A stretch of 60,650 bases of DNA, filler included, from Thelocarpon superellum (lineage: Eukaryota), in assembly GCA_026025795.1 (NCBI GenBank). It is 4 parts of 4 records of this genome, joined end to end, with 100 filler letters (N's around TTAATTAATTAA, not from the genome) between each part and the next. Parts side by side here need not be neighbours in the genome. Positions count along the whole stretch, not along the records: positions 15,229 to 30,307 come from JAPEUG010000415.1; 3 more parts are not named here. One strand, written 5' to 3'. Below, in pieces: positions 1-60,650 of this stretch. The notes under the pieces are model-generated. The model did no database searches and had not been told where the DNA came from. It saw only the letters and a list, made by a program, of their open reading frames with translations. Within the stretch, counting starts at the first letter, position 1, and each line of letters begins with the position of its first letter. The position numbers and the translations under genes were made by a program.

Positions 1-761
1 GGCAGACAACGAACGGCCCAGACGAGGATCTCGCGTGGGCCCCCACTCGGTCCAGCTCCGAGCGACATATTGCGCACCAGCCGACCCGCCTGAGCGTCGA
101 TGATTCGAATAGTGCTATCCGCACAGCCAGCTATGATCATATGCCGGCCTTGGAACGTGAGGCTAAGGACCCGAGCCTTCTTAGCGGAAGGTCGAGAGAG
201 TGCACGCTTGAATTTGAGATCGTTGTCGGCTGTCGACAGGAGGATGATGGCTCCATCTGCACATCCCACAGCCAGATCCTGGCCTTGGCCCTGGTCCTGT
301 CCCTCCTGGCTCGTAGCCTCAAAGCCGTTGGCCGCGCTCTTCTTCACCAACGGTCCTCGTGGCTGAGCGGCAAGGCACCATATTTCGCCATAATTCCCAC
401 TGGAGTGTCGTAACGGCCGTCCGTGGTCGAGGTCCCATTCGGTCACGTAGGTGGAGTCGCCGATGCTGAAGAGTCGGAGTCGACCAGGAATGACCCGACC
501 ATGTTCGTCGGCTTCGTCCGGATCCTGCACCCAGGCAAGACCTTCGATGCTCCGATCTTTGCCGCCTTTGAAGGTTGTCTCATAGACCCACGTGCCCTGG
601 AGTGGATTCCAGAGCTCGATATCGCCATTGGCTCGACCCACAGCGAGCCGGAGATCCGCCGGAGCCTTATGCTGCGCTTGGGCCGAGGAGGTGTGGGAGA
701 AGGCAAGGGCGTTGATGGGCGAAGGAGGATAAGGCACGAACCGACATCGATGAATCTCCAT
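1..761 (-). CDS. UTP4: U3 snoRNA-associated protein 4 (WD40), 5' part; runs off the window start
   Basis: Hand translation from ATG at 761: MEIHRCRFVPYPPSPINALAFSH...LRLAVGRANGDIELWNP...FKGGKDRSIEGLAW...RLFSIGDSTYVTEWDL, the typical fungal Utp4 N-terminus. Missing from the ORF track because it has no stop in the window. Confidence 0.92.
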   Translation of the reverse strand, partial: MEIHRCRFVPYPPSPINALAFSHTSSAQAQHKAPADLRLAVGRANGDIELWNPLQGTWVYETTFKGGKDRSIEGLAWVQDPDEADEHGRVIPGRLRLFSIGDSTYVTEWDLDHGRPLRHSSGNYGEIWCLAAQPRGPLVKKSAANGFEATSQEGQDQGQGQDLAVGCADGAIILLSTADNDLKFKRALSRPSAKKARVLSLTFQGRHMIIAGCADSTIRIIDAQAGRLVRNMSLGAGPSGGPREILVWAVRCL

Positions 762-1546
762 AATCCTACCACGTCGTTACGGTAGGATGAGCGCCGAAGG
801 CGACAGCACTCTCACGCCGTCCCTGATTGATAGGCGCACGGGCGGAAGAGAGCAGGCATGATTGGTCTTCGGAGGTGCTCTCCCGTCCTCTCGACCATGT
901 TTTATCGTCGACCCGCCTGTCTAGAAATTTGTGGGCCGGATGATCGAAAGGAAAGTTTACGCGAGGCCAAGCTGCCGCGGTCAAAGCAACCGAACAGTCC
1001 CAACCTTCCCGCCATGAAGAGATGACGCACAATCTCGCGATAGTATACTGGACAATGCAATGCCATCTAAATTTGATTCGTCGGCCTCCAGGGGTTCCGG
1101 ATCCTCGATCCGTCCTCTCAAGACTTTGGTGGGGGCTCTGAGATGTATTTGGGCCATTTGCCTGATGAGCTCTGTGCCGCGACTGCCTAGTCGGCGGATA
1201 AAGGTGAGCAAGCAAGGCCACGCGAGACGATGCGATTGTCTCGGTCCTCGTACTTGGATGGATATCCAATCCGTGGCCAGATCTATCAAGGCACTATTAT
1301 ATTATAATTAAGTCCATCTTCTTGGAGCACTCCGTTCCAGGAGCATTTGGTGGTCTTGGAGGTCCTCCAGTATCGCGGAGTGCCCCAAGAGCGCAGGTTT
1401 TCGCTCACTTGTCGTCAGGCTGGACTTCTGTCTCCGCTCTCCGACCTCCGCATTATCGAAGTTTCTCCACTTTTTGTGATCTTCCCATGGACTCGCTCAT
1501 CGGCTGTCTTCATGATCAGAGGAAGAGACGTGGGAGACGCAAATGT

Positions 1547-2543
1547 TCATGCTGCGAGGTCCTTTCGGACGAGAGCGACGGCCTTTTGGGCCAAAAGCTC
1601 GGCGTCTGGAGGAAAGCGGGTGCTCACGTAGTTGTACTTTTCATCCTCTCTAACATATCTTGGGGACTTCAACACAAAAATGATGAAATACATGGTTAGA
1701 ATGATGATCACGTACGGTCCAATCGTGAGAATGCTGAAAATTTGCTCTTCGAGGTCCCTGAGGACCTTCTTGGCCTCGTTTCGGACGTGGTTCTAATTTT
1801 CTCTCCGCTCCTTATGAAGAGTGGGGGAACTCACACTTGTGTCGACGCTGTCTGACTTGGCCCCGTATGTCTTATCGTAGTCCCCAAGCCACAGTCTGGT
1901 CGACCAATGTGCCGTGGCCTCGATGGCGCTGGGCAATGAAGTGGTGGTGAGGTCCCATAACAGGCTTTGGCTGCTGAGAAGCTTGGGCTTCGGCGATGGC
2001 CATGACCCCATAACAGATCGCCGCAACTGCCTTTCGTGATGGCTTACATATCAACGGGAAGTACTCGACAAGGTGGTCATGAATGATCGCAGAGTCAATC
2101 ACTTGCTGGACGCCTTTTTCGTGACCACCAGGGAAGAAGAGCAGATCATATGGCATCAAAGAGAACCCCGGATCTGATCAATACAGCGGTCTCTTCACAT
2201 GCTCCTCTTCTATCATGTAATGATCGTGCCGAATGGCATCGCACGAGGCACCCTGCAATACTATTAGCACCTGTACTGTACAGACAGGGGGAAATGATAG
2301 TCTCCAGTACCACTAGCTTCTGAGTCAAGCCACTGAGCATAAGCTCATCGCATCGCTGGGTCTTTCCCGTCTCGGTCGCAAAGTGCACAGCGAAGCTCTC
2401 CTTCTTGGCGACGGAATATGTTATGGCGGTTTCGATGCTATCAGGTTGGCATCGAAGCGGACTCGGCGGACTCAGATACGGGATGTACCAGTGGGATCAT
2501 GACCATAGTCTGCCATCACGACAAGAACACATGGACTTGCCAT
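1547..2543 (-). CDS. DJ-1/PfpI family (class I glutamine amidotransferase-like) protein, multi-exon
   Basis: Spliced reading MASPCVLVVMADYGHDPT|..HFATETGK..CDELMLSGLTQKL..YDLLFFPGGHEKGVQQVIDS..AVAAICYG..DEKYNYVSTRFPPDAELLAQKAVALV*. Contains the PGGH and AIC motifs and GT-AG introns. Confidence 0.85.
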
Positions 2544-2636
2544 CTTCCATCAGAGTGGTGGTCCTTGGAACTGACAGTGAGATGGACCATGTCGTCGCTG
2601 ATTTCAGTTGGCGATGCCGCGATACTGATCAGGATC

Positions 2637-2676
2637 GGATATTATTATATTGGATTTTATATTGGATATTATATTG
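2637..2676. repeat. Short AT-rich 12-mer tandem repeat (GGATWTTATATT, about 3 copies)
   Basis: ggatattattatattggattttatattggatattatattg, upstream of the DJ-1/PfpI start. Confidence 0.6.
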
Positions 2677-5600
2677 AGTCAAAGTCTGCGTACCTTACTC
2701 TACAATGCAATAGCAGTCTCTACTTTTAAGCTGAGATGAAGCTCATGCGATTGCACACATACATGACTACATAACAGGGACTTCTACAGTCTGCAATTGT
2801 GGTCGTACGCTGGTGGGGCTCGTGATTATATCAGTCGGCGTATACAGTCAGTGTCCGCCAGCGGTTAGCAGTGGACTTACACCCGGTTCTCCCAGCAAGC
2901 TCCCGAATCCAACTCGCTCTCCATACCAGTCATTTTACCAAATGGGCTCTGCGTGATAGACACTCAATGGCGTCCGTAGTCCTTCATTCACTCGTTTCTT
3001 GTCTGAGGGGAGGATAGGCTTGAGTAACACCAAGTCAGCGGTTCAAGAGCAAACAAGCGGCTGGGCCGAGACCAACGCCAGCCGTTTCACAAGCACGGGT
3101 GGGTGGCCTTGTGCTCCGGTGCAATTCCCCATGACAACTCAGAGCCTCGGGACACCGCGCCTCCAACGCGTCTCCAAGCTGATGGCATCACATCTATCGA
3201 GCGGGGCCGCAGTCTGGGGAGCCGCAGGCGGTGGTGCCGAGCCCATGTCCAGGCTCGAAATGGGCACGCACATGTCCCGGCCGGCTGCCCCGCGACAGGT
3301 ACGACGATAAGCACGATTAGGTTCCAAGTGGGGCCATTCATTTCGTCTCACGGCGCCGAGGAGGCATAAGCACCACTGGGAACAACTTAGGAGGCCGCTG
3401 AACCACGGGTCCGCTAAACGTAGGAGGCTTGAACGAGCTCTGAAAGAGCGTTCGATAACCAAGTCACGAACCAGACTCCCGAAGAAATGAAGCGACGCCA
3501 AGTCTCCCGGCGCGTTTGACGCTAATTACAGACATGCGGAAGCGAGATGCTACTCCGACCTGTAGGTACTGGGCTCGTACGTGGACTTGAAGTCGTATTG
3601 AAGCGGCCAGCACCGCGCAAATCAAGTTTCTTCCTTGAAACTTCCATCGGCTAACCAGGGGCCCACAGTGGAGGAGATTCGGGTGGAGCTTGGGCCTCCA
3701 GTGGTGCTCAAAACACGTCCACACCATGACACGCGAGCTCTGAAAATGCTTAGCCCCGTCTTCCCCAGCGAATGGCCGTCCGACCACACTCCTTCCCGCC
3801 ACGGCCTTTCCCTTTCAAGCGCGACTTGGCAGGCATGACGACGGCATTCGCCAAGCTTTCGAACTATATTCCAGCTTGGGAAGCTGTCGATGGCGTGCCA
3901 GTTGTCAAGGCTCCCCACCAATCTGGCTCCTTTTGTGCTGATAGGTCAGGCAAATGCGTAAAGCTGGCACTCGTTGCACGATTTACGTGATATGCGAATC
4001 CCATCCATCCTCCGGACTTCGGGATCAACAGCCAGTCGAGATCGTAATTGTCATGTTTAAGCCTCTGGCGCCGCTTTTGGCCAAGGAAGACCAGCTTCAG
4101 GACTCGCATCAGGAGTATTCCGTAAGTACGAGGAGACATGCCTGGAAGAGGATAACCATTGTGATGGACTCATGCGAGTCGAGCGTGGCAGCGTCGGCTC
4201 CCGCGTCGGCCGCCCCTTGGCTAGACAATGACAGAAGCCACGCCAAGCCCTTGTCCACGGACGACGATCGTATTTACGTGACGCGTGGGGACACGATCAT
4301 GGGCGTTGATCGGCGCTTCCGGCATGATCAAGAACGACCGACGAGTCCTCGTAGGCACTCATGAACGAGCTCTTATGGCACGAGTAGGGTACGTGGTGCA
4401 GAATGAGTGGCACCGAAGAGAGTCGGAGAGGGCGCCAGGATCAGCCTTGTGGAAAGTTATGATCCGGGCTGTAGCCCCTGACCCCGGCAGCGGTAGTCGT
4501 CTTCGACTTGCCCGCACCGACGCGGAAAATTATCCTTTCCGACGAGAAAGCGCTGTTGGAGCGAGCTCGTTTACTCTCGGGACGCGCTAGTGACGCGTCT
4601 CTGGGCCCCGGGCAAGCCACAACCGCCACCTCTGTCGTCTTCATCTCTCCACCTCTCACGTGGAGCTCCGAGACCCTGACGCAATAGCCTTTCATTCCTC
4701 TTGGAGTTCTCCACCGACTTCTCCCCGTGCTCGTGCCAGCGGTCGGCCAGACACGGGGGACTTTTCGTCGCATCGTTGATGTGGCGGGGATCCGACGTGC
4801 TGACGGCACCAACACCTTGCTCCGAAGCTTGGCTCCACCTCCCAACCTTTATTGGTGCTTCAGAAGGATGCCGTCATGGCGTGACCGCCTCGCGTCGTTC
4901 CAATGAGCTGGCCGGTAGTCGGACGGCCTGCATCGAGCGTGGCGAGAGTACCGGAGACGGTGTTGGCGACAAGGGCCAAGCTGGGCAACTGTAGGCCGGA
5001 TCCGCACGCCACGCTCCCGTGCCGCGCAGGAACCGCAGATGGCCCGCGTGGCTACCCAACCTGAGTGGGCGCTCGATCAACTGCCTCCCGCTCCGCCCGC
5101 GGCGCCAGTGGTTACGACAGGCCAGCGTCAGCGCATCCGGTTCGGGTCAGCTATGCTCCGTATGTCGGGGACAAGTAGTGTGATTGTGGCTGCTGAAGAT
5201 CATGGACGGACTCATCGGTTGGGTTCGCTGGCGCCGGGGCGGACGATGTGATCAAGGCTGCATGAGCTAGAGAGCACGGCGCGCGGAGCAGGACGGAGAG
5301 CGCCGAGATATGCGCGTTTGGTCGTGTGGCTGGTGCAAGATCCACTGATGACGAACTCAGAGCAGCTGTGCAGCTGTGCTGGTCGCAGGGCACCATGGCA
5401 GTACTACTTCTCTAGGAGAGTTGGTGCGCTCTTGGGAAAAAGGCGCGCCGTATCGTGAATTAAGGGGAGGGGCCGCCTCCGATTTGCTGCCCCAGTTTCC
5501 ACGCCGCTGCTGCATGCTCGACTGCCTACTTGGTAACTGCATGCGACACGACCGAGATCGTAAATGGATGCTAAGACGCACGTACGATCTCTCTCCCCGC

Positions 5601-8199
5601 GCCCGCCGCTCTCTATTCTTGTGCGTTGCAATCCCGGTCGCTTGCAATGCCGGTTGCGCGCACGGATGTTTGTGGGCTCCTCGAAGATCTAGTCCGGCAA
5701 TTTCATTCGCGTCGCCGCCACCGACACCCCTTCAATTCCGACCCCACAGGCCGCCGACGGCCTCGTCCAGGTATGGGTGCTCGTACTCCTTCGCCGAGAA
5801 GATACTGACTTTTGGCCCGCTCCACGACCGTCTCCACCCTTGGAGCATATCACGTTAATATTATGGCGATCGTAGGCACCCAAGTAGCTTCGTCCCACGC
5901 GAGCCGTGGGTGTGAACCACGCTCGAAGGGACGATTCCCGCGTATCTGCCGGACAGTCATGCTTAACACGACTAAAGCCAATCGTTCCACGTTCCGGGTT
6001 GGGGGCGTTGGCGGTGGCGGCCGTGGTAGAAGTGGTGGAGGTTGGTAGACAACGGTCGCTTCCACGTAGCAGCCGACGAGCCGACCGGATTGGTCCTCCA
6101 GGACGAGGATGTGAAGGTTCAGGCGGAACGATGAAAGTCACTCTGTGCCGAAATTCAGGGAGCCGTGACTTTGCTTCTGACGGATGGCACGGTTCATGAG
6201 GTAATTCAGCGTTTCACTGCATTATGCTCCTCCCACCGCTCGGGCGGCGGATGGATGAAGCGACTGGGATTCATTGGGGCCTCGTCTTTTGCTCCAATGA
6301 TCCGTGGGATTGGTAAACCGCCCTTCGCACCGACACAGTAGGTCGCAGGGTGGCACAAAGTTCATCGTCATCAGACCTGACCGGGCGGGATGCTGCGAGG
6401 GGTAAGTGAGACGCTGCGTGGTGCGAGTCATTACGCTTGACACATGGACATCATGTTACACTCTTAGCTCGTCCGGTGCTTTACCATCTCTGCACATTTG
6501 GCTACGTTGCTGGCCGACGGCGGCCGAGGTTTGGAGCATGGCGTTGCGCTGTAGTGCATGAAGAGCAATGGGTGCACCAGATGATCTTGGGATGAATGCT
6601 CGAGGGGTTGGAGGTCGGATTTGGTCTCGTTCACGTAGGATACGCATCATCTTCGTGAGACAAGGGTTGTCCGGAGCAGCCTGCGTCCAGCACAGACGAC
6701 CGAGTGTGTGGGTGCCGTGCAGCACGTCCCAGGGCGGTGGAACTGAGCTGTTAGAGGTCCGGTGGCGGGACAAACTGCTCAGGGTCTCCGCATGAATATT
6801 GCAGCACTGACAGGGTCGGGATCAGGGTAGTCGAGACACCTCCCCAGTCTGTCGAACGAGGTGCACACAAATCGACGGGCAGCGGTTGGATTCTGGGACC
6901 AGACCGAGACGCTGTGGCTGTACTATCGAGTACGACCGCCGCACGAAGGATCTAGGAGACGCGGTACTTTTCCGGTCGCCCAGCGCGAGACGAAGCGACG
7001 AGTACTTGGCCGTTCCGCCGTGTCTGCCGGACGAGCGCGCGCAGCCAACCGCGATTCCGAGTCCGATCGTCTGCAACTCGCCCATTCGCTCGCCCACGCA
7101 CAGCGTCATGCCGCACGCGAGCCCTTGACTTTTTGTTGCGAGATGCTCACGAGCATTACCTCTCTCGCTCGCCCGCGTCCACGCCAAGCGGACCACGCGG
7201 GTCTCGCCTATGGGCGAGATCGACGTGGACCCGTTCAATATCATCCTTGGTGGGCTTATACCAGGACTGGACCTTACCCGAGTTTACTTCGAGACGGTTG
7301 GTGCAAGTCTGAGAGATGGAATGAGAGCAGGGCTGAACAGACAGGGAGGGCCAACAAGTCCAGATTACGGTGGGGGAGTGGAGGGTCATGTCGTGTCAAG
7401 GCGACAAGCGCCACCCATCTCGTTCCACGGATGTCACCGGTACTATTCGAACGTCTAGCAAATGTCAACACCAATGAACGGATTCTCCTCAGGTGGCGGC
7501 ATGGTTCGTGTGCCTCTGTAAGAATGTGGAATGATATAGCTCTCGCGGGGGGATCCATGCACCGACGGGCCAATGTCACGTCGGGGGTCGGGCCCGCCGG
7601 TGCCTGAGTAGATTGGGACGAGGCAGCTAAAGTGAAAGAAGCAAGCAGTCATCCAGGCGGGAACCGCGAGGGAGCGAGCGAGCAGCAGGGAAGCGTAGGC
7701 TCTAAAGCAACGCGACGCATAGGTGGACGAGTAGACGAATAGGATGGAGCTCGCCTTTACCCTGCTGGGCGGCGTGAGCGGGACCTCGTCCGGGCGCGGG
7801 CGGACGGTGCGTGTTCCAACAGCACGTCTGATCCAGTCGCTGTCGCGCCGCGGCCGATGCCCGCTGCACCTTGAGATTAGTGTGCTGAGTGCTGGGTGCT
7901 GGCGACGGACCACGGAAGCTGGGTGGTGGTGCGTTGCGGCAGAGTCGCGGCGTAGCGGCCTTGCGGTTGGCTGAGGCTGGATGAGGGCTGGCAGCAAGCC
8001 TGGGGCTGCGCGGCGGAGGTGCTACTACTGCTGCTCGTCACTACCTCTTTCACTTTCGCTTTCGCCCTCGCCCTGGCTGGTCGCGCGCTGGCTGCAGGAC
8101 CTGGGTCGGCTGGCGAGGCCCGCTTGCATCTTAGCGCGTCAAGCCGTACGAGCACCCCTCAGAGCCAGCAGGACACCAGCGCACCAGAGGTCGAATGAT

Positions 8200-10225
8200 T
8201 CTCGAAAGTATCGAAAGCTGCGTCTCCGTACCGAGAAGCTCCTCCCATTGGCCATCTCGTCTCGTACCCAGGCAGGATCCATCGATCCAGCCTTGTCCAA
8301 CCATCCCCGTCCGACCTCACCTTTCCCTTTCACCCTCCGTCTCTCCTTCCCATCTTTCCTTCTCCTCCCGCCTCCCCTTCCTCCCCCTCTCCCACCTTTC
8401 CGACCGCTCATCGTCTCCGGCCCAGCGTCAGGAGTCGTGAGCTTGGGGCCGTCGCCGTCCGTTGAGGTCTCCGGGAACTGTGCTGAGTGCGGAGCGAATC
8501 ATCCTCTGCATTTTCGCTCGCCCCGTACCTTCTGACTCCCCCTCTCCCTTTTCTTTTCCGCGTCGGCCTCCACCGTCCGTCGACCTCACACGGACGAGAC
8601 TGTGGTTACGACTCCACTTTCTTTTCCTCCATCTCTCCTCTCACCTACGGCCTCCTCCGGTCCTCCCCTCGCCAACAATTGACCCGACCTCGTCCATTGC
8701 TGTCACTTCACCGTTGTCGACTATAGACCCGATCGACCCTGGCAGGACCGTCCCTCGGCGATCTTTGTGGTCTCCAGCGAAGCTTAGCGGTCGATTTCGA
8801 TCAATTGTGTGCCGTTCTATCTTGAGCATTGTGAGTAGATCTTTTGTTGCTTCGGTTACTTGATCATGCGGAAAGTGGGAGCTTCCGCCGTCAATGCACC
8901 CTTCCTTGCCCGTGATCCCAATCCCACCAACCTCGGCCGATGCAGCCCTGCATTTTCGAGTGGGTCGTCGAGTCCAAGATTTGCACGTCGCCCGGTACAG
9001 GTCGGAAGTGACCAGCCGGCGATTGGTCCCGAGGTCGTACCATATCGCTCGTCGGCAACCGCCCTTGGATATCTCTCTCCCTCATGCCCTCATGGTGTCT
9101 GTCATTTCTCGCCCGTTGCAGTCGATAGACTATGGTAACCTGATGCTGACATGAATGGTCTCGGTTGACAGGAATTTCGATTTGGTTCATTCCTTGTGAC
9201 CGAGATACCTCGTGCCAGATCATTTGGGCCGGCGACTTAGGTCTCGTCTCCCTCTTGAAGTTTAGTCCCTCGCCACCTTACCGGTGCCGCCCAATATCGA
9301 AAATTCCCCGTGGCTCAAGGGATTCCAGTTGGCCCAGTGAGTACCGACCAAGTACCGTAAGGTCTCGTTCTAGCACGATTCGCTGACAGGTCTCCTTGCT
9401 TCAGCCGTCGCACTTACCTGCGGTCGGCGTCAACGTCGCATTCTCCGCGATCTAGTCGACCCACCAAGCTAGTCATCTTCGGCACCGACCATCCATTGTG
9501 GAGACGTTAGCTCGTGCTTCACCTTGATCTGGTCTGGCTCAAGATCCGACACATCATTCTCCTCCTCAGAGCCACTGTCGCTCGTCGAGTAATCCTGCCC
9601 TGCGACCGTCACGTCCGTCATCGTACGTCGATGCTGCATACCCGCCTACCTCGCTCGAATTTCTACGGCAAGGGTGTGCTCGGTCCCATTGGGCCAAGGC
9701 CAAGAGCCGTGGGCGCCGACGTGCTACTTTCGTCACCCATCATAATCTAATCTATCACGGTATGTAGATCCGGTGGGAATCCTGATGCACCCTTCCTCAT
9801 TGCTCTTCGGTTCGATCCCGACCGGGGTTGGGTGTGAAGAGGCCGCTCATGGTCATTGAATGTGTTGCTTGAAGCTGACATGCATCGACTGACTCTTAGA
9901 TCCCGTCTGCGATCCTTCGATAAGGGATCGTGTAGGCCAACTCAGTGATCGTGGTCACTGTTTTACGTGGTCTTGCGCCGCCTCCGCGACCGAGCCACAG
10001 TCCACTCTTTCCCGGTAGCACGACTGCCATCGCCGCTCTTTTCGAATAATCATCTCGAATATCCTATCGGATCGCTTTTACAAGCTCCGATCTCAACACT
10101 CACTAATTTCATAGTCCTCGTGTCTCTCTCTCGCACTTTTACCCAAACGGCCCGGAATCCGGACCGTTCACCACTCACGAGCTTACTCAACACACCATCT
10201 CCCCTCACCGCTCCCCACCTACGCT
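8200..10225 (+). promoter_or_regulatory. Pyrimidine-rich TSS region and long spliced 5' leader of the G1 cyclin (putative introns 8831-9171, 9337/9357-9404, 9760-9899; uORF 9631-9750)
   Basis: CT-rich tracts at 8320-8670. GTGAGT/GTATGT donors, GCTGAC branch sites and YAG acceptors. Except for 9631, ATGs occur only inside the putative introns. Confidence 0.6.
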
Positions 10226-11491
10226 ATGGCTTGTCGACAGTCCAATCGTCCAAGCTACCCATCGTGTGACACTTTCTTCGTGGAATCCTGCACGGACGAC
10301 GTGTTCGCGCCACAAATGGAGCCCCGCGAGCGTGCCCGGCTGATTGCACGGGAACGGCAACTGGGCATCGCGGAAGAGTTGTCGCGATTGACGTGCGAAG
10401 AATACCAGGCCGATGTTTTACGACACATGGAGCACATGGAGGTGGGTTCTGCTACCCTTACTACTCTCGAGGAGCATGTTGCTGATGGTGTGGTGCAGGC
10501 GGACACATTACCCGACGTGGCGTCGATCGATATCCAAACAGAAATCCAATGGTTCATGCGGCCATATCTCTTGGACTTTCTTGTCGAAGCCCACGCCGCC
10601 TTCCAACTTCTCCCTGAGACCCTCTTCCTCGCTGTCAACCTCCTCGACCGATACTGTTCCAAACGGGTGGTGTACAAGCGACACTATCAACTGGTCGGGT
10701 GTGCGTCGCTGCTGATTGCGGCCAAGTACGGCGACCGCAAGGAACGGGTGCCGACGATCCGGGAGCTCAAGTCGATGTGCTGCTCGCTCTATGACGACGA
10801 CATGTTCACCCAGATGGAGTGGCACGTACTCCAGACGCTGGACTGGCTCATCGGTCACCCGACCGTGGATGCCTTCCTCCAGATCGCGCTGTCAGACGTA
10901 TCATACGACAAGGAACTGGAACACATGTCGTGGTATCTGTGCGAGATCGCCATGTTCCACAAGGAATTCGTGTCAACACGGCCATCGGTAATGGCACGGT
11001 CGGCGCTCGCGCTCGCGCGGTGCATCTTGGGCCGTAGCCAAGCGCCACAGGCGGAATGGGCAGCACAGTACGACTCCTTCACCATGGTCGGGCTCTCGCA
11101 GCAACTGCACCGACCATCGCAGGTGCTGTCGAAGAAATACGCATCGTCACACTTTTCATCGGTGGCGGTCACCATGGAGACCTTCCTCGCGAGACAAGCC
11201 TCCATCGCCCGCAGCTACGCACCACCCACGCCACCTTGCGAGGTCAATATCTCGACAGAAGGCAAGCCGTTTCCTGGCGAAAGCGGCCCGCACACGCCGT
11301 GCAAGGGACCGCTCTCGTCGATGGTACACGGCGTGCTCACCCCACCCATCACCCCAGATCACGAGTATTTCGGCGCTGGCGTCCACGCGAAGCATCTCGG
11401 GATGGGTCGACCTCCTTGCCCAATCACACCGTCGGTACAAGACTTTCCGCCCACCTTTGAGTCGGATCTCCAACCCTACCACGCGCAGTGA
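10226..11491 (+). CDS. G1/S-specific cyclin (CLN/CCN1/Puc1-like) with in-frame 57-nt intron 10442-10498
   Basis: Cyclin box QTEIQWFMRPYLLDFLVEAH..ETLFLAVNLLDRYCSKR..YQLVGCASLLIAAKY..QMEWHVLQTLDW, followed by a PEST-like TP/SP-rich tail. Intron reads GTGGGT..GCTGAT..CAG. Confidence 0.93.
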   Translation: MACRQSNRPSYPSCDTFFVESCTDDVFAPQMEPRERARLIARERQLGIAEELSRLTCEEYQADVLRHMEHMEVGSATLTTLEEHVADGVVQADTLPDVASIDIQTEIQWFMRPYLLDFLVEAHAAFQLLPETLFLAVNLLDRYCSKRVVYKRHYQLVGCASLLIAAKYGDRKERVPTIRELKSMCCSLYDDDMFTQMEWHVLQTLDWLIGHPTVDAFLQIALSDVSYDKELEHMSWYLCEIAMFHKEFVSTRPSVMARSALALARCILGRSQAPQAEWAAQYDSFTMVGLSQQLHRPSQVLSKKYASSHFSSVAVTMETFLARQASIARSYAPPTPPCEVNISTEGKPFPGESGPHTPCKGPLSSMVHGVLTPPITPDHEYFGAGVHAKHLGMGRPPCPITPSVQDFPPTFESDLQPYHAQ

Positions 11492-12307
11492 GCGGGGTAG
11501 GTTGTCGTGTGGGCCGTTTCCTGTACACTTGAGTAGATCGATCCCTTTCCTCTTGCGACGGAGACAATGTCTACCGTATACCCCCTCCAGGTTGATTTGT
11601 GGCGGGGAAAAGAGCTACGCCTCAAGATTGTCGGGCCGATAGGTGGCAACAAATCCGGGAAGATATTTTGCTCGCATGTGTGTATTTTATTAGAGCAGCC
11701 TTAGTTCATACAAAACCGGTCGGCAGCGCAAGCGCGAGCAAAGTACAATTACACCTGCCGGTTTCACGGAAAGCGATGGCTAGTAATTATTCTGGTGGTG
11801 ACATTGGTGTGATATACGACCGGTGACATGGGCAGATCAGGGAAAGCCGCGGTCAGTTGGAGGAAGGTGAAAAAGAGCGAAGACATGTTCGTCCGAGGGA
11901 CACGAAGATCATGTCATGACGACAGGACGAGGCAGGATGGAAAGAAGATTCGTGACGACCACTTGATCCAAATCCACGGACTTCATTCGCTTCATCCTAT
12001 CCATCCAGTTATCCATCCAGTTTGTCACGTCATCTCATTGCATGTCTCACGCTCGGTCCGTCATTCGGTCCTGCTCCGTCCCACCCAGGCCCGACCCAAC
12101 TTGACCCGACCCGATTCAAGTGGGCTTGGCCTCAATCCAACTGGGTAAAGCAAGATGGCGCAAGCAATCCCGAGAGGATGAGCAAACAGAGAGGGGTGGG
12201 AAAAAGATCTCGCAGAATGAAAGCAGGTAAGCAGGCAGGCAGGTCCGCAAGTAAGCAAGCGGGTGGAAGACCGACGCACTCGCTCGTTCACCCACTCACT
12301 CACCCGC

Positions 12308-13580
12308 TCAAACCGTCTGGCGCTCTGTCTTGGCGAGGCGCGACTCGCGGCCCTTATCGGACCATGGGAAGTGCAGCACGGGAATCAGAAAGAAGGAGTT
12401 GCTGCTGTCTGCCAGACCGGCCAGGGCATTGTACCATGCCATGAAGGCGGCGAGGATGCCAAAGACGCCGCCGGCCTTGATGATGGGTGGGTTGGGGGCG
12501 CCGGCGGAGTTGCGGTGGAGGTAGCCGATTCCGAGCAGCAGGAAGGCCAAGTCTAGGAAGAAGAACAGCAGGAAGAACGCCACGGTCGATCGGAGCGTGC
12601 AGACGAGTAGGATGGTGGTGAAAATAAACCAGCCCTGTGTTTCCCATGTTAGTTCGGTGCGGCTTCGGAGAGGTGTGGTATCACGTGTGGTGGGGTGGAC
12701 AAATTCGTTACACTGTCACGAGGAAAACGAAGGGGAGTTTTGGTGCTCGTCATGGTCAGGGGACAAGGACGAGAAAGTCAAATCGTCGCGGGAAGTAATG
12801 GATGGAGTACGAGGCTCGCTCACCATCAGGAAGAATCCAAACGAATCCAAGAATTCAATCTCCGACCCATTGATCGTTAGGGAATCCACAATCTCGAAGC
12901 CGCCCGGAGTCAAGGTGATGGCGAAGGAGATCCAAAAGCCGCCGTACGAGGACAGGGCGGTCGCACCGAAAGTGTTGCCCACGGCCATTTCCCTGTAAAG
13001 GACGCGCCGTCAGCCACTTCGCTTAACCCTGCCCTTGCATCTTCTCGCTCCCTCGACTGCCCGTCTTATTGGAGCATGTGCCAGGGCATTCCATGTTGTC
13101 CGCCCACGTCTGCGCCCACGCCCGAGCGTGCCCACCGCACGGAGGCGCAAGTAGCGCACGGGTGGCGGCGGCGTCGGCGGTGTTGTTCGGAGGGGATTTT
13201 CGAGCAGAAGGAAAGCTTTGCGAAACGTACCACATGCCAGCCAACAATTGCACCCCGCCGCCGTAGGCATAAGCCGAGGCCACCACAATGTTGGGGGAAG
13301 CGACGCCGCGCGTGTTCAGGTTGATCAGACTCAAGATGAAGGTCGTCAGGGCAAAGGCCGAGAGACCCAATGGGGCCGGATTGGCAAACTTGCGCTGCGC
13401 AATGTCGCGGTAGGCTCCTGGTTGGAACTCGCCACCGAAGGCCGGCAGCCGAGCGCTCTCGCTGGTCGTGTTGCGCGCCAGCGGATTGCCACCGTAGTCG
13501 TAGGCGCGGTGACCGCCCACGCCGTTCGTCTCCTTGTTGGTCGCCGCCGCCGCATCGGCCTCAGCCACGTTGGTCGTCAT
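12308..13580 (-). CDS. GPR1/FUN34/YaaH acetate permease (Ady2/AcpA-like), 3 exons
   Basis: Signature FANPAPLGLSAFALTTF, GNTFGATALSSYGGFW and AWYNALAG. Introns at about 12993-13230 and 12634-12823. Confidence 0.93.
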
Positions 13581-14906
13581 CGTGTTGGAGTGGATAGGTG
13601 GGTTCGATTGAGGATAAAGATCAAAGATGAGGTTGCAACTGGTCCAGGAGAATGCGCAGAGGATCGAGCGGAGGGAGCTAGGATAGAAATGTGTGATGGA
13701 TGTTGAGGTTGTCTCGGGCGATACAACGCAATGACACCAAGCAGTATCGAGAACCTCAGACTGCAGGACTACTTCAGAGGTCGCGCGAGCAGATGAGCTG
13801 TTGCCGGGGATGTAGCCAGTCTAGAGCTTCTTATACTCGGCGGAGGGCTACTGCAGGGCTCCCTCCCACCTCCTAGCAAGCATTCACTACCCGACCGTGG
13901 CCTCTCAAATCCCTGGTCCGCCAATATTCATCTGAGTGCCGCACCCGTTCGTCCGTCCTCGTGATCTGGCCGGCTTGTCAAGCTTGGGCCTCCCAGCGGC
14001 GGGGTGGCACTAAATCATTGGATGGTGCTCGACTCTCTTGCCCTCTCCCAGGATGAGCCGACGCATCGTTTGGCAAGCTCCATCCACCCTCGATGACGGC
14101 TAGCGCGAGGACCGGTGGGTCGGTCGTCATGGCCGATTTTCCACCAACCAGCGGCGTGGAGCCACTGCCGCTAACCCCACACCCGAGCTCCTTCCCCCGT
14201 TCAGCAGATCCTCAGCACCGCTTACGCCCACCCTAACGCAAACGAGCACGGCGCCATCCTGATCGTGATCGGCCGAAACCCCTCTTTGTCCATTGGTCCT
14301 TGAAGGGTCATCGGTGCCTCTTCTAGCCGCAACCCCGCCCGGCCGGGTCCATGGGCGTCCGACGTGACACTTCGTCTTCTCCCTCTTCTTCCTCTTCGTG
14401 TCCGTCGGGAGGCCTGTACCGACCAAGCGGTCAAGGGGAGCTGGTGGTTGGCTGCCGCGCCGTGGTCCTCCCGTCACACCACGCGGCTGCACACCTTGCG
14501 GGCCTCGTGGCGTGGATCTCGTGGGCCCAAATTTTGCCGTTAGTGCTCGCGAGCTGGCTGGAAGGCGAGGCTTGGTCGAAAGCCACCTGCGCAACAACGG
14601 GGCGGCACCGGCAAGGAAATTGTGGGGAAAAGCAGCTACGAGTGCTACCTCACCCTAGTGCATCACGGTCACGGCATCAAGTCGCCTCACTCGCTGTTAG
14701 ACCGGCCCCGTAATTGATCGGTCAGCGGAGGGGCGCGAGCCGACCTGACGCACCGCGTCCGTCAAGTTCGTCGACGCCATTGTACTCGTACGCGTCGGTA
14801 CGCCGTCACGGCCTGCACGGGCAGGCGGTGCCGTTGATGTGCTTCGGCGCCGTAGCTGCACGTCTCGCTGCCATGCGTGCGGTCAAGTGCGAGCATGTCC
14901 GTGGGT

Positions 14907-14950
14907 GCATACGCGGTGGCATACGCCGTTGCATACGCGGTTGCAGACAT
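14907..14950. repeat. 12-bp minisatellite (GCATACGCSGTK, about 3.5 copies)
   Basis: gcatacgcggtg gcatacgccgtt gcatacgcggtt gcagac. Confidence 0.7.
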
Positions 14951-15128
14951 GGCTGGAGACAATGGGGGTGTGCCAGGGACAGGCCTGCCAATACTCATCC
15001 TCTTAGCACGGACGCTCGGCAGGCCTGGCTCGGCCTCCCGTGCTTCGTCAGTTGTCTTTGTGAAGCTTGCTCGCCCTCGCTCCCCGCCTCGCTAAATGCA
15101 AGTCGAAATGAAGTGCCAGAACTTGTGA

Positions 15129-15228
15129 NNNNNNNNNNNNNNNNNNNNNNNNNNNNNNNNNNNNNNNNNNNNTTAATTAATTAANNNNNNNNNNNNNNNN
15201 NNNNNNNNNNNNNNNNNNNNNNNNNNNN
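15129..15228. other. Artificial contig linker (44 N + TTAATTAATTAA + 44 N)
   Basis: Six-frame-stop spacer embedded in N runs. Confidence 0.98.
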
Positions 15229-15409
15229 CTACGTACGTACGGCGCGACGAAGAGCTGAGCAACGAAAATCACATGGCTGAAAAGACCGAACGGCGATGGA
15301 TGGGATCCGAGCTCCAGGCGTATATCTTTGCGCATGCAATACACCTCAACGAGAGACGGGGGGCCGACACGATCGAGCGGGTCCAAGCGAAGCACAGACG
15401 GGCCGAGGC

Positions 15410-17371
15410 TTAGAATTCCTTGATGCCCTTCGATGGGGCAACTGCCTCGGAAGAGTACACGCCGCCCTTGAAGGAGCCGTGGCCGGAGCCCGTGGCGGAA
15501 CCGCTCTCGACGTCGCTGCCGCGCGAATCGCCGTACGCGAGGCTGACCTCGGTGATCTCGTCGCCCACTTCGTGCCAGTGCTCGCTGACGGCGGGGATTG
15601 GCCATGCCCAGCAGAGCAGGTAATAGACGCCTGCCGAAACGATGAAGCCGCAAAAGAAATTCAGGTCTGGTGGAGATTATCAATGGGCGAAGGGGCGGGA
15701 AAGCATGAAGACGAGGGTTGAGGCTGGACGTACTGTAGATATACTGAGCTCCCAACGGCACCGGACGGCCAATTGCCCCCACGAAGCCAACAATGTTGAT
15801 CAGAATGCCGCAGATGTACGAGACGTACGCCCGCCACGACGCGCCGACGCCATAGTAGTAGGGGTCGGTCTTGCGGCCGCTGTACAGATCCTTGATCTGG
15901 TAATAACCCTTGCGGACCCAGTAATAGTCGCAGATGATGACGCCAGCGATGGAGGAGAGGAAGACGGAGTACGCCGATAGGTAGGTCGTGAAGTTGTTCG
16001 AGGTCGACAACAGATTCCATGGGCACATGGCCAGTCCGATAGCGGCACAGATATATCCACCACGGCGGATGTTGAGGTAGCGAGGTAGCAGCGCCGTCAT
16101 ATCCGTTCCAGCCGACACGGAGTTGGCGGCGATGTTGGTTCCGAGCTGGGCCAGGGCAAAGGCAAAGGCGATGAAGAACACGCCGGCTCGAGTGCCGGAG
16201 TCACCCGTATCGAGGAATTTGCCGAGCAAGGTCAACGGACTCCAGATCGGTTCGTCGAAGATCACGGTCGAGGAGGACGATACGATGATCCCCACGAAGG
16301 AGGTGAAGGCAAAGGCGCACGGGATGGTGAAGAATTGAGACCACAGCGCGTCGCGGGGCTTTGCGGCGAATCGAGAAAAGTCCGGGTCGTTCACGATCAG
16401 CGTGGCGAAGTTCGCAATGCTGCTCATGATGCCCTTGATGATGCCCCAGCCAAGCTCGCCGCCAGAGATGGTCGACGGCTGGTGCACAATCGGCCCGAGA
16501 CCATGGGCCTTAACGATGGCCCAGATGAAAAAGGCGATTCCCGCCGGTGGGACGATGAAGGACTTCACTGTGAACAGATGCCGGATCTTGTGCACTGGAA
16601 ACCAGATGGCCGGCAAACTACAGAGCCAAAAGAGGAAGAAGGACAAGAAGTCTCTCGTGTTGGTTCCCGAGCTCGCGGGTAGGGAGTTGTGGAGCGTATC
16701 AAAGCTCGGCCAGATGCTTCGAATCATAAGATAGACACACGTGCCTGCATTCGTACACAGTTAGTCCTCATCGAAGCTGTAGCAACGACAGACGAGGCCG
16801 ATCGAGGTAAGGGGAGAGACGTGTCTTGATGAGTCATCATGCGGACGTGGTTAGAAAGGGGCAATCTAAATCTTGCATACCTCCGATGTACGATTGCACG
16901 CCGTACCAGATACACGCCATCGCCGCTCGATTGAAGACGGGCCAGAGCGAACCCCAGATGCCGAATGAGGCGCGTGACACCACGGGAAAGGGGATGTGAT
17001 AGACAGCGCCGATACGGCCTGTGGAGCAGATGAATGCACCAGCAATGAAGTATCCCAACCAGACACAGATCCAAGCTTGCCACCAGCTCAAGCCAGAGAT
17101 GATCATGCTTGACGCGATCATCCACGTATTGATGTTGAATGCATCCGCTATCCAGAAGCCGACGAAGTTCCAGGGTCCCCACTGTCGTCGAGCTGGCTCG
17201 ACTGTAGACGGCTGCTTAGTATCGAGCTTGGTCGTTTGGAGGGGGGAGGTTCGTACCAGGTTTTAGGTCATAGTTGGTCAGGAAGAGTTGCTTGTTCGTC
17301 AAGCCGGGCTCAGCTGTGACCTCCAGCATGCTCACCAAGTGAGCGACCTTGGAGGTCCTCAATGTCGCCAT
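15410..17371 (-). CDS. NCS1/Fur family uracil-allantoin permease (FurD/Fur4-like), 4 exons
   Basis: [105 protein letters not shown]; stop TAA at 15410-15412. Confidence 0.93.
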
Positions 17372-17527
17372 GGCTGTGAGGAATAGGGCAGTGTGTCCAG
17401 GTCGAGGCTGGTAAGCTCGAGCGCGCTTCGAATTGTGAAGGGAGACAATCTGGGCGGGGAATGCGTAGGACTGGTATGCTGTTGTGAAGAGGACGAGTGT
17501 GATCCACAAAGGCAAGAACATTCGCGT

Positions 17528-18350
17528 TGATAAGAGTCTGCCAAGTGGCGCTGGGTGTGACCATATATTGCTGATAGCGCGGGGGCTACCGGAGAAAGCA
17601 GATGTGATGAAAGCCGTCTAGCTCCTCCGCGAGGTCCATGGGGAGACCTGATGCTCGTCTAGATTTAGTCAGACGAATCTGCATTGGGCACAGTGGATAG
17701 CTGGAGAAGATCTTCGCCGGTGGTATGAGCGACGTCGATTTGGTGTCTTGCGCCGTTATCAGGGCGCTCGATGTGATGGGCACCGCCATGTGGAGCTGCT
17801 CGAGCCGAACTAGGCCTTATCACGCATGCTCCAGTGGAATTGTCGGGAGAGAGTTCCGCTTCTCCCTCGGCATCGCCAGCTTGGCTCGCTCGGGCAGGTC
17901 GCGCTCGCCGCGTCCAAGGAGGTTCTGGTTGGCCCAGCCATTCTCGAGGCTGCATGCGAAGAAGACTCTTGTACCATCCCCATCCTTGTCTGGCATGGAA
18001 GCAAGACGGCCAGGGTGGGGAAGCCTGCGTGCAGGTTGCATCATAGCGTGCCAGCCTTTGCTATCAGACTGATGGTCGGGCGGCGACGGCCTCATCGACA
18101 CGCCAGCTCTAACCGAGACGTTTCAGCCTCTAGTGGTTAGGTGCCGCGCAACAGCGGCACGACCGGGAATGCTTGACCGTAAAGAGACAGAGGTCTTGTG
18201 ATGTGGCGAGTGCATGCAAGTGAGGCCTGCAGCGGGATGCAACCACTACGGAGGGGGCGAAGCGGGGGTGTCAGAAGTGAAATCGCGGTGGCATACCGAG
18301 CCCCTTGTCCTCCTCTCCGTCAGCTCTTTTCTTATCGGTACCTCTTATCT
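17528..18350. promoter_or_regulatory. Cluster of HGATAR (AreA/NIT2-type GATA) sites upstream of the NCS1 permease
   Basis: Seven HGATAR matches on either strand, at 17528, 17572, 17756, 17817, 18061, 18332 and 18345. Confidence 0.5.
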
Positions 18351-19318
18351 AGATGGGCGTGGACGGCCGATGCTCAATCACAGCCTTGACGGAGCGCCAC
18401 TTTTCATCTGCACACACTCCACTAGACATGCGAGATAGCTCGGCTGTCAGGCTCTTGGGCTCTTGTCTCTAGAAGCAGATTGCTTCGTTCTCCTCCTAGC
18501 TAGGCTAAGCTACGGCTGCTATATGTGGATGCTGCAGAGTCACGTGGCGTCCACGTGACCCTACGGGTCCTCACATCCCTCACATCGGCCATGCAGCATA
18601 GGGAGAATGAATCCTATGCATCTAGCAGTTTCTCATGGCTGTATCAAAGATGCGGGACTGGTCTAGGTCCGGATGGCGACGACCATCTGGAAGAAGAAAA
18701 GGTGGCAAAGACCGGGAAGCCCGACAAGGCTGAGTCTTGGCGCCCGAATATTCGAACGGGAGTGCTTCGAGATCGTTCAAAGTATAGGAGGGGGAGCTCC
18801 TAGACATGTCCAAATCTACAGGACGGAGCTCCTAAATAAGTCAAAACCTTCAAGGGGGCGCTTCTTGATATCCCCAAGTCTCAACGAGAGCACCGCTACA
18901 TATGTCAAAGTACAGAAGGAAGTGCTCCTCAATATAGCCCGTGTGTTGACGGAGGCGCCTCTAGATGAAGCAGATTGAGATTATGACGTGCGTCTTAACA
19001 TCTTCAACCCCAGAAGTGGGGTTTCCCCGGTATATCAAAATGGACAACAGGGTGCTTCGTGATATGTAAAGTAGATAATGCATTACTGGTCGCATTACTG
19101 GTCAGCGCATTCGGGGAGAAGACGGTAGCGCGTCCTCGTAGTTTGTGTCTCATTGGGAGGCTGGATGAGCCATTTCTACCTATCGCAATTCACCGCGCCC
19201 GCTACCGACGGATATTGTGGACTTGCGCGACGCTCGGTACGATTCTCGGCGACGGTAGCGGGGTGTAATGGTGGAAAAGTAGGATGAATATGCACGCTGT
19301 AGGTGGTATAGAGAGCCA

Positions 19319-21325
19319 TCAAGACAAGTTATCCTGATGCACGGGACACGCCCAGACCGATCCAACGATGGCTTCCTCGCCCGCACCAGCCAAATTAGAC
19401 GCCGCGGCGAGAGTGGCCTTGGTCTCCCACCAGCGGCGGATGCAGACGCGATGGAATTTGCACAGGCACTCGAGACGCGCCATCTCCACGCCCGGCTCAA
19501 ACTCTTCAAAGCAGATGACGCATTCGGCTGCTTCGCTCCTCTCTGCCCCGCCCTCGCCTCCATCTCCGCCCTCCTCAGCATTCAAGGTGGACTGCGTCTC
19601 GAATATGGTGAGGCAGTCTTTCTCGGTCGCAGTGTAGATCACCATTCGTGACTGTGGTCGGGTTCGGTGCGAGCGTGGGGTCGGCGGAAGTGGTCGATCG
19701 GTTGCCGGTGCGCGTGGAGGTGAGGATGGCATATGACGTGATTGCGCGTTTGGTGTCGCCGTCGCAGTTCCAATCTCCCCTCCGGATGGCGGTGATGGCA
19801 GCGGAGGCGAAGAGGAGGACAGCGGTCGGCTCCGTGGTTGCGAACTGCTGAAGTGCGTTTCAATGCAGAGTTGAACATGTTGTTCCCGTGCGTGTGCAAT
19901 GTTCTCGTCGTCTGGATCTCCCCGCGCGAGGATTTCCTGACATACAGGGCAGAAGTCTTCTTCCCGTAAGACTGGGCGAGGTTGTGTTGATGATGTAGAA
20001 GGGGACGGTGGGTCTTCAAGATCCAAGAATGATCGATAATCGCCATGGCCTGGACCTTGATGCTGCCGATGGGTGCTGCCCGCGGATGGGGTATGACGGT
20101 GGCCATGACGTGACGCTCGTGGACTCGTGTCATCCAAGTAATGGATGCTAGGGGCGCTGGAGGATCCGTACACATCCTCTCTCACGCCCGCTATGACACG
20201 GGAAGGCTGGTCCCATGGGTGTCCGCCATGTACCCCAAGGTCTCGTCCAAGACCCATATACTCCTCTTGTGCCGATCGTCGGTGAGCGCGGAAGGCGTCT
20301 CCCTCAAATCGTGGCACCATCGCATCTCTTGAACCTGGATAGCCTGGCGCTGACCTTTGACTGGCGTACGGACCGCCGCTTCGAAATACGAGATGGCGGG
20401 ACTGTGGAGGAGGGCCCCAATTCGGATCGGGGACGCAAGGGTTGCAGATGCGCACTTCTTCTCCCCCATCCAAGGCCGTGTCTTCCGCTTCATTGTTGTC
20501 CTCGTCATCGGTCGAGCCGGGCGCTGACGCATCGGCCTCCCCCTCGTCCACCGTCGAATCTGACGCGTGAGGATCGACGAGATCGGCGCCGGCGGGTGTT
20601 GGTGGATGGACGATGAATTGCCGGGGGATCGTGATACGGTGGGGCGAACAGAGAGCACAGACGACTCTGCCGCATTTCCTGTATTCGGGAGCATCAGGAC
20701 GTTTGTTCGGATGAGATCTGATTCGCCTTGTACCCACCGACAATGATGCTTTCGGAACCAAAAGCTGAATCTCGTCCCACAGATGGGACAATCGGCAACG
20801 TCGGCATCCGCCTGCCATTCCGGCAAGATGATGGGTCGGCGTCTCATCTGTCTTGATGTAGGATTGCTGGATCGCCGAGGGTTGAGCCGGGACGGACGAG
20901 GACCTTGGTCCGCAGCAGATGTGGAGATTGCATGATCGCCAGTCGAGCTATCGCTATTGTGTCTAGGCACGCCCTACATCGTGATCAGTGGGCGATGGAT
21001 TCGCTCCCGATTAAATGCTCACCTGCAAAGCCCGTGCAACCGGCTGGCTGGTCACGGTCGATCTCCGCGGGCCGGGTCGTTCCGGAAGCACCCGCTCCAT
21101 GGTAGGGTACGATATCCTCTTGCGTTCCTGCGCTTGGCTGTTTGATGGGATTCTCCGGCCTCCCTGACTACCCTCACGCCCATGCGTAGAGCTTTCGCTC
21201 TCTGAGATTAAGAAGGACATCCACGTTTCGGCCGCCCGAGCCTCCTCGTTCGGGACAAACCTGTCGGTACTCTCGATGGAGGTGCTCGGGTTTCGCTGGC
21301 TGTCATGTCTGAGCTGACCATCCAT
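19319..21325 (-). CDS. FYVE + C-terminal RING-H2 E3 ubiquitin ligase (Pib1-like), 3 exons
   Basis: WQADADVADCPIC..RKHHCR|KCGRVVCALCS..VRICNPC (FYVE) and ECVICFEEF..RLECLCKFHRVCIRRWW..CPVH (RING-H2). First exon from 21325 ends at a GTGAGC donor. Confidence 0.88.
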
Positions 21326-21944
21326 GCTGAGTAGTTCTATTCAGCCTGTCCTTTGCCACACCGCCGTTCGAGCATTGCTAAGGCTCCAGCAGGTGAGATG
21401 GGGGAAGCACCAGACCGAGAGATCCGTCGACCCCCCCTGTACCTTTTCTGACGACGCAGCTGCCGCAGGACTTGACCCGGAAGATGCTGTCCGGAGCTTC
21501 ACTCAACGCAAGGGAGTGGGACGACCAGATGTCGCAGAAATTGGTGCCTGGTAGAGGTTGAGATACCGTTGGTCTCTAGGCCTCATGAGTACAGTAACTA
21601 CTGCTGAAGCTACGTCCCACTAGGAGTGGAGCAGGACGTGCGTGGTGGGGCGAGACAGACGCGACATGAGACTGACTAATCCTCGCCTCGTCCCCGTCCG
21701 TCGCCCGTCATCTGCCGGTTTTGTGCACGTGGTGCAGGAGTATATTCCGCCACGCCTCGCGAATGTAGGCGCTCTTGGTCCCAAGTCTTCCGCGTCCATT
21801 CTAGTCATGCACCAGATCCACTCCTAAGATGTATAAGGGCTGCGTGTCTGACCTGCCGTAGACCACAGCCCAACAGTTCGTTCACCACATCCAAATCCAA
21901 ATCCAAAACCACCAGACTCCTCGCCAAATCGCTTGACGCACCTC

Positions 21945-24900
21945 TTACCGCCGGAGAGTACCCATTTTCGAAACCGGCTGCACGGTGGTTGGCATCGCCC
22001 CGTGAAACCGTGCGCGTTCTATGCCGATGACTCATGATTAGATGTGATCGTACGCATGGGGAGGAATCTGCGCACCAGCCTCGCTATCAAAAGCGATATG
22101 AATGTCGTCGTGCTCGCTTGGGTACTCGGGCATGTCCAAGCATACGAATGCTTGGCTCTCCGATTCCTCGCCTTTGGGGAGGGCAAACTTGGCGTCGACG
22201 AGCCGCGTCATGTATTTGCCAGACTTGGTGAACGACTCGTAGAAGTCGGTGCTCTTGAGCTGGAAGTTCATACACTTCCCATGGCTAAAATCCTCGAAGA
22301 AGACCACTAATTGCCAGACGCGGTCTTGCCGGACGATCTGCATTCGCACGAGGTTGCACTCCCATTTCTTGTGCATCGACACGAGCATCATCCGACGAGA
22401 GATGGCGAAAGTAGAGGCCCGACTGAAGGCCCACATGTTAGCGGTCAGAGCATCATTTCGGCGAGTCGACCCATACCCGTCAAATAGCACCGAAAAGCCC
22501 ATCACCGCCTCTTGGAATCGGTGGAGGTCTGGAAGACGGCCCCAACGTTAGCAGGTGAGCGTCGCCTGGAACCCGTGTGAGGCAAGGGGGGCGATTCATC
22601 CTACCTTCCATGGATGGAAACGAGAACGTCCGGACCGATTCCGAGCTCTTCAACGTTCGAAGAAGCTCATTCAATGCGTCAGGGACGTTGTCAGTGCGAG
22701 GAGTTTCCGCCACAGAGATCGTCATATCCTCCTGCGCAGCCCGAAGGAGGGCGATGGTTGCGGAGGTATCCGCGCCTAGACAGAATTGAAGTTGCCCAGG
22801 GCCGAGATTCACTCGATCCGTCGCGTTCCCGCTCCGGGATTCCAAGCAGATGCGCAGTGATTCGGACAAGACCGTCGGCGCAGAGCGGTGATCCGGATCA
22901 TCTGGGTCCCGATTAATGATCCGGACTCGGTCCCACCCGAGCTCGCTCATGACATCCCGGCTTGGCGCTGACGAGGTCTCCGTCGGGGGGTGCGGTCGAA
23001 TGGATAAACTCTTCAGCCGCACGTCCGCGACGACGCTTTCGTGCGACTTGGCCGTCGTGCCATTCAGGGTCGACAGGAGTTGCGCGCGTGCCGCAGCTTC
23101 CTGGAAGGAAAAGACCATAGAGTACCGTCCTCGATCGTCGCGGATCTTGAGCATGAGCGCTGGATCACCTCCCGCCCCCCGGAGGATGCTGTATATGAGG
23201 GGGTGTTGTTTGCCGAGCTCGTAGCTGACGCTGCTGAGGATCTTGGTCTGCGGGCCGGTGAAGACCATCATCCGGTATCCACGATGCAGTCGCCGCACCC
23301 CGGTACCCTCCGATCGTGTGATTTGCTTCTCGAAGATCTGGACAATGCATTGGCTTACCGCCTCCTTGGGGAAGGGCATCGCCCTCCCCCCAGCATCGAG
23401 GAAATGGAACACTTTGACCTGGTCATTCAGCACGACCATCTCGTCATGCAGCGGCAGGACGTTGGCGAGGAATTGCTGCGTGTGGTCATAGAAATCCCAC
23501 AGCTTCATGAAATCACGCTCCTTGAACCGCAGCATGAGCGAAAAGCCGCGCCCCAGCTTCACCACCACCTGGCCGTTTCTCTTGTTCCACTGTACCTCCT
23601 CCCACGTCGGGCCCCGCTTCCAATTCGACTGCACATAGACGCGGACGAGCCCATTTTGGCTCGCGATGGCCATGCCAATCTGCCGATCCGCACGCTCGCG
23701 CGTCATGGACACCACGCACGCCATGCGGTATTCCTGCGACGCATGGCCTTCATCGTACAGAAAGGCGTCCGCAAAGATGCGCCCGTAATTGAATCTCCAA
23801 TCCGAGTCACGGATGGGCATGATTTCCTTGGGGTCCATGAACGCGTCCGAGGGAAGATCAATCAATTGCTTGGAGGATTTCCCCGAGAGCGCACGACAAA
23901 CGTCGGGCGCGAAGCTGGGGTATGTCATCCAGATGCTCGAGTCCAGTCCCTGGGCTAACAGGATTTGGCCCGAGGCAGGTGGTAGGAACCCGTTCTTCTG
24001 CATCGATGTCGCCAACATCCGGAGGTGTCCCAGGACCTCTTGGCTGATCTCAATCAAAGCCGCCACCTGGTCGTGTCCATCGAGCTTGGCCGCGCTGATG
24101 CATGCCGCGAGATCGCGCGTCCCGTACGCCGTTAGTTCAGGGTGCGCCAGTAGTACTTCTTCCACAATCCACCATGACTTGGCGAGATCCACAAACGCTT
24201 GTTCCGGTGGCTGTGGCGGTGACGAAGGGGGTTGCCCTCGCTCGGAACGTGTCGGGCGTTGGCGAATGGCGATCTCAAGCTCAGCGCGACCTTTTAGAAA
24301 CCACCAGTGCGCGGCCAGGACCCATTCTTGGAGCGTCGGCCGTCCCACACGACGTCCTGCTTCCGATGATAGCTGAAAGATTTTGCTTAGGTGCTGGACT
24401 CGGCTGATGAAGGTATCGAATGCGTCCAGGTCCGCCATGGAAGAGTCACTCCGAAACGGCGATAAGGGTGGCCGGGCAGTGGGCGCGTCCTGGAAGGATG
24501 CGTTTAGCAAACGCGGGGACCCTTTGTCAGGCACGGCTGGGGCTTTTTCGGACATGGATGGGCCCTTGTCCGGAACGGAAGGCCTCATATCTGCTTCGGT
24601 GGGGGCGACGTATTTGGAGAAAGCGGAGCTCCATTGCGGAGGGGGCGAATACGAGCTAGCGGAGCTGTCGGATGTTTGGCTCGACGGTCGGATGAGTGGA
24701 GTGATTGCAGGAGCGTTGAAGTCGGTCGCCTGTTGTGCTTCATCCCTCGATGCGTCGGATGCAGCCTCTGGCGCATGCGAGGGATGCCCTCGGCTCGGTG
24801 GCGGGGAGAAATCGTCAATGCTCATGGATAAGGCGCGACCCTCTTCCGCTCGCATCTTCGCTTGCGCAGAGGCGATGGACGGTTTGGCAGGAGCAAGTGA

Positions 24901-25614
24901 GTGCGGAGGTAACGTCGGGGCAAGTGAGTGCGGTAACGGGGACGAGGCGAAGTCGTCGGACCGATTCGTGCCCTTGGATGGGACATCTGGGGGGTGAGCG
25001 TATCCGAGCTGGAGCGCTGGAGGGATTGTGTCGTTGCTGGATCCATACCGGCCCAGTTGCGGCCTTGTCGGCGGCGAATGGGAGCGGGCCCGGGATCGCT
25101 TGACGTCTCGCGACGGCCATTCGGCATCGTCGCCGCCCTCGCCGATGATCTCGGGTGCGGCGTCGGTGAACCTTACGCAATAGCCCTTCTTATTTCGGAC
25201 GGGGCTGGCGGAGCGATTTCGTGATGGTGTCCGGGAATGGGCAGCGGTTGCGGGGACCGTGCTTGAGCGCCTGATGTCGCTGGCTGAGGGCCAGCGCTGG
25301 GCCTTGGAGATGTCAAGTCGTCCCAGCTGCTGGGCGGGTACGCTGGGCGACGGCTTCCTGGCAGCGGGGCGGAGGAAGTCCATGACATCGTCATTGACGG
25401 CCCCGCCCCCAGCGATGCCCTCAGGTCCTGCGCCGGAGGTGTCATCGGGACGGTTCCCGGTGAAGAGCTTGCCTTTCCAGTGTGCCCGGCTCAGAAATTT
25501 CCGCGAGTTGGCCGTGTTGGCCACTGAAGGACCCTCGTCGTCCATGGCGAGAGTCTGCACTGACATGGGATGCTCGTAAGGCTGCAGCACGTGCGCTGTC
25601 GACTGGCCTCGCAT
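21945..25614 (-). CDS. Large uncharacterised fungal protein (~1150-1200 aa): disordered Pro/Ser N-terminus plus folded C-terminal domains; start uncertain (25614/25566/25545)
   Basis: 1084-aa ORF plus two downstream exons (..FHRFQEAVMGFSVLFDG..LVDAKFALPK..CLDMPEYPSEHDDIHIAFDSEA|ERARFHGAMP..RR*) with GT-AG introns and CTAAC/CTAAT branch sites. Confidence 0.8.
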
Positions 25615-26449
25615 CGGTGGCGGTGTTGCATGCCCGGCGCGGTGTACAATGCGGCAGGTCTTCCAGAAATTCGGTACTGTGTACGACGTGACCGCGGGGC
25701 CGTGGTGCTTGGGGTGGAGTGCCCCAGCTTGCACACGAGCGGCGGGACAGGTCAGTAGACGCAGGTCATATCTCGGTTGACGATTGTCACCAAGACGGGT
25801 GTGACGGGGTGGTCATCTAGAAGGAAACATACGACGTGCGGACACGTTGCTGACCGTCTCCCCTAGAGCCTCAAACGTGAAACTAATGAGGTCGTGTGCT
25901 TTCAAGCGGCAGAGCAAACGAGGGGCGCGGCGGATTGTAGGCCAGGTCGAATGTTCCACCTGTGCGATAGTGCTGCTAGTAGTGGTATCGCACAGACCCA
26001 TGTCGCACAGCTACTCGTACCTGTTACTGCGCTGGCCCACTAGAGAGATACTTATCTGTTCCTAAAATACCATCCCAGGCGAGTACGAGCCACGGAAATT
26101 ATGGCTTCGACAAGGGGTCTACGGGAACAGGCGACGCTTGGTCACCTGATCATATGGCACCTATAGTGGTGTTTGGTGAATGACATAATCAGCAGTTGGT
26201 CATTATGAAGGTAAATTTGTGGCAACTGAGTCGTGCTACTACGACCTAGTTGCTACTGACGCACCCCGGTAACTAGACTGGAGATGGGTGGTTTATTCTA
26301 CGGAAGCTATCCGTCGTTCTGGTATACAGCTATTGTGGGTCACGTGTAGTAGCTTAGTCAGAAGCCTCGAGCTCCCGTATGGAGCCTCCACACTACGGAC
26401 GATCACTGTCAACTAACCTCCGGCATAAGTAGCACACGAGTACAACTGA

Positions 26450-26664
26450 TGGGGGCTCCTCCGTTGACTAAGTAGGGATAAGCCGGGTTCTCTCATTGAC
26501 TTGGTGCAGATAACAAGGGTTCCCCCATTTACGCAGGGCAAATAATGGGAGCTTCTCTGTTTACTTAGAGCAGATGATGGGAGTTCTCCCATTAAATTAG
26601 AGTAGAGTACGGAAGCTCCCCCAGACATTGAGTGCAGCCGATCAGGTCTCCCCTAAACACTGAG
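26450..26664. repeat. Degenerate tandem array with exact 32-bp period (6 units plus a partial 7th)
   Basis: Units start at 26450, 26482, 26514, 26546, 26578, 26610 and 26642. Consensus is approximately TGGGRGYTCYCCCATTNACTTAGWGCAGATAA. Confidence 0.8.
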
Positions 26665-26710
26665 CCTTGCCCCATTGCCATTGGCACTCCTGGATCAGTG
26701 GCCGTGACCG

Positions 26711-26763
26711 GTGTTGGCAGACCAGCCAGGTCCCTGCTAGGGACCTGGCTGGTCTGCCAACAC
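26711..26763. repeat. Perfect 25-bp inverted repeat with 3-nt loop (53-bp hairpin)
   Basis: GTGTTGGCAGACCAGCCAGGTCCCT-gct-AGGGACCTGGCTGGTCTGCCAACAC. Confidence 0.97.
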
Positions 26764-26856
26764 ACGACGACAGGTGCTCCATAATCAGGCGACCAAGACG
26801 TTGCCTATTCCCGTAGACCCTTTGTCGAAGCCATCATACGAAAAGGGTTTGTTAGT

Positions 26857-28056
26857 AGTAGACCCTTTTCGTATAGCAGTCATCACGAGCGGAGCCAGAA
26901 GTCCTGCCACAAGACCCATGTGGCCAATTGTGGCTCAGCTGGCCTGCGATGCCAACGACGTTAAGATCATCGTCGAGAAGAGGGAGAATTTAGGGAGCAA
27001 TGGATGATCTTGATTGATCCAGGTGACCTTCTTGTCTCGCCGCGCCGATGCCGCCCGAAGCACACGCTGAACGGTGAGTCCCACCATCGCACCGCCCCGC
27101 TAGGCATAGATCAAGAGGAGCTTGATTGGGCATACTGGATTGAGCGAAGGGCTGCTGTAATGCTCCAGGAGAACGACTTGGTCGACATTTGTCATCCCTA
27201 CATCAATTACTTAGGTCCGGCATGCGATAAATTGTGCACAGCACTCACTTGCGGCCCTTCATGGACCGCAATGTCACCTGTACCACCAAGTGCTCGACAG
27301 ACTGGCCCTTCTCCAATCTCATGTCGACATCCTGCCAGATCATGAACTCTTCGCCGAAACAATGGTTGGCGCGCGCAATGTCACCACACCTGCAATTTGA
27401 TGCAGATACTAGCACAACAGACAGCAGCTGTGCCATGTGCACATCCCACGTCCGACAATCATTGACGAGGCTGTCATTCAGCCAAGACCTTGCCAGCTTC
27501 TCGAGCATGGTATGTCCAGCCCACTGGGACTTCCGCCAGTAGCCCTTGAAGAGCTTCTTCTCCTTTCGAAGCTGATCAAGAGCAGTGTCGGTTCGAATCG
27601 CGTGGTGGCGCGAGAGGTTGAGTTCCGCATAGTCAAACTTGAGTGGCTCGATCGCGGCTCGGGTTCCATTGAAGACGGTGCGGTATGACGGGACTGGCTT
27701 GTCTCGCTGTAGAGGCTTGACGTGGCTCGTGATGACCGTCGCGAATCTTTCATTCACCTCCCCGGTGGGAGCTCGTTCCATTTATGCATGATGTGAGCTA
27801 GAAAGAGACGGAATAGGAAGATCACATACTGGAAGCCAGCAACCTCTCGGTGTTTGTTAAACTGTGTCTTCCATAAGGCCCGGGCATAAACCGAGGTCGG
27901 TGCGCCTTCGGTAATCTGAAGGTGCTTTAAAACCTTGGATGCGATCCTGTCGGCCAGGGCGTTCTGTCATAGCCAGAATCCGCTAAACCCCGCATCTCAG
28001 TATAGGGGGAGAGGGTATAGGTCGAGGTCCTCGTCGGATGAACTGAAGTCCTCCAT
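26857..28056 (-). pseudogene. Degenerate spliced tyrosine-recombinase-like gene (fungal YR, resembling DUF3435/Crypton types)
   Basis: Three exons: MEDFSSSDED..ARALWKTQFNKHR | ..LLSVVLVSASNCRCGDIAR..FMIWQDVDMRL..LVVQVTLRSMKGRK | ..CPIKLLLIYA*RGG..RRDKKVTWINQDHPLLP..MGLVAGLLAPLVMTAIRKGS. This shows the R-x-G, W-x-D-V, K-G, CP and xxIRxG order of YR catalytic domains. It carries in-frame stops, a frameshift and a dead acceptor (CATAA). Confidence 0.7.
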
Positions 28057-29068
28057 CTGAGCCTGGGAATTGGTGAGAAGACGTTAAGCGGAGAGTCAAA
28101 GATAAAAGGTGAGAGGAAGCAAAGGGTGGGCAGAGAGAGGGAGGATATAGAGGGGGACTCAGAAATGACTGGACGTGGCAGTCAAGTCAAAGCTGGCGAA
28201 TAGAGGTCTACACCACCACGAGAGCGAACAAGAAGCACTCCCGTCAATTCCAATGCTGCAAGATGGTCTATTATGGAGCACTCCCGCTAAGAAGCAAAGC
28301 AAAGCGGTCGAAGGACCATACCGATAGGGCTGTGCATACTCCGAGCCACAGCCTCGCTAACCAAAATACAGGTGCCTCGTGAGCCAATCGAGAGACGTGG
28401 TCCATCTCCCCACAAGCCATCCACTGCCTCCAGCGTTGCCCGGACGGTCCAGCGGTCAGGATCTCTGACAGTCCACAGGTAACGTCACACTTCGAACCGT
28501 GGCTGGATGGCTTCTAGCAGTCTGGCGCGCAACCCGACACACCCGACGCGGTCTGATTCTCCAAGACTGACGCCCAGTTCCTCGACCCAATTTCAGCGGC
28601 TTGGCGCGTCGGCTTGGCGACGGTTCGGGAGTGAGCCAATCTGCGCCACAGCTGTACAAGGCGGACCGCAGATCCTCACCACAGCCCACCCAAGCAGCGA
28701 TACTTTGCTTCCTATTGGCGAACCGGGTCCACAGCCTGCGGCACAGGGAATACACCCCGGTACCGCCCCCACCAACTGTCCCTTGGTCATGGCGTTTGAT
28801 GGGGCATGCCGATGCGCTTTCAGAGACCAGACTCCGTACAAATGCTGGCGCAAACTCCCTGTCCGTGGCGATTGTCGCGCGTCGCTCGTCCCTCCCGTCC
28901 ACCACTTTGCAACTCCATCGTCGCACAAAGCGAACTGCGCTTCGAACTCTCCAACCTTTTTGGGCTCTACGTCCAATCGTCGCGTGAACGATCACGCCTA
29001 GAGGTACTCTCCTCACATTGAGCCGCGTCGCTCGGCCTCTCTTGGCCGCCATCGGAATCTGAAGTAAA

Positions 29069-30091
29069 ATGGCTTCTACCTTACTGCGACCGCGTCATCT
29101 CATCCCCCTCCTCCCAGTAGTCCTCTCGATACTTCAGCCCGCGACCGCGGCCGACGACACCTGCTACTGGCCCTCTGGATCCGTGGCTGAAGCGTTCAAC
29201 CCATGCAACGATGCCGGAAGTGGCTCGACAGTACGGTCATGCTGCCAGCATCAGGAGATATGTCTCTCCAACGGTCTCTGCTTCAGTCCCACCATTGGGA
29301 ATGTCTATCGCGGAGGATGTACGGATCGCACATGGCAGGACGATGGGTGCCCCAACCTTTTCACAACTGGTATGCATCCTCCGCTCTCCCACGTTCGTGG
29401 CCGAATCGACGAGCTCTTTCCTGACACCCCTTCGCTCCGTGTAATAGTTCACCCCAATGGCACGGCCAACATGAACAACTGCCTCTTCACCAACAAGTTT
29501 CAAGTTGACGTCGGATCGTGTTCCGATAGCGACGTCTACCACTGGAACGCCGCCCAGGCCATCGGCCCCTATCCGAGTGGCTCCAGCTCCTCTTCATCCT
29601 CGACCTCATCACCATCATCTGCTACTGCGACCTCCGCGTCCTCCAGCTCCGCCTCTGCCACAGCCGCGGACGCAGACTCTACCGTAAGCTCCATCTGTCC
29701 CGACGTCACGAGCGCCAAGCGGGATGTGGGACTCGCCGCGGGCCTCGGCCTCGGCATCCCACTTCTCTTGCTCGCCGCTGCGCTGGCGTACCTGTGGCAA
29801 TCGGAGCGACGGACACGACAGCAACTCTCCTCCCAACTCTCCTCACACCTGTCGCAACATCCCCCGTCGATGGTCCAGGCCCAGTACCCGCCGGCAGACG
29901 GACAATACGCGGGCTCAACTGGAACCTCCAAAGCGCTCTATTCCCCGCTTCCGCCACAAGATGGCCAGGCCTCCAACACCCATGAAATGCAGGCCGAATA
30001 CAACCCTGGCAACGAGCAGCCGAGTTTACTGGGATCGGAGCTGGATGGCACGCAGTCAAGTCGACCGAGCTTCAGGATCGGTGGTGCATGA
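29069..30091 (+). CDS. Single-pass membrane protein: signal peptide, Cys-rich ectodomain, Ser/Thr stalk, TM, Pro/Gln tail (Mid2/SKG6-like architecture); in-frame 78-nt intron 29370-29447
   Basis: CYWPSG..PC..CCQHQEICLSNGLC..YRGGCTDRTWQDDGCP, a poly-Ser stalk, and TM segment VGLAAGLGLGIPLLLLAAALAYLW. Confidence 0.85.
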   Translation: MASTLLRPRHLIPLLPVVLSILQPATAADDTCYWPSGSVAEAFNPCNDAGSGSTVRSCCQHQEICLSNGLCFSPTIGNVYRGGCTDRTWQDDGCPNLFTTGMHPPLSHVRGRIDELFPDTPSLRVIVHPNGTANMNNCLFTNKFQVDVGSCSDSDVYHWNAAQAIGPYPSGSSSSSSSTSSPSSATATSASSSSASATAADADSTVSSICPDVTSAKRDVGLAAGLGLGIPLLLLAAALAYLWQSERRTRQQLSSQLSSHLSQHPPSMVQAQYPPADGQYAGSTGTSKALYSPLPPQDGQASNTHEMQAEYNPGNEQPSLLGSELDGTQSSRPSFRIGGA

Positions 30092-30307
30092 AACAACGTC
30101 CGTCGTCCGAGTTCTCTCCAGTTCGATTCCGATTCCAGTACATCATGAAGCGGCATGGCGCCCTCGATGCATATTCGGTATGCTCCGGGCTCCGACTTGG
30201 GCGTTCTCGGGTGAAGGCTACGTAATGGATACACGCAGGCTCTGCCGCGGGCGCTGGCGCAGTTGATGCTCGTACGGCCGATCAAAGCTTGATGAGGTGT
30301 CCATTGT

Positions 30308-30407
30308 NNNNNNNNNNNNNNNNNNNNNNNNNNNNNNNNNNNNNNNNNNNNTTAATTAATTAANNNNNNNNNNNNNNNNNNNNNNNNNNNNNNNNNNNNN
30401 NNNNNNN
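30308..30407. other. Artificial contig linker
   Basis: 44 N + TTAATTAATTAA + 44 N. Confidence 0.98.
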
Positions 30408-31160
30408 TGAAAGACCCGCATGGACCCCGTCAGGAAGAATCATGTGTGGAGATGGTGGGTCGCGCACTGTCAGTGTCAGAATACTCGCTCTACGATGTAT
30501 CGCGCATTGCAACACATGGAATTGCCTGTCACTTAGGCTAGATGAAACCCTGATAGAGCTTGCCAGCAAGCTGTCAGCAAGCTGTCTCTCTACAGATGCG
30601 TTAGGTCTGCAGCATTGGGTACAGCCGAGTCATTGTCTCACATCTGCCGAGATTGAGACTGTCGCCAGTAGAGACTTGTACAGCAACGCAATGAATCAAG
30701 AGCGCTCCACACCACCTGCTCAGCCAACAGGGGCCCCCAAGCCGGCCTGCGTGGATCCACTGGTGCCAGAGCTGGATAGCCGAGGTCTTGGAAGGTACGC
30801 CGACTCTCTTACACCGGTTGTGATGCCTTTAATGTCTGCGATGGTAGATGCGTGCCGCGTCGCATTCGCTATACTACACTATAGCTATGTCACGGGGTCA
30901 CCTGACTGTACAGTCAGGTGACCATGGATTAGCCTGGGTATATCCCACCGTAGGCTACCTGGCTAGAAAAACAATCAACTCATAACATCATGCCGAAGGC
31001 ATAACAAGCTACTACACGATGCTATGCAGAGTCTCTCCTCTCCGTCTTCGTGTTGCTTTCACGCACATCAAGCGAGAGGACCCGTATTCCGATCTGATAC
31101 AGATACACGTGGCAGCCGGACGGCATACTGTACAGTGAGCAACGACGACGGACCTCTGCG

Positions 31161-34134
31161 CTACTTGGCCTCGATGGCCACGCTCCCACTCCCTTCCGTC
31201 GCGGTGACGAAGCGTTCGGGCTCGGGGCGTTTGGACGCCGGCGACATGGTGGCGGGACTTATGCTCCCGTTGGCACTCGCACGCGCATTCGCAGTCTCCG
31301 TTGTGTCAACCGACGGGTTCTCCTTAGGCGGCGACACAATACCCGACGAGCTGTTAAGAGTCAACGTGCTGGCGTTAGCTTGCTGCTCCGTCGTCGGCGC
31401 CAGCTTGAAGGGGTACGCGACGTTTCCCGCGCTGGGTCGACCACCAGCGCTGGTGTGTGTGTGGCCGTTGGTTTGCCCAAGGGCGACAGGGGTCGAGGGT
31501 TGAGATGCCGGGATGGGGATCACCGAAGGGCTGAGGAGGCCTGGGTCTTGAGTCTTGTTGCTGCCTTTCTTGGCGAGGAGCTCCGCAACGGTCGTGTTTT
31601 CATTGATCTCGCCGTCTCGGTTGTCTTCGCCTGACGTCTGGCCTGCGTCCGTCACGGTCCGCCGTCGTGACCGCGACCGGCTACCGTACTGTGCGCTGCG
31701 GGCTGGCGAGAGGGCTTTTGGTCGCTCGCGCTCCGTGGTGGAGGCGGGGGCAGGGGTGGGGGCGGGGTTTTCCTTCGTGATGCCCTTGTTGGTCCCTGAC
31801 GCGGTGGCCGTCGAGGTTTCTGGTTCTTTGTCCGCCTTCTCCTCACGTTGGATCTGCACTCCGTCAGCAACGTAGTCACCCGCGTGGGCCTTGTCTTTCG
31901 CGTGTACTGACTGTCTTCTCGTCGTGACTGCTGCCCCACAAACTCCATAGGCTCATGCCCCAACTTCGACCCTTGGCCGCCTCTCTGCCCATATCGCGGC
32001 GTCGTCTCGCGGCCAAAGCGCTCGGTGGCGGAGCATCGTCGTTTTCAAAATCTTCGTACCCGGCCAGGATGTCTTTGGCCCGCTGTTTCTGCACCCGCCG
32101 TTTCTCCCGTGCATACTTCTGGTCCCACTTACTCTTCGCCGCCATCCATTTCTGCACCGGTCCCGCCTTGATCACGCCAATCTCTCCAGGTGGCAGGTGG
32201 AGGGCGGGCAGAGACGAGGCTGGCGTGAGAGGATAGATGATCCCGTTTCGGTCCACGCGCTGACGGATCATGTGGTTCCGGAAGGGTGGGAGGGCATCAC
32301 CCGCACGCCCGACCGTCTCGGGGCTCCGATCCGCTGCTTTCCCTTTGACATCGTTCGCCTTATCCTCCGACGAATCCGAAGACTCGGAGATGACGGAGAC
32401 GTCATCGTCGTCCATGATGTCGATCTCGGTCTGCTGCGCTCGTGCTAGCGCCCAGGCGCCGAATTGCGCAATCGAACGATACATGTATTTCGCCGGGCGC
32501 GTGAAGCTCAAGGTGGGCGCGACATGGCAGCAATCATCCCAGACTTGGAGTTGCACGTCCGTACCTTTCCATTTCTTGAGCGTCTCCCGACTATTCGGAT
32601 CACGATCCAAGTACGCATCGCCCGGGGGGTATTTGGCCGGATTGGCCGCCTTGTGCGCGAGATAGATCTGCTCGTCCCGAAGCTTTTCGCCACCCCCGGT
32701 CAGGATGAAGAGGGGACACAGCCCACCCAGCGACGGCTGGAGCACAGGCGACACGAGCGGATGAGAGATGAGCTGGTTGGTGGCGTACATCTGGATCTGG
32801 TCCTTGATCTCGACCATCTTACCGTCCAGCATGAGGGAGAGATCGTGATTCGGGCCAGGCACAGTGTTGCCGGGTGCTCCGGAGTCGGCCGTGGTCGCGG
32901 CCGCGTCGACCCCTCCGTCATGCGCCATGGCACTCAGGTCGGGATGGGCATCGACCGAGTACCCCTGCACGGCGTCGCGGTTGTCGGCTCCCTTGAATTG
33001 GTCGGCCGCCTGCCCGATCGCGCCGTTGATCAGTTCGACCATGTCGTCGTTGTTGGGTGGGGGCCACGACTCCGATGGTCGGTGGAGGAAACCATGTTCC
33101 GGGATATAGTCCAGTGGCGTGTCCGCAGCGCAGCTCGGAAACGAATGGGTCAAGTCGACCCATGGAGAAAGTAGAATGGCACCGGCCGGCAACGGAATAC
33201 CCTGATCCCGCATCGTCACGAGCATGCTAGAGACACGTCGTCAGTCACGGCACCATCGTGGTGGGACATCGGAGATAGCAGCGGGCGTACCTGACAACCA
33301 TCCCTCCGCCAGCCGAGTCACCAGCTACGATGATGGTGGAAGGGTCCTGGACGGTAAGGAGGTAGAGGTAGGCGGCAAGACAGTCCTGCAGGCCGCAAGG
33401 GAAAGGGAACTGTGGGGCCAGCCGGTAGCGGGCTACGATCTTGTCAGCTCCGCCAACTGTCCGAAGTGGTCTTGCGTCAATACTCACTGCGCTTCGTTAG
33501 TCCTGCGTCCCGTCCAGGGGCATGGGAAGCTTACCGTGCAAAGACCCGGGCGCCCAACTTGCGGGCGTGGCGCTGCATTTGGTAGCGATGCTCGTCGACG
33601 CTACCAAAGTAGTAGGCTCCTCCATGCACGTAGAGCATGACACGTCGGCCCGCGTCTCCCGTCTTCTTCCGTTGCTCATAATTGCTCCTCATCTCGATCC
33701 ACTCGGCCTTGAGGTCCGCGCCTTCTCGCCGCCACTGCCACCACATCTTACCGCCAATCTGGTCAATACCATGGTGACCTAATTGCCCTTGGAGCCGGAC
33801 GGCGGCCTCGCGGCTCTGCTCCTCGGGGATTTTGACGACGTCGACCTTGACCCAGCGTGGGCTGGGCACCCATTGGGATGTGAAGGCTTGAATGTCTTCG
33901 ACGGTATGGTGGGAGGAATAGAGCAGGAATTGCCGAATCAGCTGTAAGCCCTCATGGTAGGAAATGTGCGCCGTGGGCTTCTGGTGTAGATTCTTGCGAT
34001 CGAGATACTATGTCACGTCAGCTGGATCTCATGCCGTTGCTTCAGAGCTTTGCCTATGCACTTACGTGGGAGAAGTAGGTTTGCACCACGGTCGGGGTGA
34101 CGGCACCGCTGACGGTCAGGGTGTTGAACGGCAT
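31161..34134 (-). CDS. HSL-family alpha/beta hydrolase (lipase/esterase), multi-exon
   Basis: [23 protein letters not shown].., [36 protein letters not shown] nucleophile elbow, [23 protein letters not shown]. Confidence 0.9.
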
Positions 34135-34591
34135 TGTGTTGGATGATCATACGCGTTCCGTTCGGCCTTTCGGACCAAATAATCGGCTGAGCTGCTGTGT
34201 TGTGTGCTCAGGAGGAGACGTGACGATGCAAGATGAGAATGACTTCATCGGCCGTCCTCTCACATTGTCCGGTAAGACGCATTGGGAGCACCCCCCAACA
34301 AGCCGAACTAATGTGGCTTGACGTAATGCGACGAGAGACCCGGGGGAAAGCCTGTAGCCCCCGTACGAGTACTCGTGGTTTCCGGCGCCCAGCCACCCAG
34401 CCACCAAGCGCCAAGAAGCGTAGCACGGCCCCGAGCTCCTACGAGGACCCTGCTACCTCTCTCGCGTAGGTGGCGTGACCCGGGGAGTGCCCCACGGCCA
34501 AAATCAGCAACACCATCATTTTCTACCAACGCGCAGCTTTCCTCCCATAAGAAAAGGAGAATGCGTCGGGTTCGTCGCGACATAATTTACC

Positions 34592-35263
34592 ATGTCGGCC
34601 GACACCCAAGCAGAGGTGGTATCATTTCCATCGCCCGGTATGTCTTCCCACCCCGCCGACCTGCCGCCATCACGCCTGCTGAACAACGTTCGGTGCGTGT
34701 GAGCAGAGAGGATTCAAGCCAAATTTGACCTGGGTCTGGCCGTGGCCTTGTTCAACTGGTCCGCCCTTACCTTGGCCGTCCAAAATCAATGGGGCGGCCC
34801 TGACAGCAAAGGCAAGCGGGAGTGGTTTGCCGGGGCCATCTCGGATCTATTCGTGCAACGACCCAACACCGATTTGGAAGACGTCGAGACCATGCTACTT
34901 CAAGTCATGTTGGACGAATTCGAGGTCAACGTGGACGATGCGTCGGCCTTTGACGTGGCCCAGCAGATCGTGCGCCTACGTGCGGACACGCTCAAGGGCG
35001 ATTTCGCCGAGGTCGATGCCATGCATACGGCGTGGGCGGCAAAGTCCGGTCGTGACCAGGTCCGCTATCAGCACGTCGAGCGCGGGGAGGACGCCGACGA
35101 GACCGAATGGGACTCCAGTTCAGCGGAAGGGTCAGACGACGACGGCGTGGTCAAAATGGACGTGGATACGGAAGCGCCGACGCTGGTGCAGGCGCGTGAG
35201 AAGCCCGCGCCCGAAGTAGACGATGAAGGCTTCACCAAAGTCGTAGGGCGCAAGAAACGATGA
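34592..35263 (+). CDS. TSR2: Pre-rRNA-processing protein Tsr2
   Basis: FDLGLAVALFNWSALTLAVQNQWGGPDSKGKREWF..VMLDEFEVNVDDAS..DDEGFTKVVGRKKR; one 5' intron. Confidence 0.92.
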
Positions 35264-35696
35264 TGCTCCATCCGGGACGTTTGATTGTTGTTTGGTCATT
35301 GGCGGTGATGCATGAGAACCCATTAGCTAAAATCTCCATATGGCGAGACCTGCTGTGGCAGGTCCAGCCGGGAATTTGCCGGTCGCGGGTCACTGCCCGC
35401 GGTATTGTCACCGTCCCCGTCACTGCCACCGTCACGTGGGGCCCGTTGCCCGCTTGCGTCGGTCGCCGGAGCAAGTGACATGAGTGGGACGAGTGGGATG
35501 ACGGAGGCCAGGATGGAGACGGCTCGTCACGACCAGACCCATTCATCATTCAGCCCCGTATTCACGACATGTTGCGATCTTCGTGATCCAGCTCCTTCTC
35601 CAGCTCCTCCTTCTGCTCCTACGTGCTCATCGCTTCTACTTGCTTGCACAACCATCGACCTCACGCATGTTGGCTCCTGCTGCCGTGCCGTAGATC

Positions 35697-37083
35697 ATGG
35701 ATGTTGCCTACGACCACATCCAGGAGGAGGTCATTGCTCCTGAGGAGGGCGCCCCCAAGGCGACTACGGCGTCGACCGATGCTGCACCCACGCTGAACGC
35801 CGAATTCGCGGAGGCTTACAAAGCCATCTCCTCTACGCCATGGGGAGCTCGATTTGGAGCCCTTGTCGGCACCGTACGAAAACAGGTGCGGCCCGACTCG
35901 CCTGACCCGTTGACCCCGCTGACGGCATGATTTAGGGCGAGACATACTATGAAGGCGCCCGACAGGAATACAGCGTGGCCAGCTCCCAGGCCAGCAAGGG
36001 CTTCACCGAGATCCTCAATCGCACCCGTTCCCTTTCCACCAAGCAACCATCGTCGGCTCAGGCGGCCGACCCCGTGCCAGAGACCCCCACGGCAGACGCC
36101 GACGCGGCCAAAGACGCCCCCTCCTCCGACACGGAAACACTACGGGAGTCTGATGGCATCATCTCGCGCTTCCGGAGTGAGGCTTCGAAGCGTCTCAAGG
36201 AGATCGAGCGCGCCGAAGATGCGGCGGACGAGGCGTTGTTGAAGTTTGGCACCAACATCCGAAACTTCTTCCGCGACGCCGTCGCCATCGCCCCGCCCAG
36301 CGAGGCCGACCAGGCCGCTGGTAAGCACGGCGCCTCGACCGTCCTATTCGAGAGCAAGGACCGGGATGGCAAGCGCGTCATCCACACCACCCGGTTCGAT
36401 GCGCAATTGCATGTCATCCACTCGACCGGTGACAGCTTCGCCAAGGACCCCGCCAGCCCCGAATACGCGGGCTGGAGGGAAGGCTTCTCCGTTGCCAACC
36501 AGACCGACGAGATCGCCAAGGATCTGGAACGATTTAACGAGCTCCGGGCCGCCATGGAGCAGCTGGTGCCGGATCAAGTCAGCTACGATGACTTCTGGAC
36601 TCGTTACTACTTCCTCCGTCACGTGGTAGAGAGTGAAGAGCTCCGACGAAAGGAGTTGCTGCGACGTAAGGCTCCGTCCTTGGGCCATCCTACCGTCATT
36701 TCCATCCCTGTCAACTGACGTGATGCACAGGCGCGTCGGTCGACCCCGACGAGGAGGTGGCCTGGGACGAGGACTCGGGTCCCGAGAGTCCCAACGACCG
36801 TCCTACCGGCCGTTCCGCTGTGGCCAAGAGCCCCACATCAATGAACTCCTCCACGACGCTGCATCCAACGAGAGCCGGGGCCGACGCCGCTACCGCTACC
36901 GCCCCGTCCCCGAAGCCTGCGGGGTCGCGCCGGTCCCACGACCAACACTCGCAGCCCGACTCTGATGCCAGCTACGATCTGGTCAGCGGCCGCACCAGCG
37001 GCGTGCCCAGCCAGGCTCCGGGCAGCCCCCCCGAGCCGAAGAAGGCGGCCACAGCGGAGGACAGTGACGAGGATTGGGAGTAG
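35697..37083 (+). CDS. BSD domain protein (Dos2-like), 3 exons
   Basis: [62 protein letters not shown]. Confidence 0.88.
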
Positions 37084-37996
37084 TCGTAGGACGAGCCAGC
37101 GACTCTGCGGCGTTTGGAGGGAGTTTCCGGGGGATTCGGTTAGTTTCAGTCCTTGGTGATGCTCGTACCTCTGCTCCTTCGATGTAATACCATGCCGTCC
37201 CGCCTCGGGACGCCCGCCCCGGGACGCCCGCCCCGGGACGCCCGCCCCTACCTGAGCTTGCGCGGTAGATGTGCGTCGCGAAGCCGCTCCACGTACCACC
37301 GGCACCCAGCGTCACCCACGGCAACCACACAGCGGCGTGAGCTCCTAGTCGAACAACGCACTCCGTAGCTAATTTATACACACGCAAACGACGACAGCGA
37401 CCCACGTACTTTTCGCGAGTAGTGATGAGATGTTTGCCCAGGGATGGGCCCAGCCCCAGATTAATCCCCAGGCTCAGCGGCGCCGTTCCCTGAAGCGACC
37501 CTCCCCATGCGTGCCGTCACTGGACGGCCGGTACGGCGTTCCGAAGGGCACAGGTAACATGACTTGTTACGCGGTCTGTGGCGTCGTGTCTGGCTGGGTA
37601 CCGCTACTTGAACCTTGCGGGCCTCGCTTCGCGTGAGGGCGCTAAAATTTGCAGTCGAGCAGCGGCAACTTCTTTCCTGTCGGTTGCTGCATCGCTCCAG
37701 CGTTGTTTCCTGCCCAGTACTTCTCTCACTCCATCTTCCCTTGCTCACTTCCGTCCCCACGTCCCTTCCTCTCTCTTCCACCGTCTCTCCCATCTCACTT
37801 CCCGCCTCTCGGACGCCCGGCATCGCTGCAGTCCCTGCCTCGCCGATCCCCGGCCCGACCTCGTCTCATCCACCACCCTGGTCCCTTGGTGCATCGCGCC
37901 TTGGCGAGAGCTTGATACTGCGCCCTCGATCGTGCCGTCGATATCTGAAAGCCTTCGGTTGATTCCCTGTGACTTCCGCATCCGGCGTCATAGCTC

Positions 37997-40531
37997 ATGG
38001 CTCAGGTGAGTCGTCGCGCCTCCCCTTGGCTGCCGCGCCCACCCGCGTCCCGCTGACCAGATCTCGCCCAGTCGCGCCCCCACAACTACAATACGCAAGG
38101 CTACTTACCAAATGGAGCGAGCGGCGGTCCCGGAGGTGCCGCGGGAGCCACCTCAGGCTCCAAGCTGCTGCCCAACCATGGGCGGATCGTCCAGTCCGGC
38201 GGAGTGCGCGTGCTCTGTGTGGCGGACGTGCGTGGTAGGTGCAGATGTCTTGCGTCCATCAGGTCCCTCGTGGCGAAGAGAGACATCGGCCATGAGTCGC
38301 ACTGACTCGTCGGGTGGGACAGGTAACCTGCGATCGCTGAATGAGCTTGCCAAGCAAGCACGTGCCGATCATATCATCCACACGGGCGATTTTGGCTTCT
38401 ACGACGATTCCTCGCTGGAGCGGATTGCGGACAAGTGAGTAAGCCCCGCGGGCGCGGGGGCCGGAGAAGGCGATGCTGACCATGGCCACTTTCCAGGACG
38501 CTCAAGCACGTGGCGCAGTACTCGCCGCTCCTCTCGGAGCATGTCAAGAAGCAGATCTCACAACCCGGCCCGCCTCAGCCGCCAGTGGTGCAGCGCTTCC
38601 CGCCGGAGCAGCTGCCGCTGTCGGAGCTCCCGCTCTTCCTGAACAAGACATACACGCTCGACGTGCCGGTGTACACGGTGTGGGGTGCGTGTGAGGATGT
38701 GCGCGTGCTGGAGAAGTTTCGCTCGGGCGAGTACAAGGTCGACAAGCTCCACATCATCGACGAGGCCAACTCGCGACTGCTGGATGTGGGCGGGCTGAAG
38801 CTCCGTCTGCTCGGCCTGGGCGGCGCGGTGGTGATGCACAAGCTCTTCGACAACGGCGAGGGCCGGACGACCATCGCCGGCGGCCAGGGCACCATGTGGA
38901 CGACGCTATTGCAGATGGGCGAGCTGGTGGACACGGCCAACCGCGTCTATGACCCGACGGAGACGCGTGTGTTTGTGACGCATGCGTCGCCGGCACGCGA
39001 GGGCCTCCTCAACCAGCTGTCGGTCACGCTCAAGGCGGACTTTTCCATCTCGGCCGGTCTGCACTTCCGGTACGGCAGCTCCTACAACGAGTTCAGCGTC
39101 AACCCCACGCTCGACCATTACCGCGGCAAGCTGGCCGCCTCCAAGGCCTCCTTCCACGACGTGTGGGACACGGTCAAGGGCGAGGTGGAACCGGCGGTGT
39201 CGCAGAACGAAGCGCAACAGACCTTACTCCAGAACGCGTTGGACATTGTGCAGAAGATGCCCACGGTGGCCAATGGCGGCAACCCCTTTGGCGGGCCCGT
39301 CGGCAACCCCACCGCCGGCGGTCAGGTGGACGAGAGCGCCTTCAAGAACATGTGGAACTTCAACCTGGCGGACGCGGCCTTTGGCTGGCTCGTGCTCGAG
39401 GTCGAAGGTGGCCGGATCGGAACGGAGATGCGCGCTCAGGGCTTCAACTTTGCCCATCGCGCCGGCAAGCATGGCGTCGGCGCGCCCGGCCAAGCCTCGG
39501 TGGCACCGTCGGCCAGCTCGGGGACGCCCGGCGGCAGCAGCGCCATGGCCACCTCGACCCCAACCGGCACCTCGCAGGCCCGCGGCACGGTGCCGTCCTC
39601 GGGCGCAGCTCCGACCGCGAACACCGGGCCCGGCCGTCACGCTGGGGCCGCCGCTGGCAAGGGACCCACGGGCGCCGCTCGCGGCAACCCGTCGCCAGCC
39701 CCGCCCATCACGGGCCAGGAAAAACCCGTCACGCCTCAGCCGACGAGCACGAACGTCAACCTTCCGCCCGCGGGTGGAGACAAGGCGGATGGCGTGCGCA
39801 ATGGGACGGGCGCCAAGGACGGCAAAGGCGCGGCCTCGCCCGCGGCCAAGGTCACGTCACCGCCCGAGCGCAAGCCGACCGACGCGCTCTTCGTCTCCTA
39901 CGTGAAGGACGAGGAGCACTGCCGCGGCCTCTTCACCGAGACGGACCGCGCCAAGATCACCCGCATCGAGCGACATAAGAGCGGCGCCTTTGTCGTGCAC
40001 TTTGAGAACCCCGACGAGGCCAAGGCCGTCTTGGAGCGCACGTACGTCGAGAAGAAGCGCGGGGACACGGAGAAGCCGTCGATCAAACCCTATATGGACT
40101 CCATCGGTGGTCGGTACGGGCATGGGGCCGACGGCAACAACGGATCGCGATGGCAGGCAAGTAGCCGCGGAGGTGGCGGCGGCGGCGGCACCGCGGGGAG
40201 CGGCTATCGGAGTGGCGGCGGCGGGACTGGTGGTGGCGCGGCCAGCGACAGCGACGCCGGGCGCCAGGGCCGTGGCTCTTTCCGTGGCAGCAGCAGCGGT
40301 GGCCGTGGGCGAAATGACCGTGGCGGACGCGGTGGTGGTGGCCGCGGCGGACGAGGCAGCTACAACAACAGCCCCAGCGCCAACGTCAATGCCAACTCCA
40401 GCACCAACTCGAGCACCACCACCAAGGCTCCCGCGGCGGCGACAGAGGGGGCTCCAGCTGCGGCCAGCCCCGCGCCGGCGGCGGCGCCTGCTCCTGCGCC
40501 TGCGGCAGCGGCCCCGACGACCAGCTCCTGA
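37997..40531 (+). CDS. DUF2433-like metallophosphoesterase-fold protein with RRM-like domain and RGG tail
   Basis: Micro first exon ATG GCT CAG|GTGAGT, then VRVLCVADVRG|NLRSLN..IIHTGDFGFYD..VYTVWGACED..THASP..SAGLHFRYG; C-terminal LFVSYV..AFVVHFENPDEAKAVL and RGG repeats. Confidence 0.82.
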
Positions 40532-40677
40532 GTCGATGTCGATCCGCCGTGGGCTCGCAGGCCCCAGTGCTCGGCTTCGTCCGCGTGCTCCGTGCCGGTG
40601 CACGATTCCCTCCTTCTTCTCCCTTCCCCATCCCACCCTCGGCGTGCCTCCCCCTGTTCCAGCTCGGGGGTTGCGAT

Positions 40678-40735
40678 GTCTGCCGTCTGCCGTCTGCCGT
40701 CTGCTGTCTGCTGTCTGCTGCCTGCTGTCCGCTCT
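40678..40735. repeat. 7-mer tandem repeat (CTGCYGT) in the 3' UTR
   Basis: gtctgccgtctgccgtctgccgtctgctgtctgctgtctgctgcctgctgtcc. Confidence 0.75.
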
Positions 40736-41685
40736 CTGCTGCGTCTCCTTCGGTTGCCATAGCGAGGCGGGTCTGGCTGGTCGTGGTCCTGACATCCGGC
40801 CGGTGAGACGTGCCTGCCATCTTTCTGTCCTTGCACCGGCCCCGGGTGTGGTGACGCGGCACCCGCTGCGCTCGACCGATCCTCCGGGGGCCCCGCACCT
40901 GCGCGTCCCTGTGCGCCTAGCGATTTCTTCCCATCAGGCCCGAGTTTTCCGTCATCTGCCAATGCATGTACAGTAGTGCGGATTGAAAAGCGTAGAACAG
41001 CTTCCTGAAGATCCTTGACGAGGACTGACGTGACGTGCGACGAGTGAGTCTCTCCCTCAGAGATACGTAGTCGCAGTGGGATGCTGGACGTGCGCGTGGT
41101 CGTGGTCGAAGCCAGCAGTCACGTGAACTTGCCCGCTGTGAGCCCCAGTGAACGCTGGTGCATGTCACTTGACCACTTTCACACCATTGCGCACCTTTGC
41201 TATTTCAACCTATCACTGCTACTATAACACCTACCCGCAGCTCGTGAAACGCCATTGCAGCATCACTTTCATCGAGCGCGATGTCCTGGTCGACGGGCGG
41301 GCCGGGGGCCAGGGGCTTACCGAGGCCGGGGGCGCCGGTGACGTCGCCCGCAGGCATGATCGCCGTCGCGAGCTCGGCCACGTTCACAATCACGGGGAGA
41401 GCCGAAGCGCGCACCGGTGGCATGCACATCCTCTTGCCACGCTCATGCCTTGCGCATGCTCCACGCGTTTGAACGCCCGCTATACTGCTGTAGCTGTCCC
41501 ATCGTTGGCCCTCTACGCTTCCGGCGGTCCTCGTCGGTCTTCCGCTTATCCCTCTCGTCGTCATCTCGTCTCCCAAACCCTCGCGATCTTTCGTCGGACT
41601 CCGCTGCCAGCTCATGTCGTCACCGCCGCGATAACCTGACCCGCGGGCTTCACCCTCGCGCCCAGTGCGCCACCCTCCGTCCAAC

Positions 41686-44600
41686 ATGCACCAGCTCCAT
41701 CTCCTCGCGCTGTCAGCACTCGTCGCCTCATCCGTCCTCGCTGCGAACGAATCGTGGACGACCCGGCACGAGTCGGGACGGTGTGCCCTGCGCGGCCAGT
41801 GTGGCGCCCAGAGCTTCTTCGGCCAAGAGCTGCCCTGTCCTGACAATGGACCCGCCGACGAACCCACGCCGGCCGCGCGTGCCAAGCTGGTCAACATCTG
41901 TGGGGCGGAGTGGAGCGAGGGCCTCGTGTGCTGCGAGGAGGACCAGATCGATGCCTTGACCTCCAACCTCAAGAGCGCCGAGGCCATCATCTCCGCCTGC
42001 CCGGCGTGCAAGGAGAACTTCTTCAACCTCTTCTGCACCTTCACCTGCTCGCCCGACCAGTCCCGCTTCCTCAACGTCACCGCCCTCGACCAGTCCCGCA
42101 CCCAGCAGACCGTCGTCACCGAACTGGACTTCCTCGTCGCCGACCGCTACGGCCAGGGCTTCTACAACAGCTGCCAGGAGGTCAAATTCGGTGCGGCCAA
42201 CGCCCGAGCCATGGACTTCATCGGCGGCGGCGCGAAGAACTACACCGACTTCCTCACGTTTCTGGGCCACAAGAACCCGCCCTTTGGCTCTCCCTTTCAG
42301 ATGAACCTGCCCCGTCCCGCCGGCCGTCAGACCGAGGGCATGCGTGCGCTCGACGACGACCCCAAGTCCTGCAACGATCCCGACCCCCGATACCGTTGCT
42401 CCTGCGTCGACTGCCCCGACGTCTGCCCCGAGCTGCCCGAGCTCGCCGAGGACGAGGCGTGCTACGTCGGCATCCTGCCCTGCCTGTCCTTTGCCGTCGT
42501 CCTGATCTACAGCGTCGTGCTGCTCTTGATGGTCGCCGGCCTCGCCTTCCACGTCGCCTGGCAGAAGCATCGCCGTTCCAAGACGGAACGCTTGCGCCTG
42601 CTGCGCGATACCGCCCCAAGCGACGACGATGAGGATGACACACACGTGCTCCATCACCCCGGCATGGTGGAGCGACCGCCGCGGCAATACCCGCTCAACG
42701 TCTTCCTGGATGCGGCCTTTCGCCGTCTGGGAAGCGCCACGGCCCACTATCCCGCCATCACCATCACCCTCAGCGTCGTCGTCGTCGCCGTCCTGAGCCT
42801 GGGCTGGATGAACTTTGCCATCGAGACGGATCCTGTGCGTCTCTGGGTCAGTCCCACCTCCGCCGCGGCGGAGGAGAAGAGCTTCTTCGACCAGCACTTT
42901 GGGCCCTTCTATCGCGCCCAGCAAGCCTTCCTCGTCAACGACACCACCCCCGGTGGGCCGGGCCCTGTGCTCAGCTACGACACTCTCGGCTGGTGGTTCG
43001 ACGTGGAGAGCCGCGTGCAGCGGCTGAAGTCTATTCAGCATGGTCTCACCCTCGATGACGTCTGCTTCAAGCCGACGGGTGACGCCTGTGTCGTGCAATC
43101 CGTCACCCACTACTTTCCCGCCGGCTTCGCCAGCCTCGAGCCCGACACGTGGGCGGCGCAGCTGCGGGCCTGCACGGCCCATCCGGTCGATTGCCTGCCC
43201 GACTTTCAGCAACCCCTCCACCAAGAGATGATCCTCGGCGGCTGGCAGGAGAGCGGCGACGTCGTCGACGCCGCAGCCCTGATCGTCACCTGGGTCGTGA
43301 ACAACCACGGGCAAGGCAGCGAAGAGGAAGCCCGGGCGATGGACTGGGAGGAGAGCCTCAAAGGCTTGCTGCTGGCCGTGCAGGAGGAGGCGCGTGAGCG
43401 AGGACTCCGCCTGTCGTTCTCCACGGAAGTCAGTCTGGAACAGGAGCTGAACCAGTCGACCAACACCGACGCCAAGATCGTCGTCATCAGCTACCTCATC
43501 ATGTTCCTCTACGCCTCCCTCGCCCTCGGCTCGACCGTGCAAGCGGGGCGGACCCTGCTACGGAGCCCGTCGACGGCCCTGGTGCAGTCCAAGTTCAGCC
43601 TGGGCGTCATCGGCATCCTCATCGTGCTCATGTCGGTCTCGGCCTCGGTCGGGCTCTTTGCCGGGCTCGGGGTCAAGGTGACGCTGATCATCGCCGAGGT
43701 GATTCCCTTCCTGGTGCTCGCCGTCGGCGTCGACAACATCTTCCTCATCGTGCACGAGCTGGACCGGGTCAACGTGAGCCGTCCGGACGAGGTGGTGGAG
43801 GAACGGGTGGCGCGCGCTCTGGGCCGGATGGGTCCCAGCATCCTGCTGTCCGGCCTGACCGAGACGGTGGCGTTCGCGCTCGGCGCCGTCGTGGGCATGC
43901 CCGCCGTGCGCAACTTTGCCATCTACGCCGCCGGCGCCGTCTTCATCAACGCCTGCCTGCAAGTGACCATGTTCACGGCGGTGTTGACGTGGAACCAACG
44001 CCGGGTGGAAGACAACCGCGCCGACTGCGTCCCGTGCGTCCGACTGCGGCCGGTGGCGCTCACGAACGGGCATGGCGGACGCAGCGCCTATGACGCGGAC
44101 GAGGAAGGCCGTCTCCAGCGATTCATTCGACAGACCTACGCACCCGCCTTGCTCCAGCGACCGATCAAGGTCGCCGTGCTGATGGCCTTCCTCGCCCTCT
44201 TCACCACCGGCATCGCCCTCATCCCCGAGGTGCGCCTGGGGCTGGACCAGCGCATCGCCATCCCCAGCGACTCGTACCTGATTCCCTACTTTGACGATCT
44301 CTACGCCTACTTCGATGCCGGTCCGCCCGTCTACTTTGTCACGCGCGAGCTCAACGTCACGGCGCGGGTGCACCAGGAGGAGCTCTGCGCCCGCTTCGCG
44401 GCCTGCCATCCCTTCTCCCTGACCAACATCCTGGAGCAGGAGCGCAAGCGGGCCGAGCGGTCCTACATTGCCGATCCCACGGCCAGCTGGATCGACGACT
44501 TCTTCCTCTGGCTCAATCCCACCTTTGAGGACTGCTGCCGCGAAGACGGCGACGTCTGCTTCGCGGACCGGGACCCGGCGTGGAACACGACGCTGTACGG

Positions 44601-45485
44601 AATGCCCGAAGGGTCGGAGTTTGTGCATTATCTGGAACAATGGCTGGACGCGCCGACGACGCAAGACTGCGCCTTGGGTGGCCGAGCGGCCTACGGGCAT
44701 GCCGTCGTGGTGGACGCCGGCCGCACGACGATCCCGGCCAGTCACTTCCGCACGGCCCATGCACCCTTGCGCAGCCAAGAAGACTTCATCGCCGCCTTTG
44801 CCTCGGCGCGGCGAATCGCCCATGACATCAGCCAGGAGATGGGCGCCGAGGTCTTCCCCTACTCCAAATTCTACATCTTCTTTGATCAGTACGCCTCCAT
44901 CGTCCAGCTCACGACGACCTTGCTCGGTACGGCCCTCGCCTTCATCCTGGTCATCACGTCGGTGCTGCTGGGGTCGGTACGGACAGGGGTGGTGGTGACG
45001 GGGACGGTGGTGATGATCGTGGTGGACATCCTCGGCACCATGGCCGTCGCCGGCGTCAGCCTCAACGCCGTGAGCCTCGTCAACCTCGTCATCTGCGTCG
45101 GCATCGGCGTCGAGTTCTGCGCGCACATCGCCCGCGCCTTCATGTTCCCCTCGCGCAGCGTGCTCGAGCGTGGGCGACATCAATTCCGGCCGCATGACGC
45201 GCGGGCGTGGACGGCGCTGGTCAACGTGGGCGGCAGCGTCTTCAGCGGCATCACCATCACCAAGCTGCTGGGCGTCTGTGTCCTGGCCTTCACCCGGAGC
45301 AAGATCTTTGAGATCTACTACTTTCGCATCTGGCTCGCCCTGGTCGTCTTTGCCGCCACCCACGCCCTGATCTTTCTCCCCGTCGCCTTGAGCTTGTTTG
45401 GGGGGGCGGGTAAGCTGCGCTCGATCTGCCACAGGATGACGGCTGACCACGCGCTAGGTTACGTGGACCCCGAGACCGACGGCGG
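41686..45485 (+). CDS. NCR1: Niemann-Pick C1-like sterol transporter (Ncr1); 3' end truncated at contig edge
   Basis: Signal peptide, Cys-rich NTD (CALRGQCG..ACPACKENFFNLFCTFTCSPDQS), sterol-sensing domain (EVIPFLVLAVGVDNIFL), GIGVEFCAHI and SKIFEIYYFR. Confidence 0.96.
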
Positions 45486-45585
45486 NNNNNNNNNNNNNNN
45501 NNNNNNNNNNNNNNNNNNNNNNNNNNNNNTTAATTAATTAANNNNNNNNNNNNNNNNNNNNNNNNNNNNNNNNNNNNNNNNNNNN
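45486..45585. other. Artificial contig linker
   Basis: 44 N + TTAATTAATTAA + 44 N. Confidence 0.98.
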
Positions 45586-45607
45586 ATCGCGGACTGACTA
45601 AACTTAG

Positions 45608-47263
45608 GGCCATGGGACCCTCAATGCCATCTACTCGGCCGTGGCGAAGTCGTGTGAGGTCAACCAATGGGACGGTGTTGATCTCCTGATCATTGGCGGA
45701 GACTTTCAAGTAGGTCTATCTGCAGCACACAGCCCATCGCGCTCATACTCACGTCGACAGGCAGTCCGCAACGCTCAAGACCTCCATTGTATGTCGGTCC
45801 CTGTCAGATATCGCGAGATTGGGGACTTCCACGAGTACTATTCGGGGGCCCGCGTGGCGCCGTACCTGACCCTCTTCGTTGGCGGCAATCATGAAGCCAG
45901 CAATCACTTATGGGAGCTCTACTATGGCGGATGGGCGGCCCCTAACATCTACTACCTTGGCGCTGCGAACGTGCTCCGTCTTGGTCCCCTTCGAATCGCC
46001 GGGCTATCGGGGATCTGGAAGGGGTACAACTACAACAAGTCACATTACGAGCGTCTCCCGTATAACCAGGACGATGTCAAGTCGATCTACCACGTACGGG
46101 AATTGGATGTGCGGAAACTCTTGCTCCTTCGGACCCAGGTCGACATCGGAATCAGCCACGATTGGCCTCGGGGAGTCGAGTGGAGTGGTGATCATCGAAC
46201 ATTGTTTCGCAAGAAAGACCTGTTCGAAGCCGATTCTCGGGCCGGCAACCTTGGGAGCGCCGCAGCCAAGTATGTCCTCGACCGGCTGAGGCCTGCCTAT
46301 TGGTTTTCCGCCCATCTTCACGTCAAGTTTCCCGCCATCGTCCAGCATCCACCGGCCGCTTTGCAGCAACCGGGGCCTGACATCCCCAGCGCTCACCCTG
46401 ATCCTGCCCCAGCTCTTGTCTCCACCAACGGCGTCAAGAACAGCGAGGAAATCGACCTCGACATTGACATGGATGACGAGGCCGATGGACACCCGGCCTC
46501 AGCCCCGCCGCTCCCGACGGAATCTTCGAAGGCGGACCCAGCGGTGCCGATGGAATCACCATCTCTGGAATCGCTTCGCGCACAGTTACCTGTCTCCTTT
46601 TCTCGACCTGCTCCCGCTCCTTCCCGCCCGGTCCCAGCTATCCCCCGAGGGATCACAAATTTGACCACCGAGTTCCTAGCTCTAGATAAATGTCTCCCAG
46701 GCCGCAAGTTCTTACAGATCCTAGAGGTTGAGCCGATCAGCAAAGTAGCGGCATCTGCGTCTCCGCACGAAGCATCCACTCCGCTACGTCTCGAGTATGA
46801 TCCGGAGTGGTTGGCCATCGTCCGAGCACTTGCGTCGGATCTTTGCCTTGGCGATCGCCATGCTCCCCGTGTTCCTGATCTAGGCGAGGCACACTATCAA
46901 GCTCGTATCGAGCAAGAAGCAGCATGGGTAGAGGAGCACATTGTCTCGCCGGGTCGACTCGTTGTCCCCACCAACTTCGAGATCACGGCACCCACTTTCG
47001 ATCCCACGTTGGGGTTTTCTGATATACCGATGCCGCCAGAATACGACAGTCCCCAAACGGCCGCCTTCTGCGCGTTGCTGGAAATCAAGAATCATTTCTT
47101 TGCCACTGCGGAAGAGAAAGCGGAACGTTTGCGCCTCGGACCGGAGCCTGCCGCGCCACGATTTGGCGGCCATTCGCACCGAGGTGGGCCGGGTTGGGGT
47201 AGAGGACGCGGCCTCCACGGTGGACGTGGTCGAGGCCGAGGACGAGGTCGCGGAGCACGGTAG
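45608..47263 (+). CDS. DBR1: RNA lariat debranching enzyme; first exon missing; in-frame 51-nt intron at about 45710-45760
   Basis: GHGTLNAIY..GGDFQ|AVRN..GGNHEAS..SIYHVR..SHDWP..WFSAHLHVKF..FLALDKCLPGRKFLQ..YDPEWLAI. Confidence 0.95.
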   Translation, partial: GHGTLNAIYSAVAKSCEVNQWDGVDLLIIGGDFQVGLSAAHSPSRSYSRRQAVRNAQDLHCMSVPVRYREIGDFHEYYSGARVAPYLTLFVGGNHEASNHLWELYYGGWAAPNIYYLGAANVLRLGPLRIAGLSGIWKGYNYNKSHYERLPYNQDDVKSIYHVRELDVRKLLLLRTQVDIGISHDWPRGVEWSGDHRTLFRKKDLFEADSRAGNLGSAAAKYVLDRLRPAYWFSAHLHVKFPAIVQHPPAALQQPGPDIPSAHPDPAPALVSTNGVKNSEEIDLDIDMDDEADGHPASAPPLPTESSKADPAVPMESPSLESLRAQLPVSFSRPAPAPSRPVPAIPRGITNLTTEFLALDKCLPGRKFLQILEVEPISKVAASASPHEASTPLRLEYDPEWLAIVRALASDLCLGDRHAPRVPDLGEAHYQARIEQEAAWVEEHIVSPGRLVVPTNFEITAPTFDPTLGFSDIPMPPEYDSPQTAAFCALLEIKNHFFATAEEKAERLRLGPEPAAPRFGGHSHRGGPGWGRGRGLHGGRGRGRGRGRGAR

Positions 47264-47478
47264 CGGGACTGAGCCCGCCCAGCGCATCGTTGAGTTGAGC
47301 TTGATACCACTTGACCTGAAAAAGGGAGACTCTGCATTCACCCTAGGCGCACAAAAGGCGCAGCTCTGCAAAAAGAAAAAGGTAACATCGGTTCCAGTTT
47401 TCCGCATCTGCCAGAACATCAACAACCCCGAACCATCCCATCGCTCCACCTCATCCATATGCCTACAAAAGAGCATTA

Positions 47479-47608
47479 TGAGAAGGATGGGATTCGAACC
47501 CATGCGGTTGCCCAACACGGACTTACGTTCAAACTGAAGATGCAAGATTCCATCTCTTCCATCACAGAGAACCTAAACGTGTCGCCTTAACCACTCGGCC
47601 ACCTTCCC
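47479..47608 (-). tRNA. tRNA-Leu(UAG) with ~51-nt intron
   Basis: Minus strand: GGGAAGG TGGCCGAGTGGTTAAGGC G ACACG TT TAG G [intron] C CGTGT, variable arm, ATGGGTTCGAATCCCAT CCTTCTC A. A and B boxes are present and a T4 tract follows downstream. Confidence 0.93.
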
Positions 47609-48036
47609 GCGGCGAAATGGTCCATAAATAGGTAGATATCGGGTTCGTGCTATCCCATTGGGTTTCGCCCGTAAATCAAGCCCGTGGAGCCAGCGTTTGA
47701 TGCTCGTGCTGGATGGGATCAAATCGGATGAGAGACGCCAAAAGGGCGCGAGAAGATACAGTCCTGATCTTGAAGGCATCCGCGAGAAAACAAAGTTGAT
47801 TGACCATATGCCGCCTGGTTCAATCATGGCCAATAACGGCCTGCATTGCTGTAGTCTTGTGAAAGAGAAACAGATGCGAAGGGAGGCGAGAGACGACGAG
47901 CTGGACGCGTAGCGAAGCGTGGGTGTCTCGCGTTCCACCCACCACTCGTAGCCCCACCCACCATCACCACCACTAGCATCATCAGCACGGCCCACTCGTG
48001 GCACTCGTGGCGCATTGTACTCCACGATTCGCAGTA

Positions 48037-48567
48037 ATGTCCGGCCCCCGAGCGCCACCGTCCTACTTTGAGCAGCAGCGCGCAGCGATACTTGAGGATG
48101 TCGCAAAAGTACGTCTGCCCTCTCTGCAACGGCTACGAGCAGTGAGCGCAGTGTGGTGTGCCCCGCACTAACGCTTCCCGCGCGATGGCTCCACAGAACA
48201 TGGAGCTGGTGCTACAGAACATCAACAAGCTGAATCGAAGTCTAGAGGGGGTCATTGCGGTGAGTGTCAAGACTCCCAACCAGGAAGAGTGGCTTGGCGT
48301 AGATGCGAAGGAGGAGGGGGCTTGAAGCAGGACGAAAAGGCAGGCAGACAGGCAGGCAGACAGGCAGGCTGATTGTGTGGTACCGCGTTGGTCTAGGTCG
48401 GGAATGAGTTTGGTTCTGTCGAGGCGTTGTGGAGTCAGTTCGAAGGCGTCATGGCTCGGGATCCGGAGGCCGATGCGGAAGCGTATGATGTTGCGGGCGA
48501 GGAGGTCGAGGACGAGCATGGGAGTCATGCCGGTGAGGAACACAGCGAGAAGAATACGGCGCGATAA
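48037..48567 (+). CDS. DAD1: DASH/Dam1 complex subunit Dad1, 3 exons
   Basis: [64 protein letters not shown]; absent from the ORF track because it is spliced. Confidence 0.92.
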
Positions 48568-48828
48568 AGTCTGGCGGCGGTGCTCTACGTCCACGATCTC
48601 AGTGAGATTGCATCAATTCGCTATAATCATATCATCCGGTACTGGTCGCTGGAAACCTCCATTTTCATGTATGCAATGCGGGCCAAAGAAGAGTGGGCAG
48701 GTCCATCTCCCAAGGTCAGCACATGAGGCCCATTATCGCTTGCTCCAAACGCCATCGTCGTTGTGCATTGGTCCCGAAGGTGATCAGTCGGTCGAGGTCG
48801 AGGTCAAAGTCGTGGGTTGGTGGAGCAC

Positions 48829-49759
48829 CTAGAGGAATTTGCATGCGTCGCGCTTTCGCCTCGTCGCCCGACCACCGTGTCCTGTTGCAGAGGTTCCACT
48901 CCGCCCTTTGCCTTCGTCCGCGCCCACCGCGACATTGACGGCGCGGTCGAAGATTTCATGGACGCCAACCATTTCCTTGCTGCTGCATTCCGCGTACGCG
49001 GCGCCCATCCGCTTGGCCACGGCCGCACCCTGCTCCGGTGTGACTGGGGTCAATCCCTGCGTTTTGAGGAGCTCGATGCAGGTGCTCTTGTGGCGAAGAT
49101 CAGACTTGAGGCCGACGAGGATGAGTGGCGTCGTGGGGCAGAAATGTAAGACTTCCGGATACCACTAGGGTTCTACGTTAGCGGAGGTGGCAGCAACGTC
49201 GCTCGTCCCACGTACCTTGTCCATCACGTTCTCGAGTGAGTTGGGGCAATCGACGGCGAAGCAGACGAAGAGAAGATCCGTCTCCGGATACGAGAGCGGG
49301 CGAAGCCGGTCATATTCCTCTTGTCCAGCCGTGTCCCATAAGGCGAGCTCGACCGATCGCCCCGTCGGCTTGTGCGTCGTATGTGTAATGTAGTTTTCAA
49401 AGACGGTCGGAACGTATTTCTACCGCCAATGAGACCAGGTCACCAAGACCAACGGGACGGAGGTGACTTACCTCGGGAAAGTAACCTTGACTGTAGCTGA
49501 TCAAGAGACAAGTCTTGCCACATCCACCATCGCCCACCACGACAATCTTTTTGGAGTACTCGACGGGGACCGTGGTGTCGGTCGCGGCCGACACCGCTTC
49601 GGTCGAAGTGCTCATACTCGTGCTGACCGAGTTGTTGCTCGTCCGAGCGCTGGTGTCGCGAAACGGTCGTCGACGCGGTGAGTGCTGAGGAGATGTCATC
49701 TGTTCATGTTCTAAGGAGGGTTGGCGCTGAACGCCGTAGTAAGAATCGTGATAAGACAT
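48829..49759 (-). CDS. RHO4: Rho4-type small GTPase, 3 exons
   Basis: [75 protein letters not shown] (CAAX), with an N-terminal extension. Confidence 0.92.
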
Positions 49760-50167
49760 CTTGTCGGAAGATCTAGCGGTGGGAAAGCCGCGCCGTCGAC
49801 GGATTGATGGTTTCCAGACGCCCAGGACAATAAGGAGCGGTGCGCTCAAAAGCGGTTTGTGCACTCTGCTATCTATCCAATTTGTCGCATGAATAGACAA
49901 GGACCCGAGAGTTCCAGCAGGGTCGTTGGATAAACATCAGTGCGCGTGCGCCTTTGACGGAAGTGAGGAAGTGGACCAAGGTATTGTTGTCACTTTACTT
50001 TCGCCCCGTTGCGCTGGGCAACGACGCTCCTCTCGGAGCGAGCGACGCGGCACGCGAAACCTGGGAGTCCCCCGCGCACTATTTCGCGAGTTTCACCTTG
50101 AGCCGAGCCTCGTACTCGCACGTAACGGCGCCCGTCTCCAATCTCGCCATTGCTGAACCTCTCTGCT

Positions 50168-50209
50168 CGGACGCGGACTCGGACTCGGACTCGGACTCGG
50201 ACTTGGACC
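50168..50209. repeat. Hexamer microsatellite (CGGACT)n
   Basis: cggacgcggactcggactcggactcggactcggacttggacc in the RHO4 / phosphatase divergent promoter. Confidence 0.85.
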
Positions 50210-50422
50210 ACGCCTCGCTACCCACAGAACAATAATACGGGCGCTACGGAGGGCTGCTGGCTCTCGGGTGGACCGCAGGAGCAGACGAAATGATCTCACA
50301 ACTCCGTCAGCTTCGGTGACCTCCGCATTGGGTGCAACATTGCGTGCCCGAAATCGGTATACCGCAGCGGCCGCCTGCGATTGCGCCCAGGCGACCCCGT
50401 CCTCCCCCTGCTCGATGTCTCC

Positions 50423-52276
50423 ATGTTACGAGACGAACCCGTTCGTGACGGGGTGTGGACCCCAACGCAGTCCTCGATCACGTCCGCTATGCACCGAAGC
50501 TCCCACCCAGATGCCGGGCTGCGCAGCGTAGACCACTGTATGTTCTGTCGCATGGCTGGTGGAGGGTAATTCTGATCCGTCGACTGGGACTGTAGATCTG
50601 CATCGCTTGCCGCAATGGAGATACCAACTCCGGCAACAATTGATCCCCTTCATTCGATGGGAGACGCCGCATCTGGCGCGCCTGCAGCGTGCGTTACGGA
50701 CCCCCGCCCTCGACTCATACTTTGCCATCAGTGCCAACCTCGGAACGCATACGTTCTTCATGATCATGCTCCCGATCTTATTTTGGTGTGGACATACGGG
50801 ATTGGGTCGAGGCATGGTCCACATCCTGGCGGGGGGGGTCTTCTTCAGCGGCTGGATCAAGGACCTGCTCTGTTTACCACGGCCCTTGTCTCCCCCGCTG
50901 CAGCGCATTACCATGTCGGGATCGGCGGCACTTGAGTATGGTTGTCCCTCGACTCATTCCACCAATGCCGTCTCTGTTGCCGTCTACGCACTCGTCGCCC
51001 TCCATGCCCCTACCTCCTCTGTGCCACCCTACACTCGTCTTCTCCTTGAAGTCATCGCGTACGCATACGCCGCCTCCATTATTCTCGGACGACTTTACTG
51101 TGGCATGCACGGCTTTATCGATGTGGCGTTGGGCAGCCTGCTGGGCGCCGCGCTGGCCCTCCTCCAATGTGGATATGGTGAGGCAGCCGACCGATACCTC
51201 TATTCGTCCGGAAGTCATTGGGGCGCCTTGCTGGTTGTGGTTGCGGTCTGCCTCCTTGTCCGCACGCACCCAGAGCCTGCCGACGACTGCCCCTGTTTCG
51301 ACGATAGCGTAGCCTTTGCCGGCGTCATCATCGGCTGTGAAGTTGGCAACTGGCACTACGCCGCCAGCGGATGGGCATGGGATGAGCCGGTCCCCGCCAC
51401 CGTCCCCTTTCGTCTCGACGAAATGGGATATGCCAGGGTGGTCGGTCGAATTGTCATTGGAGTCTTGACCATCTTCCTCTGGCGGGAGGTGATGAAACCT
51501 AGCCTACTGCGCGGCCTTCCCCCGCTCTTCCGACAGATTGAGAAGCTCGGCCTCACGTCGCCCCGACGCTTCTTCCTCCAACCATCAGAATACAAGCGGG
51601 TCCCTTCCCACGTCAAGGACGACAATGTTATTCCGTCCGTGTCCGAGTTCCCCTCCCTTCTCCAGGCCATGCGCCATCCGCGAAAACGAGCCGTCTCCGT
51701 CGGGCCCCAGTCTGCGGCCGATGCGTACGAGACCCTTGCCCACCGCGAGAAGCGACGACGGGAGAGCGTTTCTCAGGCAGACCCTGTCAGCCCGATTCTC
51801 GAAATGTCTGAAGATTTGCCGAATCGACGGACCTCGCTCTCCATGCCCGCGTCGCCGTCCATCAAGCCCACCGCGATGGGATACTCCACCATGAGCATGC
51901 AACCGATCTTAGGGGGCATTTCGCCGGCCACAAACGGCAACGTCGAATCATACGATTTTTCGAAGAAGCAAGCCGAGGCGCTTCAGCCAATACTTGGCGC
52001 GCTCTCGCCCGTCACCCGTGAGAAAGAGGATGCAGCGCGAGAGTCGAACGAGCGGGAGGACCACGAGATGTTTTCTCGTCTCGAACGACCGCGCGTACGG
52101 TACGACGTGGAAATCGTCACGAAATTAATAGTCTATGCGGGTAAGATCCACGTCTCATCGGCCACATCGTCTAGCTAATCGTGTTCGCTCCCATAGGCAT
52201 AGCCCTCCTCGCAGTGGAGGGGAACCCGATATTGTTTGAGGTCATTGGATTAGGTGTCGGCAAGCCCACACAATGA
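50423..52276 (+). CDS. Sphingoid long-chain-base-1-phosphate phosphatase (PAP2; Lcb3/Ysr3-like), 3 exons; start 50423 or 50489
   Basis: DAGLRSVDH|YLHRLP..KDLLCLPRP (C1), EYGCPSTHS (C2), GRLYCGMHGFID (C3), HPEPADDCPCFDDSVAF, RYDVEIVTKLIVYAG|I. Confidence 0.92.
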
Positions 52277-52478
52277 GCGGTTTATCGCGTTTTGGCTAGG
52301 ACATGGACTCTATCCATCAGTTTGGACGAATAAAGCCGGGGGAGGTATGATCATGTCATTAGATATCTTGCATCGATGAAAGCTGGAAAATGCCCCAGGA
52401 ATGCCCATCACGACACCGTCCACGTGACCTCCGATTGAGACCTTACATCCCGATCGTCTACGGTGGAAAAATCTAGAA

Positions 52479-53717
52479 TCAGGTGCCTTGCGTAGCTCCA
52501 GCCTTGTGAGCCCTGGCGGCTTTGGTCAAGATTAGACGTTTTGCCTGTTCCAGGATATCCTTCTCCCACTCGTCATATTCCAGCCGTCGCGCTTCACTCA
52601 GATAGTCAATCTGACTTTGCATCTATGTAGAGGTGAGACAGTCAGCTGGGATGCAGCTCCCCGGGATAGAGGCGTTCATTCTCACCATTGTACCGAGGTT
52701 GGATCCCGTTGTTATCGACGATGAGACTGGGTGGTTTCGACTCGTCCTTCTTCTCTTCCGAATGCCGTCTTCCTCGTCATCGCCAGAGTCGTTCGTCGCG
52801 TCCAGACGCGCGGGAAGCGCCAGGCCGCTTCCCTCGTCGATGTTTTCGAACCAGTCCAATCGCGTCCAGCCCCGGTCGTAGATTTCTCTCATCCAAGCGT
52901 CGACGTCCGCGGCCGTGATGGCCTCGTACTCGCTGCTACGATCGTAATCACGAAGGATCTGCATGGCCTCTTGACGCAGCCGAGTGAACTCCCGTGCCGT
53001 CGCCTGCTCATCTCGTAGCTTCGCGGAGACGTATGAGTATACGGCGATCAGCAGCGCTGGAAGCTTGTCTGTCTGTTGAGCGATTGACGTCTTGAGATTG
53101 TTAGCTAGGAAGGGGACCGGGAGGGTCAGGATCGACGTGACGCCGGCGAGAACGTGAGGTGGGGCCGCTGGGGCTCCGAGTGATGTGCACATGTGTCGGA
53201 TGGTAGGCATGATCCATGGTGGGACCAAGTCGGAGGATGTAGTCGGCGGAAGGGTCTTGGGTCGAGCCCCGCCCGGTCGACGTTTGGCCAGTCGCTCGGC
53301 CGAGGGCCCTGTTTGGACGGGCGCCGGAGATGGGGTGGCGGGCACAGATTTTCGCGGTCGTCCTCGTGGTCTCTTGCCGCCGAGCACGGAGTCGAGGTGC
53401 TTATACAGCCCTTGGTATATCTTCGGCGGGCAAGGCGGGCGAGGCTGGATGTCGGGCAAGTTGAGGGACTGTTTCATTCTGTAGCACGCGTCAGCGTGGT
53501 GGCGAAGTAGAGTGCCGCGAGACCCAAGATCCTACCGTTCGCAAGCAATGTTTGCACACGCATAGGTCCGCGCGATCTCTTCGTTCTCTCGGAGGTTGCT
53601 GGCCTTACTTCGCGACTGGGCCAGCAGGGATGTCGCCAGCTCGACAAGCTCGGCCGGAACCGGACCGTTGATTGCTGGGGCTAGCCCGGCCAATGCTTGC
53701 TCAATCGAACGGTTCAT
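52479..53717 (-). CDS. ORC6: Origin recognition complex subunit 6, 3 exons
   Basis: MNRSIEQAL..LLAQSRSKASNLRENEEIARTYACANIACER|..RPPCPPKIY..GWTRLDWF..LGTM|MQSQIDYLSEARRLEYDEWEKDIL. Confidence 0.9.
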
Positions 53718-53916
53718 TGTGGCGTTGGACTCGCACGTCGAGATCTGATCTGGTCGAGATACGATCTGGTCGAGATACTGTACGATGAAGAGCGGCGCTG
53801 ACAACCCACTTCCTCTTTAGGTTTAGCGTACCGCTGCCATACGATGTGAGATGGTTCCTGGACACGAATTCCGAGCTACAGCAGTGCGAGCATCTAAGAC
53901 ACCTCTTCGTACCATC

Positions 53917-54760
53917 ATGATGGCACTCGGGATTTTGCAGGTGGTGCTTACCCTCTTCCCTCTTGCGGGGCTTCTTCACGCCCACGGCAACCATGATCAG
54001 GTCCCACTGTCCGATGACGTCGATTGGGCTCTTCGGCACTTAGCGGGTACGCCTGACCTTGCGGCCGAATGGAACTCCCCATCGTCCGTTCGAGTGCTGA
54101 CGGCGAATGTGCTCGTAGAGGAGCATCACATCAGCAACTTCGATCCGGGCGCCTTCTTTGCCCTTCACGACTTTGACGAGTCGGGAATCTGGACGCCTGA
54201 CGAGATCCTCCGAACGTACGGCCTCGAAGACGAGTCGATGCAGCGCGTGGGACAGCCGAAGCGAGACGAGATCGTGGCGGAGATAATGCAACTGATGGAT
54301 ACTGATGGCGATGGAAAGGTGGACATGGGCGAATGGATGGCGTTTTGTGAAAAGGGCGGAAAGCTGCCGGACTTTGGGGTGAGCGTCTCCGCCCAGCATC
54401 CCGAAACGCAGTCCGCGCTGATCCTACCTTAGTTTGGGGCCGGCCATCACGGTGACGATGAGTACGAGTATGAGATTCACCATTTCGAGAAGTCCGTTCC
54501 CCCTCCGTTGTTCCAAGACACCACACTGATTTCGCGGTCAGATATCACGACGAGAGTAAGGCGACCATCAGATCTGACTTCCAGTTCTACCACCTAACCT
54601 CTTTCTAGACACCAGAGAAGAAGACCTGACGCATCCCGAGGACATCGCCCATTTCAAGAAACACGACATGGAAGCCGATGCCGAAGAACGGCAGGAAAAG
54701 CTCGATGCGATGCCGATCGTCGAGCACAACATTCCGCAGAAGTTTCGCCGGGTATCATGA
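53917..54760 (+). CDS. SSP120: Secretory pathway EF-hand protein Ssp120, 5 exons including a 14-nt microexon
   Basis: Signal peptide, DWALRHLA|EEHHISNFDPGAFFALHDFDESG..DTDGDGKVDMGEW..LPDFG|FGAGHHGDDEYEYEIHHFEK|YHDE|..THPEDIAHFKKHD..NIPQKFRR. Confidence 0.9.
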
Positions 54761-54784
54761 GAGTTGTCGTCGCACAGGAGTTGC

Positions 54785-56047
54785 TTAGAGGGTTGTCGAC
54801 GCGGAAGACGTCGCTGCCGGGTGGGCCGGTCCAACATGTATATCAAGCACACAATGTACAATACCTGGCCCATATGATTTGACCCTCTCCAAGTGCTCGC
54901 ATCTGACCTCACGAGGCGCAGCGTATCGCCGAAATAACTCCAAGATCTCGTCCTGTCTGTTGGAAAGGTCCTTGCTCGTGATGTTCTCATGCACGTGGAT
55001 CCACCCACCTTGATCTGGGTCGACGATGGCCACGGCATCATCCCAGACCGGAGCCGACGTCGGCAACATGCCACAGTTGACGTGTCGAACGGGCGGAATC
55101 TGGGCCCTTGCTTTCGAGATCCTGCGACGAGCATTTTCATTATCTTCCTCGAATACCACCAAGTTCTCCCGATGGACGTCCCTTCCCTCGAGTGTGCGCT
55201 CCCCGACGTAGTCGCACCGGAACAGTGCCGCCCGCCAGCCATTGGCGCGGGCGCCCCGCCTCAAGCCTTCCACGCTCCACGGGTTCAGTTCCCAGCAAAG
55301 GACAAGACCGACGCCAGCCTTGGCGTACGAGAAGGCAAAATATCCGATGCCCGCATACAAATCGACCGCCGTACTGTCCTCAGCCCTCATGACGGCGGGT
55401 CCCAGGGCAGGCAAGTGCAAGACACGCGCCTTCTCCGTCACGTTGCCTTGACTGAACATTGTATACAGCGGCGCCCAGCATTGACGGATGTTGTTTTGTC
55501 TCGTCTCGACCCACAGTGCAGCCTCGAAGTCCGCGGGGGTAGGAGCAGTGGTGACTACGGGCCCAAAGTCACCGTGGACGGGCCGTAATTTGCTCGGACT
55601 GCGTAGGATGTTCGTCTTTTGCCCGTCGGCCCCGCCCTGGAGCGGAATGCCTCCGTTGATGGCGATACATCGCACGTGAAATTCCTCGGCCACCTTCTCG
55701 TAGAGTCCGTGGAGCTGCGGCTCGCCCATTCGGCTGATCAACAGTTGCCATGGCCCAGAGGTGACGGTGCCCTTTGGCCATAGTAGCATCGGTTGGTAGA
55801 TTGCATAAGCCGTTGGAAATGAGTCGAGCAGTTTCTCCGTGGAGAGGTCCAGCCCCTGGAGGGCGTCGGTCGGCAGGTTATTGATCCAGCCTTCGATTAC
55901 GCGTGCCATCTTGCTCCGTGAAGCCTTCCTTTTCTTGGTCTCATTTCGCACCGATGAAGTGGCATTCAAACCCTCTGATAATACATCGCCAGGCTTATCG
56001 TCCATCGTTGCGTTGTGGTGGATCAACCCCTCGCAATAATTTTCCAT
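54785..56047 (-). CDS. TYW2: tRNA wybutosine-synthesising protein 2 (Tyw2/Trm12)
   Basis: WAPLYTMFSQGNVTEKARV, VDLYAGIGYFAFSY, WELNPWSVEGL, HVNCGMLPTS, IHVHEN, ERVKSYGPGIVHCVLD. Confidence 0.92.
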   Translation of the reverse strand: MENYCEGLIHHNATMDDKPGDVLSEGLNATSSVRNETKKRKASRSKMARVIEGWINNLPTDALQGLDLSTEKLLDSFPTAYAIYQPMLLWPKGTVTSGPWQLLISRMGEPQLHGLYEKVAEEFHVRCIAINGGIPLQGGADGQKTNILRSPSKLRPVHGDFGPVVTTAPTPADFEAALWVETRQNNIRQCWAPLYTMFSQGNVTEKARVLHLPALGPAVMRAEDSTAVDLYAGIGYFAFSYAKAGVGLVLCWELNPWSVEGLRRGARANGWRAALFRCDYVGERTLEGRDVHRENLVVFEEDNENARRRISKARAQIPPVRHVNCGMLPTSAPVWDDAVAIVDPDQGGWIHVHENITSKDLSNRQDEILELFRRYAAPREVRCEHLERVKSYGPGIVHCVLDIHVGPAHPAATSSASTTL

Positions 56048-58826
56048 TCATGGAATATTTATTAGTTGTTGTCGGCGACTCCAGCACGGTAAGCGAATTG
56101 TTCGTGGAGGCAATAACCAATATTATAACGTCTTGATTGTTCCCAAATGTTAGTCACCGTACTCTGAGCGAACCAAGTAAATGGGAATTTCTATGTTGCC
56201 CAAGAGACCTCCATTTTACAACCGTGGAAGAAGATCACCTCTATGCGACCGCGCATCTATGGGATCCGCTTCGATATGCAACAATCCAGGCCAGACTTCA
56301 TGGGGCCACACCACTCGCGAAGCGAATCGTCGCTTGCGACACGCAACGGGCCGGCAGAAAAACGGGTGTACCGTCTTTGAAGTTATGACCAAATAATGCA
56401 GTGATCGTCGTCGATGTGAAGTCAAAGTGTTTTAAGCCATACACGGATGTGAGGATTCAATGCCGAAAAGTTTGAGCGGCTGCTTCCGCCAGGGTTTGCC
56501 TCCCATCCCGGTGCAGGTCTGATGGACACCACCCACCCGGTTGTCACGATTGTACGGTGGACTCGTCCCCGCCTAGTAGACGGCGTGACGAAGCGGAGAT
56601 TAGAGGAGGCGGAAAGGAACAAACACTTGGCCCAGATTTGCACCGAGAAACTTTGGTATGAAGAACTCATACCGCGCGCCCGATCGTTGCGAAACCTACA
56701 TTGAAAGCCCCACCGCGCTCTGGACTCGGGAAGGCGTGGAGCCGACCATGTCCTTTGTCCACCGTTGACGCACTTACTGTTTCCAGCCAGCAGGCTCCCT
56801 GAACCAGGGCTCGCATGCGAGTGATGATGCAACGTAGCGCGACCGAGGTGGTCTGGCTTGGTCCCCCGTCAAGCACCTGCTCTCGGATCGGTGTAGCCCT
56901 AAACCCGGTTGACCTTGGCGCTGGCTCTTAGAGCGTGATGCTCCGCAGCGCTAGGCCGGCACGGTCGGCGGTGGAAATATCCACCGCGCAAGCATCGCGT
57001 GCTGAGAGGTGCGGATCAGACCCCAGACTGAGGCTGGCCTGCGGCACGCCAAAGGGTCTACTGCTAACTTGGATGTGTCTCTAGCTCCGTCTCCATAGGG
57101 AATGACGAGCTTGGCAGAGCCAAGAATTGCGATAAGGCATGCCGAGCTACTCCGGCGTCCGGCGAGGCGTCCGCATGAGCACACCTTGCAGCGGAAGCGC
57201 CGTACGAGTAGCAAAGTATTGACGAGGCCAAGCGTTCACTATCAGACCAGTCGACCAGGGGCCGCGGCGCCACGGCCCCGCATGAACGACGGCATAATGG
57301 GAATCTGGCATGCACGGATGCTCGTGCTACTAGCGCGTGGAGCATTGAGGAAAAACGTGGCTCCCAACCTTCAATAGAGTTCCACGGAGACGTTGCCGAC
57401 GCCCGGACACGTGGCGATCGCGCCCCAACCGGACCGGCACGGGATCTCTATGGTATCAGTATGTGACCCACCCTTGAGCTCTGCGGGTGTCGATGATGCA
57501 TTGGAGCTCTCAATTCGCCTGGTCGATCGGGGGAAGAAAGCCAAGCGGTGCGTCAGCTGATTGGACGTGGTGGCATTCCACTCCACCCTCCTCCCACTCC
57601 GAGTTCCACGAGGTCGGCTGCTAAGCGAGGTGCAGGCCCCCACGACTTTGCATTTCCCATCGGTCATCGTTCCGTCCAATGCAGCGCTTGTGCAGCTCAG
57701 TTGCGTCACCCAAGGGACGAATGGGAGGATCCACTGAGGCTCCCGACCGCGAGCGCTCGATATCACGCTCACTGGCCACATTTATCGCCGCTGCCCGTCG
57801 TGGACGCTAAGCGGCGTGAGCCCAACACCATCTTGGGAGTGGGTTCAAATATGTCAAACGGCATCTGATGCCGTCGTAAGCCCAGATTGAAAACCCATGC
57901 TCTCGTCCCGAACAGGCGTAGGAGCGGGCGCAGGCGCGGGCGCAGGCGCGTCCCAGGTAACCTGGCGGAATCGGGGCTGATCAACCGTGCAAAGCCTGAG
58001 CTGCTCATCCCGCCAGTCCCCGCCGTGGCAAGCGCAGCGACGGCTCTCCTGCCCCAGCACCAATTAAGCTTTCCATCGCCGGCGCCAGCCTGGGGTGAGC
58101 ATCTGCGCTATCCGGCAAGCCCAGCGGACGCAAGCAGCCATTGAGGCGAGTAGCGCTGGCGCCCGGCATAGGGAGGCTCGCTAATGGCCAGCCAAGGACG
58201 ACCGGTCGAACGCGTTGCTTGGTGCTATCATTTCCTAGAACAGGCATCAGCTCCTGAATGTTTGATCGTGGGGACGCGGGTACAGCGCCGCAGCGACATG
58301 GTCGTCCACGACCCGACCCGCTGTGCCAATTGCATGCAATTACATGGCAGCGGCGCGTAGCCTCATACGTCGACTGCCGCTCCGCCTTTTTGCACGACGT
58401 GATGTGCATCCATGCACTATATGCGCCATGGCCACCGTCCAAGAGCTCGCCACCCTAGACCCACCCAGACCCACCGCAGGACATCCCAGTCCATTCCAAT
58501 TTCTGCAGGGCTCATCCTAGTTGCATGTCTGCGTTCGAGCCCACTCTAACTTTCGTCCATCGAGATGCGCGGCACTTGGTACCATGGGCATCGCTAGTGT
58601 GCTCTTCGTCTCCTCGTGCAAGCCTGCAACCCTCAGGATGCCCTTGGATCGATCTTGTACCGGCCGGCCTGGTCCGAATTACAACCTCCGTCACTCCACC
58701 TCCGGTCTCATAAAGCCTGCGCCCCATCCCCACATTGCAGCGGTCTCTCCCCACTCTCCATTCGTGTCTCTTCTGCGCTTGAAGGACCTTCGCCGACGCC
58801 GGTAATTCCTCCCATTCCCTTTCACG

Positions 58827-60650
58827 ATGACGACCGTGGTGGACGAGCCCATGTCCGTGGAGAAGGCCGAGGTGAAGGGTGTCGTCACACACCGGGTGGG
58901 CGTGCGAGCCATGATAGACCCCAAGGGCCGGAGCCAAGATGAGATGGACTTGCTTCATTTTGGGAAGAGGCCACAGCTCAAGGTAGGTCGGCGCGCGGAC
59001 GCATGTCTGGAGGTCCACTGACCGGCAGTCTAGCGGAGCTTTGGCTTCTTCTCCATGGTGGGCCTGACCTGCACGTTGATGGCGAGCTGGGAAAGTATCT
59101 TCAGGTATGTATCCATCTCGACTATCCTAGGCGCCAGACTAATGGAGGCTCAGCGTCTTTCTCGACGGCTTCCAGAACGGAGGTCCTGCCGGTCTCGTCT
59201 ATGGCTTTATCTTTTGCTGGTTCGGCAATCTCGCCGTCATCCTGTCCATGGCGGAACTGTCATCCATGTTTGTGACTTCGACAACCCTCGTTTCGGCAAC
59301 GCTCTGACCGACTGGTGCAGGATTCCTCTGTCGGGTGGTCAATACCACTGGGTCGCATGCCTGGCCCCACAGTCTCAGATGAAGTTCCTCAGCTACGTCA
59401 CCGGTCAGTTCTCTGCGCTGGGTTATGTTCTTGCAAGCGCTGAATCGAAACTCAGGTTGGGTGACCATGCTGGGGTGGCAAACGGCCGTCGCCAGCTTGG
59501 CTTACTTGGGAGGAACAATCATTCAAGGGTTAATCGTCTTGAATTATCCCGACTATAACTTCCAGCGCTGGCATGGAACTCTACTCTTCTACGCCATCAT
59601 TGCCGTCAATGTTATTGGCAACACGCTCCTAGCCAAATATCTCCCTGTGCTCGAGGGCATTTTCCTTTTCCTTCACGTCGCGGGTTTCCTCGGCGTGCTA
59701 ATTCCCCTCGTCCGTCTGGCTCCGCACGTACCCGCCTCCGACGTCTTCGCCCAATTTTTGAACCAGGGCGGCTGGAGTAGCGATGGCTTATCTTTCTTCG
59801 TCGGCATCGTCACGAGCGTATTCGCATTTATCGGTAGGTCTTTCCGGCCCGTCCACTGGAAGATCTCCGTCCTGACTCGAATAGGTGCCGATGCTGCATG
59901 TCATTTGGGTATGTCGTCTGAACATGCTCTCATCGTCCTTCCTCCCGTGTTTCGCTGGCTCTTCCTGTCCGTGGTGGCTGATTGACGGAACAGCCGAGGA
60001 GATCGAGAACGCCGCCGTCATCGTGCCATGGAGTATGATCGCCACCGTCATAATCAACGGGGTTCTTGGATTCGCCATACTCATCGCAATCCTCTTCTGC
60101 ATCGGTGACATCGACAGTGCATTGACCACGCCGACTGGCTACCCGTTCATTGCGATTTTCGTGCAGGCCACCAACTCCAACGCAGGCGCCTCGGCCATGA
60201 CGGCGATCGTGGTGGGCGTGCTGATCCTAGGTTCCATTGGTGTGCTGACGACCGCCTCCCGCATGCTGTGGGCCTTTGCTCGCGACAACGGCGTCCCCGC
60301 ATCCAAGTACATCAGCAGAGTAAGCAGTGAGTCAAGACAGTGAAAAATGCAAGCTAAGGATTCGCGCAGGTCGACCCCAGCACGAAGCTGCCGCTGTATG
60401 CGATCGCCGTGACCACGATCATCAGCCTTCTCTTGGCGCTGATCAACATCGGCTCCGCGGTGGCGTTCAACGCCCTCACGTCCCTCGTGGTCGCCGGCTT
60501 CTTTTCATCGTACGCTATCTCTATCTCGCTCATCACCATCCGACGATTCTACGGCGAGCCTATCCAGTGGGGTCCGTGGAACATGGGCAAGTTTGGCCTC
60601 CCAGTCAACCTCTTCGCCATGGTCTACATTGTTATTGCCTTGTTCTTCTC
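58827..60650 (+). CDS. APC-superfamily amino acid/choline/GABA permease, multi-exon, 3' truncated
   Basis: DEMDLLHFGKRPQLK|RSFGFFSMVGLTC..NGGPAGLVYGF..SMAELSSM|IPLSGGQYHWV..GWQT..GADAACHL|AEEIENA..TASRMLWAFARDNGVP. Confidence 0.92.

Follow-up and report, generated by a model that had tools for sequence, protein, structure and literature searches.

The locus and its genomic setting

The locus described here belongs to Thelocarpon superellum (assembly GCA_026025795.1, record JAPEUG010000415.1) and was analysed within a stretch of DNA of 60,650 nucleotides, referred to below as the window. A spacer of 3.4 kb separates two divergently oriented host genes, a DUF7611-7613 gene (22480-25614) and a gene at 29069-30091, and it is occupied by two adjoining pieces of dead DNA: the relic of a tyrosine recombinase (YR) gene on the minus strand (28056-26860) and a non-coding module (26098-26837). 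In the window, 70 ORFs of at least 170 aa were listed, and 46 of them were scanned for protein families, those omitted being mostly overlapping antisense frames. The families found include cyclin, purine-cytosine permease, NPC1, DBR1, TSR2, Ras, TRM5 and similar proteins. The flanks consist of housekeeping-type genes, and none of the 46 scanned ORFs belongs to a Starship accessory or cargo family, or to an RT or RNase H family.

Assemblers can be misled by high-copy repeats and palindromes, both present in the module, and the locus might in principle be a chimera in which unrelated sequences were fused during assembly. The chance of this is negligible, because contigs of moss metagenomes from an independent study cross both junctions of the module with only 0-2 differences. 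The left junction is bridged in runs X2 (26004-26324) and X3 (26004-26376), and the right junction in run X4 (26802-26952). Contigs of four sequencing runs contained neither joints nor empty sites at the locus, X2, X3 and X4 covering it only in parts.

A truncated tyrosine recombinase gene

Profile A1 (902 positions), built from 29 full-length relatives, was run against the six-frame translation of the 60-kb window and gave exactly three matching blocks, all on the minus strand between 28056 and 26860. This agrees with the sequence-only reading of the same DNA, which had described a YR-like minus-strand pseudogene in three pieces. Block 1 (27844-28056; profile positions 4-75, E 4e-8) contains the N-terminus, starting with MEDFSSSD. 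Block 2 (27242-27784; profile positions 81-262, E 9e-58) spans the core-binding domain plus the first part of the catalytic one, and includes an open frame of 178 aa (27245-27781). Block 3 (26860-27192; profile positions 263-375, E 1e-24) ends in AIRKGS. Blocks 2 and 3 are separated by an intron-like gap (27193-27241, minus strand), across which the frame shifts; on direct reading, GTGAGT is seen from 27248 and TAG at 27200-27198, and many single-ORF relatives in the databases terminate exactly at this gap.

Three catalytic residues are kept in the relic. Arg-I lies in CRCGDI (27394-27377) and the Lys in MKGRK (27262-27248), both within block 2, and Arg-II lies in AIRKGS (26877-26860), the final aligned stretch, which pairs with the HxLRRG of the family. 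In this alignment Thr stands where the motif has the His of His-I, and both His-II and the Tyr are missing. The coding sequence is also interrupted by in-frame stops, namely two TGA in block 1 (27999-27997 and 27969-27967) and, in block 3, a TAG (27102-27100) and a TGA (26937-26935). With four in-frame stops, with His-I lost and with an end that precedes His-II and the nucleophilic Tyr, the relic cannot act; as had been recognized earlier, this copy is dead.

Only profile positions 4-375 of 902, the N-terminal ~40%, are represented in the relic. Positions 376-902 had no match in any frame of the whole 60-kb window, and when the frame of the relic was read onward into the module, no family homology was met; the earlier observation that recognizable coding ends at AIRKGS is therefore confirmed. 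A Pfam scan of the six ORF pieces of the relic returned no family. By dinucleotide indices the relic bears no RIP signature (composite -0.86, similar to the neighbouring genes).

Relatives of the relic

A search with the 178-aa frame recovered 417 proteins at E<=1e-3. The full-length relatives are ascomycete proteins of 750-1140 aa, in which the domain corresponding to the 178-aa frame lies at approximately residues 85-265, and they carry names such as hypothetical or 'C2H2-type domain-containing' protein (Diaporthe, Cudoniella, Alternaria). A word-based protein search of the same frame against longer proteins gave no match at E<=0.001 among 289 candidates. Across 29 aligned relatives, R212 and R375 show little or no variation, and K260/K263, H404 and Y417 are almost invariant. 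At E<=0.01, Pfam detected DUF3435 in nine of these 29 proteins (best 2.7e-10), the other 20 missing the threshold; Phage_integrase was found in two and zf-C2H2 in six. When ten relatives were scanned singly, P0024 alone exceeded the curated DUF3435 cut-off (26.0 against 25.8 bits). Similarly, the closest Atlas clusters are ascomycete clusters labelled 'DUF3435 domain-containing protein' (feature score 0.98, structure TM 0.70).

The recombinase fold was demonstrated by structure comparison, because a PDB profile search with full-length A1 had only zinc-finger proteins among the matches listed (GLI, 5.5e-20). An AlphaFold2 model of one relative, P0009 (mean pLDDT 73.7), was compared with the PDB using Foldseek, and Cre was the top match (E 1.9e-6; TM by target 0.59-0.67), followed by IntI, Flp, XerH and XerA. 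The two-domain tyrosine recombinase fold is seen in P0009, and the relic joins this relative through the same family profile (E 9e-58). The tyrosine recombinase identity proposed earlier is upheld by these results, the relatives being nearest to DUF3435. The Pfam and fold searches were informative for the relatives (a Cre-like fold for P0009, DUF3435 in 9/29) and returned no Pfam family for the relic itself, so the assignment to DUF3435 leans on the relatives.

Intact relatives combine a Cre-like core-binding and catalytic domain, with the residues R-K-H-R-H-Y, a disordered linker and C-terminal GLI-like C2H2 fingers. These fingers would plausibly bind DNA or choose the target. By homology, the pseudogene is classified as the relic of a tyrosine recombinase of the DUF3435 or Starship-captain kind, the assignment being made at the level of DUF3435, above the 11 named captain families.

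The family resembles Starship captains in several respects: it is an ascomycete YR family with a Cre-like two-domain fold, its intact members have the R-K-H-R-H-Y residues, and its nearest family is DUF3435. Added zinc fingers are a further likeness, as extra zinc-finger DNA-binding domains have been reported for Kirc of Enterprise (PMC8092012). As described in the available part of that source, Kirc has a central zinc finger and a chromodomain, whereas the relatives described here have C-terminal GLI-like C2H2 arrays. Degraded copies are another shared feature; of 4128 putative captains, 1481 fall below 203 aa and 1139 were scored as pseudogenes, and fragmentary captains are therefore common, at least according to the accessible section of that survey (10.1101/2025.11.25.690456). 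CryptonF elements are fungal YR DNA elements placed as an outgroup to captains in the portion of the source at hand (PMC11162782).

The copy in T. superellum differs from a Starship captain in that it is a fragment of 375 positions, contains stops and heads no cargo region. Furthermore, no pair of direct or inverted repeats surrounds the relic at the scale of 10-mers or longer: the regions 28057-29062 and 25615-26260 have no exact 10-mer in common, direct or inverted, and recognition of direct repeats of 4-6 bp needs an empty site. CryptonF carries a GCR1_C DNA-binding domain. This domain is absent from the 11 Pfam families listed for the 29 relatives, which have C2H2 fingers instead. The locus also differs from DIRS and Ngaro elements, which have RT and RNase H beside the YR together with split or inverted long terminal repeats: RT and RNase H families are absent from the 46 scanned ORFs of the window, and the ORFs of the module have no family.

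The adjoining module

The module is a non-coding stretch of 740 bp bounded by old, diverged inverted repeats. Its left arm (26098-26176) and right arm (26757-26837) were aligned by blastn, with gaps, over 81 columns at 83% identity (E 8e-16), and by a local aligner with 69 identities in 83 columns. The latter alignment contains five transitions, three transversions and six gap columns, which indicates that the inverted ends are old. Without gaps, 39 nt match at 90% (26098-26136 and 26799-26837). Inverted ends had been noted from the sequence, and they are present; the ~63 bp originally given for them was an approximation to these 39 ungapped nt or ~80 gapped bp. Outside the arms, ACGGAA (26092-26097) and ACGAAA (26838-26843) form a candidate target duplication that was picked by eye and agrees at 5/6 bp.

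The interior contains several repeated structures. A perfect palindrome of 53 bp (25+3+25; 26711-26763) is 100% complementary, and seven units of 32 bp form a degenerate minisatellite in exact register (26449-26672), with a lag-32 identity of 0.60, whereas none of 2000 shuffles exceeded 0.405. Both structures stand as originally described. Tandem Repeats Finder reported nothing in the array region, which is expected for units that are only ~60% alike. Additional hairpins occur at 26222-26253, a 13-6-13 dyad with two mismatches that directly adjoins, on its left side, the high-copy repeat described below, and at 26836-26874, at the junction with the gene. Dyads of 13-(6-8)-13 geometry are present at three loci, with four matches in 783 bp; the mean in 300 shuffles was 0.31 and the maximum was also 4. 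Folded as single-stranded DNA, 26098-26880 reaches -172 kcal/mol (z = -13.4, 20 shuffles).

Pfam found no family in eight ORFs of the module at E<=1, ARAGORN found no tRNA, and no Rfam family reached its gathering score in the module. The suggestion that the module might be a structured RNA gained no support, as Rfam gave only sub-threshold matches on the palindrome. These matches, P37 (37.4 against a gathering score of 50 bits) and C4 (22.8 against 45), were taken as spurious.

A short, high-copy dispersed element of ~144 bp (26254-26397) is nested in the module, and this unrelated repeat accounts for about one-fifth of its length. Summed contig depth over the repeat is ~19,400, compared with ~115-145 in the adjacent bins. 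Up to 44 distinct contigs lie over one position, and the remaining copies have unrelated flanks. The RIP composite of the repeat is 1.71, in a sequence too short for judgement. In the source-like run X1, at a likeness of at least 85%, the inverted ends, the array and the palindrome are at single-locus depth. The two arms of the module are 83% alike, and sister copies of the module could escape the 85% threshold of X1. Metagenome scans with the inverted-end pattern and with the core of the 144-bp repeat returned no stretch in either case; the fungus is seemingly absent from those metagenomes, and the scans leave copy number uninformed.

In being 740 bp long and non-coding, with inverted ends of ~80 bp, the module resembles MITEs and other non-autonomous TIR transposons. 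It would also resemble Foldback-like elements in its internal short tandem units and its strong fold-back potential. It differs from MITEs and TIR transposons in that no second copy was found, in its doubtful target duplication (5/6) and in lacking an assignable superfamily. As a second copy of the module was not found, a transposon origin is not proven for it.

Is the module part of a recombinase element?

The sequence-only reading had suggested that the module belongs to a YR element. It could, for example, be a cis-acting or 3'-terminal part of a non-autonomous Starship- or Crypton-like element that has undergone internal deletion, and the dyads or the 32-bp units would then serve as binding or crossover sites of the recombinase. 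We regard this as highly unlikely. It is true that the module directly adjoins the relic, that the end of the gene resembles the outer right inverted repeat, and that the multi-finger DNA-binding domains of the relatives could read a repeated array. Furthermore, lox, FRT and dif sites have inverted arms of 11-13 bp and a spacer of 6-8 bp; three dyad loci, located within the module or next to it, share the 13-(6-8)-13 geometry, and the recombinases that best match the fold of P0009 include Cre, Flp and the Xer proteins, together with IntI. However, the three dyad loci have arms of unrelated sequence, none of the seven 32-bp units contains such a dyad, and an active recombinase is not encoded here. 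Crossover spacers in lox, FRT and dif measure 6-8 bp, more than the 3-bp centre of the palindrome.

The layout of the locus argues against the same proposal. No repeat pair joins the region upstream of the ATG to the far side of the module, cargo genes are absent from the scanned ORFs of the window, and the high-copy repeat inside the module is unrelated. The module sits 3' of the truncated ORF, whereas Starship ends, as far as the excerpts of the two sources go, are short and lie 5' of the captain, with short direct repeats and TIRs (PMC11162782; 10.1101/2025.11.25.690456). In the same excerpts, captains lie 5' in the element and read inward, and the ends have direct repeats of 4-5 bp and inverted repeats of 10-12 bp. 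Cryptons, in the part of the source available, have no inverted ends (PMC13465315). The evidence does not favour a role for the module as the cis-acting end, recombination-site array or structured RNA of a YR element, and the link is unsupported rather than refuted, because neither another copy nor an empty site was retrieved.

There is a very slight chance that the module is native to the family represented by the relic. In that case it would be a terminal or cis-acting part of a non-autonomous, internally deleted element of these zinc-finger, DUF3435-like YRs, and its outer ends would have been derived from, or recombined with, gene sequence of the Arg-II region. If this were true, the locus would represent a type of YR element that has long inverted ends and, internally, a binding array of 32-bp units, a combination that is not described for Starships or Cryptons in the accessible parts of the literature cited above.

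The junction and the origin of the locus

The junction hairpin (26836-26874) has perfect 13-nt arms and a 13-nt loop; one arm (26862-26874) lies within the stretch coding for AIRKGS and the other abuts the right inverted repeat. In addition, the gene's final 31 nt are similar to the outer ~29 nt of the right inverted repeat (minus strand) plus the hairpin arm, with a score of 26 that was reached by only 1 of 1000 shuffles, and an exact 11-mer is common to the gene end and the outer right inverted repeat. This similarity and the re-use of the AIRKGS codons in the hairpin are not predicted by a purely independent insertion.

One way to accommodate them is a local repair scar, in which the inverted ends and the hairpin would have arisen in situ when the gene broke, with fold-back priming or a template switch at short homologies as the mechanism. 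This origin is possible but doubtful. It would fit the hairpin, one arm of which repeats 13 nt of the gene's final codons perfectly in inverted orientation, and the outer right inverted repeat, which copies the last 31 nt in direct orientation, with divergence but including the exact 11-mer; the single-locus depth of the module in X1 and the absence of a clean target duplication are also consistent with it. However, the inverted ends are 17% diverged and the hairpin arms are perfect, so a repair scar needs at least two events of different age. Moreover, apart from the 31-nt similarity, the interior of the module has no match to the rest of the 60-kb window, and the YR coding sequence is not carried on into the right arm. 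Its extension to the interior, that the module grew later through insertion of the short repeat and expansion of the minisatellite and never transposed, is just as doubtful.

We favour, with a probability of about 0.6, the reading that the locus consists of a fragment of a captain-type gene and an independent, decayed repeat element, whose adjacency is positional rather than functional. As nothing found connects the relic with the module, the locus would be ordinary genomic debris. The relic represents the N-terminal ~40% of a DUF3435-type, Starship-captain-like gene, and the module would most likely be a decayed non-autonomous TIR transposon or similar repeat debris that came independently of the YR gene. 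The nested high-copy repeat would have entered the module later, and the module also carries the minisatellite and the palindrome. The distal 60% of the gene was probably lost through deletion beside the module. It had been considered earlier that an unrelated insertion truncated the gene, but the remainder of the gene lies neither beyond the module nor elsewhere in the window. A plain insertion is thus incomplete as an explanation, and deletion or a fragmentary origin is needed too.

As it stands, this is one further decayed captain-like recombinase fragment, and it matters little. Its relatives make up a family of considerable size in ascomycetes, in which a DUF3435-like recombinase is combined with a GLI-like C2H2 array, an arrangement that may bear on target choice. 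The anatomy of the breakpoint, with a hairpin built from codons of the gene itself and the 31-nt similarity, is a small natural record of gene truncation. Finally, the host belongs to a poorly sampled lineage of Pezizomycotina, the DBR1 encoded in the window being only 58-60% identical to its best match among named fungi.

At this locus two types of dead DNA, neither of them unusual, lie side by side, and the observation itself is confirmed, as every feature named in the sequence-only reading is present in the sequence between 25500 and 29200. The first component is a truncated, stop-riddled fragment of a DUF3435-type recombinase gene (28056-26860, minus strand; the relic), and the second is a composite rich in hairpins, with inverted repeats at its ends and a high-copy repeat nested inside (26098-26837; the module). 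In the Tangerine preprint, 1481 of 4128 putative captains are shorter than 203 aa and a further 1139 are counted as pseudogenes (10.1101/2025.11.25.690456). Captain fragments of this sort are common.

A truncated recombinase of the DUF3435 kind

None of the six ORF pieces of the relic has a match in Pfam. Its open frame of 178 aa (27245-27781, minus strand), searched against a library of 1.84 billion proteins, matches 417 proteins at E<=1e-3; full-length relatives are 750-1140 aa long, with the matching domain at about residues 85-265, and the named ones, from Diaporthe, Cudoniella and Alternaria, are annotated as hypothetical proteins. In an alignment of 29 full-length relatives (A1), R212 is invariant and K260/K263, R375 (HxLRRG), H404 (LGH) and Y417 (YVG) are invariant or nearly so, which is the residue set of a tyrosine recombinase (YR). 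When the 29 were scanned singly, Pfam placed DUF3435 in nine (best 2.7e-10), zf-C2H2 in six and Phage_integrase in two; GCR1_C was absent from the 11 families listed. Among the matches listed, a PDB profile search with A1 recovered the C-terminal fingers only (five-finger GLI, 5.5e-20). The AlphaFold2 model of one relative, P0009, built from A1 (mean pLDDT 73.7, confident over about residues 20-500), has as its best PDB match Cre (E 1.9e-6, TM by target 0.59-0.67), followed by IntI, Flp, XerH and XerA. In the ESM Atlas, the nearest clusters to its residues 1-500 are ascomycete ones named 'DUF3435 domain-containing protein' (structure TM 0.70, feature score 0.98). Thus, the earlier call of a YR was right, and the relic is a YR of the DUF3435 or Starship-captain kind, not a CryptonF or DIRS/Ngaro recombinase. 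The aligned relatives P0002-P0157 combine a DUF3435-like recombinase, a long disordered linker and a GLI-like C2H2 finger array.

The window's complete six-frame translation, searched with a profile HMM of A1 and no filters, matched it in three blocks only, all on the minus strand: 28056-27844 (frame -2, profile positions 4-75), 27784-27242 (frame -1, 81-262) and 27192-26860 (frame -2, 263-375). Profile positions 376-902 have no match in any frame of the window. The blocks contain four in-frame stops (27999-27997, 27969-27967, 27102-27100 and 26937-26935). They retain Arg-I (CRCGDI), the Lys (MKGRK) and Arg-II (AIRKGS, 26877-26860); Thr replaces the His of HxxR, and the relic has neither His-II nor the catalytic Tyr. 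The two frame changes fall at intron-like gaps on the minus strand, the first with GTATGT at 27829 and the second with GTGAGT at 27248 and TAG at 27200-27198. As the second gap is the exact end of many database matches, it suggests a putative conserved intron. Many database members of the family are fragments of 120-290 aa that stop precisely where this putative intron follows the KGxK motif, and are apparently single-exon gene calls. Dinucleotide indices gave no signature of repeat-induced point mutation in the relic, and contigs of independent metagenome runs carry parts of it with the same sequence. In X1, a source-like run, one contig (depth 50.8 vs 115.7) holds a second, diverged version of about 26904-27031, which differs by several substitutions and by 2 nt inserted behind 26935; its flanks are not visible, and it may come from a second haplotype or from a paralogous copy of the YR.

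Anatomy of the module

The inverted ends pair without gaps over 39 nt at 90% (26098-26136 / 26799-26837) and with gaps over 81 blastn columns at 83% (26098-26176 / 26757-26837, E 8e-16; by a local aligner, 69 identities, 5 transitions, 3 transversions and 6 gap columns). Inside the module are a perfect 25-3-25 palindrome (26711-26763), a dyad at 26222-26253 and an array of seven 32-bp units in exact register (26449-26672), whose lag-32 identity is 0.60 (no more than 0.405 in any of 2000 shuffles); Tandem Repeats Finder missed the array because its units are only about 60% alike. A junction hairpin spans 26836-26874. Elsewhere in the 60-kb window there is no sequence like that of the module. 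The module is without coding capacity by Pfam (no family at E<=1 for eight ORFs), contains no tRNA and reaches the gathering score of no Rfam family. The Pseudomonas sRNA P37, at 26715-26776 with 37.4 bits against a gathering score of 50, sits on the palindrome and was dismissed as a spurious hairpin match.

Contigs from four public runs were mapped onto 25000-29600. Summed contig depth, which by the mapping tool's own warning is not copy number, was about 112-210 in X1 over the inverted ends, array, palindrome and relic, and about 19,400 in the bin 26232-26385 against about 115-145 in adjacent bins. Within this bin, as many as 44 distinct contigs cover one position, and loose contig ends concentrate at 26254/26284 and 26386-26401, with continuations that agree poorly among themselves (0.42-0.47). 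Therefore, nested within the module at 26254-26397 is a short dispersed element of about 144 bp that is highly repeated and has no relation to the YR. It has many sequence variants and unrelated flanks among X1 contigs, is over-represented in moss metagenomes too (85 in X2 and 60 in X3, vs about 2-4), and shows no tRNA, Rfam match or obvious inverted ends. A motif around ATGACATAATCAG (26173-26195) recurs in both orientations beside about 26321-26323 of other copies (an X1 joint record and an X3 loose end), so these 144 bp may not represent the full size or complexity of the repeat family. Contigs from the independent moss study bridge both module junctions, and the arrangement is therefore real and shared; no joint marking an empty site occurs among the contigs of the four runs over 25000-29600.

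Relation of the module to the recombinase

The proposal that the module is part of a YR element, as its cis-acting end or recombination-site array, is unsupported, though not formally refuted, and a new YR architecture is very improbable. Scans of a metagenome collection in which this fungus seems not to be represented yielded no other copy. The module lies 3' of the truncated ORF and has inverted ends of about 80 bp, whereas described Starship ends lie 5' of the captain (PMC11162782) and, in the Tangerine preprint, are direct repeats of 4-5 bp and inverted repeats of 10-12 bp (10.1101/2025.11.25.690456); Cryptons are reported to be without inverted ends (PMC13465315). No exact 10-mer, direct or inverted, is common to 28057-29062, upstream of the ATG, and 25615-26260. 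A scan for 13-(6-8)-13 dyads with <=3 mismatches gave four matches, which fall at 26221/26222, at the centre of the palindrome and in the junction hairpin; 300 shuffles gave a mean of 0.31 but likewise a maximum of 4. The 32-bp units contain none of these matches, and the arms of the three loci have no sequence in common.

The breakpoint itself is peculiar. In the junction hairpin, the minus-strand arm (26862-26874) consists of 13 nt that belong to the coding stretch of AIRKGS, and the other arm, complementary at 13/13, adjoins the right inverted repeat. The gene's last 31 nt align to the end of that arm and the outer right inverted repeat, with an exact 11-mer and a score of 26 that only 1 of 1000 shuffles reached; the left arm is less similar, its score being reached by 51 of 1000 shuffles. 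With an imperfect candidate target duplication (ACGGAA / ACGAAA, 5/6 alike), these features point to some mechanism that ties the module's end to the breakpoint. The element might have inserted at a site like its own end, or an adjacent deletion might have started from such a site; template switching during repair is another candidate. The main rival, an inverted structure of purely local origin, has about one chance in four. Plain insertion, also raised earlier, is insufficient, because the gene's distal 60% is absent beyond the module's far side, so a deletion, or an origin as a fragment, is required as well. On the minus strand, at 26814-26889, the gene's last 31 nt and the outer right inverted repeat amount to direct repeats that have diverged and stand about 45 bp from each other.

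Genomic neighbourhood

Relic and module lie in an intergenic stretch, with a DUF7611/7612/7613 gene on the minus strand to one side and an unassigned gene at 29069 on the plus strand to the other. Across the window, 46 ORFs of at least 170 aa, picked from 70 listed, were scanned and gave matches to cyclin, permease, NPC1, DBR1, TSR2, Ras, TRM5 and the like. Among these 46 there was no reverse transcriptase, nor any of the Starship accessory families named in the Tangerine preprint (DUF3723, patatin-like phospholipase, NLR; 10.1101/2025.11.25.690456). DBR1 is at best 58-60% identical to that of named Pezizomycotina, so the host is a poorly sampled ascomycete. Just downstream of the gene at 29069-30091, GC falls sharply to 0.38-0.42 over 30200-30650, vs about 0.59 elsewhere.
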